Shown piece after piece: positions 1 through 64,000 of a stretch of DNA of 64,000 nucleotides. How positions within the stretch are numbered: position 1 is the stretch's first letter; the number at the start of each line of letters is the position of its first letter. Below the pieces are notes generated by a model that ran no database searches, was not told where the DNA came from, and was given only the letters and a program-made list of their open reading frames with translations. Source of the DNA: Bacteroidia bacterium (GTDB lineage: Bacteria; Bacteroidota; Bacteroidia; NS11-12g; UBA9320); the NCBI GenBank assembly GCA_965216465.1, contig CBDCFW010000003.1:96001-160000 (forward strand), written 5' to 3'. A program made the position numbers and the translations under genes.

Positions 1-2
1 AA

Positions 3-1547
3 ATTGATTACAAATCGTATAGCATTAAAATCATAGATGAAGTTGCTCGGGTTGCTCCGATGAAGATTAAAACATATTTGCACAGTTGGACTGCTGTGCA
101 TCAGCGTGTTAAGGGGAGTGAGAATAGACTTACTCAGGAGGTTTATCGCATTTTTAAGGAAAAGGGAACTGCCACAAAGGCCTACGTGCTCATAAACGAC
201 ATCTATAACGGAAAGTTAACCGTTGATGAGGCACACGAAATTGCAAGATTAGACAATTCTTTATTTGACCACCTCATAGCTATGAGGGCAGGCGATGACG
301 ATATTAATGGAGAGCATTCTGTTAATGCAGAGTTAACCTATCAGTGTCTTAAACAAGTGCGAATAATAAATGATTTACATGAAGAGTCTGATGCAGTTCG
401 CTTTCAATCGTTAAATAGATTTAATGCCCATGAAATTTATACACTAATCGTTTATAGCGAACACGAAATTTATACCTCAACATTTTTAGGGATGTATAAG
501 CGTATGATGAACAAGATGGATGAGTCGAGTACCTATGAATTTCTTCATCATGCGAACTTTAATAAATTTCGAACCTTCATTAAGATGTGTGCGGGATACA
601 ACACCATGTCAGGATTTTTATCGAAGATGAGCGATTTTGAGGAGAAGCAATTATTCAAAAGACTGGTAGAAGGGATAGAACATGCAAACGACAACCTTGA
701 AAGCGCAGTTGCCATTGCAGATACCTATGGTAGTATTAAATCTGCTTCGTCGAAAAAGATGTTTGAGGAAGCTATATTAGCTTATTATCAGGAGATTAAG
801 TATACGGATCAGGAAGCGGAAAAGCTGTATAGCCTAATTTTGAGTGTTTTCGAAATTGGTGGAGAAACGGCTTCAAATCAAGCCATTAGAAACCAAACTG
901 GAAATCTAAAAGTGCTTCCGCTCAACCGGGTGTATAAGGATGGAAAAAATGTTCAGCAACATTTCTTCTTCGATGATCCTGATGGTCGAGCTTCATACAA
1001 TCATTTTATTGGAACATTCAGGAACGGTAACTGGCAAATTGTAGACAAAGGAACGTATATCTTGGTGAAATCAAGAAGTGGCAAAGCGGTTGAAATTTAC
1101 GCCAATAAGCCAGCTACAGAGTATGCCGGACAGGATGCAATAAAGGCTCATTTTCAAACGACCAAACGCTGGCCGGATGTTGTGGTTCATAGAGGACATT
1201 CTTACTTTGCAGATGCTGCTATTGAGTCATTAACACCCAATGCCGAAATCGTGTTTTTAGGCTCTTGTGGAGGATACAACAACATATCGCAAGTGTTGAA
1301 ATATTCACCTGAAGCACAGATCATCTCTTCTAAACAAATTGGAACCATGATGGTTAATGACCGTTTATGTCTTGAGTTAAACGAGGTTATTCGCAAAGGC
1401 CAAGATATAGTTTGGGATAATCTGTGGGTGCAATTGGATAGAAAATTCGCCTCTGGTTCAACCGCGAAGAGTCGATTTAAAGACTATATCCCTCCTCATA
1501 AAAACTTGGGAGCGGTTCTAATCAAAACTTACCGCAGCTTGTTATAA
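3..1547 (+). CDS. Conserved hypothetical protein, 5'-truncated by the window; C-terminal domain has possible clan-CD His/Cys motifs
   Basis: Frame is open from position 3 through ATG 60; C-terminal VVVHRGHSY and VFLGSCGG. Confidence 0.7.
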   Translation: MDYKSYSIKIIDEVARVAPMKIKTYLHSWTAVHQRVKGSENRLTQEVYRIFKEKGTATKAYVLINDIYNGKLTVDEAHEIARLDNSLFDHLIAMRAGDDDINGEHSVNAELTYQCLKQVRIINDLHEESDAVRFQSLNRFNAHEIYTLIVYSEHEIYTSTFLGMYKRMMNKMDESSTYEFLHHANFNKFRTFIKMCAGYNTMSGFLSKMSDFEEKQLFKRLVEGIEHANDNLESAVAIADTYGSIKSASSKKMFEEAILAYYQEIKYTDQEAEKLYSLILSVFEIGGETASNQAIRNQTGNLKVLPLNRVYKDGKNVQQHFFFDDPDGRASYNHFIGTFRNGNWQIVDKGTYILVKSRSGKAVEIYANKPATEYAGQDAIKAHFQTTKRWPDVVVHRGHSYFADAAIESLTPNAEIVFLGSCGGYNNISQVLKYSPEAQIISSKQIGTMMVNDRLCLELNEVIRKGQDIVWDNLWVQLDRKFASGSTAKSRFKDYIPPHKNLGAVLIKTYRSLL

Positions 1548-1648
1548 TTAGCATGTATTGTCTTAATTCCTTGCTTTTTTAGGTGGATTGAGCCAAGTTA
1601 TCCTCAAATTTTTTTAGCTAAATACTCTGGCTTAAATTCGTTGTAGTA

Positions 1649-3538
1649 ATGCTCGAAAGCCTGTTAAAAAAGCATTGGGGGTTTGATCAGTTTCGCAGTC
1701 AACAACGCGAGATAATACTCTCCGTAATGCAGGGTAAAGACACTATTGCTCTTCTTCCAACAGGAGGAGGGAAGTCAATATGCTATCAACTTCCAGCGTT
1801 AACCAAAGAAGGGGTGTGCTTCGTATTTTCACCTTTAATCGCCTTGATGAAAGATCAGGTAGACGGGCTACGTAAAAGAGGAATTCCTGCTGTAGCCCTT
1901 CATTCGGGTCTGTCGAGCAGTGAAATTGATACCGAGTTACAAAACACACTTAACGGTAAGTACAAGCTAGTTTATCTTAGTCCAGAACGAGCATCAACAC
2001 AGCAGTTTAGAGCCTATTTGCCAAATCTCGACATTAGCTACTTTGTGGTAGATGAAGCCCATTGTGTTTCACAGTGGGGCCATCAGTTTCGTCCTGAATT
2101 TTTAAAACTCGGCGAGTTACGTGAGCTGGTACCACATGCTAATTTTATTGCCGTAACGGCAACTGCAACTTCTCATGTGGTAAAAGACATGGTTAAGTAC
2201 TTAAAGTTAAAGCCAGACCATGATTTGTTCAGATCATCATTTGCTCGATCAAATCTCAGTTATATTGTGTTTCGAGAAACCAATAAGCTAACCAAGATTA
2301 AACGCATTTTAAGCAAAACGCAAGGCAGCGGATTGATCTATGCCAACACGCGAAGGAAGTGTGAAGAATTGGCTAATTATCTTGCTGCAGATGGAGTTTC
2401 TGTTTCCTTTTACCATGGAGGTTTGAACCCTGTATCTCGAGCAGAACGTCAGCAAGCTTGGCTCGAAAATAAAACCAGAATAATGGTTTGCACCAACGCC
2501 TTCGGAATGGGAATAGATAAACCGGATGTTCGGGTTGTAATACATTTCGAAAAGCCTGAAAGTCCTGAAGCATATTACCAAGAGGCAGGTAGAGCCGGGA
2601 GAGATGGGTTAGAGTCTTTTTGTATGTTGTTCTCAAGTCCTGAGCAAGAAAAAAATCTATGGTCAAACTATCCTACAATCCAGCAATTAGAGCACGTGCT
2701 AAATTGCTTGTATAACCATCACCAAGTTGCATTTACGGCAGGAAAGAATGTTACCTATGACTTTAATCTGCTACCTTTTACGGAGAACTTTAATATACCG
2801 GTAAAATTAGCCATGAATGCCCTAAATGTGTTGCATACGATGGGCTTTGTGAAGCTTAATGATCATCTATTTCAGCTTCCTAAGATTAAATTTTTATTGA
2901 ATCAAGAATCACTATACAAGTACCAAGTTGAGCATGCTGAGCAAGACGTCTTCATTAAGTTACTTTTAAGGTCTTATGGTGGTATGTTTGATCATTACCG
3001 AAGCATTAGCTATGCAGACCTGGCGAGCAGACAACGATGCACTATTGAAGATATAAAAAAGCAATTACGCATCTTGCATAAAGATGGGGTGATTGACTTT
3101 GTTGCGGGGCATGATGGCAATTCGATAACTTATCTGCGTGGAAGACCGACCAAAATTACTTTCGATAAAAACAATTACCTCGAACTGAGAGAGCGAGAAG
3201 AAATAAGAAGAAAGTATATCCGAAGATATGAAGAGAACATGGAAAATTGCAGAGAAAACTTCATTCTTAAATATTTTGGAGAAGATAAAGGTGAAGATTG
3301 TGGGAAATGTGATATTTGCCGTCTTCGAAAGAAAGCCAAACTCAAGAATAATGAGTTAAACGAGATAACTGCAAAGATCCAAGAGCTAACCGTAAATGGA
3401 CTTTCTGTTGAAGAAATTATTGGCAGTTTTAGCTCATTGGATGAGAAAAGAGTGGTAGCCGTATTGAAATGGCTCATAGATAACGAATACCTAACCAAAA
3501 CAAATCAAAACTATACTTGGAGTCTAAACCAAGCATAA
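1649..3538 (+). CDS. recQ: ATP-dependent DNA helicase, RecQ family (Bacteroidota RecQ2-like)
   Basis: PTGGGKS, SPLIALMKDQV, DEAHCVSQWGHQFRP, YYQEAGRAGRDG, Zn-binding C..CGKCDIC. Confidence 0.93.
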   Translation: MLESLLKKHWGFDQFRSQQREIILSVMQGKDTIALLPTGGGKSICYQLPALTKEGVCFVFSPLIALMKDQVDGLRKRGIPAVALHSGLSSSEIDTELQNTLNGKYKLVYLSPERASTQQFRAYLPNLDISYFVVDEAHCVSQWGHQFRPEFLKLGELRELVPHANFIAVTATATSHVVKDMVKYLKLKPDHDLFRSSFARSNLSYIVFRETNKLTKIKRILSKTQGSGLIYANTRRKCEELANYLAADGVSVSFYHGGLNPVSRAERQQAWLENKTRIMVCTNAFGMGIDKPDVRVVIHFEKPESPEAYYQEAGRAGRDGLESFCMLFSSPEQEKNLWSNYPTIQQLEHVLNCLYNHHQVAFTAGKNVTYDFNLLPFTENFNIPVKLAMNALNVLHTMGFVKLNDHLFQLPKIKFLLNQESLYKYQVEHAEQDVFIKLLLRSYGGMFDHYRSISYADLASRQRCTIEDIKKQLRILHKDGVIDFVAGHDGNSITYLRGRPTKITFDKNNYLELREREEIRRKYIRRYEENMENCRENFILKYFGEDKGEDCGKCDICRLRKKAKLKNNELNEITAKIQELTVNGLSVEEIIGSFSSLDEKRVVAVLKWLIDNEYLTKTNQNYTWSLNQA

Positions 3539-4602
3539 TAGCAACAGTAATAAACGATGTAGTGTACGATCAGCGAATGATTCGTATTTGTACCTCGTTG
3601 TCTAAAAAGTATAATGTATCGCTGTGGGGAAGAAGGAAGTCTAGCGTAAGTACAAGTGACCGACCCTATAAACAAAAGCGAACAAAATTTTTGTTTAACA
3701 AAGGCCCAGTTTTTTATCTGGAGTTTAACTTACGACTGTTTTTAAGGCTGCTGTTTACCTCATTTGATATAGTACATGCAGTTGATTTAGATACTTTACC
3801 AGCATGCTATCTGGCTAGCAAAATCAAAAGAAAACAATTGGTGTACGACGCCCACGAGTACTTTACAGAAGTTCCTGAATTAATTAATCGGCCTAAAGTT
3901 CAGAATATCTGGCTGAGAATCGAACAATGGATTCTTCCGAACGTAAAGAACGCAATTACCGTAGGAGAGATGATCGCGAAAGAGTATGAAGCTAAGTATG
4001 GCGTTCCTTTTACTGTAATTCGAAATTGCCCGAACCTCAAGGATCAAGCCCTTGAAGAGGGAATAGGAGAGTACTTGCTATATCAAGGAGCGTTGAACAT
4101 GGGTCGAGGTCTTGATGAAGCAATTCTGGCCATGCATCAGATTGATATGGAATTGCACATTGCCGGCAGTGGAGATTTGGATGGGACTTTGAGAGAATTT
4201 GTTATGATTGAAGGACTTGATGATAAAGTCAAGTTTTTAGGGCTTGTAGCTCCAGACGATCTACCTCAGATTACGCAAAAGGCATTTGCAGGCATAAATG
4301 TTTCAGAAAATTTAGGCTTAAGTTATTACTACTCGTTGAACAACAAGTACTTTGACTACATTCATGCAGGCATTCCTGCAGTCACGAATGACTTCCCAGA
4401 GTATCAAAATTTGAATTCAAAATACAAATGCAGTGTACTGTGTGAGGCAACTCCTGACAGTATTGCTCAGGCAGTTAAATTACTTATAGATGATAAAGAG
4501 CTTTATCAAGAATTGAAAAAAAACAGCTTAATTGCACGGCAAGAATTGAATTGGCAAAACGAAGAAACGGTACTATTAAGATTTTATGGCTCCCTTACCT
4601 AA
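3517..4602 (+). CDS. Glycosyltransferase, GT4-like
   Basis: VYDAHEYF, YQGALNMGRGL, NKYFDYIHAGIPAV (GT-B motifs). Confidence 0.85.
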   Translation: MESKPSIIATVINDVVYDQRMIRICTSLSKKYNVSLWGRRKSSVSTSDRPYKQKRTKFLFNKGPVFYLEFNLRLFLRLLFTSFDIVHAVDLDTLPACYLASKIKRKQLVYDAHEYFTEVPELINRPKVQNIWLRIEQWILPNVKNAITVGEMIAKEYEAKYGVPFTVIRNCPNLKDQALEEGIGEYLLYQGALNMGRGLDEAILAMHQIDMELHIAGSGDLDGTLREFVMIEGLDDKVKFLGLVAPDDLPQITQKAFAGINVSENLGLSYYYSLNNKYFDYIHAGIPAVTNDFPEYQNLNSKYKCSVLCEATPDSIAQAVKLLIDDKELYQELKKNSLIARQELNWQNEETVLLRFYGSLT

Positions 4603-5806
4603 ACGTTTACACATTGTAGCATTTGACGTCCCATATCCAGCTGATTATGGAGGAGTCATTGATATATTTTATAAGGTGAAAGCCCTCCATCAGCAAGGAG
4701 TAGAGGTTGTGCTTCACATGTATCAATACGGGCGAAAGCAAAACAAGTCGAAATTAAAAAAGTACTGTCACAAACTGTACTATTATCAGCGAAGAACTTT
4801 TAGGAATCCATTTATAGGGAATAGGCCTTACATAGTGCGTACAAGAAATGGAGAAGCCTTACTCAACAATCTACTAAAGGATACCTTTCCCATACTTTTT
4901 GAAGGACTGCATTGTACTTTTCACTTAGATAATCCACTTTTAAAGGATAGGTTCAAAGTAGTCAGAACTCACAATATTGAACACCATTACTATAAGCAAC
5001 TCGAGAAATCAGAGTTAAGATATTTTAAGAAGTATTTCTTCAGAATAGAAGCTGAAAAACTGAGAAAGTACGAATCAATTCTAAAACATGCAGACCTCAT
5101 TGCGGCCATATCACCTAATGACGAGCAACATTTCAAGAAGAAGTACGACAAAGTGATGTATTTGCCAGCCTTTCACAGCAATGAGGAAGCCCAAAACCCA
5201 GGGTCTAATGGCAAGTATTTATTGTATCACGGAAACTTGGCCGTACCAGAAAATTATATCGCCGCAATGGAATTGGTAACAGAAGTGTTCGCGAAGTTGG
5301 ATTATCCGTGTGTAATTGCTGGAAATAATCCACCCAAGGAACTAGTAAATATTTGTGGTTCAGTAGTTAATGTAGAGCTTCGAGATCATGTGTCAACTGA
5401 ACAAATTCATGACTTAATTAAAAATGCTCACATCAATGTATTGTACACCAATCAAAATACAGGTATTAAACTAAAATTGCTGAACGCACTGTATCAAGGA
5501 AAGTTCGCAATTGTGAACCCATTGATGGTTGAAGGTACAGGGCTAGAAAAACTGTGTGTAATCGGTAAGAAGTTCAATGAAATTCAAGCTAAAATAGAAG
5601 AATACATGTTGCTCGATTACACAGAACAATACTTTGAAAATCGATCTGCCGTTTTAAGTTCAAAGTTTAGCAATACTGCAAGTGCTGAGGCTATTGTTGA
5701 CCAAATTCAATTCACTGGAGAAGAAAGACCTAAACGAAAGAGTGACAAGCAAGTCGTAAAAAGTTTGTCTCAAATTTCAGTATTTATGTCTTACTTATCG
5801 CTTTAG
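4586..5806 (+). CDS. Glycosyltransferase, GT4-like
   Basis: PYPADYGG, HNIEH, TGIKLKLLNAL; overlaps upstream GT. Confidence 0.82.
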   Translation: MAPLPKRLHIVAFDVPYPADYGGVIDIFYKVKALHQQGVEVVLHMYQYGRKQNKSKLKKYCHKLYYYQRRTFRNPFIGNRPYIVRTRNGEALLNNLLKDTFPILFEGLHCTFHLDNPLLKDRFKVVRTHNIEHHYYKQLEKSELRYFKKYFFRIEAEKLRKYESILKHADLIAAISPNDEQHFKKKYDKVMYLPAFHSNEEAQNPGSNGKYLLYHGNLAVPENYIAAMELVTEVFAKLDYPCVIAGNNPPKELVNICGSVVNVELRDHVSTEQIHDLIKNAHINVLYTNQNTGIKLKLLNALYQGKFAIVNPLMVEGTGLEKLCVIGKKFNEIQAKIEEYMLLDYTEQYFENRSAVLSSKFSNTASAEAIVDQIQFTGEERPKRKSDKQVVKSLSQISVFMSYLSL

Positions 5807-5831
5807 GCTTTCGGTATTTAGTTAATCCTTC

Positions 5832-5839
5832 TACATTTG
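5832..5839 (+). promoter_or_regulatory. Bacteroidota -7 promoter element for yidC
   Basis: TACATTTG matches TAnnTTTG, 16 nt before ATG. Confidence 0.6.
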
Positions 5840-5855
5840 CACCCATTTTAATTTT

Positions 5856-7673
5856 ATGGATAGGACTACCACCATTGGTTACGTTTTAATCTTCTTTTTA
5901 TTCATAGGCTTTTTCTTTATGAGCCAAGAGAATAAAGAAGATATAGAAGCTCAAGCAAATCAAGCAGATACAACTGAAATTCAGGCACCTAGCGTTGCTG
6001 ATGTTGAAGACACAACGGTTAATTCAACTCAAGATTCTAATTCGGTAATTGCCTTAGAAGAAATTGAGGAGACGATTACCACAATTGGTAATGATTTAAT
6101 GGTGATTGACTTGACCAATAAAGGGGGAATTCCTTCTAAATTGGAGTTGACCGAATACCACCGATATGACTCATCTGACTTGATCTTGTTTGAAGATGGT
6201 CAAAATAGCTTTGACTACATAATTCCTCTAGTCAATGGAACAACTATTAATTCTACAGGACTAAACTTTGAAGCTACTGAGGTAGCGGAGAACGCTGTTA
6301 CATACATCGCGAATTTGCCTAATGGTGCGAAGTTTATTCAAAAATACGAGCTGGAAGATGGATCTTATATGGTCAACTACGATGTTCGATTTGAGAACAT
6401 TGACAAAATAATTGCTCCAAACAATCGCTATGCAACAGTTGAATGGAAAGGGGAGATACAGCCCCAAGAAAAGACTGTAAAAGATGAGCGAACTGCAACT
6501 ACGATTTATTATAAGTATGTTGCTGACGATGACGTAGATAACCTAAGTGAGGGTAAAGACGACGATGAGAAGCTTCAAGGAAACGTAAAGTGGATCTCGT
6601 TTAAACAGAAATTCTTTAATCAAACATTGATTCACGATGATGAGTTTGAAGAAGATGGAATCGTAATCGAAACTAAAGAAGATGAGAATGCGGATTACGT
6701 TAAAGATCTTTCTGCTAGCCTTTATTTAACACTTGACCAACCAATTGTTGAGCACCGAATGGCTTGGTACTATGGTCCAAACCATTACCAGACCTTAAAG
6801 AAACATGATGTTGAACTTCAACAAATGATTCCGCTAGGTTGGGGAATCTTCGGATGGGTTAACAAAATTGTTGTTATTCCAGTTTTTAACTGGTTAGAGC
6901 AATATTTTGATAGCTATGGGGTGATCATCCTACTGCTAACATTGATTATTAAGCTATCGCTGTTCTTCCCAATGTATAAAGTGTACAAGTCTACAGCGAA
7001 GATGAGATTGCTGAAACCTGAGCTCGACGAAATTAAGGAGAGAACAGGTGGTGACATGCAAAAGATGCAGCAAGAACAGATGAAGCTGTACAAGCAGGCA
7101 GGGGTTAGCCCTTTAGGAGGATGTTTACCGCAACTGGTTCAATTGCCAATTCTTTTTGCCATGTTCCGATTCTTCCCTTCATCTATTGAGTTAAGACAAG
7201 AAAAGCTATGGTGGGCAGATGACCTTTCTAGTTATGATAGCATTTTTGATTTTCCAAACGGATTTGAGATTCCGTTTTATGGTGACCACATCAGTTTATT
7301 TACCTTGATGATGACGGCTACGACCTTGTTCTATACGGTGATGAACAGTCAGACCAGTGGACAAATGGCTGGGCCAATGAAGACGGTGATGTACATCATG
7401 CCTATCATGTTCTTAGGTTTCTTTAATAACTATGCCGCGGCGTTGAGTTTTTATTACTTCCTTTCTACCTGTATAACCATCATTCAGAACTTCGTAATTA
7501 GAAAGTTTGTTATTGACGAAGATAAATTGCACAAGCAAATTCAAGATAGCAAGAAGAAGAAAGTAAAAATGAAGAAATCAGGTTTACAGAAAAGGTTAGA
7601 GGATATGGCTAAAAAGAGAGGCATCGATCCGTACACCGGTAAACCAAAAGGAAATCAGCCTAAGAAACGTTAG
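5856..7673 (+). CDS. yidC: Membrane protein insertase YidC
   Basis: N-terminal TM, periplasmic domain, YYGPN, LGWG, GVSPLGGCLP, WWADDLS. Confidence 0.96.
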   Translation: MDRTTTIGYVLIFFLFIGFFFMSQENKEDIEAQANQADTTEIQAPSVADVEDTTVNSTQDSNSVIALEEIEETITTIGNDLMVIDLTNKGGIPSKLELTEYHRYDSSDLILFEDGQNSFDYIIPLVNGTTINSTGLNFEATEVAENAVTYIANLPNGAKFIQKYELEDGSYMVNYDVRFENIDKIIAPNNRYATVEWKGEIQPQEKTVKDERTATTIYYKYVADDDVDNLSEGKDDDEKLQGNVKWISFKQKFFNQTLIHDDEFEEDGIVIETKEDENADYVKDLSASLYLTLDQPIVEHRMAWYYGPNHYQTLKKHDVELQQMIPLGWGIFGWVNKIVVIPVFNWLEQYFDSYGVIILLLTLIIKLSLFFPMYKVYKSTAKMRLLKPELDEIKERTGGDMQKMQQEQMKLYKQAGVSPLGGCLPQLVQLPILFAMFRFFPSSIELRQEKLWWADDLSSYDSIFDFPNGFEIPFYGDHISLFTLMMTATTLFYTVMNSQTSGQMAGPMKTVMYIMPIMFLGFFNNYAAALSFYYFLSTCITIIQNFVIRKFVIDEDKLHKQIQDSKKKKVKMKKSGLQKRLEDMAKKRGIDPYTGKPKGNQPKKR

Positions 7674-7881
7674 GTTGCTGAAAATTAAGCCAATACGTAG
7701 GTAACAGGAATCACTTGCGTATTGTAATCAGATTGTTATTTTCGTAGCGTATCTGCCACTTGAAGGCACTTAGGTTAGAAGTATGATTGGGTTTTCTAAA
7801 GTAAAAATTCATAAAAAGAATTGTAATGTTTCCGATTTTGGGAAAAATATTCTATTTTTGAAGTCTACTTACAATCTACTT

Positions 7882-8757
7882 ATGAAAAAATCACTACTAC
7901 TATTAACGATTTTTACGATTTCATTTGCTGCTCACGCTCAAACAGCGGGAGACTTTTACAAGCGTGCGGTTACTAAATACAAAGCAGGCGATTATGCAGG
8001 TGCTGCTGTTGAGTATACACGAGCAATTGAGATAAAAAAGAATTCTGCCGTTCTTCACAACAACAGAGGAGTTTGCTACTATCGAATTGAAAGATATTCA
8101 GAGGCTTTAGATGACTACAATTTGGCTATTGAGTTTGATGAATCTATGGCAGATGCCTATTACAACAAAGCAAACGTATTGCGTGATCTCATGCGAAACG
8201 AAGAAGCGTTGGTGGCTTACGACAAAGCCATTGAGCTTAAAGCAACGGATAAAAAATACTACCAAAATAGAGGAATGCTTCGTTCGACCATAGATGATGA
8301 TCTAGGGGCAATCGAAGATTTCTCCAAGGTTCTTGAACTTCGCCCCGGTGATGCTAAGGCTTATTACAACAGGGGTACTTCATACGTAAAGCTAGAAGAG
8401 TACAAGAACGCTAAGCTCGACTTTGACAAGGCTTTAAGTCTAAACCCAAACTACTACAAAGCATTGATCAACCGAGGAATTTGCAACGTTCAATTAGACG
8501 AAACTGGCGAAGCAAAAGCCGATTTCAACTTGGCTATTCAATTAAGTCCAAGCGATGGAGAAGGTTACTACTACCGAGCTTTGGCTACCATTAATGATCT
8601 AAACACCATTAAAAAGGAGTTCAAGGACAAGAAAAACCTCAATCTTATTCAAGAAAATGTTTATGCGATGAAATCAGCTTGTTCTGATTTTGAAAAGGCA
8701 AAGAGCTTTGAGTATTCGCGCTCTTACGACGCAATCAAAGAATATTGCAAAGACTAG
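7882..8757 (+). CDS. Secreted TPR-repeat protein
   Basis: Signal peptide MKKSLLLL..AHA from ATG 7882; repeated AYYNRG-type TPRs. Confidence 0.85.
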   Translation: MKKSLLLLTIFTISFAAHAQTAGDFYKRAVTKYKAGDYAGAAVEYTRAIEIKKNSAVLHNNRGVCYYRIERYSEALDDYNLAIEFDESMADAYYNKANVLRDLMRNEEALVAYDKAIELKATDKKYYQNRGMLRSTIDDDLGAIEDFSKVLELRPGDAKAYYNRGTSYVKLEEYKNAKLDFDKALSLNPNYYKALINRGICNVQLDETGEAKADFNLAIQLSPSDGEGYYYRALATINDLNTIKKEFKDKKNLNLIQENVYAMKSACSDFEKAKSFEYSRSYDAIKEYCKD

Positions 8758-8762
8758 TTCAG

Positions 8763-9992
8763 TTACAATCCAGCTAACAAGAACTCAATTTCTCTGTTTG
8801 GAATACTAAACCGTTCTGATAACACGTCATTGGTTAATTTTCCTTTGTAGATATAGGTACCTTGTCTTAATCCTTGGTGGTTTCTTAAGCACTCATCAAG
8901 ACCTCCATCATCTGCAATCTGTTGCAGAAGGGGAGTAAAGATGTTACTCAAGGCATAGCTTGAAGTTCTAGAGAATCGAGATGGGATGTTTGGTACACAA
9001 TAATGAAGTACACCATATTTCTCGTATACAGGCATTTTGTGATTTGTTGCTTCAGATGTCTCAAAACAACCTCCTTGGTCAATGCTGATATCAACAATAA
9101 TTGATTTTTCACGCATATTTTCGACCATACTCTCGCTTACTACACATGGACTAAGTCCAATGGGACTTCTTAAGGCTCCGATTGCGACATCACAATCAGC
9201 AAGTGAGCTTTCTAAGATCTTGGGTATCAGTGTGGAAGAGTGAATTTGATTTCCGATATTATGCTCTAGTCTTCTTAATTTTTCGATTGAATTATCAAAA
9301 ACCTTAACCGACGCGCCAAGACCAATAGCAGCACGAGTAGCATATTCACCAACCGCACCCGCCCCAATAATCACAATTTGAGTAGGTTGAATGCCTGGTA
9401 TGCCACCAAATAGCTCACCTTTTCCTGAATTGTAATTACTTAAGTATTCAGCAGCAATTAATATTGACGCTCTCCCAGCAATTTCGCTCATCGATCTGAT
9501 AATGGGCAATAAGCCTTCGTCGTTACGCAAAAATTCGTACCCGACAGCAGAAATGTTCTTAGACATCAGCTTTTTTATCGTTTCTGGCTTCGTTCTAACA
9601 AGCTGAATGGCGCTGATAAGCAGTTGGTTAGGTTTCATAAAGTCAATCTCCTCATCGGTAGGGGGAGCGACTTTAAGCACAATATCTGCATCGTATACAT
9701 CTTTCTTGTCGTACGTAATTTGTCCACCAACTTTACTGTAATCGTGGTCTGAAAAGTTAGCTTTATCGCCACATGTCGACTCAATTTTAATGGTGTGACC
9801 ATTTTGCGTAAGCAGCTGCACAGCCATTGGAGACAGGGGTACTCGGTGTTCTTGAAACGTAGTTTCTTTCGGTATTCCGATTGTTAGTGTATTATTGCTC
9901 TTTTTTATGGCCAGAAGTTTCTCCTGTGGAAGTAAGCTGGCCTGTTTAGCCAATTCTTCAAAAGATGGATTGGAAACGTTACTCATATGCAA
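8763..9992 (-). CDS. Alanine dehydrogenase/PNT-family protein (long Bacteroidota type)
   Basis: IGIPKE, EHRV, MSEIAGR, IIGAGAVG, VDISIDQGGCFETS, HYCVPNIP; catalytic Lys/His positions appear changed. Confidence 0.85.
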   Translation of the reverse strand: MHMSNVSNPSFEELAKQASLLPQEKLLAIKKSNNTLTIGIPKETTFQEHRVPLSPMAVQLLTQNGHTIKIESTCGDKANFSDHDYSKVGGQITYDKKDVYDADIVLKVAPPTDEEIDFMKPNQLLISAIQLVRTKPETIKKLMSKNISAVGYEFLRNDEGLLPIIRSMSEIAGRASILIAAEYLSNYNSGKGELFGGIPGIQPTQIVIIGAGAVGEYATRAAIGLGASVKVFDNSIEKLRRLEHNIGNQIHSSTLIPKILESSLADCDVAIGALRSPIGLSPCVVSESMVENMREKSIIVDISIDQGGCFETSEATNHKMPVYEKYGVLHYCVPNIPSRFSRTSSYALSNIFTPLLQQIADDGGLDECLRNHQGLRQGTYIYKGKLTNDVLSERFSIPNREIEFLLAGL

Positions 9993-10088
9993 TATTTATA
10001 TGCAATATACAGTTATTTTATACAAAAATGAACACATTAACGTTATGTTAGTAAAGCATTTACTATTGCTAAATTAAGTTAACTTTAT

Positions 10089-11327
10089 TTGTACATAATG
10101 AATAAAAGGAAAATACTACATCTATTACTTTGTCTACCACTAGGAGTACTTGCAACGGAGAACGACTCTCTGAAGGTCAAGGATTTGCAGGCTAGTGCAA
10201 GGCCTATTGCGACCAGCATCAGTACCTCAGAAACACCAAATCTTGTTGGTGATGTCGAAGCTACCCGATATTCATTTGAAATTGTTGAATTTGATTCCAA
10301 TCAAATTCCATTGACTGAAGCACAGTACTTAGAGCAAGTTGGTACCTTAGAATTTGAGGTTCCAATGGATTACAATCGCTATGTTAAGCGTCAAATCAAT
10401 TATTTTGGCACCCGTTGGCAAGAAAAACTAAAAACAGTAGTTTCTAGATCAGAGTATTACTTTCCTATATATGAAGAAATTCTTGATCAGCATAACATGC
10501 CGCTTGAGCTCAAATACTTGTCAATAATTGAATCAGGGCTTAATCCTTTTGCTCGTTCAAGATCTGGAGCTGTTGGTCCATGGCAGTTTATGCCAGCAAC
10601 AGGTAGAATATTTCATTTAGACAATAATTACAAAATTGATGAAAGACGTTCAATAGAGAAAAGTACCAATGCAGCCTGTGAATATTTAAAGCAGATGTAT
10701 GCCATGTTTGGAGATTGGCACGTAGCGTTGGCATCGTATAATTGCGGTCCAGGTAACGTGAGAAAAGCAATAAGACGCTCTGGTCGTAAGGATTTCTGGG
10801 GAATGTATCACTATCTGCCAAGAGAAACTCAGAATTATGTGCCTAAATTCATTGCGATGGCTTATATCATGAATTTCTACGACACCTATGGTATTACTCC
10901 AGCTCCTATAAATGATTATCAGTACTGCGTTGAGCAAGTTTATTGCAAAGAAGGAATTGAATTTTCAGTTGTTGCAGAACAATTGGGCATGACTTCAAAA
11001 GATCTTTTACTCTTCAATCCTGAACTAAAAATTGCTCATATCCCTTTTGAAAATGGAGGTTATATGCTCACAGTACCCGCTGATAAAGCAATGCTTTACT
11101 ACAATAATCAAAGTGAAATAATATCTTTGTCTGTAATAGCTGCTGAAGAAAGAAAGCGAGAGGAAGCTTTAAGACCGAAGGTAGTGTACCACACCGTTAA
11201 GAAAGGGGAGTGTTTGCCAATTATAGCTAGAAAGCATGGCTGTACAGTATCTCAGCTTAAATCTTGGAATGGGATAAGAGGTAGCTTAATTTACCCCAAC
11301 CAGAAGATTAAAATTATTAAGAGCTGA
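10089..11327 (+). CDS. Lytic murein transglycosylase MltD-like (SLT + LysM)
   Basis: IIESGLNP, GPWQFM, ASYNCGPG, ETQNYVPK; C-terminal LysM HTVKKGE. Confidence 0.9.
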   Translation: MYIMNKRKILHLLLCLPLGVLATENDSLKVKDLQASARPIATSISTSETPNLVGDVEATRYSFEIVEFDSNQIPLTEAQYLEQVGTLEFEVPMDYNRYVKRQINYFGTRWQEKLKTVVSRSEYYFPIYEEILDQHNMPLELKYLSIIESGLNPFARSRSGAVGPWQFMPATGRIFHLDNNYKIDERRSIEKSTNAACEYLKQMYAMFGDWHVALASYNCGPGNVRKAIRRSGRKDFWGMYHYLPRETQNYVPKFIAMAYIMNFYDTYGITPAPINDYQYCVEQVYCKEGIEFSVVAEQLGMTSKDLLLFNPELKIAHIPFENGGYMLTVPADKAMLYYNNQSEIISLSVIAAEERKREEALRPKVVYHTVKKGECLPIIARKHGCTVSQLKSWNGIRGSLIYPNQKIKIIKS

Positions 11328-11329
11328 AA

Positions 11330-12394
11330 TTGAAAATATTTGCGAAAACCTTATTACTAGTAGTCTTATTTGGTGCTTGTAAAGAGACCAATAAGTCAAG
11401 AGAAGAACTTCTACCAGCATCATCAGGAGTCTTAGGAGAATTGGTGGTGATATCAGATTTAAAAAGCTTAGATAGTTCGTATAAACAGCTCATTAAGAGT
11501 GTTTTCGGAACTAAATTGGCAGGATTTCCACCTCCTGGAGAATCATCATTTAAAGTTTTATTTACCGACGAAACCTATTTCAAAGGTTACTTTAAAGAGC
11601 ACCACAATGTTTTTGTGCTTCTTACCAATGAGAACCTCAATCGTATGGTAGAAACCTATGGAGAATCTAACAAAGCCAAGGTTAAAGATATTATCGCTAA
11701 AGAAGAAGCCTTGGGTTGGAAACAGAAAAACTTATGGGCTCGAAAACAAAATGTATTTTACATTACAGCGGGCTCAAAAGAAGCTATGAAGGAAAAGCTT
11801 GTTAATCGTAAGCAGGATATTTTAGATATAGCTTTCGAACATGAAATTCAGACTGGAACGAAAAAAATATATAAAAAGGCGGCTAGCTCAGATTCCTTTT
11901 ACAACCAAACTTTAAGAAGCAAAGGATATGCGGTTAGAAAACCTTCTGATTATCGTGTTGCTATTGACAAAGAAAACTTTACTTGGCTTAGAAAATCACC
12001 TGCAAGTAGAGAGCAAGAATTTGGTGTTTTGTTGTTCGATGTGCCGTATACTTCTGAAGATCAGCTAGAAACAGAAAATATCATTGCGATCCGAAACAGT
12101 TTTACAAAAGAGCACATTCCTGGAGAATACGAAGGGTCATATATGAAATATAGTGAACAATTTGCCCCAGAACGAAGAGATGTCAGTTTCAAAAAGCGAT
12201 TCTGTGCAGACATTCGAGGTTGGTGGGATATGGAAGTTGATTTTATGGGAGGACCATCCATTATCAAGGCAGTTGTAGATGAGAAAAGCAAGCGAATCAT
12301 ATTCGCTGAAGGATTTCTTTTTTATCCAAACGAGAAGAAATCTATTCCGATGCGTGAGCTTGATCTAATTCTTAATTCGCTAACGATTCAATAA
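11330..12394 (+). CDS. DUF4837-family lipoprotein
   Basis: Lipobox FGAC, RGWW..DFMGGP motif; typical position after mltD. Confidence 0.75.
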   Translation: MKIFAKTLLLVVLFGACKETNKSREELLPASSGVLGELVVISDLKSLDSSYKQLIKSVFGTKLAGFPPPGESSFKVLFTDETYFKGYFKEHHNVFVLLTNENLNRMVETYGESNKAKVKDIIAKEEALGWKQKNLWARKQNVFYITAGSKEAMKEKLVNRKQDILDIAFEHEIQTGTKKIYKKAASSDSFYNQTLRSKGYAVRKPSDYRVAIDKENFTWLRKSPASREQEFGVLLFDVPYTSEDQLETENIIAIRNSFTKEHIPGEYEGSYMKYSEQFAPERRDVSFKKRFCADIRGWWDMEVDFMGGPSIIKAVVDEKSKRIIFAEGFLFYPNEKKSIPMRELDLILNSLTIQ

Positions 12395-12969
12395 TGATTA
12401 ACGTTGAAATTTGGGCATCAGGAACAGGAACCAATGCCGATGCGATATTCAAGCACTTTGCAAATCATGAAACAATAAATATTAGCTCTCTAGGGTGCAA
12501 TCGCAAGGCAGCACTTGCTTTTGAGGTTGCCAAACGGCACGGTAAACCAAGCTATTATTTTCACAAAGACGAATGGAATGCTGATGCTATCTTAAACGGT
12601 CTTTCTGAGAGAAACATTCACTTTATCGTGTTAGCTGGCTTTCTTAAACTCGTGCCTCACGAGGTTACCCAAGCGTTTCAAGGCAGAATTGTAAATGTAC
12701 ATCCCAGCTTGTTGCCTAAATATGGTGGAAAGGATTTTTATGGAGAGCACGTGCATAAAGCAGTCTTGGCGAATAAAGAATCGTATTCAGGAATCACCAT
12801 TCATGAAGTAAATGAAGAGTTTGACAAAGGAAAGATGTTAGCTCAGTTTTCTACCAAACTTTCAGATAATGAGACGTTAGATGGCATAAAATCTAAAATT
12901 CATCAACTCGAGCAAGCGAACTTTGCTCCAACTATAGAGGCCTGGATTAAATCGAAAGCTACTCAATAA
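12394..12969 (+). CDS. purN: Phosphoribosylglycinamide formyltransferase
   Basis: ASGTGTN, LAGFL, NVHPSLLPKYGG, GITIH.V.EEFDKG. Confidence 0.92.
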   Translation: MINVEIWASGTGTNADAIFKHFANHETINISSLGCNRKAALAFEVAKRHGKPSYYFHKDEWNADAILNGLSERNIHFIVLAGFLKLVPHEVTQAFQGRIVNVHPSLLPKYGGKDFYGEHVHKAVLANKESYSGITIHEVNEEFDKGKMLAQFSTKLSDNETLDGIKSKIHQLEQANFAPTIEAWIKSKATQ

Positions 12970-14869
12970 TTTTAAACTCCGTTCTACGGTTTTTAGCTCT
13001 TCCTTTCTTGGAATCATTTGAAGCGATAGGGTAGGTATCCCCATATCCCGCATATTTTAGCCTCGATTCATCGATGCCTTCATTAATTAGATAGTCATAA
13101 ACTGCCTTAGCCCTATTCTCAGACAGCTTTTGATTGTGATCTGAGCTACCAATATTATCTGTATGTCCGCTGATTTCAATTGATACCGCAGCATTGTTGG
13201 TTAAGAACACAAACAGTCTGTTGAGCTCTGTTTCACTTTCTGGATTTAGATCGTACTTGTCGGTATCGAAGAAAAGATTCTTCATTACGATTCCTTTTCC
13301 TATTTCTACAGGATGAAGATCAATAATTAATTCAAAAGGCTTATCAGTGGCCACATTGGGCATATCAAAATGCTCCGAATGAAAGAGATAACCTGGCTTT
13401 TCGATATTTAGTCCGTATTGTTTATTGGCTGCCAATGCCACGAGGAATTGGCCAGTTTTTGCAGGAGCTAAAACTCGTGTTTGGTCTCCACCTTCAATAG
13501 GTGTTAGAGTAACGGCTGCACTTAATAGTTTCTTTGTCTTGGCATCTCGAATTGTACCTCTAACATAGCTTACGCGTTGAGCTTGCTTGTCTTCAGGTAA
13601 TTGAAAAGAGTACAGATCCATTCCGCCTCTTCCATCGTTGTTTTTATCGGAGCTGTAGTAAGCAGTTTTACCATCGCGAGCAACAATCAGGTTCCAATCT
13701 TCTCCAAATGTATTAATCGGGTAACCCAGATTTACAGGGTGTCCCCAAGAGTTATCTGGTTTACGGTGGGTAACAAATAAATCGCTTTTACCTAGCCCTG
13801 GGTGGCCTTCAGAACTGAAATAAAGCGTTACACCATCTGAGTGTATAAACGGAAATTGTTCGTCTCCTGAAGTATTAATCGTAGGTCCAAGGTTAACAGG
13901 TTCTTCCCATCCTTTGTCTCCAAATCGAGCAACCCATATGTCTGTACCTCCGTATCCACCAGAACGGTCACTAGTAAAGTAGAGTTCTTTACCATTTGAG
14001 GAGATTGATGGTTGAGATTCCCAGCTTTTAGAATTGACGGGCATGCCCAAATTCTTTGGTTCAGTCCATCTACCATTCTTATTCATGGTTAACCAAATAT
14101 CACACTGGCCAATGCCTCCCGACCTGCTGCATGACGTAAAAAAGATATACTGACCGTCAGACGAAACGCTAAAAGCACCCTCATTCTCAACAGTATTGAT
14201 TGGGGAACCGATGTTTTGTGCTTTGCTCCATTCTCCATTTTTTTTGGTCGAAAAATAGATATCTTCATTCTGAACACTAGGATCTCTGAACGTAAAGAAA
14301 ATGGTCGATTCGTCAATCGTTAACGCAGGCGAGTACTGTTCTAAGTTTGAGTTGATATTGTCTCCAAGGTTAATTGGGGTAATATCTACAGGATTTTGAA
14401 GTGCATATTCTGTAAAATCCAGATTATTCAATCGGCGTCTAATTCGATCCGTGTTTTCATCTTTGGCCCCAGAATTTGCTTTTAAAAAATAGTTGTAGAA
14501 ATGACGAGCCGAGTCTATTTGCTTGTTGCGGTGATAAAGACCTCCGAGTTCATACAGTGCATAGTAGTGATTTTGATCAAGCATCAAAATAGATCGATAA
14601 CGTTGAATAGCTAACTTATCTTTCTTCTGAGTCTGGTAGAGCTTAGCTAAACCGTCGTGAGCATCAATAAATCCAGGATATTTTTTTATCAGTTGGAGAT
14701 AAATCTTTTCAGCTTCTTCAAAGTTTCTGTACAAATAAGCATCGTAAGCCTCATTAAACTTTACAATAGCTTTTTTTGGTACAGATACTTGGGCTAGACT
14801 TTGTAGCGAAACGACCAAAAGCAGCCCCACCATGATTATTTTATTATTTCTCATTAATCGATTTATCAT
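12959..14869 (-). CDS. PorE-like TPR-PD40-OmpA family protein
   Basis: TPRs, PD40 repeats (YFTSDRSGGYGGTDIW), OmpA_C (GHTDNIG, LSENRA, NRRTEF). Confidence 0.9.
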   Translation of the reverse strand: MINRLMRNNKIIMVGLLLVVSLQSLAQVSVPKKAIVKFNEAYDAYLYRNFEEAEKIYLQLIKKYPGFIDAHDGLAKLYQTQKKDKLAIQRYRSILMLDQNHYYALYELGGLYHRNKQIDSARHFYNYFLKANSGAKDENTDRIRRRLNNLDFTEYALQNPVDITPINLGDNINSNLEQYSPALTIDESTIFFTFRDPSVQNEDIYFSTKKNGEWSKAQNIGSPINTVENEGAFSVSSDGQYIFFTSCSRSGGIGQCDIWLTMNKNGRWTEPKNLGMPVNSKSWESQPSISSNGKELYFTSDRSGGYGGTDIWVARFGDKGWEEPVNLGPTINTSGDEQFPFIHSDGVTLYFSSEGHPGLGKSDLFVTHRKPDNSWGHPVNLGYPINTFGEDWNLIVARDGKTAYYSSDKNNDGRGGMDLYSFQLPEDKQAQRVSYVRGTIRDAKTKKLLSAAVTLTPIEGGDQTRVLAPAKTGQFLVALAANKQYGLNIEKPGYLFHSEHFDMPNVATDKPFELIIDLHPVEIGKGIVMKNLFFDTDKYDLNPESETELNRLFVFLTNNAAVSIEISGHTDNIGSSDHNQKLSENRAKAVYDYLINEGIDESRLKYAGYGDTYPIASNDSKKGRAKNRRTEFKIIE

Positions 14870-15350
14870 ACTCCAATACTTTTAAATCAAAAATTTTGCC
14901 ATTTTCTAAATTGAATCGCATCATAGTTCTTTTTTTATGAAAGCCTTTGTTTCCAATAGCTCCAGGGTTGAGGTGAAGAAGGTTTAATGCTTTGTCCTTC
15001 ACCACCTTACAAATGTGAGAGTGTCCACTAATAAAGAGATCGGGTCTAATTTTTAGCAATTTTTCTTTAATCCCTTTTTCATATTTACCCGGATAACCTC
15101 CAATATGTGTCATAAATATGGTCATCCCTTCGAGTTCAAAATGAATTTCTTTAGGGAACTGCTTTCTTACAACGATGCCATCAATATTTCCGTATACTCC
15201 ACGCAAGATTCCAATATTCTTGAGCTTCACATCGATTTCGTTATGTCCCCAATCGCCCGCGTGCCAAATCTCATCGCATTCGTTGGCATGTTTTGCCATT
15301 TCTTCACCAAAATAGCCATGAGTATCAGATAATAACAGAATTTTTTTGAT
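14844..15350 (-). CDS. YfcE-like metallophosphoesterase; probable ATC start
   Basis: Frame extends upstream of ATG 15299 to (I)KKILLLSDTHG; HAGD, GNID, SGHSH, NPG motifs. Confidence 0.85.
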   Translation of the reverse strand: MKKILLLSDTHGYFGEEMAKHANECDEIWHAGDWGHNEIDVKLKNIGILRGVYGNIDGIVVRKQFPKEIHFELEGMTIFMTHIGGYPGKYEKGIKEKLLKIRPDLFISGHSHICKVVKDKALNLLHLNPGAIGNKGFHKKRTMMRFNLENGKIFDLKVLEYDKSINEK

Positions 15351-15390
15351 GGTGTAAAAATAGATTAAAGCCTATTATTTTGGGATTTAT

Positions 15391-16023
15391 GTGCGAAATT
15401 TGTTCTCAATGAGTATTACGGTATTACTGCTGATATCGATTGGCTTAGTGAGCTATTTGTGTTTTAGTAATGAAAAGTTGTTTAATCAACTGTTATTTAG
15501 TCCCTATGTGATTATTCGTGAGAAGGAGTGGTTTAGGTTCATAACCGGTGCTTGGGTACACTCTGGACTCTGGCATTTGGCCATAAACCTCTTTGTACTT
15601 TACATGTTTGGAGAAACCATTGAGTACTATATGGTGCATTGGTTTGGAAACATAGGACGCTTTTACTTTCTCGTGCTCTTTTTAGCTTCCGTAATTATTG
15701 CTCATATACCGACCTATTTTAAAGAGAAAGACAACTATTACTACGCGTCGGTTGGAGCTTCTGGTGGTGTTTCAGGAGTATTGTTTGCAAGCATACTTTT
15801 AGACCCCCTTAGGTTATTGGATATCTTTGGACTCATTCCTATCCCGGGAATTGTATTTGGAGTGATCTACCTGATTTATTCGAACCGCATGGCCCAACAA
15901 TCAAGAGATAATATAAACCACGACGCTCATTTTTATGGTGCGATAGGAGGGATGCTGGTTCTAATAATAATGCAACCAAAGACCATTACTAATTTCTTAG
16001 AGCAGATAACGTCTGTATTTTAG
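15391..16023 (+). CDS. Rhomboid family intramembrane serine protease
   Basis: WFR, H..LWHL..N, GASGG, H.AHFYGA. Confidence 0.92.
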   Translation: MRNLFSMSITVLLLISIGLVSYLCFSNEKLFNQLLFSPYVIIREKEWFRFITGAWVHSGLWHLAINLFVLYMFGETIEYYMVHWFGNIGRFYFLVLFLASVIIAHIPTYFKEKDNYYYASVGASGGVSGVLFASILLDPLRLLDIFGLIPIPGIVFGVIYLIYSNRMAQQSRDNINHDAHFYGAIGGMLVLIIMQPKTITNFLEQITSVF

Positions 16024-16030
16024 CTAAATT

Positions 16031-16903
16031 TTATAAAGTCTGAATTCCTGAAATTTCATCGATTTCTGATGAAAGGTCTTCAGAATTTCGTATAACTTCT
16101 TCATACTCCGAATATTTTCTGACCATGATGATGGCAAGAATTGCTGCTATGAAATCTAAAGGAGTAATATAGAATTCAGCCATATTCGCTTCGATTATAC
16201 TCTCCATATCTTCAGCCTCACGATAAACGCGCGATACAACATTTGATACAATGTTGTTTATGAGGTAAAAAGCCCACCACCAGCCTACTATAGACCTTAG
16301 GTTGCTCGATTGTTCTTTTACATATTCTGTGGTGGTATTCCACATTTCACGCATAATGTTAAAAGGCTGAACCAAGTTTACAAAAGGAATGAACCAGCAC
16401 CAAACTGCTTGCGTTTCCTTAAAGCTCAGATGATTGAATTTTAGATGAAGGTTGAAATATGCACGTCTGAACCAACGAATAAACATTACCGCAGCTAGCA
16501 CTCTTGCTGCCAAATAACCAATACCACCGGCTAAAAGAAAAAAGTCAACGACTGCAATCCGTGAATCGGAGGCAATATGGCCTTCTAAAACGTCATTATA
16601 CAATGAGTTCTCCATCGACATTGCAATTCCATTAACAATATCAAAGAAAAGCACTAAGCCCAAGCTAATAATAACCCATTTAGACCGTTGCAGGTTCGGT
16701 CGATACTTATTTCCCGATTTAAAAGAGATTTTTGAGTTCAGCTTATTATAGGCTGATGATGACTTGGTTGCGGGGACAAAATCAGGGCAACTATCTTCGA
16801 ATGCGGGCTTTTCGTCAGTTAAAGAGCACACGACTCCCTTTTCATAATCTACTCTTCGATTTTCACAGGTTTTACAAATTGCTAATTTCTCTTCTAAGGT
16901 CAT
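16031..16903 (-). CDS. DUF4328-like membrane protein with N-terminal Cys4 motif (paralog A)
   Basis: WFRRAYFNL, WFIPFVNL..P, WWW; N-terminal CKTC..C..C. Confidence 0.75.
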   Translation of the reverse strand: MTLEEKLAICKTCENRRVDYEKGVVCSLTDEKPAFEDSCPDFVPATKSSSAYNKLNSKISFKSGNKYRPNLQRSKWVIISLGLVLFFDIVNGIAMSMENSLYNDVLEGHIASDSRIAVVDFFLLAGGIGYLAARVLAAVMFIRWFRRAYFNLHLKFNHLSFKETQAVWCWFIPFVNLVQPFNIMREMWNTTTEYVKEQSSNLRSIVGWWWAFYLINNIVSNVVSRVYREAEDMESIIEANMAEFYITPLDFIAAILAIIMVRKYSEYEEVIRNSEDLSSEIDEISGIQTL

Positions 16904-16905
16904 GT

Positions 16906-17781
16906 TTATTCTGTTTCTATTCCAATTAAATCAATTTCAGTTTCGAGTCCATTTGAAGTTCTAACTGTTTCTTCCATTCTGCTGTAACGCTTAACCATGA
17001 TAATTACGAGTATGTACGAAATTACGGTCATCACCATTTTAACATATGATATGTATCTTAAGTATTCTAAACCCAATCCCATAGATACTCCGGTTAAATT
17101 AACTGTGAGGTTACTTAACACAAAAGTTAGCCACCAAAAACCAACCAAGTTGTGGTGGTATGAATCGAATTTGGCATGATCTTCACCCACAAGCAGGCTT
17201 TTAGTCTTAATCCACATCTCACGCATAATTGCGTATGGCCAGTAGAAATTAGCTAATGGCACAAACCAACACCAAGCGGCTCGAAGGTCTGTGTATTGAA
17301 GATCAGAAAAACGAAGATGCAGGTTGAAATATGCTCTTCTAAACCAGTTTATAAAGACAACTATCAGAGCAATAAAGGTAACCCCTATCAGAAGTGCGTT
17401 AATTTGAATTAGACTTTCAAGAAGCTCATATTTGGTACCAACAGCTCCATAATAGTAGCCGCTCTCAAAGGTTTTCTGGCGTTCTATAATAAAAAAGTAA
17501 CCGAGAATCCAACCACTGATTTGAAGCACACCAAGAGTGATTAAAGCTGCAAGAGCATATCTCGCACGCTGTTTATTTGGTCGATAAATACTGTTTCTAC
17601 CCAATGCTTGATTTTTTACTCCAATGGGGTAAGATCGCGATTGAGGAATCTCAATATAATCTGGACAATTCTGTTCAAAAGTGGGGGGGTCACCGGTAAG
17701 TTCGCAGACTACTCCTTTTTCGTAGTCTACTTTTCTGTTTTCACATGTCTTGCAAATTAGGAGCCTTTCTTCTAGAGTCAT
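16906..17781 (-). CDS. DUF4328-like membrane protein with N-terminal Cys4 motif (paralog B)
   Basis: WFRRAYFNL, WFVPLANF..P; N-terminus nearly identical to neighbour. Confidence 0.75.
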   Translation of the reverse strand: MTLEERLLICKTCENRKVDYEKGVVCELTGDPPTFEQNCPDYIEIPQSRSYPIGVKNQALGRNSIYRPNKQRARYALAALITLGVLQISGWILGYFFIIERQKTFESGYYYGAVGTKYELLESLIQINALLIGVTFIALIVVFINWFRRAYFNLHLRFSDLQYTDLRAAWCWFVPLANFYWPYAIMREMWIKTKSLLVGEDHAKFDSYHHNLVGFWWLTFVLSNLTVNLTGVSMGLGLEYLRYISYVKMVMTVISYILVIIMVKRYSRMEETVRTSNGLETEIDLIGIETE

Positions 17782-17813
17782 TAAGTATTAATAATCATCC
17801 AATTATAGGATAA

Positions 17814-18725
17814 TTATTTTGAATTCACATACTCAAAATCATGAACCCCATCTATGTTTAATTCGATTTGGCCATTATCCAGTGATTTGTAATTGGGCAC
17901 AAACCTTGCATTCCATTCAATCTCATCAGCAGTGTATGAAAACCGTATTGGAATAGTCTGGCTAAACGTTTCATCGAAGCCCTTAATCATAATCAGAATC
18001 TCAACCTTCTTATCTTTAAAATCTTGTCGTGTAAGTGCATGTAACGGACTGTCTTCATCGATGTGATGCACTAGCGTCCAGCTCAAAGGAAAAAAATGAA
18101 TTGAACTGGTTTCTAGCTTAAGATTGAAGTATCTTCTAAACACTTTTTCGCCTTCATCCATATCGACCGCAAGCATAACTCTTGCTTCCATCTCCATAAG
18201 CACATTTGGACGTCTGTTTACTGCTCTAAACATTAAAGAATTGCCATCCTTATGAGGACATATTAAGGCGTTGTTGCTAAATAAGATTCGGGCAGTAGGT
18301 TTGCTAAATCTACGATAAACGAGACCCGTTGCAATGGCAAAGAACATCCAACCCATCATGGCTTCCATGCCAGAAACAAAATTGGTCATGGGGTCACTCG
18401 GATATAAGCTACCAAAACCTACTGTTGTAAACGTTTGAAGACTGAAATAAAATGCCTTCTCAAACGGAGCAAAACTATAATTTCCGACAAAGGATATATG
18501 CTCAACACCTAATACCAGATAGGTTATTGCAAATACTAGGTTTGAAAGGAGGTAGAAGAGGGTAAGAATTACTGCAAATCGGGTAGATGACATCTGAATC
18601 ATAGTTTGAAACCACTGATTACGAACGCCTTTGCGTGTAATATTAAAGCTACCATCTTTGTTGATGATGCGCTTTGTATTGTGGGCATACTTCTGTCCGA
18701 AGCCGGGGTCAAACTGATGTATCAT
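17814..18725 (-). CDS. Inward-rectifier K+ channel (KirBac/IRK family)
   Basis: FFSLQTFTTVGFG-like selectivity filter, RFSKP, FPLSWTLVHHIDEDSPL; ATG 18725 preferred because TTG 18743 lies in a terminator U-tract. Confidence 0.9.
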   Translation of the reverse strand: MIHQFDPGFGQKYAHNTKRIINKDGSFNITRKGVRNQWFQTMIQMSSTRFAVILTLFYLLSNLVFAITYLVLGVEHISFVGNYSFAPFEKAFYFSLQTFTTVGFGSLYPSDPMTNFVSGMEAMMGWMFFAIATGLVYRRFSKPTARILFSNNALICPHKDGNSLMFRAVNRRPNVLMEMEARVMLAVDMDEGEKVFRRYFNLKLETSSIHFFPLSWTLVHHIDEDSPLHALTRQDFKDKKVEILIMIKGFDETFSQTIPIRFSYTADEIEWNARFVPNYKSLDNGQIELNIDGVHDFEYVNSK

Positions 18726-18741
18726 GATCGAGTTGCTATAC

Positions 18742-18773
18742 AAAAAAAGGGCTATTTTGTTAAAATAACCCTT
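18742..18773 (-). terminator. Rho-independent terminator after DUF3127 gene
   Basis: Minus strand AAGGGTTATTTT-AAC-AAAATAGCCCTT followed by a T-run. Confidence 0.7.
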
Positions 18774-18807
18774 AATTCTAAATGTATTTTAATTAATAAT
18801 TTTCAGA

Positions 18808-19176
18808 TTAAAATGGAAGTTCGTCATCTTCCTCTGAGAAGCTCATGCCCACCACATCTTCGTTTGCATTTGCTGGGGCAGCTGGTTGAGCTGCTTGCTG
18901 GCTCATTGATTCAATTCTCCACGCTTTAATATCGGTATACCATCTTGAGTTGTATTCTCTAGACTCAATATTTACCGAAACACGCATCATATCGCCTGTA
19001 TTGTAATTCGCTAATTCATCTGCTTTTTCATTCCAGCATCCGATACAAATCTTCTTAGGATATTGTTCTGTAGTTTCAATTACAAATTCTTGCTTCTTCC
19101 AAGCTCCTCTAGTGCTAACGCCTTCTTGTGGTGCCAACAACTGAACCAATTTTCCTTCTAATACTATGTTCTCCAT
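18808..19176 (-). CDS. DUF3127-family OB-fold (SSB-like) protein
   Basis: WKKQEFVIET.EQYPKKI, SREYN.RWYTD..AW, acidic tail DDELPF. Confidence 0.88.
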   Translation of the reverse strand: MENIVLEGKLVQLLAPQEGVSTRGAWKKQEFVIETTEQYPKKICIGCWNEKADELANYNTGDMMRVSVNIESREYNSRWYTDIKAWRIESMSQQAAQPAAPANANEDVVGMSFSEEDDELPF

Positions 19177-19254
19177 TTTCTTGCTGCAAGCTTACACTTA
19201 ATAGGTGTGAATTCTAATTTGTTTGGCAAATATTTTTAAACAATTTTTGGAGCC

Positions 19255-19923
19255 GTGGACGCACTAATCGCTTTTCTCGTAGCCGCATGGATAAGTTTCA
19301 TTGGCTCGATACTTCTTGGCCTTGTTAATGTAGCTGTAATTGAGACGGCGATTCGAAAAGGAGCTAAACATGCAACCTGGCTGGCAATAGGAGGGGTGCT
19401 TCCTGAAATTCCTTATACTTTATTGGCAATATACGGCACGAGTTACGTCGATAGACTAAAAGAGCATCAAACTATAATTGGAATTTTTATAGGCTTTGTT
19501 TTTATAGGCCTGGGTGCTTTTTATATCTTAAAAAAGATCAAAAGTAACCTCCATAACGAAGGATTAGAAAACCAGACTTCGATCAAAAGAAGCTTCTTTA
19601 AAGGTTTGTTTTTAGCATTTGCCAACCCACAATTAATCTTTTTCTGGTCTGGTATTTTGTTGCTATTACATACCGGTTCGTTGAACTTTATAGCAAGCAA
19701 ACCTGCGCTCATTGATTTTACAGCCAATTCTTGGATATCACCCAACATTGCTTTTGCACTTGGAGCAGCCATAGGTGCACTTGGAATCCTGTTAATTTAT
19801 GTACAACTAGCACATAAATACAGAGAGAAATTACTGGACATTATTGGCGATAGATTGAGTAAGGTGGTAGGAGCAATTTTTATTGTTCTTGGATTATTTG
19901 TAATCTTGAAAAATGTCATTTAA
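19255..19923 (+). CDS. LysE-family translocator
   Basis: Hydrophobic; G.VNVAVI, F.KG..L...NPQ...FW. Confidence 0.8.
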   Translation: MDALIAFLVAAWISFIGSILLGLVNVAVIETAIRKGAKHATWLAIGGVLPEIPYTLLAIYGTSYVDRLKEHQTIIGIFIGFVFIGLGAFYILKKIKSNLHNEGLENQTSIKRSFFKGLFLAFANPQLIFFWSGILLLLHTGSLNFIASKPALIDFTANSWISPNIAFALGAAIGALGILLIYVQLAHKYREKLLDIIGDRLSKVVGAIFIVLGLFVILKNVI

Positions 19924-21964
19924 ACGCTTATTTGTGCTTCTTGGGGCTGTTTTACTATCCGCTTCAAGTTTTTCGCAGCAAGTAAAAAAGCGTTACAAGT
20001 GGAAGTATTTAGGGCCATCTGTTATTCCAGCTTCTAATGTCGATACAGGCGAATGGACCAGCACTGGTGTAGGGTGGATCGAAGATGTTTTAATCTCGGA
20101 TAAATGGTATGCGTCGAGCATAACTGGAGGAGTTTATCGATCAAATAATGAGGGTAAAAAATGGGTTAAACTCGACAAGTTTAATCTACAAGAAGGAGTG
20201 TTAGATATGCTCAAAATTAGCGATGAACTTTTTATTTCAACTGGACTTACGCACTACGACGAAAAATTTGGGTCGGGTGTTTATCGGTCAAGTAATAATG
20301 GTAAAACTTGGCAACCAACTGGTCTGCAGTTTAAACCGACTGACCTACAACCTGTTTGGGCGTTAGCACACCAAAATGAAAGGACATTAATCGCGTGTAC
20401 ACCTGAAAATATTTACGTAAGTCATGACTTAGGGTTGAATTGGAGTCTTTCAGTCACAAAAACAAAGTGTGATTTCAGGAGTTTGTTAGTTTCGTTAGAT
20501 CATTCGCGTATTTATGCTGCTGGTGCTAACTTGATGACAAGTGCAGATAGTGGAGAGAGTTGGCAAGATATTACCGATCGACTCTCGGTGTTTACCAAGA
20601 AAGGAACTAAACCAGTAGATATTCAACGTATTGCAATTTGCAATGATCCTAGCAAAGTAGGAAGGATGATGGCCTTTTACGCCGATGGCCGAACTGCATA
20701 CGTTGATGAAAGCTTAGATTTCGGTAATACTTGGGTAAACTTACACACCAGTAAGCGAATTAGAAGGGCAGATGTACACCATACTGAAATTGCAATACCT
20801 CCCAATAACCCAACAACTATAGTGTTAGGCACATACAGGGCTTATGTAAGTACGAACGGTGGAAAGACGTTCAGAGTAGCTACGATACCAGAATATGGAG
20901 CAAAGAACTTTACACACGACGACATTCGTGGCCTGCAATTAGTAGATGCTGGAGAGTTTTATCTAGCAACCGATGGTGGGGTGTTTCAATCGCTTGACAC
21001 AGGAAAGACTTGGAACAATGTATCTGGAAAAGGATTAAATGCAATGCAGATTTATGGTATAACCTTGCTGCGAAACGGAAGTCTCCTAGTGGGGTGTCAA
21101 GACTTAGGAACTTTTCTTGTTAACGGTAAAGAGTGGCTAAATCTAGGAGATTTATATGGCGACGGCGGCGAATCCTATGAATTGCAAGATCACTACATTG
21201 TTCAGATGGGAGGGACGCTAAGGCGTATGAATCAAGAGACTTTGCATGGTATAAACTTTGTTCATCCACCTTCGGGAGGAAGACCGTTTACATCCAAACT
21301 AGTAGCCTATCCAGGGGCTATAGATTCATTCTTTTATGTTGGAACCGATTTATGGTATAACAATGATTCGAAGTGGGTAAACAAAACAAAAAGATTAAAA
21401 GGAGGAGAATATGAGGCTTCTGGGTTTGATATCAATCCAAAAAATCCCAATCAATTGTTTTTTGCCTACGAACAACCCACATGGAATGCAAAGCAGCTTA
21501 AAAACAAATTTTTTAAGTCTACAGATACTGGAAAAACATGGGTCGACATTACACAAAACTTGCCCATTTTAGCTTGGCGCCACATTACTTCAATTTCGAG
21601 CAATCCAAATAATCCCAATGAAGTGCTTGTTTCGCTTGGAACATTAGATGTTGAAGAGATTCATAAGGTGTATCGAAGTCTAGATGGGGGCGAAACTTGG
21701 CAGAACTATTCAGAAGGTCTTCCTCAATATCAAACCTTTAAAATCGTTCACATTCCAAATTCAACTGGGGTAATTGTTTCTATGCTTGATGGAATTTACT
21801 ACCGCAATGCTCAGATGAAATCTTGGCAAAAGCTATCAGGCAAAATTCCAAACATAGCAATTCGTGATTTTGATATTGACTACGATGGTCGCTGGCTTTA
21901 TGCAGGAACCTATGGCAATGGACTTTGGAAGCTGAGAATTCCGAGAAAGATGCTCAAATTTTAG
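19913..21964 (+). CDS. Secreted BNR/Asp-box (VPS10/sialidase-like) beta-propeller protein
   Basis: Signal peptide; many SxD/NxGxTW repeats; C-terminal AGTYGNGLW. Confidence 0.8.
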   Translation: MSFKRLFVLLGAVLLSASSFSQQVKKRYKWKYLGPSVIPASNVDTGEWTSTGVGWIEDVLISDKWYASSITGGVYRSNNEGKKWVKLDKFNLQEGVLDMLKISDELFISTGLTHYDEKFGSGVYRSSNNGKTWQPTGLQFKPTDLQPVWALAHQNERTLIACTPENIYVSHDLGLNWSLSVTKTKCDFRSLLVSLDHSRIYAAGANLMTSADSGESWQDITDRLSVFTKKGTKPVDIQRIAICNDPSKVGRMMAFYADGRTAYVDESLDFGNTWVNLHTSKRIRRADVHHTEIAIPPNNPTTIVLGTYRAYVSTNGGKTFRVATIPEYGAKNFTHDDIRGLQLVDAGEFYLATDGGVFQSLDTGKTWNNVSGKGLNAMQIYGITLLRNGSLLVGCQDLGTFLVNGKEWLNLGDLYGDGGESYELQDHYIVQMGGTLRRMNQETLHGINFVHPPSGGRPFTSKLVAYPGAIDSFFYVGTDLWYNNDSKWVNKTKRLKGGEYEASGFDINPKNPNQLFFAYEQPTWNAKQLKNKFFKSTDTGKTWVDITQNLPILAWRHITSISSNPNNPNEVLVSLGTLDVEEIHKVYRSLDGGETWQNYSEGLPQYQTFKIVHIPNSTGVIVSMLDGIYYRNAQMKSWQKLSGKIPNIAIRDFDIDYDGRWLYAGTYGNGLWKLRIPRKMLKF

Positions 21965-23636
21965 GTCGTAAAATCCATAAATCATCTTTATGAATCTTCG
22001 CTGTATTGAATTCAGCCATAGCATCCTCTTCATTGCTTCCGGCATAGTAGGCAACGCGGTATAAGCCATTCTCAAACTGAAGAATTTCAAGTTGATCATA
22101 TACATCAATCCACTTGCTCCAAAGGTCGTAAGCACTTGAATAGCTGTAGGTTGAACCGACAATCACATAGTACATGCCTTCTACAGGTTTCTTGGCGTTT
22201 TCGTCCATAACAGGTGTTGAAGGAATCACTTGTGTTACGCTAGTATCGGATCCGTCATCTTTTATAATGTCTTTATAGATTATCTTCTCAACCTCTTTAA
22301 TAACTACTTTAGGTTCAACCTTAGTTAAGACAATAATCGAGTCTCCAATTTTGAAATTTTTAAAATGATAATTCTCGGCAATTGCAGTTGCATTTGCTCC
22401 GTGAACATCTTGACTAGTTACATAATTGAAAAACCCTCGTTGATCTGAAATAGTATAAGCACCATAACCGGTTTGAGGTTCAATTAGAATTCGAACATTT
22501 TTTACGGCGTTACCTTCTTCGTCAACTATTGAACCCGTATAGCTGAATAACTCATCAGGTTTAACGTAATGGCTTATAGCCAATGAATCGTTGTTGAACT
22601 GCTGGTAAATGAAATATTTGTTTCGTCCGTTTGGAATAAGAGAAAGGTCATCGTTGGCAGAATTAAATTCAAAGCAATTGGCAACAATGCTATTGTAGTC
22701 ATTTAAGTTCTTGAATTTGTATAGGTCGTATCCTCCTTTAGAAACTTTACCATTAGAACTAAAATAAAGCCATTCTTTTGTTTTGGTTGGATAAATGTCG
22801 TGGCCTTTACTGTTTACGCGCTGTCCTAAGTTAATTGGAGAGTTAAAGCTACCATCTATAAACACGCTTATATACAGGTCATATCCTCCAAAGCCACCTT
22901 TTTTATCTGATGCGAAATAGAGCGTGTTTGTTTCCTCATCCATAAATGGAAATGCATAATTACCCGGTTCTGATTCGAACAATTTAGTAGGTTTTTTCCA
23001 AGCCCCATTCTTTTTAGAAAAGTAGAAAAGACTAACTGAATTTTCTTGGTAATTAATGATAGAGCCTACAGCGCTCTGGCCTTCATTAAAAAAGCTAACA
23101 GACCCTAGAGGGAGTGAAGTGGCTGATTTTAGTCTTTGCGATTTGTGCGATAAGTTGCCATCGCAGTCTACATTGAACTTATACAATCGACTATTTTCAA
23201 CAGCGTATAAATTTCCACCGCTTGCAGAAGGATTGAGATAATTGGCATCAGAACCAACATTGGTAGGAATAAATGGAATACTATTGTTCTCAAATACTTC
23301 ATCTATTTCATACAGTTCATTACCTTCAGTTATGCCCTTCTTGTCTATATATTCATTATAGAACTCTCTAGCCAGTCCATGCTTATTCTGAATCAACAGA
23401 GTATTTGCGAACAATAAGAAATCGCTGGTTGTCATTGTCCCTTGATCTAAAGCTACATAGAACTGAGATTCAGCAAGTTCGAATTTCCCACTTAAGTAGT
23501 ACGCACGGGCCTTTGATATATTAGAAGCTCGATCGATGGCGTGCGGATTGTATTTAACCAACTCTAATTCAGGAATTTGTGAAAATCCAGATAAGAGAGT
23601 TAAGCAGGTTAAGAGAAGACAAAGTGTTCTTGGCAT
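21954..23636 (-). CDS. Secreted TPR/PD40 protein with C-terminal SPOR-like domain
   Basis: YFASDKKGGFGGYDLY PD40 repeats; C-terminal YYVIVGS..GLYRV; ATG 23636 preferred. Confidence 0.7.
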   Translation of the reverse strand: MPRTLCLLLTCLTLLSGFSQIPELELVKYNPHAIDRASNISKARAYYLSGKFELAESQFYVALDQGTMTTSDFLLFANTLLIQNKHGLAREFYNEYIDKKGITEGNELYEIDEVFENNSIPFIPTNVGSDANYLNPSASGGNLYAVENSRLYKFNVDCDGNLSHKSQRLKSATSLPLGSVSFFNEGQSAVGSIINYQENSVSLFYFSKKNGAWKKPTKLFESEPGNYAFPFMDEETNTLYFASDKKGGFGGYDLYISVFIDGSFNSPINLGQRVNSKGHDIYPTKTKEWLYFSSNGKVSKGGYDLYKFKNLNDYNSIVANCFEFNSANDDLSLIPNGRNKYFIYQQFNNDSLAISHYVKPDELFSYTGSIVDEEGNAVKNVRILIEPQTGYGAYTISDQRGFFNYVTSQDVHGANATAIAENYHFKNFKIGDSIIVLTKVEPKVVIKEVEKIIYKDIIKDDGSDTSVTQVIPSTPVMDENAKKPVEGMYYVIVGSTYSYSSAYDLWSKWIDVYDQLEILQFENGLYRVAYYAGSNEEDAMAEFNTAKIHKDDLWILRPKI

Positions 23637-23654
23637 AATGGGCTGCAAATTTCG

Positions 23655-24881
23655 TTATTTTATTTGATTCTTGATGTTCTTAACAATTGATTTAGCTGCA
23701 AGATAGCCACCAGTCCATGCTGCTTGAAAATTAAATCCTCCGGTTATTGCATCAATATTGAGTAATTCACCTACAGCATACAGATTTTTCTTGCCACGTA
23801 TTTCAAATGTTTCTGCACTTACTGTATCAAGATCTATGCCACCGGCAGTAACAAACTCTTCTTTAAATGTACTCTTACCAGATATTTTTACTTGAAATGC
23901 GGTTAATTGGGTCGCCAGTCGCTGAATGCCTTTCTTACCAATTTCAGACCAATTGGTGTACTCTTTAAGATTGGATAAGCGAAACAACTCATTCCACAAT
24001 CTTTTAGGTAAACCATGCTCTTTCCAGTTGATTACCTTGTCTTTAGGATGGATTTCAGCATGCGACTTAAGCAAGACTACAAGGTCTTTTAAATTTTGAT
24101 TGAGCCAATTGACAGACAGGGTAAAGTTGTAATCTAGGTCGTGTAATTCTCTTGCACTCCAGGCACTTAACCTTAGAATAGCAGGACCACTATAACCCCA
24201 ATGTGTAACCAAAACAGGACCTTCTTGTTCACTTGACTTGATCTCATTTATAGAAACCTTTGCAGAAGGCACACTTATTCCAGACAGCAATTTAAGCATA
24301 TGATCTTGTGCATTAAAGGTAAACAGCGAAGGAACTGGGTCAATAAGCGAAATCGATAGACTTCTTAGAATTGAAAATACTTGCTTATTGCAGCTAGTAG
24401 CCATTACTACTACATCGGCTCTAATAGTCTTGTCTTTAAACACCAGCTCATAGCCTTTAGGATTTTCTATTAAACCCGTTAAGCGGTGTTCTGTCTTAAC
24501 TTTTATTCCAAGTCTATCAGCAGTTTGCGTAAGGCAATTGTAAATGGATTGCGACTTGTCAGAAACGGGGAATACGCGACCATCCGCCTCGGTTTTAAGT
24601 GGAACACCATGCTGCTTAAACCATTGCTGGGTGTGATTAGAACTAAATTGAGTAAAAGGGTCTAGTAAAAAAGCATTTCCACGTGGGTAGTAAGTTACTA
24701 ACTCATTAGGCTCAGAAATAGCGTTGGTTACATTGCAACGACCTCCACCAGAAATTAGCACCTTGCTCAACAACTTGCTTTGACCCTCATATAGTGTTAC
24801 TTCGGCTTTTACTTGCTGAGCAACGTGTATAGCTGTAAAAAAGCCTGAAGCACCTCCACCAATAATAGCAACCTTGGTCAT
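23655..24881 (-). CDS. HI0933/BaiN-family flavoprotein
   Basis: IIGGGASG, ISGGGRCNVTN, GRVFP, THWGYSGP, VTAGG, TGGFNFQ.AW..G. Confidence 0.92.
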   Translation of the reverse strand: MTKVAIIGGGASGFFTAIHVAQQVKAEVTLYEGQSKLLSKVLISGGGRCNVTNAISEPNELVTYYPRGNAFLLDPFTQFSSNHTQQWFKQHGVPLKTEADGRVFPVSDKSQSIYNCLTQTADRLGIKVKTEHRLTGLIENPKGYELVFKDKTIRADVVVMATSCNKQVFSILRSLSISLIDPVPSLFTFNAQDHMLKLLSGISVPSAKVSINEIKSSEQEGPVLVTHWGYSGPAILRLSAWSARELHDLDYNFTLSVNWLNQNLKDLVVLLKSHAEIHPKDKVINWKEHGLPKRLWNELFRLSNLKEYTNWSEIGKKGIQRLATQLTAFQVKISGKSTFKEEFVTAGGIDLDTVSAETFEIRGKKNLYAVGELLNIDAITGGFNFQAAWTGGYLAAKSIVKNIKNQIK

Positions 24882-24883
24882 GG

Positions 24884-25747
24884 CTAAAGATTAAAGAATT
24901 CAATCGTTTCTGTCACCACTTCGGCAAATGCTTTAGGTATTTTTCTTTCTTCTAAAGGATGTTTTGTATTGAAGGTGTGATTTGCTTCTTCCACTTCAAC
25001 CAATATGGAGTGACCTACCTCGTTAAATACTGCTTGACCTTCGCTCAATGGAACAGTTTCGTCGTCTTCACCATGCACAATGAGCAGTGGGCATACAATC
25101 TTTTCAAAAACATCTTCCATTTCAAACAGCTCCCGATTTTGCTGATATGCCTCTACAAATTGATAATAAATAGGCATCTCTTGTCCTGTTCGTCCGTTGA
25201 GAACAACATGTTTGCCTTCAGTTTTCCAGTCGGTTAAGTCTTTCATGCGCATATATTTACTTAGGTCTGAAACTCCTGCCCAGGTCGCACATTTACTTAT
25301 TCTGGAATCATTAGCTGCTCGAACAAGTGACATTGCACCACCGCGGCTGTGACCGATGAGGAAAATCTTTTGATTCCACTCGAAATCAAATGAGTCTGCC
25401 TTTTTCTCAATAAAATCAAGAACCGTTCCGATTTCATCGTATTCAATCTTGAAGTTGTTATTTCCAAATGCTTCAAGGTCAACAAATTCAGTCGGGTTTG
25501 AGGGTGTTGTACCGTTGTGCGAGAAGTTGAACTTAAAAAACGGTATTTGTTTAAGAGCAAATATTTCAGCAGCTAAAGGCCATGCCCCCCAATCTTTGAA
25601 TCCTTTAAATCCATGCACAAATACACAGATGGGAACCGAAGTTTGATGATTGCCATAGGTAATATCAGCTGATATCAGTCGCTGATTAGAACCTTTAAAC
25701 TTAAATGATTTGTTATTTAATGGGTTGTTATGGCTTGTAGAACTCAA
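24884..25747 (-). CDS. Alpha/beta hydrolase
   Basis: HGFKGFKDWG, GHSRGG nucleophile elbow, HGEDDETV, H.F. Confidence 0.88.
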   Translation of the reverse strand: MSSTSHNNPLNNKSFKFKGSNQRLISADITYGNHQTSVPICVFVHGFKGFKDWGAWPLAAEIFALKQIPFFKFNFSHNGTTPSNPTEFVDLEAFGNNNFKIEYDEIGTVLDFIEKKADSFDFEWNQKIFLIGHSRGGAMSLVRAANDSRISKCATWAGVSDLSKYMRMKDLTDWKTEGKHVVLNGRTGQEMPIYYQFVEAYQQNRELFEMEDVFEKIVCPLLIVHGEDDETVPLSEGQAVFNEVGHSILVEVEEANHTFNTKHPLEERKIPKAFAEVVTETIEFFNL

Positions 25748-25748
25748 T

Positions 25749-26654
25749 TTATTTTAGATTGTTGAATGTGGTCAGTGCGTCGAAGTTTTTGGCTTCTTGA
25801 CCAACACGAATTATTCGCACTGATTTCATGTATACTGGAGTGTTTGGTCTATCTGCTTTCGATCTTGGAACATTTCCAATTGCGTCAACAATGTCTTGGC
25901 CTTTAATTACATAACCGAACACGTTATAACCTCCATCTAACCAAGGAGTAGCACGGTGCGTAATAAAAAATTGTGATCCATTTGTATTTGGACCAGAGTT
26001 GGCCATTGAGAAAGTTCCTACCTTATGAGAAAGATCTTTACTTGTTTCGTTTCTGAATTTGTATCCTGGTCCACCAGAACCAATTCCATCAGGGTCACCA
26101 CCTTGAATCATGAAGTTTGGAATTACTCGGTGAAATATCAAACTGTCGTAATAAGGAATTCCAAGGGGCTTTGCACCATTTTTAATACTTCCTTCAGCGA
26201 GACCAACAAAGTTTGCAACCGTTAAAGGTGCCTTTTCATACTCGAGCTTGCCATAGATATCGCCCATTGAAGTAGATACTTTAGCATACAATCCTGGTGT
26301 AGTTATGTGCAGATTTTTTTCAACTTCTTCTACAAGAGAATAGGTGTATGCTTTGCCCAATTCCTTTGCTTCTTTGCGCTTAAGCTTAGTTTTAGAAACT
26401 TTAAGAATATATGCAAAACCAGGTTCGTAATTAAAACCTTCTATTGCTTCGCCAAAAGGAGTAAGCTGTGAGGCATCAATGGGGTCTGTAACATCATTTA
26501 AGTACTGAATTTCAATGCAAGAAGCTTGCTCTTGTGCACAAAGCGATTGGTTATTATGGTGCACGTAGATTAAAAACTCAGTAGGCTTAGCCTTAAAGAA
26601 GCCTGAAAGGCCCACAAAAATTAGCAGTAGAGAAAATCCTTTTATCAATTTCAT
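25749..26654 (-). CDS. DUF4377-like domain fused to cyclophilin-type peptidyl-prolyl isomerase
   Basis: IEGFNYEPGF.Y.L.V; FHRVIPNFMIQGGDP, SMANSGPNTNGSQFFIT. Confidence 0.88.
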   Translation of the reverse strand: MKLIKGFSLLLIFVGLSGFFKAKPTEFLIYVHHNNQSLCAQEQASCIEIQYLNDVTDPIDASQLTPFGEAIEGFNYEPGFAYILKVSKTKLKRKEAKELGKAYTYSLVEEVEKNLHITTPGLYAKVSTSMGDIYGKLEYEKAPLTVANFVGLAEGSIKNGAKPLGIPYYDSLIFHRVIPNFMIQGGDPDGIGSGGPGYKFRNETSKDLSHKVGTFSMANSGPNTNGSQFFITHRATPWLDGGYNVFGYVIKGQDIVDAIGNVPRSKADRPNTPVYMKSVRIIRVGQEAKNFDALTTFNNLK

Positions 26655-26780
26655 AGCGGCAAAAATACAGAATTACATAAGCCTTTCTATGTTAAAAAAT
26701 AGTCACGAAGCAAAGCACGAATTGAAAACAAGTTAATGGCAATGGTCTAGTGTATTTTGCCTATCCTTGCACCATCGAAA

Positions 26781-28373
26781 ATGAGTCTTGAACAAGAACT
26801 AAATAGGAGAAAAACTTTTGGGATTATATCTCACCCTGATGCTGGTAAAACAACATTGACCGAGAAGCTTCTTTTATTCGGAGGGGCAATTCAAACTGCG
26901 GGTGCTGTAAAAAGCAATAAGATTAAGAAAACTGCTACTTCCGACTTTATGGAAATAGAGAAGCAAAGAGGGATATCTGTTGCTACTTCGGTAATGAGCT
27001 TTGAGTATAAAGGAAAAAAGATTAATATTCTTGATACTCCTGGTCACAAAGACTTTGCTGAGGATACTTACAGAACTTTAACGGCGGTAGATAGTGTTAT
27101 TTTGGTTGTTGACGTTGCAAAAGGGGTAGAGGCTCAAACGCGAAAACTGATGCAGGTTTGTCGTATGCGAAATACACCTGTTATAATCTTTGTAAACAAA
27201 ATGGATCGCGAAGGTCAGGAGCCCTTCGATATTCTTGATGAGTTAGAGTCTGAATTGAATATCAGTACTCGGCCGTTAAGTTGGCCAATAAACATGGGTA
27301 GTCGTTTTAAGGGTGTTTATCTGTTGCACGATAACTCACTAAACTTGTTTGAATCAAATAAAACAAGGAAGGCTGCTGAATATATTGAGATCAGTGACTT
27401 GAACGATAAAATGCTCGATGAGATGGTTGGTGAGGCCGATGCGGATCAGTTACGTGAAGATGTAGAGCTGATTAATGGAGTTTATGAACCTTTTGACCGC
27501 GAACTTTATGAAGAGGGTTTGTTAGCTCCAGTGTTCTTTGGCTCTGCACTAAACAACTTCGGTGTTCAAGAGATGCTCGACACATTTGTTGAAATTGCTC
27601 CAGGACCGCAGCCAAGGGTAACTGATGCTCGAGAAATAGCACCAGATGAGTCAAAGATGAGTGGATTTATATTCAAAATACACGCGAATCTTGATCCAAA
27701 TCATCGAGATAGAATTGCATTCTTACGTGTATGCTCTGGAACTTTCGAGCGAAATAAATTTTATATACATCCCCGAACAGAGAAAAAAATGCGTTTCAGC
27801 AATCCGTATACTTTTCTTGCTGATAGTAAGGAGGTTACGCAGTTTGCCTATCCAGGTGATGTTGTCGGATTATACGACACCGGAAACTTCAAAATTGGCG
27901 ATGGGTTGACTGAGGGGGAGAAAATTCAATTTCAAGGAATTCCGAGTTTTAGTCCTGAGTTGTTTAGAGAGGTTATCAATTTAGACCCAATGAAAACTAA
28001 GCAACTTGAGAAGGGACTAAATCAGCTAACTGATGAGGGCGTAGCTCAATTATTTACGCAACAACCAGGTAATAGAAAGATTATTGGTGTGGTAGGAGAG
28101 CTTCAGTTTGAAGTTATACAATACCGACTCGAACACGAGTACAATGCCAAAGCTCGATTTGAACCAATGCGTTATCACAAAGCCTGTTGGATGACGGGTG
28201 ACGAAGCCAAAATACAAGAGTTTATTAAGTATAAGCCAAGTGAGATTGTGAAAGACAAAGATGAAAACTTGGTATTCTTGGCTCAAACAGCCTTTGTTTT
28301 ACAAATGGCAAAGCAAAACAATCCAGAAATTGAATTTCACGAAACCAGTGAGTTCAAGGTTGCGAGTGCCTAG
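26781..28373 (+). CDS. prfC: Peptide chain release factor 3
   Basis: [31 protein letters not shown]; ATG 26781 preferred. Confidence 0.97.
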
Positions 28374-28382
28374 GTCTTACAA

Positions 28383-29756
28383 TCAATAAGCTTGGTGGTA
28401 AATTCTTAGCGTGCCTTTTTTACGACTGAGGTATTCAAAATACAGCACATCTTCGTTAAAGATTAAATAGTTATAAGACTTGTTTTCTTTTGAGGCGGTA
28501 GAAGAGTTTAGGGATAGACTCACCGTATTTTTTGCTATTGCACTGTATTCGCTGTTCCGGGTATCTAAAGTATTAAATGTTGAAGTGCTATAAGGTGACC
28601 AATCATCATTCATTAGTCGAATCTTTCCTTTTCTTCCAGCGTCACGTAATCCGCTAAAGTCATATTCCATCAAATTGTATTCGTCTTTACCTCCAATTAT
28701 AGAACGGTGAAGACCTAAGCTATCAAGGTACAGGGTATACCGCTGACCGTAAATTATGGTTTGGATTTCATTAATATTTACAAACAATCCACCGTTGAAA
28801 TCTTCCTTTAAAGCAATAACGGAAGGCTTTCTTATAACGTCGGCTGGTACATAACCTTCAAAATATTGAAAAGGAATTTCACTGAAATAAACCAGATCTA
28901 GATCTGAATTAAACTTGGCAATCCAAAGTCCGATAAAATTGTCTCCTAGTTTTTGAGTTGGGTACTTGTTTTTAAACTTAATGTCGAGCTTACCTAGTAA
29001 ATAAAAAGCATCACTCTCTTGGTATGTTCCAAATACTCTGGCATCAACACTACTGTTATAAGTAAAGCTGGTGTAATCGAGCTTCAGATCATAGGTTTTA
29101 GTTGAACGTTCTCTTGACACTAAGTCATATTTTGAAAGCAGAAGGTGCATTTCACTGTGATCTCTCTCCAACGTATACGTACTTGAAATTACATCAAATT
29201 CGTTTGAAGCAATGGTCTGCAATACCGTCGAATTGTATTTTTCTTCTGCGTGCAATACGGTGTAAATAGGGGTTAGACCCTCTGAACTTACTTCATATGC
29301 AATCATCTCATTTTCTTGACGTGAAAGCACGAAAAGATCTTCTAAAACGCAATACCAATAGGCCTCTTTATCTTGAAACTTAAGCTTATATGTGGGTTTC
29401 GTTATTTGGCCCGTTTCGGGTTGCATTTGGGTTATCCAAACATCGTTCTCAGTTTGACTGATGATGTATAAAGCAAGACTATCGGTAATTACTTCTAGGC
29501 GATTTAAATTGCTTTTCGACGCTTTAGGAATCTCAAAGCTGGAGCTCCAAACTTTTTTGCCCTGTGTTGTGATCAGGGTAGCATTCATGTTCGAATTCTT
29601 ATCCGAACAAGATATAAGAATGCAGCCATTCTTGACTTTTTTTAAGCCCAAAATTTCCAAATTTGTTTGTTCAAACACCGGAGCAATTTGTGCTTGGCTA
29701 AATCCACAGAAGAGTAGGAAAAGCAGCGTAAAGTACCTAGAAAATGTAGTAGTCAT
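28383..29756 (-). CDS. Secreted hypothetical protein, beta-rich
   Basis: 457-aa ORF, signal peptide, TATATTTG -7 element at 29763-29770. Confidence 0.65.
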   Translation of the reverse strand: MTTTFSRYFTLLFLLFCGFSQAQIAPVFEQTNLEILGLKKVKNGCILISCSDKNSNMNATLITTQGKKVWSSSFEIPKASKSNLNRLEVITDSLALYIISQTENDVWITQMQPETGQITKPTYKLKFQDKEAYWYCVLEDLFVLSRQENEMIAYEVSSEGLTPIYTVLHAEEKYNSTVLQTIASNEFDVISSTYTLERDHSEMHLLLSKYDLVSRERSTKTYDLKLDYTSFTYNSSVDARVFGTYQESDAFYLLGKLDIKFKNKYPTQKLGDNFIGLWIAKFNSDLDLVYFSEIPFQYFEGYVPADVIRKPSVIALKEDFNGGLFVNINEIQTIIYGQRYTLYLDSLGLHRSIIGGKDEYNLMEYDFSGLRDAGRKGKIRLMNDDWSPYSTSTFNTLDTRNSEYSAIAKNTVSLSLNSSTASKENKSYNYLIFNEDVLYFEYLSRKKGTLRIYHQAY

Positions 29757-29770
29757 GTCCTACAAATATA

Positions 29771-31195
29771 CTAGTAAAAATAGAAACTTAAGTATTGCTT
29801 AGAACCGCTAGGACTAACGCCTTCGATTCGAATCTGACCTTTTAAATTCTCCATGTAATTTAAGAATGATTCAAGATCTTCGAATTGCTTTTGATTAATT
29901 TTAGTAAAGATGAAGCCTTCAGGAATATTCATCTTACGAATCTTACCGTTGGTAATGTTTCTTACCTTAATTCCTGAGGAGATTCCAAATGTTTCTCTTT
30001 CGAGTTTAGAGACCATTTCAAATTCAGCACCAAGCGAAGTACTTTTCACGCTTTCTCTTTTAATCAATTCGGTTGTTCCTTCTTTGTTCACCAATTTGAA
30101 ATCCAGGTTTTTAGTAGATCCGTCTCTTGAAATTTCTAAATTAATGATGTCACCGGGTCTATGATAGGCAAGTAGTTCATCGTATTGTGCTTTTGAATTT
30201 ACTTCAGCTCCATCAAGCTTTAAGATTACATCGCCAGCTTCAAGCTTGTTGCCAACGAAAGAATTTGCTCCAGTTACACGTTCAATTAAAACTCCAGAGC
30301 TAACACCTAAAGTTTCAGAAATATTGCCATCAATGTCGGCAACTTCTATCCCTAAGAATCCGCGTTGAACTTCCCCAAATTCTTTTAAATCTTGAACAAT
30401 TTTTGAAACAATGTTACTTGGAATTGCAAATCCGTAACCAATATAAGACCCTGTTTTAGAGGCGATTGCGGTATTAACTCCTATGAGATTTCCTTTTAAA
30501 TCAACCAACGCCCCGCCACTATTTCCAGGATTAATCGCGGCATCGGTCTGGATAAATGATTCTATAGGAAATTGATTATTAACGATGTTAATATTTCTAC
30601 CTTTCGCACTTACGATACCAGCCGTTACGGTGCTGGTTAAGTTGAATGGATTTCCTACAGCGAGCACCCATTGTCCTATCTGTACCTTGTCAGAGTCTTC
30701 AAATTCAATGGCTATCAATCCATCCGTATTTATTTTAAGAAGAGCTAAATCACTACTTGGGTCCGAACCTACCAATTCAGCTGCGAATTCTTTTTTCGTG
30801 TCGTTCAGCACTACAGAAATTTTGTCAGCATTTTTAATAACGTGGTGGTTGGTAATAATGTATCCATCATTACTGATAATCACACCAGAACCTGTACTCG
30901 CAACCTTACCTACACTTCCAAAAGGATCGTAGCCGAAGAACCAAAAAGAATTGCGTTGATACTGTGATTCTGTTTTAATGAAAACAACACTTGGAGTACT
31001 CTTTTTCGAAGCAGTAATAAATCCGGTTTGAAGATCAGCTGCCTGTGCATCGCTTACCGTTCTGTATGGTGTAGATTGTTCTTGTTTAACTACAACAACG
31101 TTTTGTTCGTTGAACAGTGTTTTATATAAAAAAGCTCCTGAAAAAGATGCAATAAGCGTTAAGCCAGCAATGAGTAGTACCTGTTTTCCTTTCAT
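29771..31195 (-). CDS. HtrA/DegP-like serine protease with PDZ domains
   Basis: GSGVI, TNHHV, DLALL, IQTDAAINPGNSGG. Confidence 0.95.
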   Translation of the reverse strand: MKGKQVLLIAGLTLIASFSGAFLYKTLFNEQNVVVVKQEQSTPYRTVSDAQAADLQTGFITASKKSTPSVVFIKTESQYQRNSFWFFGYDPFGSVGKVASTGSGVIISNDGYIITNHHVIKNADKISVVLNDTKKEFAAELVGSDPSSDLALLKINTDGLIAIEFEDSDKVQIGQWVLAVGNPFNLTSTVTAGIVSAKGRNINIVNNQFPIESFIQTDAAINPGNSGGALVDLKGNLIGVNTAIASKTGSYIGYGFAIPSNIVSKIVQDLKEFGEVQRGFLGIEVADIDGNISETLGVSSGVLIERVTGANSFVGNKLEAGDVILKLDGAEVNSKAQYDELLAYHRPGDIINLEISRDGSTKNLDFKLVNKEGTTELIKRESVKSTSLGAEFEMVSKLERETFGISSGIKVRNITNGKIRKMNIPEGFIFTKINQKQFEDLESFLNYMENLKGQIRIEGVSPSGSKQYLSFYFY

Positions 31196-31225
31196 ATCAT
31201 TATAACTGCAAATAGATTGCCAAAA

Positions 31226-32320
31226 TTATTTGATCTTCGTTTTTAGAAACAGGGTGATTTGCGGATTGTTTGGGTCGTTGGTATAAAGGATAACCGTTTT
31301 ACGTTGGTTTCCGTGCTTGTATAGGGCGTCAAATTGGGCCATTACTTTAATCGTTTCTCCAGGTGCAATTTCTTCTTTGAGGTCTGACAGAATTGCACAT
31401 GCACATGCAGCATCTATTCTTCTAATAATAAGTGGTGATTTACCCGTGTTAGAAATTTCTACTGGCATTTTTTTAACAGCACCGCTTCCCATAGTTCCGA
31501 AATCAATTTCAGTTGTAGAGAGCTCTATTCGTGGAGCTTTCTTCAACTTTCTTTTGCTTAAATGCGAAAAGTCATCTTGAAAAACCAAGCGATATGAGAT
31601 TGTTTTTAGCGGGAAAAATCGGTCGTTGGTGTTGACTTTTAGTTGCCCCATATATGGGCCAACGGTATCAGATTTAGTTGCATCAATTTTAAATTTGAGG
31701 TAGCCTGATTCATTAGGCTCAACACTAAGAGGTAAATTACTAACCGATATAAAACCGGGTAGACCATTAATAGATTCTACCTGAAGAGGTTTGTCGCCTT
31801 CGTTGGTAACTTTAATAGAATCCAATCGCAATCGAAGGTCGGAAACAACACCGAACGATACATTTAGGCGTTCTAATATTAAGTAACCAAACTCTCCTGG
31901 ATAATGTTGAATATCGCTTAGTCGCTCATACGACTTAACATCCGCAGTAAAGTTTAAACGAATTTGAAATTCATTGTCGAAGTTACCTCGAACATAAATC
32001 CATTTATCTACTTCGCCTAGCATTCCTTTAGGGTTAAATTCAGCTAAAATCTTAGCTTCTTCTCCTGGAGCCACACTGTAGCTCGATGCTCTAGGGTTGG
32101 TACAGCCGCATGCCGCATCAATTTCTGAGATTTCAAATGTTGCTGTGCCGTTGTTCTTGAACTTATATTCAGCAGTAACAACTCCAGCTTCTACATAAAT
32201 GCGACCAAAGTCAATTGTTTTATTTACAAATTGAATGTCTTTTACATCAACTTGGCCAACTGCAAACAGATGGAACACAAGTGAGAAACAAAGAATGAAT
32301 ATTGATTTTTGCATTAGCAC
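31226..32320 (-). CDS. DUF1573 (Ig-like repeat) protein
   Basis: Repeated DFG..N.G..P..I....ACGC/ACAC....PGE motifs. Confidence 0.85.
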   Translation of the reverse strand: MLMQKSIFILCFSLVFHLFAVGQVDVKDIQFVNKTIDFGRIYVEAGVVTAEYKFKNNGTATFEISEIDAACGCTNPRASSYSVAPGEEAKILAEFNPKGMLGEVDKWIYVRGNFDNEFQIRLNFTADVKSYERLSDIQHYPGEFGYLILERLNVSFGVVSDLRLRLDSIKVTNEGDKPLQVESINGLPGFISVSNLPLSVEPNESGYLKFKIDATKSDTVGPYMGQLKVNTNDRFFPLKTISYRLVFQDDFSHLSKRKLKKAPRIELSTTEIDFGTMGSGAVKKMPVEISNTGKSPLIIRRIDAACACAILSDLKEEIAPGETIKVMAQFDALYKHGNQRKTVILYTNDPNNPQITLFLKTKIK

Positions 32321-32420
32321 CTCAAATGAAACGTCTATATTTTGAAAAGAATTATCTTTTAGATGAAATGTTTATAAAAAACGTTGCCTTTGTTTCAAAT
32401 TCTTCATTTACATTCGCCTC

Positions 32421-33449
32421 GTGAGCAATGAATTATTAGACGGTACAGGTCAAAATTTTTCAGATCAAGAGCGTGATTTTGAACGTGTCTTGCGACCTAA
32501 GTCGTTTGATGATTTTACCGGCCAAGATCGTATTCTTGAGAACCTAAAAATCTTCGTAGAGGCAGCAAATCAACGCGATGAGGCCTTAGATCATGTTTTG
32601 CTTCACGGACCCCCAGGTCTTGGAAAGACAACACTAGCACACATTATTGCGAACGAACTGAACAGTGGCATTAAAGTGAGTAGTGGTCCAGTTTTGGAGA
32701 AGCCAGGTGACTTGGCAGGTTTGCTAACCAACTTGAATGAGGGTGATGTTTTGTTTATTGACGAAATTCACCGTTTAAGTCCTGTAATTGAGGAGTACTT
32801 ATACTCGGCTATGGAAGACTATAAAATTGACATTGTTCTAGACACAGGTCCAAATGCAAGATCGGTTCAAATAGGTATCAGCCCCTTTACCTTAATTGGA
32901 GCTACAACCCGCAGTGGGTTGCTTACAGCTCCGTTAAGAGCTCGTTTCGGAATTACTAGCCGTTTAGCGTATTACGATACCGATTTGTTGGCTGAAATAG
33001 TTGAACGTTCCTCATCCATTTTGCAAGTTCCTATCGACCATAAGGCAGCCATGGAGATTGCGGGTAGGAGTAGAGGAACCCCGCGTATTGCGAATGCCTT
33101 GCTTCGACGAACTAGAGATTTTGCACAAATTAAGGGTGACGGAAGCATTTCACTGGACATTGCAAAAATGGCACTGGGTGCTTTGAATGTTGATGCAAGA
33201 GGTTTAGATGAAATGGACAATAGAATATTGACTGCAATTATTGATAAGTTTAAAGGTGGACCGGTAGGGATCAATACCATTGCCACCGCGGTAAGTGAAG
33301 AAGCAGGAACTATTGAAGAAGTTTACGAACCGTTCTTAATCAAAGAAGGATTTCTTCAACGTACGGCTCGAGGAAGAGAAGCTACAGAGCTGGCGTACAG
33401 GCATTTAGGTAAGCAAATGAATAAAGGTGGAAACCCAAGCTTGTTCTAA
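32421..33449 (+). CDS. ruvB: Holliday junction helicase RuvB
   Basis: [35 protein letters not shown]. Confidence 0.98.
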
Positions 33450-34379
33450 ATGCATGCAGCTAAAACTCGACATACCCAAATTATAAAACGAATTGCCAAA
33501 GATCTTGGTTTTGATTTCTGTGGAATAAGTAAGGCCGAAAGGCTAGAGAACGATGAACGACATCTTGATCACTGGTTAAGTCAAAATTATCACGGTACCA
33601 TGCAGTGGATGGAGAATCACTTTGATAAACGTGTTGATCCTGCGAAACTTGTGCCTGGTGCAAAAAGTGTAGTATCGTTATTACTAAATTACCATCCCGA
33701 AGAAGAATTAGATAATCATGCAATTAAAGTGTCTAAATACGCATATGGTACGGATTATCACTTTGTTATAAAAGACAAAATGAAGAACTTTATGCATCGA
33801 ATTCAATCAGAGATTGGTGAAGTTGGGGGTAGAGTGTTTGTAGACAGTGCTCCTGTGCTAGATCGGGCTTGGGCAGCAAAAAGTGGTTTAGGTTGGATAG
33901 GTAAAAACAGTATGTTGATTACAAAACAGAAAGGAAGTTTTTACTTTATTTCTGAATTGATTATTGACTTAGAATTGGAAGAAGATCAAGCTACCACTGA
34001 CCACTGTGGAACCTGTACAGCGTGCATTGATGCGTGTCCGACCGACGCAATTGTCGCAGATAAAGTAATTGATAGCAATAGGTGCATTTCCTATTTAACC
34101 ATCGAGTTAAAATCTCAAATTCCAACTCATTTTAAAGGACAAATGGAAGGATGGGCGTTTGGTTGTGATATTTGTCAAGACGTTTGCCCATGGAATAGAT
34201 TTGCTTCACCGCATAGCACTTCTCAACTTCAATCTCATCCTATGCTTCGTGATTTGCATCAAGCAGAATGGGTTGAATTAACAGAAGAAGTATTTAAAGA
34301 AGTGTTTAGAAAGTCGGCAATTAAACGGGCCGGTTATGTGAAATTAAAAGAAAATATAGAGTTTTGTAAAGATGAGTGA
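33450..34379 (+). CDS. queG: tRNA epoxyqueuosine reductase
   Basis: [45 protein letters not shown]. Confidence 0.96.
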
Positions 34380-35769
34380 ACCTAATCCATCAGAAAACCA
34401 AGAATCAAGACAACCCAGTATTGCAGCTCAAGTAGCCAAATATTTGTCTGGAATATTTGCTCTAGATAACATTAACTACAAACAGTCGATTGAAGACATA
34501 AAGAGTGATGTCTCGTTCAAAGGATTCAATATTTGGATTTTAATCTGCTCGATTCTTGTCTGCTCGCTAGGTCTCAATATGAATAGCACAGCTGTGGTTA
34601 TCGGTGCTATGTTAATATCACCACTAATGGGGCCGATAGTAGGTTTGGGCTTAGGGATAGGAGTTTTCGATAAGAAGCTGATATATAGAGCTTTAAATAA
34701 TTTAGGTGTTGCTGCGGGAATCAGTATTCTTACTGCTTATATCTTCTTTCGAATTACACCAACAGAAGCCGTTCCTGAAATTTTAGCAAGAACAAAACCA
34801 ACGATGCTTGATCTATTCGTTGCATTTTTTGGCGGTGTTGCTGGAATATTGGCTGCCGCAAAATGTTTAAAGACCAATGTGGTGCCTGGTGTTGCAATTG
34901 CGACGGCTTTGATGCCTCCATTGTGCACAGCTGGATTTGGATTGGCGTCTGGCAATTGGGACTATTTTGCAGGAGCACTTTACTTATTCTTAATGAATAC
35001 CATTATGATAAGTGTTGCAGCTTTGTTAGTGGTTCTCTATTTAAGGTATCCAAAGTTTTCGTTTGTTGATACCAAGATGAAATTAAGAGTACGAAACGGA
35101 ATTATTGCAGTTGTAGTGTTGATTTCGGTTCCAAGCGGATATTTCTACTACAATCTGTTGCAAGAGAATTTAAGAGAAGAGCGAATTGAAAGCTTTATAG
35201 AACGTGAAATAGCTTCATTACCAGGAATATATGTTACGAACAAGGCATATGTTCCTAAAGACGATTCTTTAATTATTCATCTGAACGTGAACGGTATATT
35301 TTTAGAAAAGCACGAATGCGACTCTTTGGATAGTAAGATGGCTGCAGCAGGCATAGACGAGGCCAGGTTAGTTATTACCCAACCACAACCTATAGGGTTT
35401 AAAGAGCAGCGACTGGCTACTTTAAAATCAGATATTATCTCTGAACTGTACCAGCGAAGCTCGGTTTCTTTAGAAAGTAAGGACGATGAAATTGCCTTAT
35501 TGAAGCAGGAGATTGAAAAAATGAGCGGAGTTTCCTTGGCATCAAATAAGCTGACTGAAATGGCAAAGTCTCAATTCAAAATTGATGAGATGGCGATGGA
35601 TGTATTAATTTTCAACGACGGAACCCAACGAGATACCTTGCCGACTGCTTTAGTCTCTTGGCATGATGGCGTATCATCAAGAGATAAAAAAGAACAAACG
35701 CAAAAACTGATTTCATTGCTCCAAATAGAGCTGGAGACAAAAGAAGTTCGCGTGGTTGAATACCACTAG
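34372..35769 (+). CDS. DUF389 membrane protein
   Basis: [29 protein letters not shown]. Confidence 0.9.
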
Positions 35770-35796
35770 GCACAATATTTGAGTTATATTGAACAT

Positions 35797-36363
35797 ATGA
35801 GATACATCGTTATTCTAATTTTAGCTGGCTTTTCGTTAATGAGCATGGGCCAAAATGTAAATGATACTATTGATCCCAATGCTTTCAATCAACAATTGAT
35901 GGAAAAAGCAGTATTTGATAAGGTAAATGAGTATAGAGTGACCAAAGGGAAAAAAGAGTTGATTTATAACGCTGTTATTTATAAGGTAGCAGACGATCAA
36001 TTGCAATACATTAATGAGAAAGGGGAGCTCACACATGAGCAGAACACACCCAATAAGCGTTACGTGCGTGACCGTGTTAAATTGTATACAAAACAGCAGT
36101 ATTTTCATGCAGGCGAGAATTTGGCTCAAACATCAATACTCATCCCTACATACCAATACGACAGCAAAGGGAGAACAAAGATGTCTGTTGCATATACCTA
36201 TCAACAAGCTGCCGATTACATGTTTTATGCCTGGAAACAATCTGAATTTCATAACAAGAATATGTTATCTGACGTATACCAAATGTCAGCCATTGCTGTT
36301 GGGCTAGATCCTGAAGACAATACTTTAACTGGTGTACAAGTATTTGTTAAGATTGGTCGCTAG
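35797..36363 (+). CDS. CAP/SCP domain secreted protein
   Basis: VNEYR, LTH, GENLA, W..S..H.KNML. Confidence 0.85.
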   Translation: MRYIVILILAGFSLMSMGQNVNDTIDPNAFNQQLMEKAVFDKVNEYRVTKGKKELIYNAVIYKVADDQLQYINEKGELTHEQNTPNKRYVRDRVKLYTKQQYFHAGENLAQTSILIPTYQYDSKGRTKMSVAYTYQQAADYMFYAWKQSEFHNKNMLSDVYQMSAIAVGLDPEDNTLTGVQVFVKIGR

Positions 36364-37612
36364 CTTCGGTAGAGGTTAAAGCCATTCTGACCATATCGAG
36401 AGCGGTATAAGCTGTTCTTTCGATAACTTGAAGACGACTTCCTCGAAATCGACATTTATTCACCTCAACGTCTCCATTAGGTTTAGCGAGTCCAATGTAA
36501 ACCAAACCTACTGGCTTTGTAGGAGTTGCTCCTCCAGGACCAGCAATTCCGGTGGTTGAAATGCAAAAGTCAACGCCTAGCTTTTTTTGTCCATTTTTTG
36601 CCATTTGGTATGCAACTTCTTCACTTACAGCACCTTTTTCAATAAGATCATTCTGGTTAACACCAATATGTTTTACCTTATGATCGTAAGCGTAGGTCAC
36701 TAAACTGCCAAGATAATAAGCAGAGCTGCCTATTGCTGAGGTAATTTGATGCGACACAAATCCTCCCGAACAGCTTTCTACTGTTCCGATGGTGTACTTA
36801 TTCTCAGTGAGTAACTTTCCGATAATTTGAGAAATCCCTTGATCGCCTTCAAACCAAACGTTTCCAAGTATTTGTTTGATTTGGTCGAAGTATTGATCAA
36901 TTTCGATTTCCAATTCTTCTTTAGATGCAGCGTTAGACTTAGCTGTAAGCCTTAATCGCACTAAGTTAAGATGGGGTAGATAAGCGAGTTTTATATGATA
37001 CGGAAGTACTGTTTCTACGTGCTCAATCTTCTTGCTGATTAATGATTCAGGTACGTTAACTGTTGTAATCGTCTGATGTACAATAGTGTAATCGTCAAGA
37101 TGACCTTCGATACGAGGAAGTACTTCATGCTTCATGATATACTTCATTTCGTATGGAACTCCTGGCATGCTAACAAAGATTTTTCCAAATTCGTTGAAAA
37201 GCATTCCAGGAGCGGTGCCCTTTTTGTTTATGAGCACTTCACAATTTTCAGGTACGAGAGCTTGATCGAGGTTTATAGGCAGAATGTCGCGACCTATTTT
37301 TTCAAAGATGTGTCGAACTACTTCTTCGGCCGCTTCGCTTCGTTTTAATCCAACCTTAAAATATTGGGCCAGCGTCTTTTTTGTTATGTCATCTTTGGTC
37401 GGTCCAAGTCCTCCGGTCATCAGAATCAGATCGGCACGTTCTTTCGCTGTATTTAATGCATTTATAATGGCCTCAGGTTGATCGCGGATAGAGGTGATTT
37501 GATCTATGTCTATTCCCTTGGCGTTCAGCTCTTTGGCAATCCATGCAGAATTTGTATCGACAGTTTGACCAATTAAAATTTCGTCTCCTATGGTGATTAT
37601 TTCTGCAAGCAT
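36347..37612 (-). CDS. cinA: CinA (MocF-like + NMN deamidase) protein
   Basis: IGDEILIGQTVDTNS, GGLGPTKDDIT, GTAPG, ESCSGG, TTGIAGPGG. Confidence 0.94.
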   Translation of the reverse strand: MLAEIITIGDEILIGQTVDTNSAWIAKELNAKGIDIDQITSIRDQPEAIINALNTAKERADLILMTGGLGPTKDDITKKTLAQYFKVGLKRSEAAEEVVRHIFEKIGRDILPINLDQALVPENCEVLINKKGTAPGMLFNEFGKIFVSMPGVPYEMKYIMKHEVLPRIEGHLDDYTIVHQTITTVNVPESLISKKIEHVETVLPYHIKLAYLPHLNLVRLRLTAKSNAASKEELEIEIDQYFDQIKQILGNVWFEGDQGISQIIGKLLTENKYTIGTVESCSGGFVSHQITSAIGSSAYYLGSLVTYAYDHKVKHIGVNQNDLIEKGAVSEEVAYQMAKNGQKKLGVDFCISTTGIAGPGGATPTKPVGLVYIGLAKPNGDVEVNKCRFRGSRLQVIERTAYTALDMVRMALTSTEASDQS

Positions 37613-37660
37613 TTACCTATTAAGAATTTTAAAATTATTTTCGCTGCAAATTATAGAAAA

Positions 37661-37990
37661 ATGAGGGAAGCAAAAGCAAATTTGGCAATAAATAACCTAC
37701 TAAAAGATGTTCAAAAGAAATTTGACGCAGGTAAAGTGGTAGAGCAGTTGCAAGAAATCAGAGAAATGGGTCGTTCTGAAGAAGATCCTACGATTGTGAA
37801 AATTTGTAGATTAGCAAGCGAGTATATTCAAGCAAATGAAGGATTTGACTTAGGTTATGTAGCTGAAGAAGAAATTGGTGACATGACTGATATGGAATAT
37901 CTGCTTGAACTAATGCTTAAAATCGAAAAGCAAGAAAATCGCGAAGAGATTCAAGACATTCGCGACCGTATAAAAGCGGATCTATACTAG
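37661..37990 (+). CDS. Small acidic helical hypothetical protein
   Basis: 109-aa ORF with TATTTTCG -7-like element upstream. Confidence 0.7.
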   Translation: MREAKANLAINNLLKDVQKKFDAGKVVEQLQEIREMGRSEEDPTIVKICRLASEYIQANEGFDLGYVAEEEIGDMTDMEYLLELMLKIEKQENREEIQDIRDRIKADLY

Positions 37991-38005
37991 AGGTTTCTCA
38001 ACACA

Positions 38006-38108
38006 TTTAAATCTCTTTTAAGCTTACTTATTTTACGCTTAATAACCCCGGAGTCACTCCAAGCGTAACATGAGGCGGAAGAGCAGTGCCGTAAGTTTAG
38101 CGTTTAAA
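38006..38108 (+). ncRNA. Candidate structured RNA, family unassigned
   Basis: Nested helices 38006-12/38102-08, 38019-27/38091-99, 38033-40/38061-68, 38050-53/38057-60; G.U pairs favour the + strand. Confidence 0.35.
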
Positions 38109-38187
38109 CAACATTCAAAGCCCTTGAATTCAAATCGTTAACAAATTGAAAAGGAGTCGATTTTCGACTATTTTCGCAACCATAATT

Positions 38188-39271
38188 ATGACCACAGATC
38201 AATTCAACGAACTAAGGAGCCGCACAGCAAAACTGGCGGAATATCTTTGAAGTAGAAAAGAATTTAATTCTAATAGCAGAAGAGGAAGAGCAAACTCATG
38301 ATCCCAGTTTTTGGGATGATCCAAAACGTGCTGAAGCACATCTTAAAAACATCAAAAAGAAAAAAGTATGGACCGATGCTTGGGCAAATATTAACTCAGG
38401 TGTAGAAGAAATTGAAGTTCTTTTAGAGTTCAAGGAGATGGGAGAGGATGTTGCGGATGAAATTGAGTCAAATTATGCCAAAACCTTTGAAGAACTAGAA
38501 GATCTTGAGTTTAAAAACATGCTCAGCGGCGAAGAAGACCAGCTCGATGCTATTTTAGAGATAAATGCAGGAGCCGGAGGAACAGAGAGTAACGATTGGG
38601 CGAGTATGCTTAGTCGTATGTATCTCATGTGGGCAGAGAAGAACGGTTTTAAAGCTCAAGTAGTAGACCAGGTTGATGGTGATGTTGCAGGCATTAAGAG
38701 TATTACCGTCGAAATTTCAGGTGATTTTGCCTTCGGTTATTTAAAAGGTGAAAATGGAGTACATCGATTGGTCCGTATTTCTCCTTTTGATAGCAGTGCA
38801 CGTAGACATACATCATTTGCATCAGCTTATGTTTATCCTGTAGTTGATGATACCATTGAAATTGAAATTAATCCAAGCGATATTGAAATGCAAACATCTC
38901 GTTCTGGAGGTGCTGGAGGACAAAACGTAAACAAGGTAGAGACTAAGGTGCAGTTAACCCATAAACCAACGGGAATCGTTGCTGTATGCCAACAATCTCG
39001 GTCTCAGCTTGCGAACAAAGAGGAGGCATTAAAAATGATTAAATCGCAGCTGTACGACATTGAGTTAAGGAAACGAAATAATGCCCGAGCTGAAATCGAA
39101 AATGGTAAAATGAAAATCGAGTGGGGGAGTCAAATTCGAAATTATGTAATGCATCCCTATAAAATGGTTAAAGACGTTAGAACAGGTCAAGAAACCAGTA
39201 ATGTTCAAGCCGTTATGGACGGTGACTTAGAAGCTTTTCAGAAAGCCTACTTGTTAGGAGAAGAGAAGTAA
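38188..39271 (+). CDS. prfB: Peptide chain release factor 2, programmed +1 frameshift
   Basis: ORF0 [20 protein letters not shown] ends CTT TGA (38245-38250); +1 frame continues EVEKN..FWDDP into the ORF with SPF and GGQ. Confidence 0.96.
38245..38251 (+). promoter_or_regulatory. prfB +1 frameshift site CTTTGAA
   Basis: Conserved YL|stop position of RF2 genes. Confidence 0.9.
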
Positions 39272-40267
39272 TTATTTGATAATCTCCATTAAGTGATCCA
39301 GCTTAGGCGTTAGAATTATTTCAATTCTACGATTCTTTGCTCGTGCTTCAGCTGTTTTTGCAGGATCAATGGGAACATATTTACTTCTTCCTGAAGGGAT
39401 AATTTTCAAAGGATCCATTCCTCCTTCAGTTGTCATGTAACGCACAACGGAAGTAGCACGGAGAACACTTAGGTCCCAGTTGTCTTGTATCGTACTTGAT
39501 CTCATAGGCACGTTGTCGGTATGTCCCTCAACCATAATGTCAAAATCTTCAAGGTCTTTGAGACTTTCAGCTACCTTCAATAAAGCTTCTTTTCCTTTCC
39601 AGTCGATATCTGTCTTGCCTGACTTGAAAAGCAAGCTATTATCCAATGAAACATATACTTTTCCATCCTTCTGAACCACTGTAATGCCGCTGCCTTCGTA
39701 TCCAATTAGAGCATTTGTTAGCTTATCCTTAAGCCCTTTTAGAGCCTCATCTCTAGCTGCTAATTGAGCTTCTAGTTCGTTTACACGACTTTCACGTTCT
39801 TTTAACGATGCATCTAGTGCGTCAAGTTCTACTTTAAGCTTTGCGGTCTCTTGTTCTTTTGCCAATAACGATGCTTCTTTATCAAATAATTCGCGCTCTT
39901 TTTGATCTAGTCTTTTATCTAGGCGTTCGAGTTCGTACCGCAAATCTTTCTTGGTTAGTTCATTGCTAGCCACCAAGTCTTTGTAATTTCTGTTTAGTAA
40001 TTCATAGGTCTCTTGAACCTTCTTAAATTCAACTTCCTGTTCTTCACATTGAGTTCTATACTCTTCATATTCAGCAAGTAACATTGTGAATTTACGTTGC
40101 TCCCTAGCATAGTTCGTGTCACAGTATTCTTTGAGACTTGAGAGTTCATCGAACTGACTTTTTAAGTTGTCGTAGGATACTTGAAGTTCTTCTAATTTTC
40201 TTGCAGGCACGCAAGAAACCAAAAATATAAGAGTGAATGCGATGAGTGTAAAGAAAGACTTGTTCAT
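39272..40267 (-). CDS. Coiled-coil lipoprotein with OmpA/MotB-type C-terminal domain
   Basis: Lipobox LVSC, long coiled coil, VEGHTDNVP, NWDLSVLRA, NRRIEI. Confidence 0.88.
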   Translation of the reverse strand: MNKSFFTLIAFTLIFLVSCVPARKLEELQVSYDNLKSQFDELSSLKEYCDTNYAREQRKFTMLLAEYEEYRTQCEEQEVEFKKVQETYELLNRNYKDLVASNELTKKDLRYELERLDKRLDQKERELFDKEASLLAKEQETAKLKVELDALDASLKERESRVNELEAQLAARDEALKGLKDKLTNALIGYEGSGITVVQKDGKVYVSLDNSLLFKSGKTDIDWKGKEALLKVAESLKDLEDFDIMVEGHTDNVPMRSSTIQDNWDLSVLRATSVVRYMTTEGGMDPLKIIPSGRSKYVPIDPAKTAEARAKNRRIEIILTPKLDHLMEIIK

Positions 40268-40363
40268 AAAGTGCACTATTTGTAAGTACAATAGTAAGAA
40301 TCGAATCGAGTAAGGATGTGTGCTAAGTTTAAACATATTAACACACGTTCAAAGTGAAACGTA

Positions 40364-40900
40364 CTAAAAAGAACGCTTGTTACCGCTCAGCTTTTCCAGC
40401 CGTCTTAGCGTATGACTGCCACGATTTTTTATTCCGCTTGAGGCATCAATCATGCAATTCTGAATCGCATCTGAAAGTTCTGGGATTAGCTCTTGATATT
40501 TGACGGCGATCAATTCACAAACCCGCATACTAAACGCTTTTACAGCAATTGCTTCTTTCGGGTCAAGTATAAAGCCCATACAAATGTCGTATAGCTCACC
40601 TTCGATCAATTCAGGAATGGGAACGAATTGATAGAGTCTAACAATGTTTCTTCGAATTGCATTATGCCTGTCATCATGACGAAGTTGCTCCACCATCTGC
40701 TGGTGGTAAGGGGCTATGAGTTGAGGTTGTTTTTCGCCTATATGTCCAACTACCCAACTGGTAAGCTGTGTAATGCGCAAATTGTTTCCCAGAAAGTGAA
40801 CCATAAGCTCTTCAAAAAGCTTAGCATCATGGCCAATGAACTCAATAATCTCGTTGATGGTTTGCTTGTTGTGCGGACGTTTTACTAACTCGTTGAGCAT
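40364..40900 (-). CDS. Helical-repeat (HEAT-like) hypothetical protein
   Basis: 178-aa ORF, IRRNIVR..Q and EAIAVKAFSM motifs. Confidence 0.65.
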   Translation of the reverse strand: MLNELVKRPHNKQTINEIIEFIGHDAKLFEELMVHFLGNNLRITQLTSWVVGHIGEKQPQLIAPYHQQMVEQLRHDDRHNAIRRNIVRLYQFVPIPELIEGELYDICMGFILDPKEAIAVKAFSMRVCELIAVKYQELIPELSDAIQNCMIDASSGIKNRGSHTLRRLEKLSGNKRSF

Positions 40901-40926
40901 GCTAATTTATGCTTCAAAGCTACAAA

Positions 40927-42018
40927 TTACATGCTTGTTTTCATCGCCTCTTCTTCTTTAAATCGGTCGATTGCAAGATTGAGCAGGGTAGTTATAAGAT
41001 CGGTGTAGCTTAGGCCGGTTGCTTCCCATAGTTTTGGATACATAGAGATGTCAGTAAACCCAGGAATGGTATTCACTTCATTCACAAAGACGTCGCCATT
41101 TTCTTTCAGAAATACGTCGACACGTGCCATTCCTTCACAACATAAACACTGGTAAGTTTTTATTGCAACTTCTCTTATGGCGTTCATATCTGTTTCAGAC
41201 ATTTCTGCTGGAATGACCGTTACAGAACCATTCGCATCAACATATTTTGCATCGTAAGAATAGAACTTGTGTTCATCTCCAATGGTTAGTACTTCTCCGG
41301 TAGGCGATGCCTTAACATCGGCGTTTCCTCGCACGGCACATTCGATTTCTCTTCCCACAATATTTTCTTCAATCAAAACCTTGCGATCGAATTGAAAAGC
41401 TAATTCAATGGCTTGGTTAAATTCTTCTTCATTGTTAACCTTAGAAATGCCAACGGAAGACCCCAGATTTGGAGGCTTTATGTAGACAGGCATTCCAAGC
41501 TCGTTTTTAACCGTTTCGAATTTAATCTGGTCTTTTTCACTGTTGAGATAAGAAAGGAATTTTGAGTTTTTAATTCCCGCGTCGCGTAAGAGCCTTTTAG
41601 TCACTTCTTTATCAAGACAAAGTGAAGATCCTAGAACCCCAGGGCCAACAAATGGTAAATTGATAATCTTAAACAATCCTTGAATCGTGCCGTCTTCACC
41701 TCCGGTTCCATGTACAATGGGAAATACAACGTCAACGTTTCCGATGGATGAAAGGTCTTTTTTTAAGCACACTTGATTGTGCTGTGCACCTGGCACTACA
41801 GTTAGAGCCATTTGCTCATCGCTTAATACAACATCTTCTGAAAGCAGTTGGTCATGTGATTTTAAAATCCATTCTCCTGTTTTAGAAATGCCAATTAGTA
41901 GAGCATCATATAGGTTGATATCCAGTGCCTTAACAATGTTTCGAGCTGATCTTACAGAGACTTCATGCTCGGTTGATTTTCCGCCAAATAGAATTGCTAC
42001 AGTTTGTTTTTTTGCCAT
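40927..42018 (-). CDS. ddl: D-alanine--D-alanine ligase (DdlA-type)
   Basis: FGGKSTEHEVS, HGTGGEDG, GSSVGI, FYSYDAKY, NEVNTIPGFT. Confidence 0.96.
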   Translation of the reverse strand: MAKKQTVAILFGGKSTEHEVSVRSARNIVKALDINLYDALLIGISKTGEWILKSHDQLLSEDVVLSDEQMALTVVPGAQHNQVCLKKDLSSIGNVDVVFPIVHGTGGEDGTIQGLFKIINLPFVGPGVLGSSLCLDKEVTKRLLRDAGIKNSKFLSYLNSEKDQIKFETVKNELGMPVYIKPPNLGSSVGISKVNNEEEFNQAIELAFQFDRKVLIEENIVGREIECAVRGNADVKASPTGEVLTIGDEHKFYSYDAKYVDANGSVTVIPAEMSETDMNAIREVAIKTYQCLCCEGMARVDVFLKENGDVFVNEVNTIPGFTDISMYPKLWEATGLSYTDLITTLLNLAIDRFKEEEAMKTSM

Positions 42019-42170
42019 TTCTTGGTAGTTGTAAAACGATTACAATGCAATATTAATTATTCTATGAGCGAGGTTATACACCTATCGACATTCATTGTTA
42101 ACTATTTTCATTCTGTTGGAAGTCAAATTATTAGCTAAAAGGATTAAATTAGTCCCGAACAATTCAATTT

Positions 42171-44063
42171 ATGGGAGATCAATCGGTTAATAAATTTTCT
42201 GATCCTGATGCAAAAAAGTTGTTTACACGTATGTTGTTGAACGACATTAATGCTCTAGATCGAATGATCAAAGAAGGTTTAATTGAATCTGGTATTACTC
42301 GAATTGGTGCTGAGCAGGAACTATGCTTGGTTGATGAAGAGTATTATCCGTCCATAAACAATATTGAAGTTTTAAAGGCTATAGACGACCCTCATTTTGT
42401 GCCTGAGATTGCTAAATTCAATATTGAAGCCAACTTAGATCCTCAGGAGTTTGATTCTGACTGTTTTATACGGATGGAAGATCAGCTCCGAACACTCATG
42501 GCGAAGGCTCATGAAGCTACGTTAAACAAGCGAACAAAAATTGTAATGACGGGCATATTGCCTACCTTAAGAAAGGAACATTTGCAATTTGACCATATGA
42601 CACCTAATCCAAGGTATCAGGCTTTAAACGATGCAATGTATGCCCAGCGTGGAAGTGATTTTGAGCTGAACATGATGGGGGTAGATGAGTTAATAACGAA
42701 TCACACCAACATCCTCTTTGAAGCGTGTAATACGAGCTTTCAGGTTCATATGCAAATAAGTCCTGAAGAGTTCACAGAGAAATATAACTGGGCTCAAATG
42801 ATATCGGGTCCAGTTTTAGCCGCTGCTGCTAATTCCCCTTTACTTCTGGGCAAACGTCTGTGGAAAGAAACGAGAATTGCGTTGTTTCAGCAGAGTGTTG
42901 ATATGCGGAGCTCGACCAATATAAAACGAGATCAAGAACCCCGTGTCACCTTTGGCAAACACTGGCTGCGAGGCAATATAGTAGACCACTATAAAGACAA
43001 CGTGAGTCGTTTTAACCTCTTGTTTGCTTCTGATAAAGAAGAAGATGCAATGAAAGTGCTCGACGAAGGGAAAATACCAGAACTTGAAGCATTGAAACTG
43101 CACAATGGTACCGTATATAAGTGGAACAGAGCGTGTTATGGCGTAGGAGGAGGTAAGCCTCACTTAAGAATTGAGAATCGTTATATTCCTGCAGGACCAA
43201 CCATTAAAGATGAAATGGCGAACACGGCATTTTGGCTTGGAGTGATGTATGGTATGCCTGAAGAATATCGAGAATTACCTGAACTGGTAAATTTTGAAGA
43301 CGTTCGATACAATTTTTACAATGCGTGCAGAAGCGGTTTAGATTCTCAATTCAAATGGTTTGGAGAAACTGTCAGTGCTGCTGATTTAATAACCAATACG
43401 CTGTTGCCTATTGCACATCAAGGATTGCAAAATGCAGGAATAGCAGAGCAGTCGCGTGTTGAGTTGCTTGGAGTTATTGAGCAAAGAATTAAATTGAATA
43501 GAAATGGCGCCAAATGGATACTCGAAAACTTTAGCACCATGCTTAAAGGCTCTACGGCAAACGAATCGAGTAGAAATATTACAGAAGCGATATATCAAAA
43601 TCAAATGACCTCAAGACCAGTACATGAGTGGGAAGACTTAGATCCTAATGGAGAGATTGTACCTCGACGGTTTAGCAAAGCTCGGGACATTATGGAAACA
43701 GAATTGTATATCGGAAAAGAGGATGACATCATTGAGCTTGCTATCAATATGATGGACTGGAAGAATATTCGCAGTATTCCGGTTGAAAATACAAAGAATG
43801 AATTGGTGGGGCTTATTACCCCACGTGAAATATTAAAATATCATACCTTAAGTCAAGACGAAAAGCCCGAAACGCTAAAAGAAATCATGACTACTGAATT
43901 TATCACAATTCCGCCCTACGCTTCAACGCAAGAAGTAGTAGATTTGCTCGGCGAAACCAGAGCATCTTGTGCCTTGGTTGTTGATGGTAAACATATTGCC
44001 GGTGTTGTGAGCGAAAGTGATGTAGTTCAGGTGGCAAGAATGACAAAAATTTTTAATAAGTAG
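42171..44063 (+). CDS. Glutamate-cysteine ligase (GCS2)-superfamily protein fused to a C-terminal CBS pair
   Basis: GAEQE, E..KFNIE.N, SFQVH, ANSP, WNR, LRIENR; CBS motifs IPV..LVGLIT and GVVSESD. Confidence 0.82.
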   Translation: MGDQSVNKFSDPDAKKLFTRMLLNDINALDRMIKEGLIESGITRIGAEQELCLVDEEYYPSINNIEVLKAIDDPHFVPEIAKFNIEANLDPQEFDSDCFIRMEDQLRTLMAKAHEATLNKRTKIVMTGILPTLRKEHLQFDHMTPNPRYQALNDAMYAQRGSDFELNMMGVDELITNHTNILFEACNTSFQVHMQISPEEFTEKYNWAQMISGPVLAAAANSPLLLGKRLWKETRIALFQQSVDMRSSTNIKRDQEPRVTFGKHWLRGNIVDHYKDNVSRFNLLFASDKEEDAMKVLDEGKIPELEALKLHNGTVYKWNRACYGVGGGKPHLRIENRYIPAGPTIKDEMANTAFWLGVMYGMPEEYRELPELVNFEDVRYNFYNACRSGLDSQFKWFGETVSAADLITNTLLPIAHQGLQNAGIAEQSRVELLGVIEQRIKLNRNGAKWILENFSTMLKGSTANESSRNITEAIYQNQMTSRPVHEWEDLDPNGEIVPRRFSKARDIMETELYIGKEDDIIELAINMMDWKNIRSIPVENTKNELVGLITPREILKYHTLSQDEKPETLKEIMTTEFITIPPYASTQEVVDLLGETRASCALVVDGKHIAGVVSESDVVQVARMTKIFNK

Positions 44064-44965
44064 TGGAGCGAATAATAGGAGAGATTAACGGCGAAGAAAA
44101 AGGGCCGTTGTTAATATTTATTGGAGGAGTACATGGGAATGAGGCTCAAGGACTAATAGCACTTGAAAACATCTTTAGTCAATTTAAGGGTTCAACTGCA
44201 GGCTTAAAAGGGAGAGCCATTGCTTTAAGAGGAAATTTAGAAGCTATTCGTCAAAATATTCGCTTTGTTACCTTTGATTTAAACCGAATATGGGATGTTA
44301 AGCATTTTAAGCGAGCAATAGATGTGCAAGCTGCCGAAGTGTTTGAATTGCAAGCCATACGAAAAATTGTTGAAGAAGAGCTGAAAGGAGATTTTACTCA
44401 AGCCTACCTCATAGATCTGCATACCACATCAGCCCCTACAATACCATTTATTGTAACGACGAAGAAACCAGGTAACCAAGACTTTGTACAAAAAATGAAT
44501 GTGCCTTATGTGACCGGACTTGTTGGACATTTAGATGGTACCATGTTAGCTTGGATGTGCGAGAAAGGACACTGTGGCATGGCCTTCGAAGCAGGCCAAC
44601 ACCACAGCAAAACGAGCATGATTAAGCATGAGGCGTTTGTACGCTTAAGCATGTATTACTCTGGTTTTACACCAAACTTGTCTGACGAAGAAGTCAGTAA
44701 ACTTCATAATTTACTTGAGGATGAATTGATGCCAAAGCAAAATCACTTTGAACTCAAGGAGAGGTATCGCATTGACGAGGAGGAAGAGTTTAAGATGGGA
44801 GAAGGATTTTCAAATTTCCAAAGGATTTATCAGGGAGAAGTGTTGGCTACCAATAAGTATGGAGACATACTTTCACAAGTAAATGCCAATATCTTCATGC
44901 CTTTGTATCAAGAGCAAGGGAATGATGGATTCTTTATTATTGAGCCGTTTACAGAATCGGTCTAA
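44063..44965 (+). CDS. Succinylglutamate desuccinylase/aspartoacylase (M14-like) family protein
   Basis: GGVHGNE, DLNR, IDLHTT, FEAGQH; GTG start overlaps upstream stop. Confidence 0.88.
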   Translation: MERIIGEINGEEKGPLLIFIGGVHGNEAQGLIALENIFSQFKGSTAGLKGRAIALRGNLEAIRQNIRFVTFDLNRIWDVKHFKRAIDVQAAEVFELQAIRKIVEEELKGDFTQAYLIDLHTTSAPTIPFIVTTKKPGNQDFVQKMNVPYVTGLVGHLDGTMLAWMCEKGHCGMAFEAGQHHSKTSMIKHEAFVRLSMYYSGFTPNLSDEEVSKLHNLLEDELMPKQNHFELKERYRIDEEEEFKMGEGFSNFQRIYQGEVLATNKYGDILSQVNANIFMPLYQEQGNDGFFIIEPFTESV

Positions 44966-46065
44966 GCAATTTGCTGCCTTCGAATAGCTTCCTTTTCAAG
45001 AATATTGGCAACTGACCTGAAATCAGTTCTAATTATTGGCCAACGGTCTGGATACCGCTTGAACAGCTCAAAAATCTTTTTAGCATGCTTGTTTAGTGCA
45101 TCGGTTATGGATGCATTTGAAACAGATGGGGAACAGTGGCTTCCAATGTGCTTTCCAATGATCTTAAGACCCTTTTGTTGAACCAACTCTGCAGATCGTT
45201 CGTAGCGGTCAAGCAGCTTATAGGTTTTTGCATATCGGCCAAGGTTAAGGTCTGTTTCAGACGTAGAGGCTTTGTTTCGCTGAACGCTTTTACCAAGAGC
45301 TTGCAAATGAGCAGGAGTGAGGGTTATTTCTGATTCACCTTGCACCATAGCTAGGTTTAGTTCTATTTGTATATGTTGTTTGAGGTTGTCTTCAAGCGAT
45401 TCAAAAGGCTGGTTGTAAGTCTTTAAAGCTTGAATGAATGCTTTAGATAAACGAATGGGCACACCAAATTGATCTTGAAGTCGATCGATTATGAGTTGAA
45501 TAAACTGCGTTATAGCTACCTCAAAATTTTTGCTTTGGTAGTCGAGCTGTTGCTTAATGGTTCCAATCTCCTGTTTTGTTTGCTGATTCGATTGGGCAAT
45601 GTGTTTTAAGATTGTGTGGTCTCGTTGGGCCTGAGCAATTAAGGATGAGGCAATTCCTCGAACACTGTTTTCCATCATTTTCTTTTCTCCAGCAAGCAAG
45701 TATTTAGTCTTAGAAATACCATAAGGTTTAAAGCTGGCCAGAATAAATAATGTACCACTACCGCATTCAATTCCCTTCAAGAATAAGTAATCTCGATTCA
45801 ACTCCATTTCAAGAGATGTTTGCCCAATTTGGGTCGATTGACTAAATGGAGTTTCTGTGAATGTATACCATCCTGTGTTAGCTTTATTTAAAAATTGTTC
45901 TAAACCTTTTGGTAGCTCTTCTTCATATTCACCGTGCTCGGTATAAATATGAACCGCCTTATTCTCTTGTCTCATTATGCCATACAAATGCTTTGCTTCA
46001 GGTATGGCCTGATTAATGAAATCCACCACCAGGTGGGAGATAGGTATGTTGCTACTTAATAACAC
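44962..46065 (-). CDS. Putative DNA-binding regulator (sensor-like N-terminus, coiled coil, AAA-lid-like segment, HTH-like C-terminus)
   Basis: IRLSKAFIQALKTYNQP..LEDNL..ITLTPAHL resembles a bEBP lid; no Walker A or GAFTGA. Confidence 0.5.
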   Translation of the reverse strand: MLLSSNIPISHLVVDFINQAIPEAKHLYGIMRQENKAVHIYTEHGEYEEELPKGLEQFLNKANTGWYTFTETPFSQSTQIGQTSLEMELNRDYLFLKGIECGSGTLFILASFKPYGISKTKYLLAGEKKMMENSVRGIASSLIAQAQRDHTILKHIAQSNQQTKQEIGTIKQQLDYQSKNFEVAITQFIQLIIDRLQDQFGVPIRLSKAFIQALKTYNQPFESLEDNLKQHIQIELNLAMVQGESEITLTPAHLQALGKSVQRNKASTSETDLNLGRYAKTYKLLDRYERSAELVQQKGLKIIGKHIGSHCSPSVSNASITDALNKHAKKIFELFKRYPDRWPIIRTDFRSVANILEKEAIRRQQIA

Positions 46066-46260
46066 AGTTAAGTACGAAGATAAGATAATTAAGTAAAATA
46101 TTAAGTGTAATTAAGATTAATTAAACACTTAATTTAAGCTTGATTAAGCTTTGTTAAGTGTTGATATTTTTACTTAATAAGCTGATAAATAGCGGTGTAT
46201 GTTAATACTTTTGATGCAGTTTAGTCGTTTTTAAGTAATCAAAATTGTTAAATAATTAAG
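46055..46260. repeat. Array of TTAAG motifs, phased ~10-11 bp in 46068-46158
   Basis: TTAAG at 46068, 46089, 46101, 46111, 46134, 46144, 46154, 46231, 46256; inverted copies at 46055, 46128, 46173. Confidence 0.7.
46206..46213 (+). promoter_or_regulatory. -7 promoter element for the 46265 gene
   Basis: TACTTTTG matches TAnnTTTG. Confidence 0.55.
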
Positions 46261-46264
46261 TAGT

Positions 46265-46633
46265 ATGAACACCGTAAAAAGTATCGAACAGCATCTTATA
46301 TTTGAGATTGCATCACGTTTTAATTCATTTTCTTCTAGGTCTTGGGCCCAAAGAAAACAGAACTTTCTAAAGTCTCTTGACCGTTTTATGTTAGACTTGG
46401 ATGTAAAAGAATTTAAAGAATTAGAGCTTCCCAGCGAAGCAAAACCAAAGTCAAAAACCGAAGAGAAACTCAAACCAAAATCTCGAAGAAAGCGTCGCCA
46501 TGTTGGCAAGCAATTGCAATTATTCTTTTTGAGACCAACAAAGAAAATTCTGTTATCTGCTGTCGAAACAATTGAAAATATGCTCGAGGGTCTGCACCGA
46601 AATCAAGAACAAGAAAATACTCTTAGAAACTAA
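46265..46633 (+). CDS. Small basic hypothetical protein
   Basis: 122 aa, ATG start, K/R-rich tract KPKSRRKRRH, upstream -7 element. Confidence 0.55.
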   Translation: MNTVKSIEQHLIFEIASRFNSFSSRSWAQRKQNFLKSLDRFMLDLDVKEFKELELPSEAKPKSKTEEKLKPKSRRKRRHVGKQLQLFFLRPTKKILLSAVETIENMLEGLHRNQEQENTLRN

Positions 46634-46634
46634 G

Positions 46635-47315
46635 CTATGTTTTTTCTTGGGTATGGAGGGTTTTACCGTCAAACGACACATTGTAGCTTACGCCATTTTG
46701 TACGATTTGTGCTTCGAAAGCTTCAGGACGTAGTTCGACCATGGTAGGGTACCAATTAGGCTTTAGCTCAGGGTTGGGTAGAAGAAAAATTCCTTCTTGG
46801 TCACCGTTAGTTCCGAATCGATATTTATTCCCTTTCCAAAATGGTGTGTTCAATTCGTTTTCGAGTTGAGTGTTGGTTGCTTCAACATCTGTTGTTGGAA
46901 GTCCAATCTCATTAACGCACAATAGGTTCTTTGGAGAGAAGGGTAGTGCTGATTCATTATTGAGATCATATCGAACAATGCATTCAGCTATATTGTTGTC
47001 GCCATCAACAAAATAAAAAGCTCGAGCATTCCAACTCTCAAAATGATGAAGGTCTTCAAAGTCATCAACTCGAACAACATTTGCATTTTGGTCAAACCAT
47101 GCAAATGCCTCATGCAATTGGTTTGAAGGAATAAGGAAACAATAATGGTATATGTGCTCAGATTCTGATGCTGTAAACCTTAATCGTGTCCAACCCGTTT
47201 GTACCTCAAAATAGTCAGGTCCATCGTTGACCTGGTTTAACCCCAAAACTTCAGTATAGAAGTTTCTTTGTGCCTGAAGCTTGTTGGTGTATAGGTTGAG
47301 GTAGGTTACTTTCAT
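46635..47315 (-). CDS. VOC/glyoxalase-fold protein
   Basis: FYTEVLGL, YHYCF.IP, YF.D.D.NIAE.I; TACCTTTG at 47332-47339 favours ATG 47315. Confidence 0.8.
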   Translation of the reverse strand: MKVTYLNLYTNKLQAQRNFYTEVLGLNQVNDGPDYFEVQTGWTRLRFTASESEHIYHYCFLIPSNQLHEAFAWFDQNANVVRVDDFEDLHHFESWNARAFYFVDGDNNIAECIVRYDLNNESALPFSPKNLLCVNEIGLPTTDVEATNTQLENELNTPFWKGNKYRFGTNGDQEGIFLLPNPELKPNWYPTMVELRPEAFEAQIVQNGVSYNVSFDGKTLHTQEKT

Positions 47316-47459
47316 TCTTGGCCTGTGCATACAAAGGTAGCAAGCTCAATGCTTGCCACTTATCATATTCTGTGATAGTGGGGTAGATAAAAAAGATAAA
47401 GACACAAACATTGTCGGTATTTCTGTGTTTTTTCGTACGAGGTGAAGCATCTGCTTAAT

Positions 47460-48449
47460 ATGAAATCTAAGAAAGCGATAATTGCAACTATTGCTATGGT
47501 TGCAGTTGTGCAGCTTGGATGCAATAGAACCGTAAAAATGAAAGAAAAAACTACTATGATTTGCGATCCAGATACTGGAATCTGTGAAACACCAGAATCT
47601 GATTCTTTATCCCAAAAAGCAATACATCCCATGAATCAAAAAACAAAGCTCGTATACTTTACAGACCCTATTTGCTCAGCTTGTTGGGCTATTGAACCTC
47701 AATTGAAAAAGCTTAAGCTTCAATATGCGCAGTCAATTGATATTGAGTACCATATGGGTGGACTGCTGCCGAATTGGGAGAGTATGCGTGGTGCTGCAAT
47801 TGCATCTCCTTCAGATGTGGCTCATCATTGGGATGAGATGAGCGAACATTACAAAATGCCCATCGATGGAGATGTTTGGCTAGAAGATCCGCTATCGTCT
47901 TCTTACCCTCCCTCCATTGCTTTTAAAGCGTCTGAAATTCAAGGCGAAGAAAAAGCACTCCTTTTCTTACGTCGTTTGCGTGAAATGGTCTTTGTTGAAA
48001 AAAAGAATATTACAAAATGGGATCACATTTCAACGGCGGCTGAAGAGGTTGGGCTGGATACTCAAAGATTGAAAGAAGATATTGAAAACATTGGTCCAAA
48101 ACTGTTCTACCAAGATCTTATGCTTGCCAAACAAATGGGTGTTCGTGGATTTCCAACCGTTTATGTGATAAAGCAAGGACAAGATCCTGTTCTAATTTAT
48201 GGTGCAAGACCTTACCAAAACTATGCTCAGGCTATTCATTCTGTTGATCCATCTATTAAACCATCAAGCAATGAATGGACACCATCCAACCTGATAAAGG
48301 AATATCCAAGTTTAACGGTGCGAGAGCTTGCTGAACTTGCCGAAATTGACTTTGAAGAAGCTAAGAACTTTCTTGACGAGCACGTAAGTGCTAATGAACT
48401 CCTCGAAGTTCAAACAAAAAACGGAAGCCTGTATACCAAGCTTCCGTGA
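47460..48449 (+). CDS. DsbA-fold protein, YjbH/SpxH-like
   Basis: YFTDPICSACW..EP, SSYPPSIA.KA, GVRGFPT. Confidence 0.85.
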   Translation: MKSKKAIIATIAMVAVVQLGCNRTVKMKEKTTMICDPDTGICETPESDSLSQKAIHPMNQKTKLVYFTDPICSACWAIEPQLKKLKLQYAQSIDIEYHMGGLLPNWESMRGAAIASPSDVAHHWDEMSEHYKMPIDGDVWLEDPLSSSYPPSIAFKASEIQGEEKALLFLRRLREMVFVEKKNITKWDHISTAAEEVGLDTQRLKEDIENIGPKLFYQDLMLAKQMGVRGFPTVYVIKQGQDPVLIYGARPYQNYAQAIHSVDPSIKPSSNEWTPSNLIKEYPSLTVRELAELAEIDFEEAKNFLDEHVSANELLEVQTKNGSLYTKLP

Positions 48450-48471
48450 ACCATTGAATAAGTAATTGTGC

Positions 48472-49539
48472 TTATTTAGCCACCAATATTTTCTCATCAA
48501 TTAGCGCTTGAAAAGAATCTTCCATTGTTTGTTTCAATGGACGAAAACTCATGTTCAACTCATTTATTATTTTCGAGTTGTCTGCTCTCCAAGGCACATT
48601 GATGTTTTTACGAATGAAATCTCTCGTAAAGAGTTTGTTTGTCATAGGACCTACAAGCATCATTAACCATTTTGGCAAAGCACGCTTTGGTAGAGGGAAC
48701 TGTTTACCGTATTTAGGTAGCAGTGTGGTTCCCATTTCCAAGAAGTCGCTGTTGTGTGCTGATGTGATGTATCTACCTTGTGCACTTGGGGTGTAACCCG
48801 CCTTAAAATGAGCTTCTGCAACGTCGCGAACATCCACGATACCAACACCCATTTTTGGTGCACCCATTTTCATTTCACCTCCTCCGAGCATTTTCAGCAC
48901 ATTGATGCTTTCAGATGTTGCATTCTTGGCATTAAGAGCAGGACCTAGCACAAAGCTCGGGTTTATGGTTACCAAATCCCAACGCTCTTGATTTTGCTGC
49001 ATTTCCCAAGCCTTCTTTTCAGCCATTGTTTTAGAATAGGAGTAAGGCTGGTAATCCAGAGAAGCAGTTGAATTCCATACGTCTTCTGTTATTTTTCCTG
49101 TAGGTGCATTTATAGTGTCTATAGCATCGGTATAGATCGCCGCACAGCTGCTAGTAAGTACCACACGCTTAACGCTTGGTGTTTGATTTGCTGAGTTAAG
49201 CACATTCTCAGTTCCCATTACAGCAGGCTCAATCAATTCCTTTTGTGGATCTTTTACATCTGTTGTGAAAGGAGAAGCGGTATGATAAACCAATTCGCAG
49301 CCTTCCATAGCTTCGTTATAAGAATTAGGTTTCAATAAGTCTCCTGAATAGAACTTTAATGTGCCTGGTGTACCCTTAGCGGCATCTAGCAAATGTTGCG
49401 TTTTAGCTGTGTTGCTTGGGTCGCGAACAACAGCGTGAACAGTTCTTCCTTCTTTAAGGAGTTTTTTAACTAACCAGCTTGCTACAAATCCGTTAGCTCC
49501 GGTTACCATTACAGGTTTTGTGGTGTTTATCTCTTTCAT
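48472..49539 (-). CDS. NAD(P)-dependent epimerase/dehydratase (dihydroflavonol/aldehyde-reductase-like SDR)
   Basis: TGANGFVA, HTASP, TSSCAA, YSYSK, VDVRDVA.AH. Confidence 0.9.
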   Translation of the reverse strand: MKEINTTKPVMVTGANGFVASWLVKKLLKEGRTVHAVVRDPSNTAKTQHLLDAAKGTPGTLKFYSGDLLKPNSYNEAMEGCELVYHTASPFTTDVKDPQKELIEPAVMGTENVLNSANQTPSVKRVVLTSSCAAIYTDAIDTINAPTGKITEDVWNSTASLDYQPYSYSKTMAEKKAWEMQQNQERWDLVTINPSFVLGPALNAKNATSESINVLKMLGGGEMKMGAPKMGVGIVDVRDVAEAHFKAGYTPSAQGRYITSAHNSDFLEMGTTLLPKYGKQFPLPKRALPKWLMMLVGPMTNKLFTRDFIRKNINVPWRADNSKIINELNMSFRPLKQTMEDSFQALIDEKILVAK

Positions 49540-49633
49540 TTTATCAACCTTTTGAATTATACTTCAAAGGTCGAGTGCACTGAGATGTCAATTAAACACG
49601 ATATCCTGAACTTAAAACACTATTTACATATGG

Positions 49634-50689
49634 CTAGAATTGCGTGCTGTATTTCACAGGGAATTGACCAGGAATGTCATCTTTTGACTCACTCAAGTTT
49701 TGTCTTAAATCAATTTCAATTCCTCTAGAGATAGTAGAGATTGGTACGTCATTGGCTGTACCTTCAAATGGATTTTCACCAGTTCTTCCAATTCGCTCCA
49801 TGGTGTGAAATATCCAAGAAACAATAACATAGAATGGTATCGACAACCAAACAAACAGGTTGCCCATCATCGGGTAGCTTTCAGCCATCTTACTTCCTAG
49901 GTCTTGAAACTGAGGAACAAGAGCAACAGGAAGTAACAACACAAAAATCCACATAAAGAAGTGGTTTAGTGTAGCAAAATGTCTTGGATATGGGAAATTC
50001 TTAATTCTTTCACTTTTACCCTGCAGTGTAAACAACTCTTGAAGTACCGCTTCAAGCTCAAGAAATGAGAATTCCCAAATGTTACCTTTTGATTTAAGTC
50101 GTTTCAAGTGCTCAGACTGTATATACAACAATGCGGTTTGCTTGTTGTCTTTGGCCATGATCTCCTTTATCTCATCATCTGAGATATAGCCCTTTAAGTC
50201 AGCTTCCAGGGTTGATTCCATTTCAGGTGGACGAGTATCCCATTCACGGTTGGTCTTGTGGTTCATGATGGTTTCCCAAGGCTTGTTTTGACGCATTGCG
50301 TGTCGAAGAGCCGTCATCCACGCAATGTGGCGATAGGTTAAGACTTTTATTTCCTTGTTTAACTCTTCTTGAGAAAGGACATCTTTTGCATGTTCGTTAT
50401 CGACCATGCTTTGTACGTACATCCCAAAGGTTCTGGAGGTGTTTACAATTCCTCCCCAAATCTTTCGTGCTTCCCAAATTCGTCCGTATGCAGCATTGTT
50501 TTGAAATCCTATAACAAAGGCAACGGCTGTACCAATAAGAGCTAGGGGAGTCCAAGGGATGCTTAGCCAAGCAAGGTCAAAGAAGTAATAGAGGCAAACC
50601 CATAACAGACCGATACCAATAAACTGTAGGGTTTCGTAACGGGTCCACATGGTCATTTCAAATGCAGAGAAGTTTTTCTTAGTATACAT
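49634..50689 (-). CDS. Bestrophin-family ion channel
   Basis: GFQNNAAY.R.WEARKIWG..VN.SR, ERIKNFP.P, ENPF. Confidence 0.9.
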   Translation of the reverse strand: MYTKKNFSAFEMTMWTRYETLQFIGIGLLWVCLYYFFDLAWLSIPWTPLALIGTAVAFVIGFQNNAAYGRIWEARKIWGGIVNTSRTFGMYVQSMVDNEHAKDVLSQEELNKEIKVLTYRHIAWMTALRHAMRQNKPWETIMNHKTNREWDTRPPEMESTLEADLKGYISDDEIKEIMAKDNKQTALLYIQSEHLKRLKSKGNIWEFSFLELEAVLQELFTLQGKSERIKNFPYPRHFATLNHFFMWIFVLLLPVALVPQFQDLGSKMAESYPMMGNLFVWLSIPFYVIVSWIFHTMERIGRTGENPFEGTANDVPISTISRGIEIDLRQNLSESKDDIPGQFPVKYSTQF

Positions 50690-50908
50690 GAAGCAAAGTG
50701 TTTTAGTTTTAAGTAAATATAACAAACCTATTTCGAAATGGATTGATTGTCAATTTTTAGGCCTAGAAATATTACTACAAGATGAGCCAAAAATGCAAAG
50801 AATCTTTGTGGCATTCAATGCGATAGACCGACCTTGATGAATATAAACTTTAGAAACTTCACAACACCTTTGGTGCTTCATAAAGTGTTTCTACTTAACA
50901 GAACGCTG

Positions 50909-51028
50909 ATGGAGGAGAATGAAAATCAAATTGAAAAGAATAATAAAGAAATTGCCACGTGTAGAAGGGCTATACGGTGCCTTTTAGCATTGTTTGCAAT
51001 CTTGTTAGCGTCAGCGTTCTTGTTATAG
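50909..51028 (+). CDS. Possible small membrane-anchored protein
   Basis: MEENENQIEK..RRAIRCLLALFAILLASAFLL; single C-terminal hydrophobic helix. Confidence 0.35.
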   Translation: MEENENQIEKNNKEIATCRRAIRCLLALFAILLASAFLL

Positions 51029-51077
51029 GTTATAAGGTGTCTAGGGAAGTTGGTTAGGATATCTTTATTCCCTTTTT

Positions 51078-51401
51078 TTATTTGGGTTCAAGTGTCATTA
51101 CATAGTCGTAGCTTTCATCTAACAGCTTAACTACGTTGTCTGAATCTTTTAACATCGTATCTGTGATAAGAATATAGCCACGCATAACGGCATTGTATGA
51201 CTTGAATAGGCTGGTGTTGTATTGATCGATATACTTTTCTTGAACCTCTTTCGAGAATCGAATACCCAATTCACCACTCTTGTTGAGCAATGAAAACATG
51301 TATCCGTTGGCCGAGGTATATGGCATGGTTTTTCCTTTACGCTCAAATCGTGAACATTGGGCTACAAGTGCGTCATATTTTTTTAGCTGCTCTTCGTACA
51401 T
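51078..51401 (-). CDS. Hypothetical protein, TfoX-N/YjbR-like
   Basis: GKTMPYTSANGYMF, VMRGY, SYDYV motifs. Confidence 0.6.
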   Translation of the reverse strand: MYEEQLKKYDALVAQCSRFERKGKTMPYTSANGYMFSLLNKSGELGIRFSKEVQEKYIDQYNTSLFKSYNAVMRGYILITDTMLKDSDNVVKLLDESYDYVMTLEPK

Positions 51402-51402
51402 T

Positions 51403-51849
51403 TTATTGCTTCTCTACAAATTCTTTAAACTGTTTCATCCATTTCTCGCCTTGTTTGCGGTACATGCTTGGAAACAAAATTGCCATTAACCTTGGCATAA
51501 ACCAATTGATGCGCGTGTATTCAAACTCGTACTCGTAACGCGTATTGTTTTCATCGATTGGCACAAACTTGCAACGCATGAAATTATCCATGTGAATATG
51601 GTGGTATTCAGCATCGAATGATTCGGGTAGATTGTTGTTCAATATGGTTTCGGTGAGTTCTAGTTTACGCTTTCCATATTCGTAGTACATTTTTGCAACT
51701 GCTCCGGTTTGTGACACCTCACCACTCACATGGTCTTTACGAACAAAGCCATCTTGGTAGTTTCCTAAATATTGAGGATCGATAAAATACTTGACCACCT
51801 CTTCGCGGGGTTTAGCAATATCAACTGATCCGTTAAACTTCATATTCAT
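51403..51849 (-). CDS. SRPBCC (START-like) family protein
   Basis: V.IAKPREEV, ETI, FKEFVE; TATATTTG at 51857-51864. Confidence 0.8.
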   Translation of the reverse strand: MNMKFNGSVDIAKPREEVVKYFIDPQYLGNYQDGFVRKDHVSGEVSQTGAVAKMYYEYGKRKLELTETILNNNLPESFDAEYHHIHMDNFMRCKFVPIDENNTRYEYEFEYTRINWFMPRLMAILFPSMYRKQGEKWMKQFKEFVEKQ

Positions 51850-51882
51850 GGGTTAACAAATATAGGGAAGAGATTAATAAAG

Positions 51883-52359
51883 CTATTTGCTCCACACACG
51901 AATAAGATTTTCAACATTTTCAGGAGTCAATTCATTAAATCTTTTTATGATTTGCAAGGCCTGAATTATAATCATCGCTGCTCTGCCTGTTTCATATTGA
52001 TAGGTCAAAGTGTTGCCATTGGCTAGCTTCAAAGTGGCATAGTCAATGACTTTGTTCGAGATACCCTTTACATCGCCGGCCTGCACAGATTCGTGTCCAT
52101 GAATATATCCTGATTTAAGAAGCCCATTTAACTTAGAAAATAATCTGCTGGTTGTAATTACTGTAAAGTTGTTTTGGTCCGTAAATACAGAACAAACTAC
52201 CAATTCGTCTTGCAAGTCAAGCTCAGTTAAGTCAAACGGGAAGTTATTTTTATCTTCATGAATTCTTGAATGCTTATAGGTGCCCATTTTTTCAGTTGCT
52301 CTCTTAATGCTGAGAATTGCAAGCTGGTGCAAGGACATTGTAGAGTGTTCTGTTTTCAT
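51883..52359 (-). CDS. Hypothetical protein
   Basis: 158-aa ORF with plausible composition. Confidence 0.55.
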   Translation of the reverse strand: MKTEHSTMSLHQLAILSIKRATEKMGTYKHSRIHEDKNNFPFDLTELDLQDELVVCSVFTDQNNFTVITTSRLFSKLNGLLKSGYIHGHESVQAGDVKGISNKVIDYATLKLANGNTLTYQYETGRAAMIIIQALQIIKRFNELTPENVENLIRVWSK

Positions 52360-52444
52360 GAGATCTTAGGAAAGTGCAATATAATAATCCCATTCTTATA
52401 TAGCCTGAGTAGAATTGGGATTGGCTTCAGTTTTCCATCGTTGT

Positions 52445-52729
52445 ACCTGCTGAAAAAGTAAAGCTCCTATTAGTCTGCGACTGACCGCTTTTTTATATGA
52501 ATTCTAATTGAAAACGGATTACTTTCAGTGATCCGTCCTTATCCGTGTTGAAAAAGCAAAGCTCCTTCAGTCTGCGACTGTTCGCTTTTTTTTAGGTGTA
52601 TTCTAATTGAAAACGGATTACTTTCAGTGATCCATCCTTATCCGTGTTGAAAAAGCAAAGCTCCTTCAGTCTGCGACTGAATGCCTTTTTCACCCCATCT
52701 TAAACTGAAGCGAGCTTCGTTTAAGATGG
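52445..52729 (-). repeat. tRNA-Arg-linked element: CTCG-loop hairpin plus ~2.3 tandem 98-99-bp repeats
   Basis: TGAAAAAG unit markers at 52451, 52549, 52648; hairpin at 52695-52729. Confidence 0.9.
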
Positions 52730-52731
52730 CA

Positions 52732-52767
52732 TAAAAAAAAGCTCTTCCAATACTTGGAAGAGCTTTT
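52732..52767 (-). terminator. Terminator of tRNA-Arg
   Basis: Perfect inverted repeat AAAAGCTCTTCCAA-tac-TTGGAAGAGCTTTT with T-run on the minus strand. Confidence 0.85.
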
Positions 52768-52778
52768 ACTTTTATTCG

Positions 52779-52852
52779 TGACCTCGTCAGGATTCAAACC
52801 TGAGACCTCTTGAGCCGTAATCAAGTGCTCTATTCAGCTGAGCTACGAGGCC
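52779..52852 (-). tRNA. tRNA-Arg(ACG)
   Basis: GGCCTCG/CGAGGTC acceptor, anticodon arm CTTGA-TTACGGC-TCAAG, T-loop GGTTTGAATCC; TATATTTG promoter at 52863-52870. Confidence 0.96.
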
Positions 52853-52979
52853 AATGTGGGTGCAAATATAATATCACTTAGTGGATTAGAAATATAAAAT
52901 TTAAGAGATTTTGAAATGCGAATCGAACAGGGTTTCAGACCTATCTCGTATATTCGAAATCCATTTAAAGTTTTAACCA

Positions 52980-53501
52980 TTGGAGAACTCAGAAGTAAAT
53001 AAAAATCCAGCTTTTCTTGAAGAAGTATACGAGCTAACTGCTGGATTAGAAATGTTTGAAGCCCTACAACAAGGTTTAACAGACATCGATAACACCGACC
53101 TAAATCAGTTGAATAGAATAGGTCTGCGAACCTATCAAGAAGGCAAATGGACCATCAATACCATTTTTCAGCACCTTATCGATTGGGAACGCATCTGGTG
53201 TTTTCGGGCTATTCTTTTTGCACGCAAAGAAGGAACTGTTCCGGTTGCTCATGAACAAGAAATTATGGGTGCTAATTCAAATGCCAATGAACTGCCAATA
53301 GAGCAGTTGATTGAAGAGTTTCGCATTGTTCGTCAATCAACCATCATGCAGTTTAAGTCGTTCAACCAGCAGATTCTCGATACAACCTGCGAATTCTTCG
53401 AGTACGAGATGCCACTACGTGCCATTGCGTTGACGATTGCAGCACACCAAATTCATCATTTTAAAGTGATTAAGGAGCGGTATTTGCCGTTGGATAAATG
53501 A
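52980..53501 (+). CDS. DinB/DUF664-like protein
   Basis: YQEGKWTI....QHLID.ERI, AAHQIHH. Confidence 0.85.
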   Translation: MENSEVNKNPAFLEEVYELTAGLEMFEALQQGLTDIDNTDLNQLNRIGLRTYQEGKWTINTIFQHLIDWERIWCFRAILFARKEGTVPVAHEQEIMGANSNANELPIEQLIEEFRIVRQSTIMQFKSFNQQILDTTCEFFEYEMPLRAIALTIAAHQIHHFKVIKERYLPLDK

Positions 53502-53541
53502 CCTATGCCAACAGATGTTATGGTAATTGATTATTATTTTC

Positions 53542-54711
53542 TTACTTTAATCCTGCTTTTGCCAGATTAATGTAGTTATCGATTCTAAATGTTGAAGCGT
53601 CTTGGTCTTTGGCTTTAACAAAGTATTCAAGAGCTTTGTTGTATTCTTTTCTATCTAAATGAAAAATTCCTCGATTTCGTAAGGCATATGAATATTCAGG
53701 TTTTAATTGTAGAGCCTGCTTAATATCTCTTAGTCCGTCGAACTCATTACCCATTTTTAAATTAGCGTACCCTCCGTTGTTATATGCATCAACAAACGAG
53801 TCGTCTAGTTCCAATATTTGATTGAAGTAGGGCAGAGCCTCATTAAATCTTTCTAGTTCGTTCAATGTGAAGCCAATGTTGTTTAAAGCAATCGTATTCT
53901 TAGGTTCTAGTGCCAAAGCTTTATTGTAGTACTCAAGAGCTTCATTATGTTGTTCTAAATGCGAAAGTGGGAGTGCAATTCGCAAAAAGTCATCGACATA
54001 TAGCCTTTTAGTTAGCTTAAACTTGTCGTTTATTTGTCTTGCTTTTGCCCAATCTTTTAAATTGATATAGGAAGAGATAGCCATACGATAGATCTCATCT
54101 CGTTTTACCCCTTTATCAATCATTTTCTTATAAATGACCACGGCATTTTTGAAGTCTTTTTTATTGTAGAATTCTGCAGCTTTTTTGATATCTTTTGAAT
54201 ATCGTTTCAAGTAAAGCAATTTCCTGATTTGATAACCGTCATTATAAACTTCTTTTCCCGAGAATGGGGTAACGGGTTCTTCCTTTGGGCTCAAATTCTC
54301 AAATAAATCTACAATCGCCGCTCCTAAAAATACCGCTAGTGCAAATTTGATGCTCCCATGAATATCAAAGTAAAAAGCGAAATAAAAGCAGATTAGTGCT
54401 ATTATGAACGACATTAGAGGTCCAGCAAAAGTGGCGAATATCTGTTTGTTGATTGAAGTTGAGGCTGAAGGAGCACAAAGTCCTTTTGTCCAATAAATGG
54501 GATTGGCTCTAAACCAAATGTTAAGCAAACCAAGACGAAGCTTAAAGCTATTGTCTGGATCTCCGTATGAACCCAGATAAATTGTAACATTCTTTCTCGT
54601 TACAAGTATCCATGATAAAGCATGTCCAAGCTCATGGAGCAATACTGTGATAGGTCTTACTAAATAAAAGACCCCAAATATGTACAATAAGATGTATCCG
54701 AATTCTCCCAC
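53542..54711 (-). CDS. M50-family (site-2-protease-like) membrane metalloprotease fused to TPRs
   Basis: LLHELGHA, AGP, NL.P...NDG; C-terminal TPRs. Confidence 0.8.
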   Translation of the reverse strand: MGEFGYILLYIFGVFYLVRPITVLLHELGHALSWILVTRKNVTIYLGSYGDPDNSFKLRLGLLNIWFRANPIYWTKGLCAPSASTSINKQIFATFAGPLMSFIIALICFYFAFYFDIHGSIKFALAVFLGAAIVDLFENLSPKEEPVTPFSGKEVYNDGYQIRKLLYLKRYSKDIKKAAEFYNKKDFKNAVVIYKKMIDKGVKRDEIYRMAISSYINLKDWAKARQINDKFKLTKRLYVDDFLRIALPLSHLEQHNEALEYYNKALALEPKNTIALNNIGFTLNELERFNEALPYFNQILELDDSFVDAYNNGGYANLKMGNEFDGLRDIKQALQLKPEYSYALRNRGIFHLDRKEYNKALEYFVKAKDQDASTFRIDNYINLAKAGLK

Positions 54712-54720
54712 CTAATTGCT

Positions 54721-55380
54721 TCAAATTTCGATTTTTTCTCCTTTAAACTTCGGTTGCTTGTTGAATATTAAATCTAGCATGACCTTAACACGGGCAAGCT
54801 TCTCTCTTAAGTTCGTTTTAAATCCATAAAAGGCACTTTCTTGTTTTGCGTTGTACCCAACGGCGTTTATTCCCTTGCGATTTGCGATAAACACTGCACG
54901 TTCATTGTGAAACTTTTGAGAGATTACCGTAATTGATTTTTGTCCAAAAATCAACTTGCTGCGTACTACAGAATCGAGCGTTCTAAACCCAGCGTAGTCA
55001 AGTACAATTTTAGCTTCGGGAATGCCCCTTTTTAACAAGTCGTCTCGCATGGTTTCAGGCTCGTTATATTCTTTTCTGCTGTTGTCTCCGCTTATCAAAA
55101 TATAATCAATCTTTCCAGTCTTAAATAACTCAACCGCGGCATCAATTCGATATTTATAATACAAGTTCAAACGGCCATTAGATAAATACTTGGTTGTTCC
55201 TAGAAGCAAGCCTGTTTTGTTATGTGGAAGATCAACTGTAGTGTTATACATCTTTGTTTTGGTTTCTGACTTTACCATTGCATCCGAGATGAGAATGCTT
55301 ATTATGCATAACAATAAAAAGCTAAACATGTATTTACTTCTTTTTCGCTTGAAAATTCGATTTATATTGAGTTTTTTCAT
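54721..55380 (-). CDS. sanA: SanA/ElyC (DUF218) family protein
   Basis: GLLLGT, YYKYRIDAA, SGDN...YNEP, DYAGFRTLDSVVR, SQKFHNERA. Confidence 0.88.
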   Translation of the reverse strand: MKKLNINRIFKRKRSKYMFSFLLLCIISILISDAMVKSETKTKMYNTTVDLPHNKTGLLLGTTKYLSNGRLNLYYKYRIDAAVELFKTGKIDYILISGDNSRKEYNEPETMRDDLLKRGIPEAKIVLDYAGFRTLDSVVRSKLIFGQKSITVISQKFHNERAVFIANRKGINAVGYNAKQESAFYGFKTNLREKLARVKVMLDLIFNKQPKFKGEKIEI

Positions 55381-55505
55381 ATTTCAAGAGTCGCTTTTGC
55401 GATATTACGTTAATATTTTCATTCGAACGTTTGCAAGACAAAATAATCGATCGTTTTGCTTTCTCGCAGGATTAAGTTGAGATATTTTATATTCGTAAGT
55501 CTATT

Positions 55506-56399
55506 TTGAAACTACTGAAATTCGCTTCTATAGATGTGGGGTCTAATGCGGTTAGATTGCTGTTTACCAATGTGTTTGAAACACCAAACGGTCCCGTATT
55601 TAGAAAGCTTTCCCTTGTTCGAGTACCCATTCGATTGGGTGAAGATGCCTTTGTTCATGGACGTATTCGTGAAGAGAAGGCCGACCAATTGGTTCGTACC
55701 ATGCGTTCGTTTAAGCACCTGATGAATGTGCATCAAGTGTTAGACTATCGTGCCTATGCAACGAGTGCCATGCGTGAAGCTGAGAACAGCGAAGAGTTGT
55801 TAAAGTCGATTAAGGTCTTTGCCGACATCGATCTTCAAATTGTGTCAGGAGACTTGGAAGCAGAAACCATTTCAACCGAAAAAATTCCATCGCCTTTGCC
55901 ACAGTTTCCAAATGCGGTGTTTATTGACGTAGGAGGGGGGAGTACTGAAATGACCTACCTCAAAGACCATAAGAAATACGATTCAATATCTCTAAAAATT
56001 GGAACCATTCGATTGCTTCACGATACGGTTAAACCAGAACTCTGGGATGAATTCATTGAATGGTTTGATAAGCACGATCTCAAGAATTCTCATACGCCGA
56101 TCATTGGAACTGGAGGTAACATCAACAAACTGTTAAAAGTTTTGCGTGACAATCAAAACGACTACTTCATTAGAACCGAAGCCCTGAGTGATTTCAAAAA
56201 GAAGCTTGACGATGTTGATGTCGACGAAAGAATGGTTAAATTCATTCTGAATCCAGATCGTGCAGATGTAATCGTACCGGCTTCGAAGATTTTTTTAAGT
56301 GCAGCCACTCACATGGACTCTAGAGAAATTTACATCCCCAAAGTTGGACTATCAGACGGTATTGCTCGTCAGTTGTACAAGCAACATAAAAGTAAATAA
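55506..56399 (+). CDS. ppx: Exopolyphosphatase, Ppx/GppA family (short form)
   Basis: IDVGSNAVRL, ATSAMREA.N, DVGGGSTE, GTGGN, RADVI. Confidence 0.92.
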   Translation: MKLLKFASIDVGSNAVRLLFTNVFETPNGPVFRKLSLVRVPIRLGEDAFVHGRIREEKADQLVRTMRSFKHLMNVHQVLDYRAYATSAMREAENSEELLKSIKVFADIDLQIVSGDLEAETISTEKIPSPLPQFPNAVFIDVGGGSTEMTYLKDHKKYDSISLKIGTIRLLHDTVKPELWDEFIEWFDKHDLKNSHTPIIGTGGNINKLLKVLRDNQNDYFIRTEALSDFKKKLDDVDVDERMVKFILNPDRADVIVPASKIFLSAATHMDSREIYIPKVGLSDGIARQLYKQHKSK

Positions 56400-59300
56400 T
56401 TACTCTGCTTCCTCTTCTATTATTGGATCAAGATTTTCGTACTTCTCAATTGCTTTCAATTTCTCATTACACTCGTCAATGATTCCATCGGTGTAGTTCG
56501 TATAATTGTCAATAATACTTTGCAATGTCGCTTTGGCTTGGAAGTAATCTTCTTCCTTAACATAAATGTCACTTAGTAATACAAATCCTTTTACAACCCA
56601 GTATTCGTATGCTGAGAAGTCATCATTTAGTCGATATACGTCGTTACGAGCACTGTCAAGGTCGTCTTGGCTGTACAGTATAAACGCCCTGTGGTAAAGT
56701 GCTTCTGCAGTTTGAGCATTTCTACTCTCCTTAATTACATAATCGAAATGGAATTTTGCAGATCGTAAGTTACTACCTTGAAGTTGAATTCGTCCTAAGG
56801 TCATGTTGGCCTCAACCAAGTTTTCTTTAGGCACATTCTCGATAGGAAGTATTTCAATTGCCTTTTTCTTAGATCGTTCTAAGTTTCCAAGAACATAGTG
56901 ACAACGCATCTGTCCTAAGAGTGCTTTTAAATAATTAGTCTTAGTCGATGCAACAGGTTCTAGAGCTTGATAGTGTTCAAGGGCTTTAGCATGATTCTCG
57001 CGTCCGTAATAGGTAGACGATAGTTTAAGCAACGATTTCTCAGTGTATTCGTTATTGCTTTGACTTACAACGAACTGGTAATGTTTTAGTGCTTCATCTT
57101 CACGGTCGTTATAATAGTCGCATTCAGCCTTGAAATAATTAACCGGTACAATAAAGTATCCGTCATTACCAAACTTATTGATGTAGCTTTTAAACGTAGT
57201 GGTGGCACCAATGCAGTCTCCAGCACGGTAGCGGGTCATAGCACTTTCATAGATTGCACTATCTTGGTACGATACACTGACATCTGCTCCAGGTACATTT
57301 TTAACGTAATCAAAGTAGTCTTCCGGACGGCCTTGGTCGGTATAGATGATTTCGATAAACGATAATGCCTCTTTTGATGCTGTAGTCTTCGGAAAGCGCT
57401 CAACAACCGTTTTATAGTGCCTTAGTGCTATTTCGTCTTTATTCTGATTGTAGTTAATCAAACCCAGTTTGAGGTAGCTATCTGGTAAAAATTGTGATTT
57501 GTCGTACTGAGAAATAATCATACTGAAGATGTTTTCTGCCATGCTATAATTCTCAATTGCCATATACTCTCGAGCAATTTGGAAGAGTGCATCATCACGG
57601 TAAACACTCTTTGGGAAATCCTTTTGGATTAATTTCAGCGTATTAATCTTTTCGGAGTGTCTTTCTTGCAAACCATATAGCATTCCTTTTTGAAAGATGC
57701 TATAATCTGAGTTTTTATAATTCTTCTTGATAATGAAGTCGTACTCTTTTATTGCCTCATTATACATTCCTGTTAAGAAGTAACAATCGGCTAAACGTTG
57801 CGTGTTATTTAAATAGATGTCTCTATTCTCTGCAGAATATTTTTCATTCTTACTGTACTTAGCAAAGTAGTTTTGAGCACGAGCATAGTCTTTCTTCTTG
57901 AAGTAATTAAAACCCATCGAGTAATATCCATAGTTACGATTTTTTGTATCGCTTGAACTGGCATTACTAATAAAGCGATTCATGAGGTTGATGCTTTCAT
58001 CGTAGTCATTAACTTTAAAAGCAATCTCTGCCCTCCAGAAATAGGCCAAAGCTTCCAGCTTCTTGTCTTTCGGATATTTTAAAGACTTGTTAAAGAACAC
58101 ATTCGCATCTTGATATTGTTTATTCAAATACAGCTCTTCACCCCTGTGGAAGGTTAATTCTTGATAAGCAAGTTTCGTAGCGTTGTTGAGTTGGTCAATA
58201 TCTTCAAGTACTTCTATTGCGGCCTTATAGTTCTTTGTACTTAAGAATATATCAGCCATCATTGATTTAGCTTCGTCTTCGTACTCAGAATTTGGATAGT
58301 CAGACAAGAATTGCTTGATTGACTTAATGGCAACTGAATTTTTTTCAAGTTCTGCTGCAAGCTTTGCATAGTTAAAAGCAGAAACCTCAGTTATGTGCTT
58401 ATCAAAGTTCTTGCGCTTAGCCTCTGCAAATGCATTTAAAGCTCGTTCTTTTTTATCGTTTTGAACATCAGATACCCCTAAATGATAATTTGCAGCCTGA
58501 CCAATCTCGTTATCGAGGTTTGACACCATCAGAAAGTACTCGGTTGATTTTTCGTATTGCCCTGCATCGAAATATGCACTAGCAAACTGATAAATTTCAT
58601 CTGGACTTAGATCAGCTACGTCTCCTTCATACTTTTTAAAATGGGTGAGGGCTATGCTCTTATTACCCAATTGAAACTGAATTTTACCTTTTAGCAATTC
58701 AATTTCATTGGTTCTTTTTTCAATTTTTAAATCGCGGATAATTTCGAACGCTTTTTCATACTCCTCTTTTTCATAGTAGATCTGAGAAATATAAAGCTTC
58801 ATGGTACGTGGACCTTTATTTCCAATCTTTTCAAAAGTGGCAAGAGCACAGGTGTAATCTTTTAGAATATAACACTGGTAGCCGTAGTAATAGTTTGCTT
58901 CTACAGCGTACTTGCCATTGCCATTCATGATTTTGCGAAACTCATTTTTAGCCTTAGCATACTCTTCATTTTTGAAGTAACTGTATCCCTTTTTAAATGT
59001 AAGTTCTTCCCGCTGGGCCTTCGATATATCCGTTTCGTTAATATCGTCTAAATACTTAAGTGCTCGGCTGTATTTGCCTTTGTTGAAGTAGTATAATCCC
59101 AGCTCATAGTGAATTTCAGTGTTTAGTTTGTGCTCAGGTTCACTTTTAACAAATCGGGCAAGATCTCGAGAGGCATTGGCTTTATCGAGTTTTAATCTGC
59201 TAAGCCCAATATATGCTTTGGCTTCGTAAGTGAAGTTTGGACCAGGATTGGTTTTTAAAAACTTGTTGAACTCCTTCATGGCGGGTACATATTGCTTTTT

Positions 59301-59432
59301 AACATACAACATTTTAGCATGTTCAAACAAGGTGGCATGATCGGTATACTCTTTCGTACGCTGGGCTTGAGCACTAAACAAGCCGGCGAACATCAAGCTG
59401 AAAACAAGCGATAACTTTAAAATTTTGTTCAT
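56400..59432 (-). CDS. Large secreted TPR-repeat protein
   Basis: Signal peptide, >15 TPR-like repeats over 1010 aa. Confidence 0.88.
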   Translation of the reverse strand: MNKILKLSLVFSLMFAGLFSAQAQRTKEYTDHATLFEHAKMLYVKKQYVPAMKEFNKFLKTNPGPNFTYEAKAYIGLSRLKLDKANASRDLARFVKSEPEHKLNTEIHYELGLYYFNKGKYSRALKYLDDINETDISKAQREELTFKKGYSYFKNEEYAKAKNEFRKIMNGNGKYAVEANYYYGYQCYILKDYTCALATFEKIGNKGPRTMKLYISQIYYEKEEYEKAFEIIRDLKIEKRTNEIELLKGKIQFQLGNKSIALTHFKKYEGDVADLSPDEIYQFASAYFDAGQYEKSTEYFLMVSNLDNEIGQAANYHLGVSDVQNDKKERALNAFAEAKRKNFDKHITEVSAFNYAKLAAELEKNSVAIKSIKQFLSDYPNSEYEDEAKSMMADIFLSTKNYKAAIEVLEDIDQLNNATKLAYQELTFHRGEELYLNKQYQDANVFFNKSLKYPKDKKLEALAYFWRAEIAFKVNDYDESINLMNRFISNASSSDTKNRNYGYYSMGFNYFKKKDYARAQNYFAKYSKNEKYSAENRDIYLNNTQRLADCYFLTGMYNEAIKEYDFIIKKNYKNSDYSIFQKGMLYGLQERHSEKINTLKLIQKDFPKSVYRDDALFQIAREYMAIENYSMAENIFSMIISQYDKSQFLPDSYLKLGLINYNQNKDEIALRHYKTVVERFPKTTASKEALSFIEIIYTDQGRPEDYFDYVKNVPGADVSVSYQDSAIYESAMTRYRAGDCIGATTTFKSYINKFGNDGYFIVPVNYFKAECDYYNDREDEALKHYQFVVSQSNNEYTEKSLLKLSSTYYGRENHAKALEHYQALEPVASTKTNYLKALLGQMRCHYVLGNLERSKKKAIEILPIENVPKENLVEANMTLGRIQLQGSNLRSAKFHFDYVIKESRNAQTAEALYHRAFILYSQDDLDSARNDVYRLNDDFSAYEYWVVKGFVLLSDIYVKEEDYFQAKATLQSIIDNYTNYTDGIIDECNEKLKAIEKYENLDPIIEEEAE

Positions 59433-59583
59433 AGAAATGAAATACCTTTCAAAATAACTGCTTATTGATGGGGAATAGTATTCATTTTGCCCACATTTAA
59501 TTCAGTATTTACTTGTAAGATTCACGATAAATTGAATTAGATAAATATTATATAAATTTTCTTCTCCATTTTTATTCTCTAAT

Positions 59584-59591
59584 TATATTTG
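59584..59591 (+). promoter_or_regulatory. -7 promoter element for tRNA-His
   Basis: TATATTTG followed by CAGCC. Confidence 0.65.
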
Positions 59592-59662
59592 CAGCCGCTT
59601 AAAGTTAACAGGAATTCATTTGTTGAAGATTTGTAGCTTTAGGCCCTGTATTTATTACAAAT

Positions 59663-59737
59663 GGTGGTTGTAGCTCAGTTGGTTAGAGCACTGGTTTGTG
59701 GTTCCAGGGGTCGTGGGTTCGAATCCCATCTTCCACC
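59663..59737 (+). tRNA. tRNA-His(GTG) with encoded G-1
   Basis: G-GTGGTTG..TAGCTCAGTTGGTTAGAGC, anticodon loop TTGTGGT, GGTTCGAATCC, C73. Confidence 0.93.
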
Positions 59738-59742
59738 CAAAG

Positions 59743-59774
59743 AAAAAGGTCTCGCGGTAGCGAGGCCTTTTTTT
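59743..59774 (+). terminator. Terminator of tRNA-His
   Basis: AAAAAGGTCTCGC-GGTA-GCGAGGCCTTTTTTT. Confidence 0.85.
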
Positions 59775-59780
59775 ATTCAA

Positions 59781-60058
59781 CCATTTTCTGCAAGCTCGCT
59801 TGCAAGAAAATGGGGAATAAAAAAATAAGCCTTGTAAAGGCTCCTTTTTCTTTGAAGGCCCAACAGAAGATATAGGGATAAACGCAGTTAATCCTTCTTT
59901 CGCAGTTCAATTAAATTGGGAAGGGTTGCCTTGTAAAGGCTCCTTTTTCTTTGAAGGCCCAACAGAAGATATAGGGATCAACGCAGTTAATCCTTCTTTG
60001 GTAGTTCAATTAAATTGGGAAGGGTTGCCTTGTAAAGGCTCCTTTTTCTTTTGCAGGT
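59781..60058 (+). repeat. tRNA-His-linked element: CTCG-loop hairpin plus ~2.3 tandem 99-bp repeats
   Basis: GCCTTGTAAAGGCTCC at 59829, 59928, 60027; hairpin at 59781-59813. Confidence 0.9.
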
Positions 60059-60188
60059 TGAATAGATGAAATCGTGTGCTTAGTAAATGTTAGTCGTTTA
60101 ATTTACGCTTAGCAGCTTTTGTTTTTTTAACCCATTCAAAACTAATTGAGGATATAATCGACAGATTCATTTACTTTGAAGCACTATT

Positions 60189-60641
60189 ATGAACGAATTG
60201 AAATTAGTGCTATTATTTTTCGCAGCAAGCTTTATGATTGCATGCGGATCAGGCGATAAATCAGAGTCGAATGAAGAAACAACAGTAGAACCTGAAGTTG
60301 AAGAAGTTTCAGGCAGTGTTTCTTTTGGAAATATTCAAGATGGTGATACGCTAACATCGCCTTTTCTAATGGAAATGTATGTAGAAGGAATGACCGTTGA
60401 ACCTAAAGGCGAACCTCGCGAAGGATATGGCCACCATCACTTACTCATAAATGATGGGTTTATTGATGAAGGCATTGTCATTATAGCGGATTCAACTCAC
60501 ATTCATTATGGTGGTGGACAAACATCAGATTCAGTAGCACTTGCTCCGGGCAATTATCAGTTAACACTGCAGTTTGCGGACGGTATGCACGTGTCATACG
60601 GCGAAAATTGGTCTGCATCGATTGATGTCGTTGTAGAGTAG
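60189..60641 (+). CDS. DUF4399-family lipoprotein
   Basis: Lipobox MIAC, GHHHLLI, HYGGGQT, L.PG.Y.LTLQFADG.H. Confidence 0.85.
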   Translation: MNELKLVLLFFAASFMIACGSGDKSESNEETTVEPEVEEVSGSVSFGNIQDGDTLTSPFLMEMYVEGMTVEPKGEPREGYGHHHLLINDGFIDEGIVIIADSTHIHYGGGQTSDSVALAPGNYQLTLQFADGMHVSYGENWSASIDVVVE

Positions 60642-60744
60642 TGTAGAGATATCTATTCACATTGACCCCATAAGGGCATTAATTTTTAATGCACTTCTCT
60701 TCTAAATTATTGACCAAGCTTACTTTTGATAAAGTTAGCTCAGG

Positions 60745-61977
60745 TTGATGAAAATTAAACTTAGATTTACAGTAGCACTACTGCTTGCTCAATTAACGTT
60801 GTTCGCTCAGGATAGTGAACGCAAACATTCTATCGGTCTATACCAAAATTTTACGGATTATAATGTTCAACTTTTGGATGGCAATTGGACTACATTCGAT
60901 AGTTCATTCTCCCATTCAACACGAATTGCCTATCAAAGACTTATATCTCCGACATGGATGTTCAATATAGGAGTTAGTAATGGCTTTATTCTTGGCCAAT
61001 CTATTGATGATGAGTATGTTGAGAAAGCATTTGCAACTGGGGTTGATGGACAAATAATCCTTCGGTTGAACAACGGTCGAATAATTAAGCAAGAAGCACT
61101 TGTAGGTCCTTTTCTTAGCTTTGGATATCAGGCAGACTATATCAACAAATACAAAGAGATGGGTAATTCCCCTTGGAGCACCCATAGTATGTACGGACTT
61201 GGTGTTAACATTCCTCTATCAAACAGAACCCACATTCAGTTGCAATCGAGCATCAACCAAAAACTTGGTGACGATTTCAATACAAGCTTACAATACCGAA
61301 TGGGCATAACACAAAGTTTAGGACGGCTTGAAGACAAACCTGCTTTAAGTGACCCAAATCTTGACTCTGATGGTGACGGTATTGCAGATAAGGATGATAT
61401 GTGTCCAGGACGATTTGGAGTTGCAGAAAAGAATGGTTGTCCAATTAAGAATAATCCAATTCGGGTTAACCCTCATCGAGAAGACAGTCTAATTCACTTA
61501 AATAACCTAAAGAAGTCGAAAATATTAAGTCTAGAACAAGAACTGGATGATCTGCAAAAGAAGTACGCTGCAATTACTAGTGACACTAAAGCTTCCGATA
61601 CTGTTTATGTTCAAGATACACTTAAGGATTTAGAGATTGAATCGCTAAAAAGTCAATTGGATAGCTTGTTAACTGTAAACAAGAGATTGAAATCTTTAAC
61701 CCCAACTGAAATTCCCAAAGCTAAAACACCAGCTGATCGAACTCTGAGTGAAGATCAAAACTTTTACGTAGTAACAATTTCAGCAGTGTCAAAGGCAGGT
61801 GCAGAAGAATGGTTGGTTGAAATGCGAAAAGAATTTAGTTCCTCTATCATTATTCCACAGGCAGATGGGTTGTACAGAGTAGGGGTGTTTGCTGGAAAAG
61901 ATATTAAGCATGCCAACAATCTATTAAAACGAGCCAAGGAAGTTGGATTTGAAACAGCGTGGCTATACATTAAATAA
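60745..61977 (+). CDS. Outer-membrane beta-barrel + TSP3-like repeat + coiled coil + SPOR-like protein
   Basis: Amphipathic strands, DSDGDGIADKDDMCP...GCP, C-terminal FYVV..GLYRVGV..AW. Confidence 0.7.
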   Translation: MMKIKLRFTVALLLAQLTLFAQDSERKHSIGLYQNFTDYNVQLLDGNWTTFDSSFSHSTRIAYQRLISPTWMFNIGVSNGFILGQSIDDEYVEKAFATGVDGQIILRLNNGRIIKQEALVGPFLSFGYQADYINKYKEMGNSPWSTHSMYGLGVNIPLSNRTHIQLQSSINQKLGDDFNTSLQYRMGITQSLGRLEDKPALSDPNLDSDGDGIADKDDMCPGRFGVAEKNGCPIKNNPIRVNPHREDSLIHLNNLKKSKILSLEQELDDLQKKYAAITSDTKASDTVYVQDTLKDLEIESLKSQLDSLLTVNKRLKSLTPTEIPKAKTPADRTLSEDQNFYVVTISAVSKAGAEEWLVEMRKEFSSSIIIPQADGLYRVGVFAGKDIKHANNLLKRAKEVGFETAWLYIK

Positions 61978-61980
61978 GCA

Positions 61981-63093
61981 ATGCGGAAAGTTGTAATCAT
62001 ATCTCTTATTGCTACATGCTCATTTCAGAGTGTAGCTCAGAAGCACGATCCTGCTCGATACTCGGTCTATTATAAAACACATCGTTTTTACGATCCAGGT
62101 GTTTATACGTTGGGTTCAACTAATAATGCAAAAGCACAAGGAGGTGGAATAGAGGTATTAAAAGATGTGAGTAAACGAATTACTTTAGGATTGGGTTATG
62201 GTTTTATGCAAGTAGACAGCTTAGCCTATGGTAACTTAGCAACGTCGCAAGCGGCACACCACCAAATAGAAGGAAATGTCGGGTTAAAGTTGTTACAAAC
62301 GAAACGTGTTAAGCCCTATGTCTTCTTTGGATATGCTTACAACCATATGAGTCAACTCGAAAGTTTTGACGTGAAGCCATATGGAGCCTATGTGAACTTT
62401 GGTAGTCGTTGCGAAATAAAGCTAACAACTAATTTGGCGGTTGCATATGGATTAACCTATAATTTTAGCTTATCTGAGAACATGAGGTATAACTTCAGGC
62501 ATCAATATGGACTCGTTTTTACACCGCGATTAATAAAGCAGTCGAATTCGAATGATCGCAGGGTTGAAGAAGATTATCAAGAAGCACTAGCAATTGAAAA
62601 TCAGCTACTAAAGGAGCAATTAGACTCTGTTCAGCACTTAGTTGATATTCAATCAGAACTTGAAAAGTCACCAGAAGAAAACAGTTTACTTGTAGCCTAT
62701 AATGCAGATTTAAATCAAAAAATTGAACAGTTAGAGCAAGATAACCAAAGACTTCTTGATGAACTCAGAACCAAGCGCTTTTTAAGCGATTCATTATTGC
62801 TTACTGATTTTTCAGGATATACCTTCATTAACGACAAAGGTGATGTAATAAGCCTAAATGTTAGTGAGCTTAAAAAAGGGTATTATCTATCGTTCGTGAA
62901 CGCTAGTAGTTTGAAAAAAGCACAAGAACTGATGGCAAATGAGCATTTTTCTTCGCTCGAATCAGTTTATATCTTAAATCGATTTGATACTTTTTTAGTC
63001 GTGGGTTATCTTACTGAAAAAGAGCGTGTTGCAAAGAAGTACTTGGAAAAAATAGATGAGAATAAGTACAATTATCGAATCTTCCACTTTTAA
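61981..63093 (+). CDS. Outer-membrane beta-barrel + coiled coil protein with degenerate SPOR-like end
   Basis: Signal peptide, KPYVFFGYAY and other barrel strands, coiled coil. Confidence 0.6.
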   Translation: MRKVVIISLIATCSFQSVAQKHDPARYSVYYKTHRFYDPGVYTLGSTNNAKAQGGGIEVLKDVSKRITLGLGYGFMQVDSLAYGNLATSQAAHHQIEGNVGLKLLQTKRVKPYVFFGYAYNHMSQLESFDVKPYGAYVNFGSRCEIKLTTNLAVAYGLTYNFSLSENMRYNFRHQYGLVFTPRLIKQSNSNDRRVEEDYQEALAIENQLLKEQLDSVQHLVDIQSELEKSPEENSLLVAYNADLNQKIEQLEQDNQRLLDELRTKRFLSDSLLLTDFSGYTFINDKGDVISLNVSELKKGYYLSFVNASSLKKAQELMANEHFSSLESVYILNRFDTFLVVGYLTEKERVAKKYLEKIDENKYNYRIFHF

Positions 63094-63182
63094 CTAGAAC
63101 CAACAGAAACGTCCGTTTATCGATAAGTGAGAATAACTCCACTCATTTTTCGTTTTTTTGCCGCAATTATTTTGAATTTAGA

Positions 63183-64000
63183 ATGAAAAAATCAATAATC
63201 TTATTTAATCTTTTTATGTTTTCTCTAGCATCTTTTGCTCAGTCTCCTTTTGAATTAGTCGAAAAGGTTGAGCCTCAAGAAGGAAAAGTTGTTATCCCTT
63301 ATGAGAAGTACAAGTTAACAGTTAATGACCTAACATTAATTATTCATGAAGACCACTCTGATCCAATTGTGAATGTACAAGTTGCATATCACGTAGGAAG
63401 TGCACGAGAAAGTGTGAGAAACAGTGGTTTTGCCCATTTCTTTGAGCACATGATGTTCCAAGGTTCTGCTCACGTTGAAGATGAGGAGCACTTTAAAATC
63501 ATCAGTGAAGCCGGTGGTACGAACAATGCATATACTGCATTCGACAAAACAGTTTATCACCAAACTGCACCAAGTAACCTAACTGAAACCATGTTATGGC
63601 TTGAAGCAGACAGAATGGGTACTCACCTTGAAGGTTTTACACAAGCCAAGTTTGAGAACCAAAGAGACGCAGTTAAAAACGAAAAAAGACAGCGTTACGA
63701 CAACCAACCTTACGGTATGGTAAACGAGATCCTTTTCAAGACTCTTTACTCAAACCACCCATACGAATGGACTCCAATTGGGTTTGTTGATGATCTTGAT
63801 ATTGCAACATTTGAAGATTTACGTAATTTCTTCTTAAGATGGTATGGACCAAACAACGCAGCGGTTGTTGTTTCTGGTGATGTTAACCCAGAGGAAGTTA
63901 AAGCTTGGGTAGCAAAATACTTTGGAGGTATCCAAAAATGTCCAGAGGTTAGAAACATGTATCCTAAGAAACCTCAGTTGTCAATGGACTATTATGTAAA
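63183..64000 (+). CDS. M16 (insulinase/pitrilysin) zinc protease, 3'-truncated; missing from the ORF track
   Basis: ATG 63183 MKKSIILF.., YHVGSARE, GFAHFFEHMMFQGS (HxxEH), NAYT, LEADRM; frame open to the window end. Confidence 0.93.
   Translation, partial: MKKSIILFNLFMFSLASFAQSPFELVEKVEPQEGKVVIPYEKYKLTVNDLTLIIHEDHSDPIVNVQVAYHVGSARESVRNSGFAHFFEHMMFQGSAHVEDEEHFKIISEAGGTNNAYTAFDKTVYHQTAPSNLTETMLWLEADRMGTHLEGFTQAKFENQRDAVKNEKRQRYDNQPYGMVNEILFKTLYSNHPYEWTPIGFVDDLDIATFEDLRNFFLRWYGPNNAAVVVSGDVNPEEVKAWVAKYFGGIQKCPEVRNMYPKKPQLSMDYYV

Follow-up and report, generated by a model that had tools for sequence, protein, structure and literature searches.

Hairpin-rich, gene-less elements behind tRNA genes of Bacteroidia: two copies at tRNA-Arg and tRNA-His as probable members of a class-wide inserted family

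The window, a stretch of 64,000 nucleotides from a Bacteroidia bacterium, contains two tRNA genes that are each followed by a hairpin and a tandem array. The tRNA-Arg(acg) gene (52778..52852, minus strand; ARAGORN, Rfam tRNA 59.8 bits) lies upstream of the first element. Its trailer (52777..52764), terminator hairpin (52763..52741) and T-run (52740..52731), recognised from the sequence and spanning 52731..52777 of the minus strand, lead into a long hairpin, H1 (52693..52730, minus strand), with the loop core AAGCTCGCTT and a bulged A. When H1 is folded, its stem is lengthened by pairing of the T-run with the A-run. Three units follow on the same strand. Unit 1 (52597..52690) consists of the A-run with a small hairpin, H2 (CAGTC-GCA-GACTG, 52690..52667), a reverse complement of the trailer (52664..52648), the hairpin H3 (CGGAT..GGATCACTGAAAGTAATCCG, 52644..52614) and a linker that is a decayed H1 3' arm (52613..52597). 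Unit 2 (52498..52593; TRF) has the same parts. Unit 3 (52418..52494) comprises an A-run with H2 (52494..52471), a trailer complement (52467..52451), the word GCAGGT (52450..52445) and a diverged H3 (52444..52418) finishing in AATCC (52422..52418), after which the tRNA tail is absent.

The second element lies on the plus strand behind the tRNA-His(gtg) gene (59664..59738; ARAGORN, Rfam). Trailer (59739-59747), terminator hairpin (59748-59767) and T-run (59768-59777) are succeeded by H1 with the same loop core (59778-59815) and an A-run (59816-59828). Unit 1 (59829..59927) is composed of H2 (GCCTT-GTA-AAGGC, 59829-59841), a trailer complement (59842-59853), H3 (AGGGATAAACGCAGTTAATCCT, 59874-59895) and a linker (59896-59927); unit 2 (59928..60026) repeats these parts, and a partial unit 3 (60027..60058) retains H2 (60027-60039), the trailer complement (60040-60051) and GCAGGT (60053-60058). 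A second terminator-like hairpin with a T-run, read from the sequence (60078..60128, plus strand), separates this element from a DUF4399 gene (60189-60641; Pfam).

The layout of terminator, H1 and 99-bp tandem units is common to both window copies. TRF reports a period of 99 in each case, with 2.6 copies and 87% matches for the Arg array (52426-52680) and 2.3 copies and 97% matches for the His array (59829-60051). Both are plain tandem amplifications, the boundaries of which vary by locus. The words GGAT(C/A)A-N7-TAATCC and TTCAATTA are shared, and BLASTN finds no link between the copies. The first-pass annotation had described the same architecture behind two tRNA genes: a terminator followed by a long hairpin with one bulged A on the 3' arm, then tandem repeats of a common period with shared words. 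This description holds at both loci. Its coordinates are those of the elements and not of the tRNA genes (Arg 52852..52778, His 59664..59738). GCAGGT, regarded as a common end, does occur in both copies but is not terminal in the Arg copy, where the diverged third H3 continues; the sharing of this 6-mer could be due to chance.

That the elements form a family tied to tRNA genes is directly observed. The same layout is present at eight tRNA loci of the window's own genome, with up to 5.9 tandem copies, and each of the eight directly follows a tRNA gene of the same orientation. The word AAGCTCGCTT occurs 15 times in this genome, eight of these about 50 nt behind tRNAs at six loci, and variants at tRNA-Val and tRNA-Asn bring the number of loci to eight. 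Model R1 yields 32 matches at E<=1, those at E<0.01 being confined to the eight tRNA loci. Model R2, a covariance model built from 22 sequences of other genomes only, recovers all eight loci (Arg copy 5.6e-7, His copy 1.9e-8) and gives no own-genome match outside them at E<0.01. The scan of the genome and its relatives proposed in the first-pass annotation thus returned further copies, and every own-genome match below E 0.01 lies at a tRNA. At E<=1e-3, matches were found in 68 of the 151 order genomes, and at E<=1e-4 in 22 of the 151 class genomes. One ordered architecture is shared by 20 of 25 genera in the order and by about 13 families in the class. Of the 41 best loci that were fetched, 37 (25 of 29 and 12 of 12 in the two sets) lie directly behind a tRNA or tmRNA gene of the same orientation. 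The host gene is a tmRNA at locus L150, and several elements are stacked at one tRNA at L143, L153 and L163. None of 43 pattern-scan matches on viral contigs fits the model.

Tail repeats are seen directly at a minority of loci. At seven of 24 (L139, L140, L141, L143, L153, L164 and L166), 12-18 nt identical to the tRNA tail are found at the AATCC of the final unit (18 nt in L141; 17 nt in L140, L143 and L164), with a second trailer and terminator behind them. A tail repeat is likewise found at L203, L210 and L214. Under uniform scoring, at least 9 of 11 identities are reached in eight of 41 loci (control mean 4.4); the remaining 33, among them all eight own-genome copies, are without the repeat. 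The own-genome copies show 3-6 of 11 identities against a control of 4.4, and the window Arg and His copies show 3 of 11 after AATCC against 4.1-4.4. In the window copies the tail repeat is gone, apparently lost by decay, and insertion is indicated by empty sites alone. AATCC is intrinsic to the element; Met tRNAs have AGTCC, but their units retain AATCC (L203, L162, L151).

Filled and empty sites with precise borders are observed directly as well. At tRNA-Pro(ggg) in genus g2, three genomes (G025, G157, G097) carry a 144-bp insert with an 18-bp repeat, and five (G159, G061, G142, G099, G156) are exactly empty. At tRNA-Arg(acg) in the own genus, the unit is present in G011 (with tail repeat), G014 and G015, and a plain terminator is found in G023, G005, G004 and G013. 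The tRNA-His element is absent from all nine congeners whose His flank was read; there, tRNA-His lies 17-19 nt from the ATG of the DUF4399 gene, or one plain terminator lies between them. Element-free orthologous loci, the check suggested in the first-pass annotation, therefore exist. Because of the tail repeats and precise empty sites, the units are regarded as ORF-less inserts of about 130-150 bp that were later amplified internally. Where both tail copies are kept (G025, G011, L143, L164, L210), the trailer and terminator after the first are unrelated to those after the second, and empty sites possess only the second pair, so that the insert is foreign to the locus. Empty sites could alternatively have arisen by deletion between the repeats, and no excised form of the element was seen. 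Family members show bounding tRNA 3' repeats together with empty sites in relatives, as do tRNA-integrating elements and CIMEs. The window features probably belong to a family of hairpin-rich elements without ORFs that are inserted at tRNA/tmRNA 3' ends across the Bacteroidia. The earlier suggestion of a tRNA-targeted, non-autonomous family agrees with the eight own-genome loci, the spread through order and class, the adjacency to tRNA and tmRNA genes and the empty orthologous sites.

Covariation of the stems is likewise a direct observation. Among 22 relatives in an unfitted alignment, 91.1% of stem cells pair compared with 66% in shuffles, and both sides have changed in 63 cells compared with 18.2. 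Neither value is reached in any of 500 shuffles, and slid controls give 24-39%. H1 is Watson-Crick paired in 750 of 856 cells across 40 loci, and a trailer complement of at least 8 nt exists in 28 of 42 loci but in none of 42 shuffles. In RNA under selection, G.U is normally far better tolerated than A.C; in the model-fitted alignment, 45 G.U and 37 A.C occur among 1410 stem cells. This parity argues against selection on a sense RNA and favours DNA-level hairpins. The element body is a near-palindrome of which both strands fold equally well, and its left half contains terminator-like hairpins back to back, one for each strand. The hairpins are intact even where the tail repeat has decayed, which suggests that the structure itself is selected, either for a host function or for continued mobility.

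The unit itself has no ORF, and no integrase adjoins the window copies. The own genome encodes four PF00589 proteins, none near the element loci, and G025, in which the element is polymorphic, encodes two, both Xer-sized. Integrases near units at L145 and L210 are parts of other, larger elements; the one at L145 carries Arm-DNA-bind_5. At tRNA-Met, the own genome also harbours an island of 15 kb with a 43-nt repeat. Units are separated by genes at two tRNA loci: the gene at tRNA-Val encodes a protein of 1027 aa that has a T9SS sorting tail, and the one at tRNA-Asn encodes an NYN protein that is found in none of 60 other genomes of the family. A full-length parent element with the unit's arms was not found, the tRNA-Val tail having a single occurrence in G050.

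A complete element is about 130-150 bp long and enters the tRNA gene downstream of the T-loop, before the gene's 3' end. In its left part, a replacement tail for the tRNA is succeeded by the element's own trailer and terminator and by H1 between T-run and A-run; its right part continues with H2, a small hairpin with a GNA loop, then with the exact reverse complement of the element's trailer and a C-rich word. The right end is the 5' half of H3, the 3' half being (T/C)AATCC, and the original tRNA tail and terminator are displaced to behind the element. Insertion may occur by site-specific recombination with a crossover 3' of AATCC, catalysed by a putative recombinase acting in trans, and the hairpins may act as DNA, in a folded single strand or a cruciform. 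The segment from the H1 3' arm through AATCC would then have been amplified in tandem, giving the 99-bp arrays of the window.

The closest parallel in layout is provided by the tRNA-linked repeats (TLRs) of E. coli, first described by Egan and Landy in 1978 and catalogued by Rudd in 1999, as cited in a 2021 paper (PMC8144298). According to that paper, TLRs have no ORF of known function, and a function is still lacking. They lie directly behind tRNA or rRNA genes in 1-5 units per locus, and the last 18-19 nt of each unit, from the T-loop AATCC, repeat the 3' end of the gene ahead of it without a mismatch; rRNA-linked TLRs sit between two terminators, and some TLRs are transcribed and processed and bind Hfq or CsrA in vitro. 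The Bacteroidia units are also directly behind a co-oriented tRNA and few in tandem (2.6 and 2.3 in the window), but the 18-19 bp terminal identity is absent from the window copies and present in eight of 41 family loci. The E. coli unit ends in ...CGAAGCGCGCAGCGCTGAGTAATCC plus tail, with the arrangement of H3 (GA, short stem, GNA loop, GA, G, TAATCC), and in the Rfam RtT model the outer stem GGGGAAGGAU pairs with the tRNA-Tyr tail AUCCUUCCCC, again designed as in H3. The E. coli tyrT units (RtT/rttR, tyrT-tyrV operon), however, are without terminator, H1 palindrome and trailer complement. RF00391 (gathering threshold 45 bits; positive control E. coli tyrT, 133-137 bits) has no match at E<=1 to the window region or to six other own loci (L001-L006); three units of another kind at L207 score 26.3 bits, below gathering. 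The H3 model has no match to the E. coli units at E<=1, and homology is therefore unsupported. An already described tRNA-linked family is accordingly matched in layout but not by the Rfam RtT model. In the part of PMC8144298 consulted TLRs are treated as RNAs, in contrast to the DNA-level reading of the hairpins here, and searches of the TLR literature found no statement of TLRs as insertions with empty sites.

The elements could instead be a functional RNA of this RtT/TLR kind, cotranscribed with the tRNA as in the alternative given by the first-pass annotation, in which H3 and the tRNA-like tail mimic an acceptor/T minihelix. Such a transcript would be processed like a tRNA 3' end and then serve as a putative small RNA or draw off processing enzymes as a decoy. 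The TLR layout with its body between two terminators and the gene-end copy last, the transcription, processing and protein binding in vitro of some TLRs, both as given in PMC8144298, the H3-like outer stem of RtT and the retention of hairpins despite tail-repeat decay fit this possibility. It is nevertheless unlikely, given the G.U/A.C counts, the equal folding of both strands, the strong terminator ahead of the element body, the variable presence of the element among close species and the failure of RF00391 to match the window copies. There is less chance still that large integrative elements (islands, prophages or ICEs) lost their interior and left the units behind as random scars, which were then amplified locally. 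Tail repeats are the classic signature of tRNA-gene integration, larger elements are present at such tRNAs (the L145 integrase, the tRNA-Met island), and the T9SS and NYN genes lie between units. Random deletion, however, would not produce one size and one ordered architecture across so many genera and families, covarying stems would not persist in scars, and a parent with matching arms is missing.

It is very improbable that the arrays are a host terminator or insulator module that forms and grows solely as the tRNA tail and its downstream flank are duplicated in tandem on the spot, with no insertion from outside. Arrays at L166, L203, L207 and E. coli tyrT do repeat the same tail, trailer and terminator in every unit, the window arrays are plain amplifications with locus-specific boundaries, and the back-to-back hairpins of the left half would suit termination on both strands. 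Against this stand the unrelated first and second terminators, the empty sites with only the second, and the tRNA-His element, which has no counterpart in the nine congeners. There is next to no chance that the elements are of REP/BIME type or derive from IS200/IS605 (PATE/MITE) and owe their movement to a Y1 HUH transposase; REP/BIME- or MITE-like was a label offered in the first-pass annotation. Two features speak for such an origin, the imperfect hairpins with their bulged base and the mini-hairpins with GNA loops, the latter typical of stable single-stranded DNA folds, and like REP/BIME sequences and MITEs the units are short, non-coding, hairpin-forming and multi-copy. The RAYT/Y1 transposase domain PF01797 was nevertheless found in none of five carrier genomes, the own genome included, in a search that was positive in 6 of 14 known genomes. 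Copies occur only at tRNA 3' flanks and are not dispersed over the chromosome, and the flanking repeat, where kept, is a 12-18 nt tRNA-tail copy that is foreign to the Y1 mechanism. These three points largely refute a Y1 HUH origin. Unlike MITEs, the units have neither terminal inverted repeats nor a short fixed target duplication: the left end is tRNA tail and trailer, the right end is the H3 5' half, and the inverted repeats (trailer and its complement) are internal.

As inserts at tRNA/tmRNA 3' ends, the units can be compared with two further groups. Sublocations of integration within tRNA/tmRNA genes were reportedly treated by Williams in 2002, and cis-mobilizable elements (CIMEs) are said to have been described by Pavlovic in 2004. 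Islands, prophages and CIMEs share with the units the direct repeat of the tRNA 3' end, the restored gene, stacking, the use of tmRNA and empty sites, but the units are 130-150 bp long, gene-less and without a linked integrase, have one conserved, almost fully self-complementary architecture and occupy very many tRNA species. Integron attC and CTX-phage attP(+) are folded single-strand recombination sites. The units resemble them in the primacy of structure over sequence, in imperfect hairpins with an extra-helical base and in the piling up of small ORF-less units; they differ in their tRNA-gene target and in that no IntI-type integrase is seen, and a single-stranded form is only proposed for them. 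That tRNA-linked repeats, from E. coli TLRs to the Bacteroidia units, are one widespread class of gene-less mobile cassettes is a speculative and rather unlikely extension. Single-stranded DNA would then fold into an almost fully paired junction of trailer stem, terminator hairpin, H1, H2 and H3, and a host-encoded Xer-like or other recombinase would direct it to the T-loop/acceptor segment of tRNA, tmRNA and 5S genes. The units would pile up like integron cassettes, occasionally with a gene; candidate cargo here are the genes for the NYN protein (at tRNA-Asn) and for the T9SS protein (at tRNA-Val).

E. coli tRNA-linked repeats have been known since 1978. The Bacteroidia family adds a structurally distinct counterpart that is common in this class, filled and empty sites with base-precise borders, and stem statistics favouring DNA-level hairpins over a sense-strand RNA. 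It also offers a testable anatomy of replacement tail, own terminator, palindromic body and an H3 placed over the crossover region. Should the units prove mobile, no smaller integrative elements would have been described at tRNA genes, and the units would also be a source of contig breaks and false tRNA calls in MAGs.

Behind both tRNA genes of the window, tRNA-Arg(acg) (52852..52778, minus strand) and tRNA-His(gtg) (59664..59738, plus strand; both by ARAGORN), the same parts follow in the tRNA sense: first a short trailer, then a terminator hairpin, rich in G+C and with a T-run, and after it a long hairpin (H1), an A-run and tandem units. H1 has the loop core AAGCTCGCTT and a single bulged A in its 3' arm in both copies. 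The units repeat with a period of 99, in 2.6 copies at 87% (Arg) and 2.3 copies at 97% (His). The architecture described in the first-pass annotation, a terminator followed by H1 with the bulged A and period-99 units, is thereby borne out, and the words said to be shared by the repeats are present in both copies. GCAGGT, suggested as the common terminus, also occurs in both (Arg, 52450..52445, minus strand; His, 60053-60058, plus strand), but the Arg element continues through a third, diverged hairpin to an AATCC (52422..52418, minus strand). The likeness of the two copies is one of plan, not of sequence, because BLASTN cannot align them; a search of their own genome ties neither to further loci. 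For the window and six other own-genome loci, Rfam at E ≤ 1 returns tRNAs and sub-threshold noise only. Among the sequencing runs listed for the stretch, none is of RNA. In three public DNA runs of a single study, contig breaks fall at the arrays, and one contig lacks precisely one 99-bp repeat of the Arg array (window 52535-52635), either through copy-number variation or through what may be an assembly collapse.

The 3.23-Mb genome (G000) contains the loop core AAGCTCGCTT 15 times. Eight of these occurrences follow a tRNA gene at a distance of about 50 nt and are spread over six loci: Arg-acg, His-gtg, Ser-tga, Ser-gga, Pro-ggg and Pro-tgg, the last at the end of a Ser-Arg-Pro operon. Genome-wide TRF and inspection of all tRNA 3' flanks add two more, one at tRNA-Val(tac) and one, with a single unit, at tRNA-Asn(gtt). 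One order of parts is common to all eight: trailer, terminator hairpin, T-run, H1, A-run, a small hairpin (H2), a G(G/C)CTT word, a C-rich word, and a hairpin (H3) ending in (T/C)AATCC. H2 has a 4-6-bp stem and a GNA or GNNA loop, often as GCGNAGC, and the outer stem of H3, GGA(T)/(A)TCC, encloses CGA-NN-GNA-NN-GAG. The piece repeated in the arrays starts near the loop or the 3' arm of H1 and ends at AATCC; its borders vary by locus, and the arrays are therefore ordinary tandem amplifications. Behind tRNA-Asn(gtt), ARAGORN reports an 85-nt "tRNA-Asn(att)" (contig C4, 7301-7385). The call is spurious: it covers the junction of terminator, H1 and H2 in a second unit, now decayed, and arises from the cloverleaf-like fold of the element.

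A covariance-model scan of the genome and its relatives, a check that the first-pass annotation had proposed, finds copies at eight tRNA loci in the own genome as well as across the order and class. The model R1, hand-built from nine first units, matches the own genome at E<0.01 only at these eight loci. Because the window copies were among its training set, a second model, R2, was built from 22 sequences taken exclusively from other genomes. It recovers 8/8 loci (His, E 1.9e-8; Arg, E 5.6e-7), with no other match below E 0.01. R1 matches are present in 68 of 151 genomes of the order (E ≤ 1e-3), representing 20 of 25 genera, and in 3 of 27 genomes of the own genus, with a sensitivity that is incomplete: the Arg unit of one congener (G015) was missed and later found by eye. 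In the class, 22 of 151 genomes from about 13 families have matches (E ≤ 1e-4). The restriction to tRNA 3' flanks, which the first-pass annotation had proposed to test, holds for all eight own-genome loci, for 24 of the best 29 order-level loci fetched, which have a co-oriented tRNA directly upstream, and for 12/12 class-level loci fetched. One further order-level locus has a co-oriented tmRNA in this position, and of the remaining four, three abut a contig end. Among the tRNAs occupied are Val, Pro, Ser, Arg, Met, Cys, Leu and Glu. Pattern searches are less informative: a strict, nearly blind pattern yields one true match in 40 relatives (G025), and the matches listed for a loose pattern in genome contigs include chance matches in unrelated phyla. 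In viral contigs, 43 matches to a narrow pattern, accompanied by 0 model matches and 0 tRNAs, are chance. No description of such a family in Bacteroidota was found in the largely open-access literature searched.

Some units end in a copy of the tRNA gene's own 3' end, its tail. In G025, which belongs to another family, the tRNA-Pro(ggg) unit terminates in AATCTCGCCATCCCGACC, an exact copy of the last 18 nt of the tRNA, and behind this copy lie a second trailer and terminator, unrelated to the first. Exact tail copies of 12-18 nt occupy the same position in 7/24 order-level loci and in three others (L203, L210 and L214). Under uniform scoring, at least 9/11 tail identities are reached in 8/41 loci (mean of the mismatched-tRNA control, 4.4), and no tail is recognisable after AATCC in 33/41. 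Three loci (L143, L153 and L163) have several different units in series, with the tail at the end of each. Behind the single tRNA of L163 (G135:C146, tRNA-Pro-ggg) stands a stack of no fewer than eight small units, each ending in an identical 17-nt tail. They are of two kinds, one built as H1-H2-H3 and the other of a terminator and a partial pseudo-tRNA with a different anticodon arm. The tail is unrecognisable in 8/8 own-genome copies, including both window copies, while their hairpins have stayed intact. The distal tail may decay fast because it is no longer needed; otherwise, the structure of such tail-less loci is kept for a reason other than insertion.

Empty sites, whose existence the first-pass annotation had raised as a question, are found at three orthologous loci. 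At tRNA-Pro(ggg) in genus g2, a 144-bp insert is present in G025, G157 and G097, while in G159, G061, G142, G099 and G156 the tRNA is joined straight to the trailer and terminator found behind the G025 insert. At tRNA-Arg(acg), congeners in the own genus differ as well: units are present in G011, G014 and G015, the single unit of G011 together with a tail copy and a second terminator, while G023, G005, G004 and G013 show a plain terminator. At tRNA-His, the element is absent from all nine congeners whose His flank was read, and two of them have 17-19 nt between the tRNA and the start codon (ATG) of a DUF4399 gene, the same gene that follows the His element of the window. The units are therefore inserts, or have been precisely lost between repeats. 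Together with the eight own-genome loci and the tRNA adjacency across the order and class, these filled and empty sites support the earlier proposal of tRNA-targeted non-autonomous elements.

The tail repeat could be a target-site duplication. This is less likely, as the repeat always stops at the tRNA end and as Met tRNAs read AGTCC, whereas the units behind them (L203, L162, L151) nonetheless carry AATCC. AATCC is therefore element-borne, and the exchange lies 3' of it. A recombination between an element-borne site and the gene fits this better than a target-site duplication. The 18-nt repeat was also considered as a mark of reverse transcription; its left border is not fixed.

The hairpins themselves are well supported. 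In an unfitted MAFFT alignment of 22 relatives, tested at ten pairs of the H1 top and H2, 91.1% of cells are paired against 66.0% in shuffles, and 63 cells are changed on both sides against 18.2; no shuffle out of 500 gets as far, and pairing in slid controls is 24-39%. From single units aligned with MAFFT, RNAalifold recovers no structure, the hairpins being misaligned. Among 40 one-per-locus first units in a model-fitted alignment, Watson-Crick cells number 750/856 in H1, 171/195 in H2 and 286/359 in H3, with all four pair types at most stem positions. Next to H2, on its 3' side, the element carries its own trailer again as the reverse complement, with an exact run of at least 8 nt in 28/42 loci (0/42 shuffles) and of up to 16 nt (L142, L155), so that the left two thirds of the element amount to a large imperfect palindrome with the H1 loop at its centre. 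G.U and A.C cells are about equal in number (45 vs 37, model-fitted alignment), both strands fold about equally well, and the model also matches the reverse strand. The conservation of the stems is read as probable selection, or templating, at the level of DNA and not of a sense RNA. GNA-loop mini-hairpins can have special stability in DNA, and their presence is consistent with the DNA-level reading.

The REP/MITE label of the first-pass annotation is not supported, as no Y1/RAYT transposase was found in the five carrier genomes searched. Four PF00589 genes are present in the own genome, all away from the eight loci, the neighbours of the window elements are ordinary genes, and G025 has two Xer-sized recombinases only. 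Integrases adjoin units at L145 and L210, but they bring their own arm repeats and lie on the 5' side of the tRNA copy, and thus belong to other, larger elements. A full-length parent element, sought via the tRNA-Val tail in G050, was not found, the tail occurring once. In the own genome, a gene for a 1027-aa protein with a T9SS sorting tail lies between units behind or inside the tRNA-Val array (C6:526102-529185). A gene for an NYN-domain protein, not found in 60 other genomes of the family, follows the tRNA-Asn unit, likewise between units and flanked by short tail-like repeats (C4:7516-8019). These cases show that gene-bearing DNA lands at the same sites, without implying a mechanism shared with the units.

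Outside the window, the genome has other tRNA-linked and repeated features. Seventeen tRNA genes of different specificities, with duplicates elsewhere in the genome, are packed within 1.7 kb (C6:445784-447434) in what looks like a mobile or phage-type tRNA array. Behind tRNA-Met, a 15-kb segment (C6:646599-661760) is bounded by a 43-nt repeat, from anticodon loop to 3' end, and has TCTTGCAAGCC repeats at both ends; no PF00589 match lies inside, hence it is viewed as a classical island whose integrase is unrecognised or lost. tRNA-Leu(caa) and tRNA-Asp (C1:168590-168785 and C6:382973-383162) are followed, respectively, by a 113-nt insert of another kind, with a 16-nt tail copy at its end and then a 428-bp repeat in 2.3 copies, and by a partial tandem copy of the gene's own T-arm, tail and terminator. 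A 147-bp repeat forms two long arrays of 33 and 47 copies (C1:64437-69280 and C5:83786-90684). A 93-bp repeat (3.3 copies, C5:395410-395713) appears to lie upstream of a 16S gene, the rRNA position being presumed from coordinates relative to the tRNAs of the rRNA operon.

The closest likeness is to the tRNA-linked repeats (TLRs) of E. coli. According to PMC8144298, there are 22 TLRs, distributed over ten loci downstream of tRNA or rRNA genes. The final 18-19 bp of each are an exact match to the 3' end of the gene before it, and no function is known for any but three rRNA-linked TLRs, which in vitro bind Hfq and CsrA. In the E. coli tyrT region, the 178-bp units end in ...CGAAGCGCGCAGCGCTGAGTAATCC and the tRNA-Tyr tail. 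The outer stem of the Rfam RtT model (RF00391) pairs with this tail, which is the design of the Bacteroidia H3. In contrast, the tyrT units lack the terminator and the palindromic body of the Bacteroidia elements, and RF00391 has no match in the window or six other own-genome loci; on a second kind of unit, in L207, it scores 26.3 bits only. R3, a model of H3 alone, reaches no E. coli unit, but it is weak, the window His units themselves scoring only E ~0.7. The layout is thus common to both groups, and homology is not implied. The Bacteroidia family is filed as TLR-like elements that carry a palindromic terminator module. For TLRs, no statement of insertion was found in the literature searched; for the Bacteroidia elements, there is now evidence of insertion.
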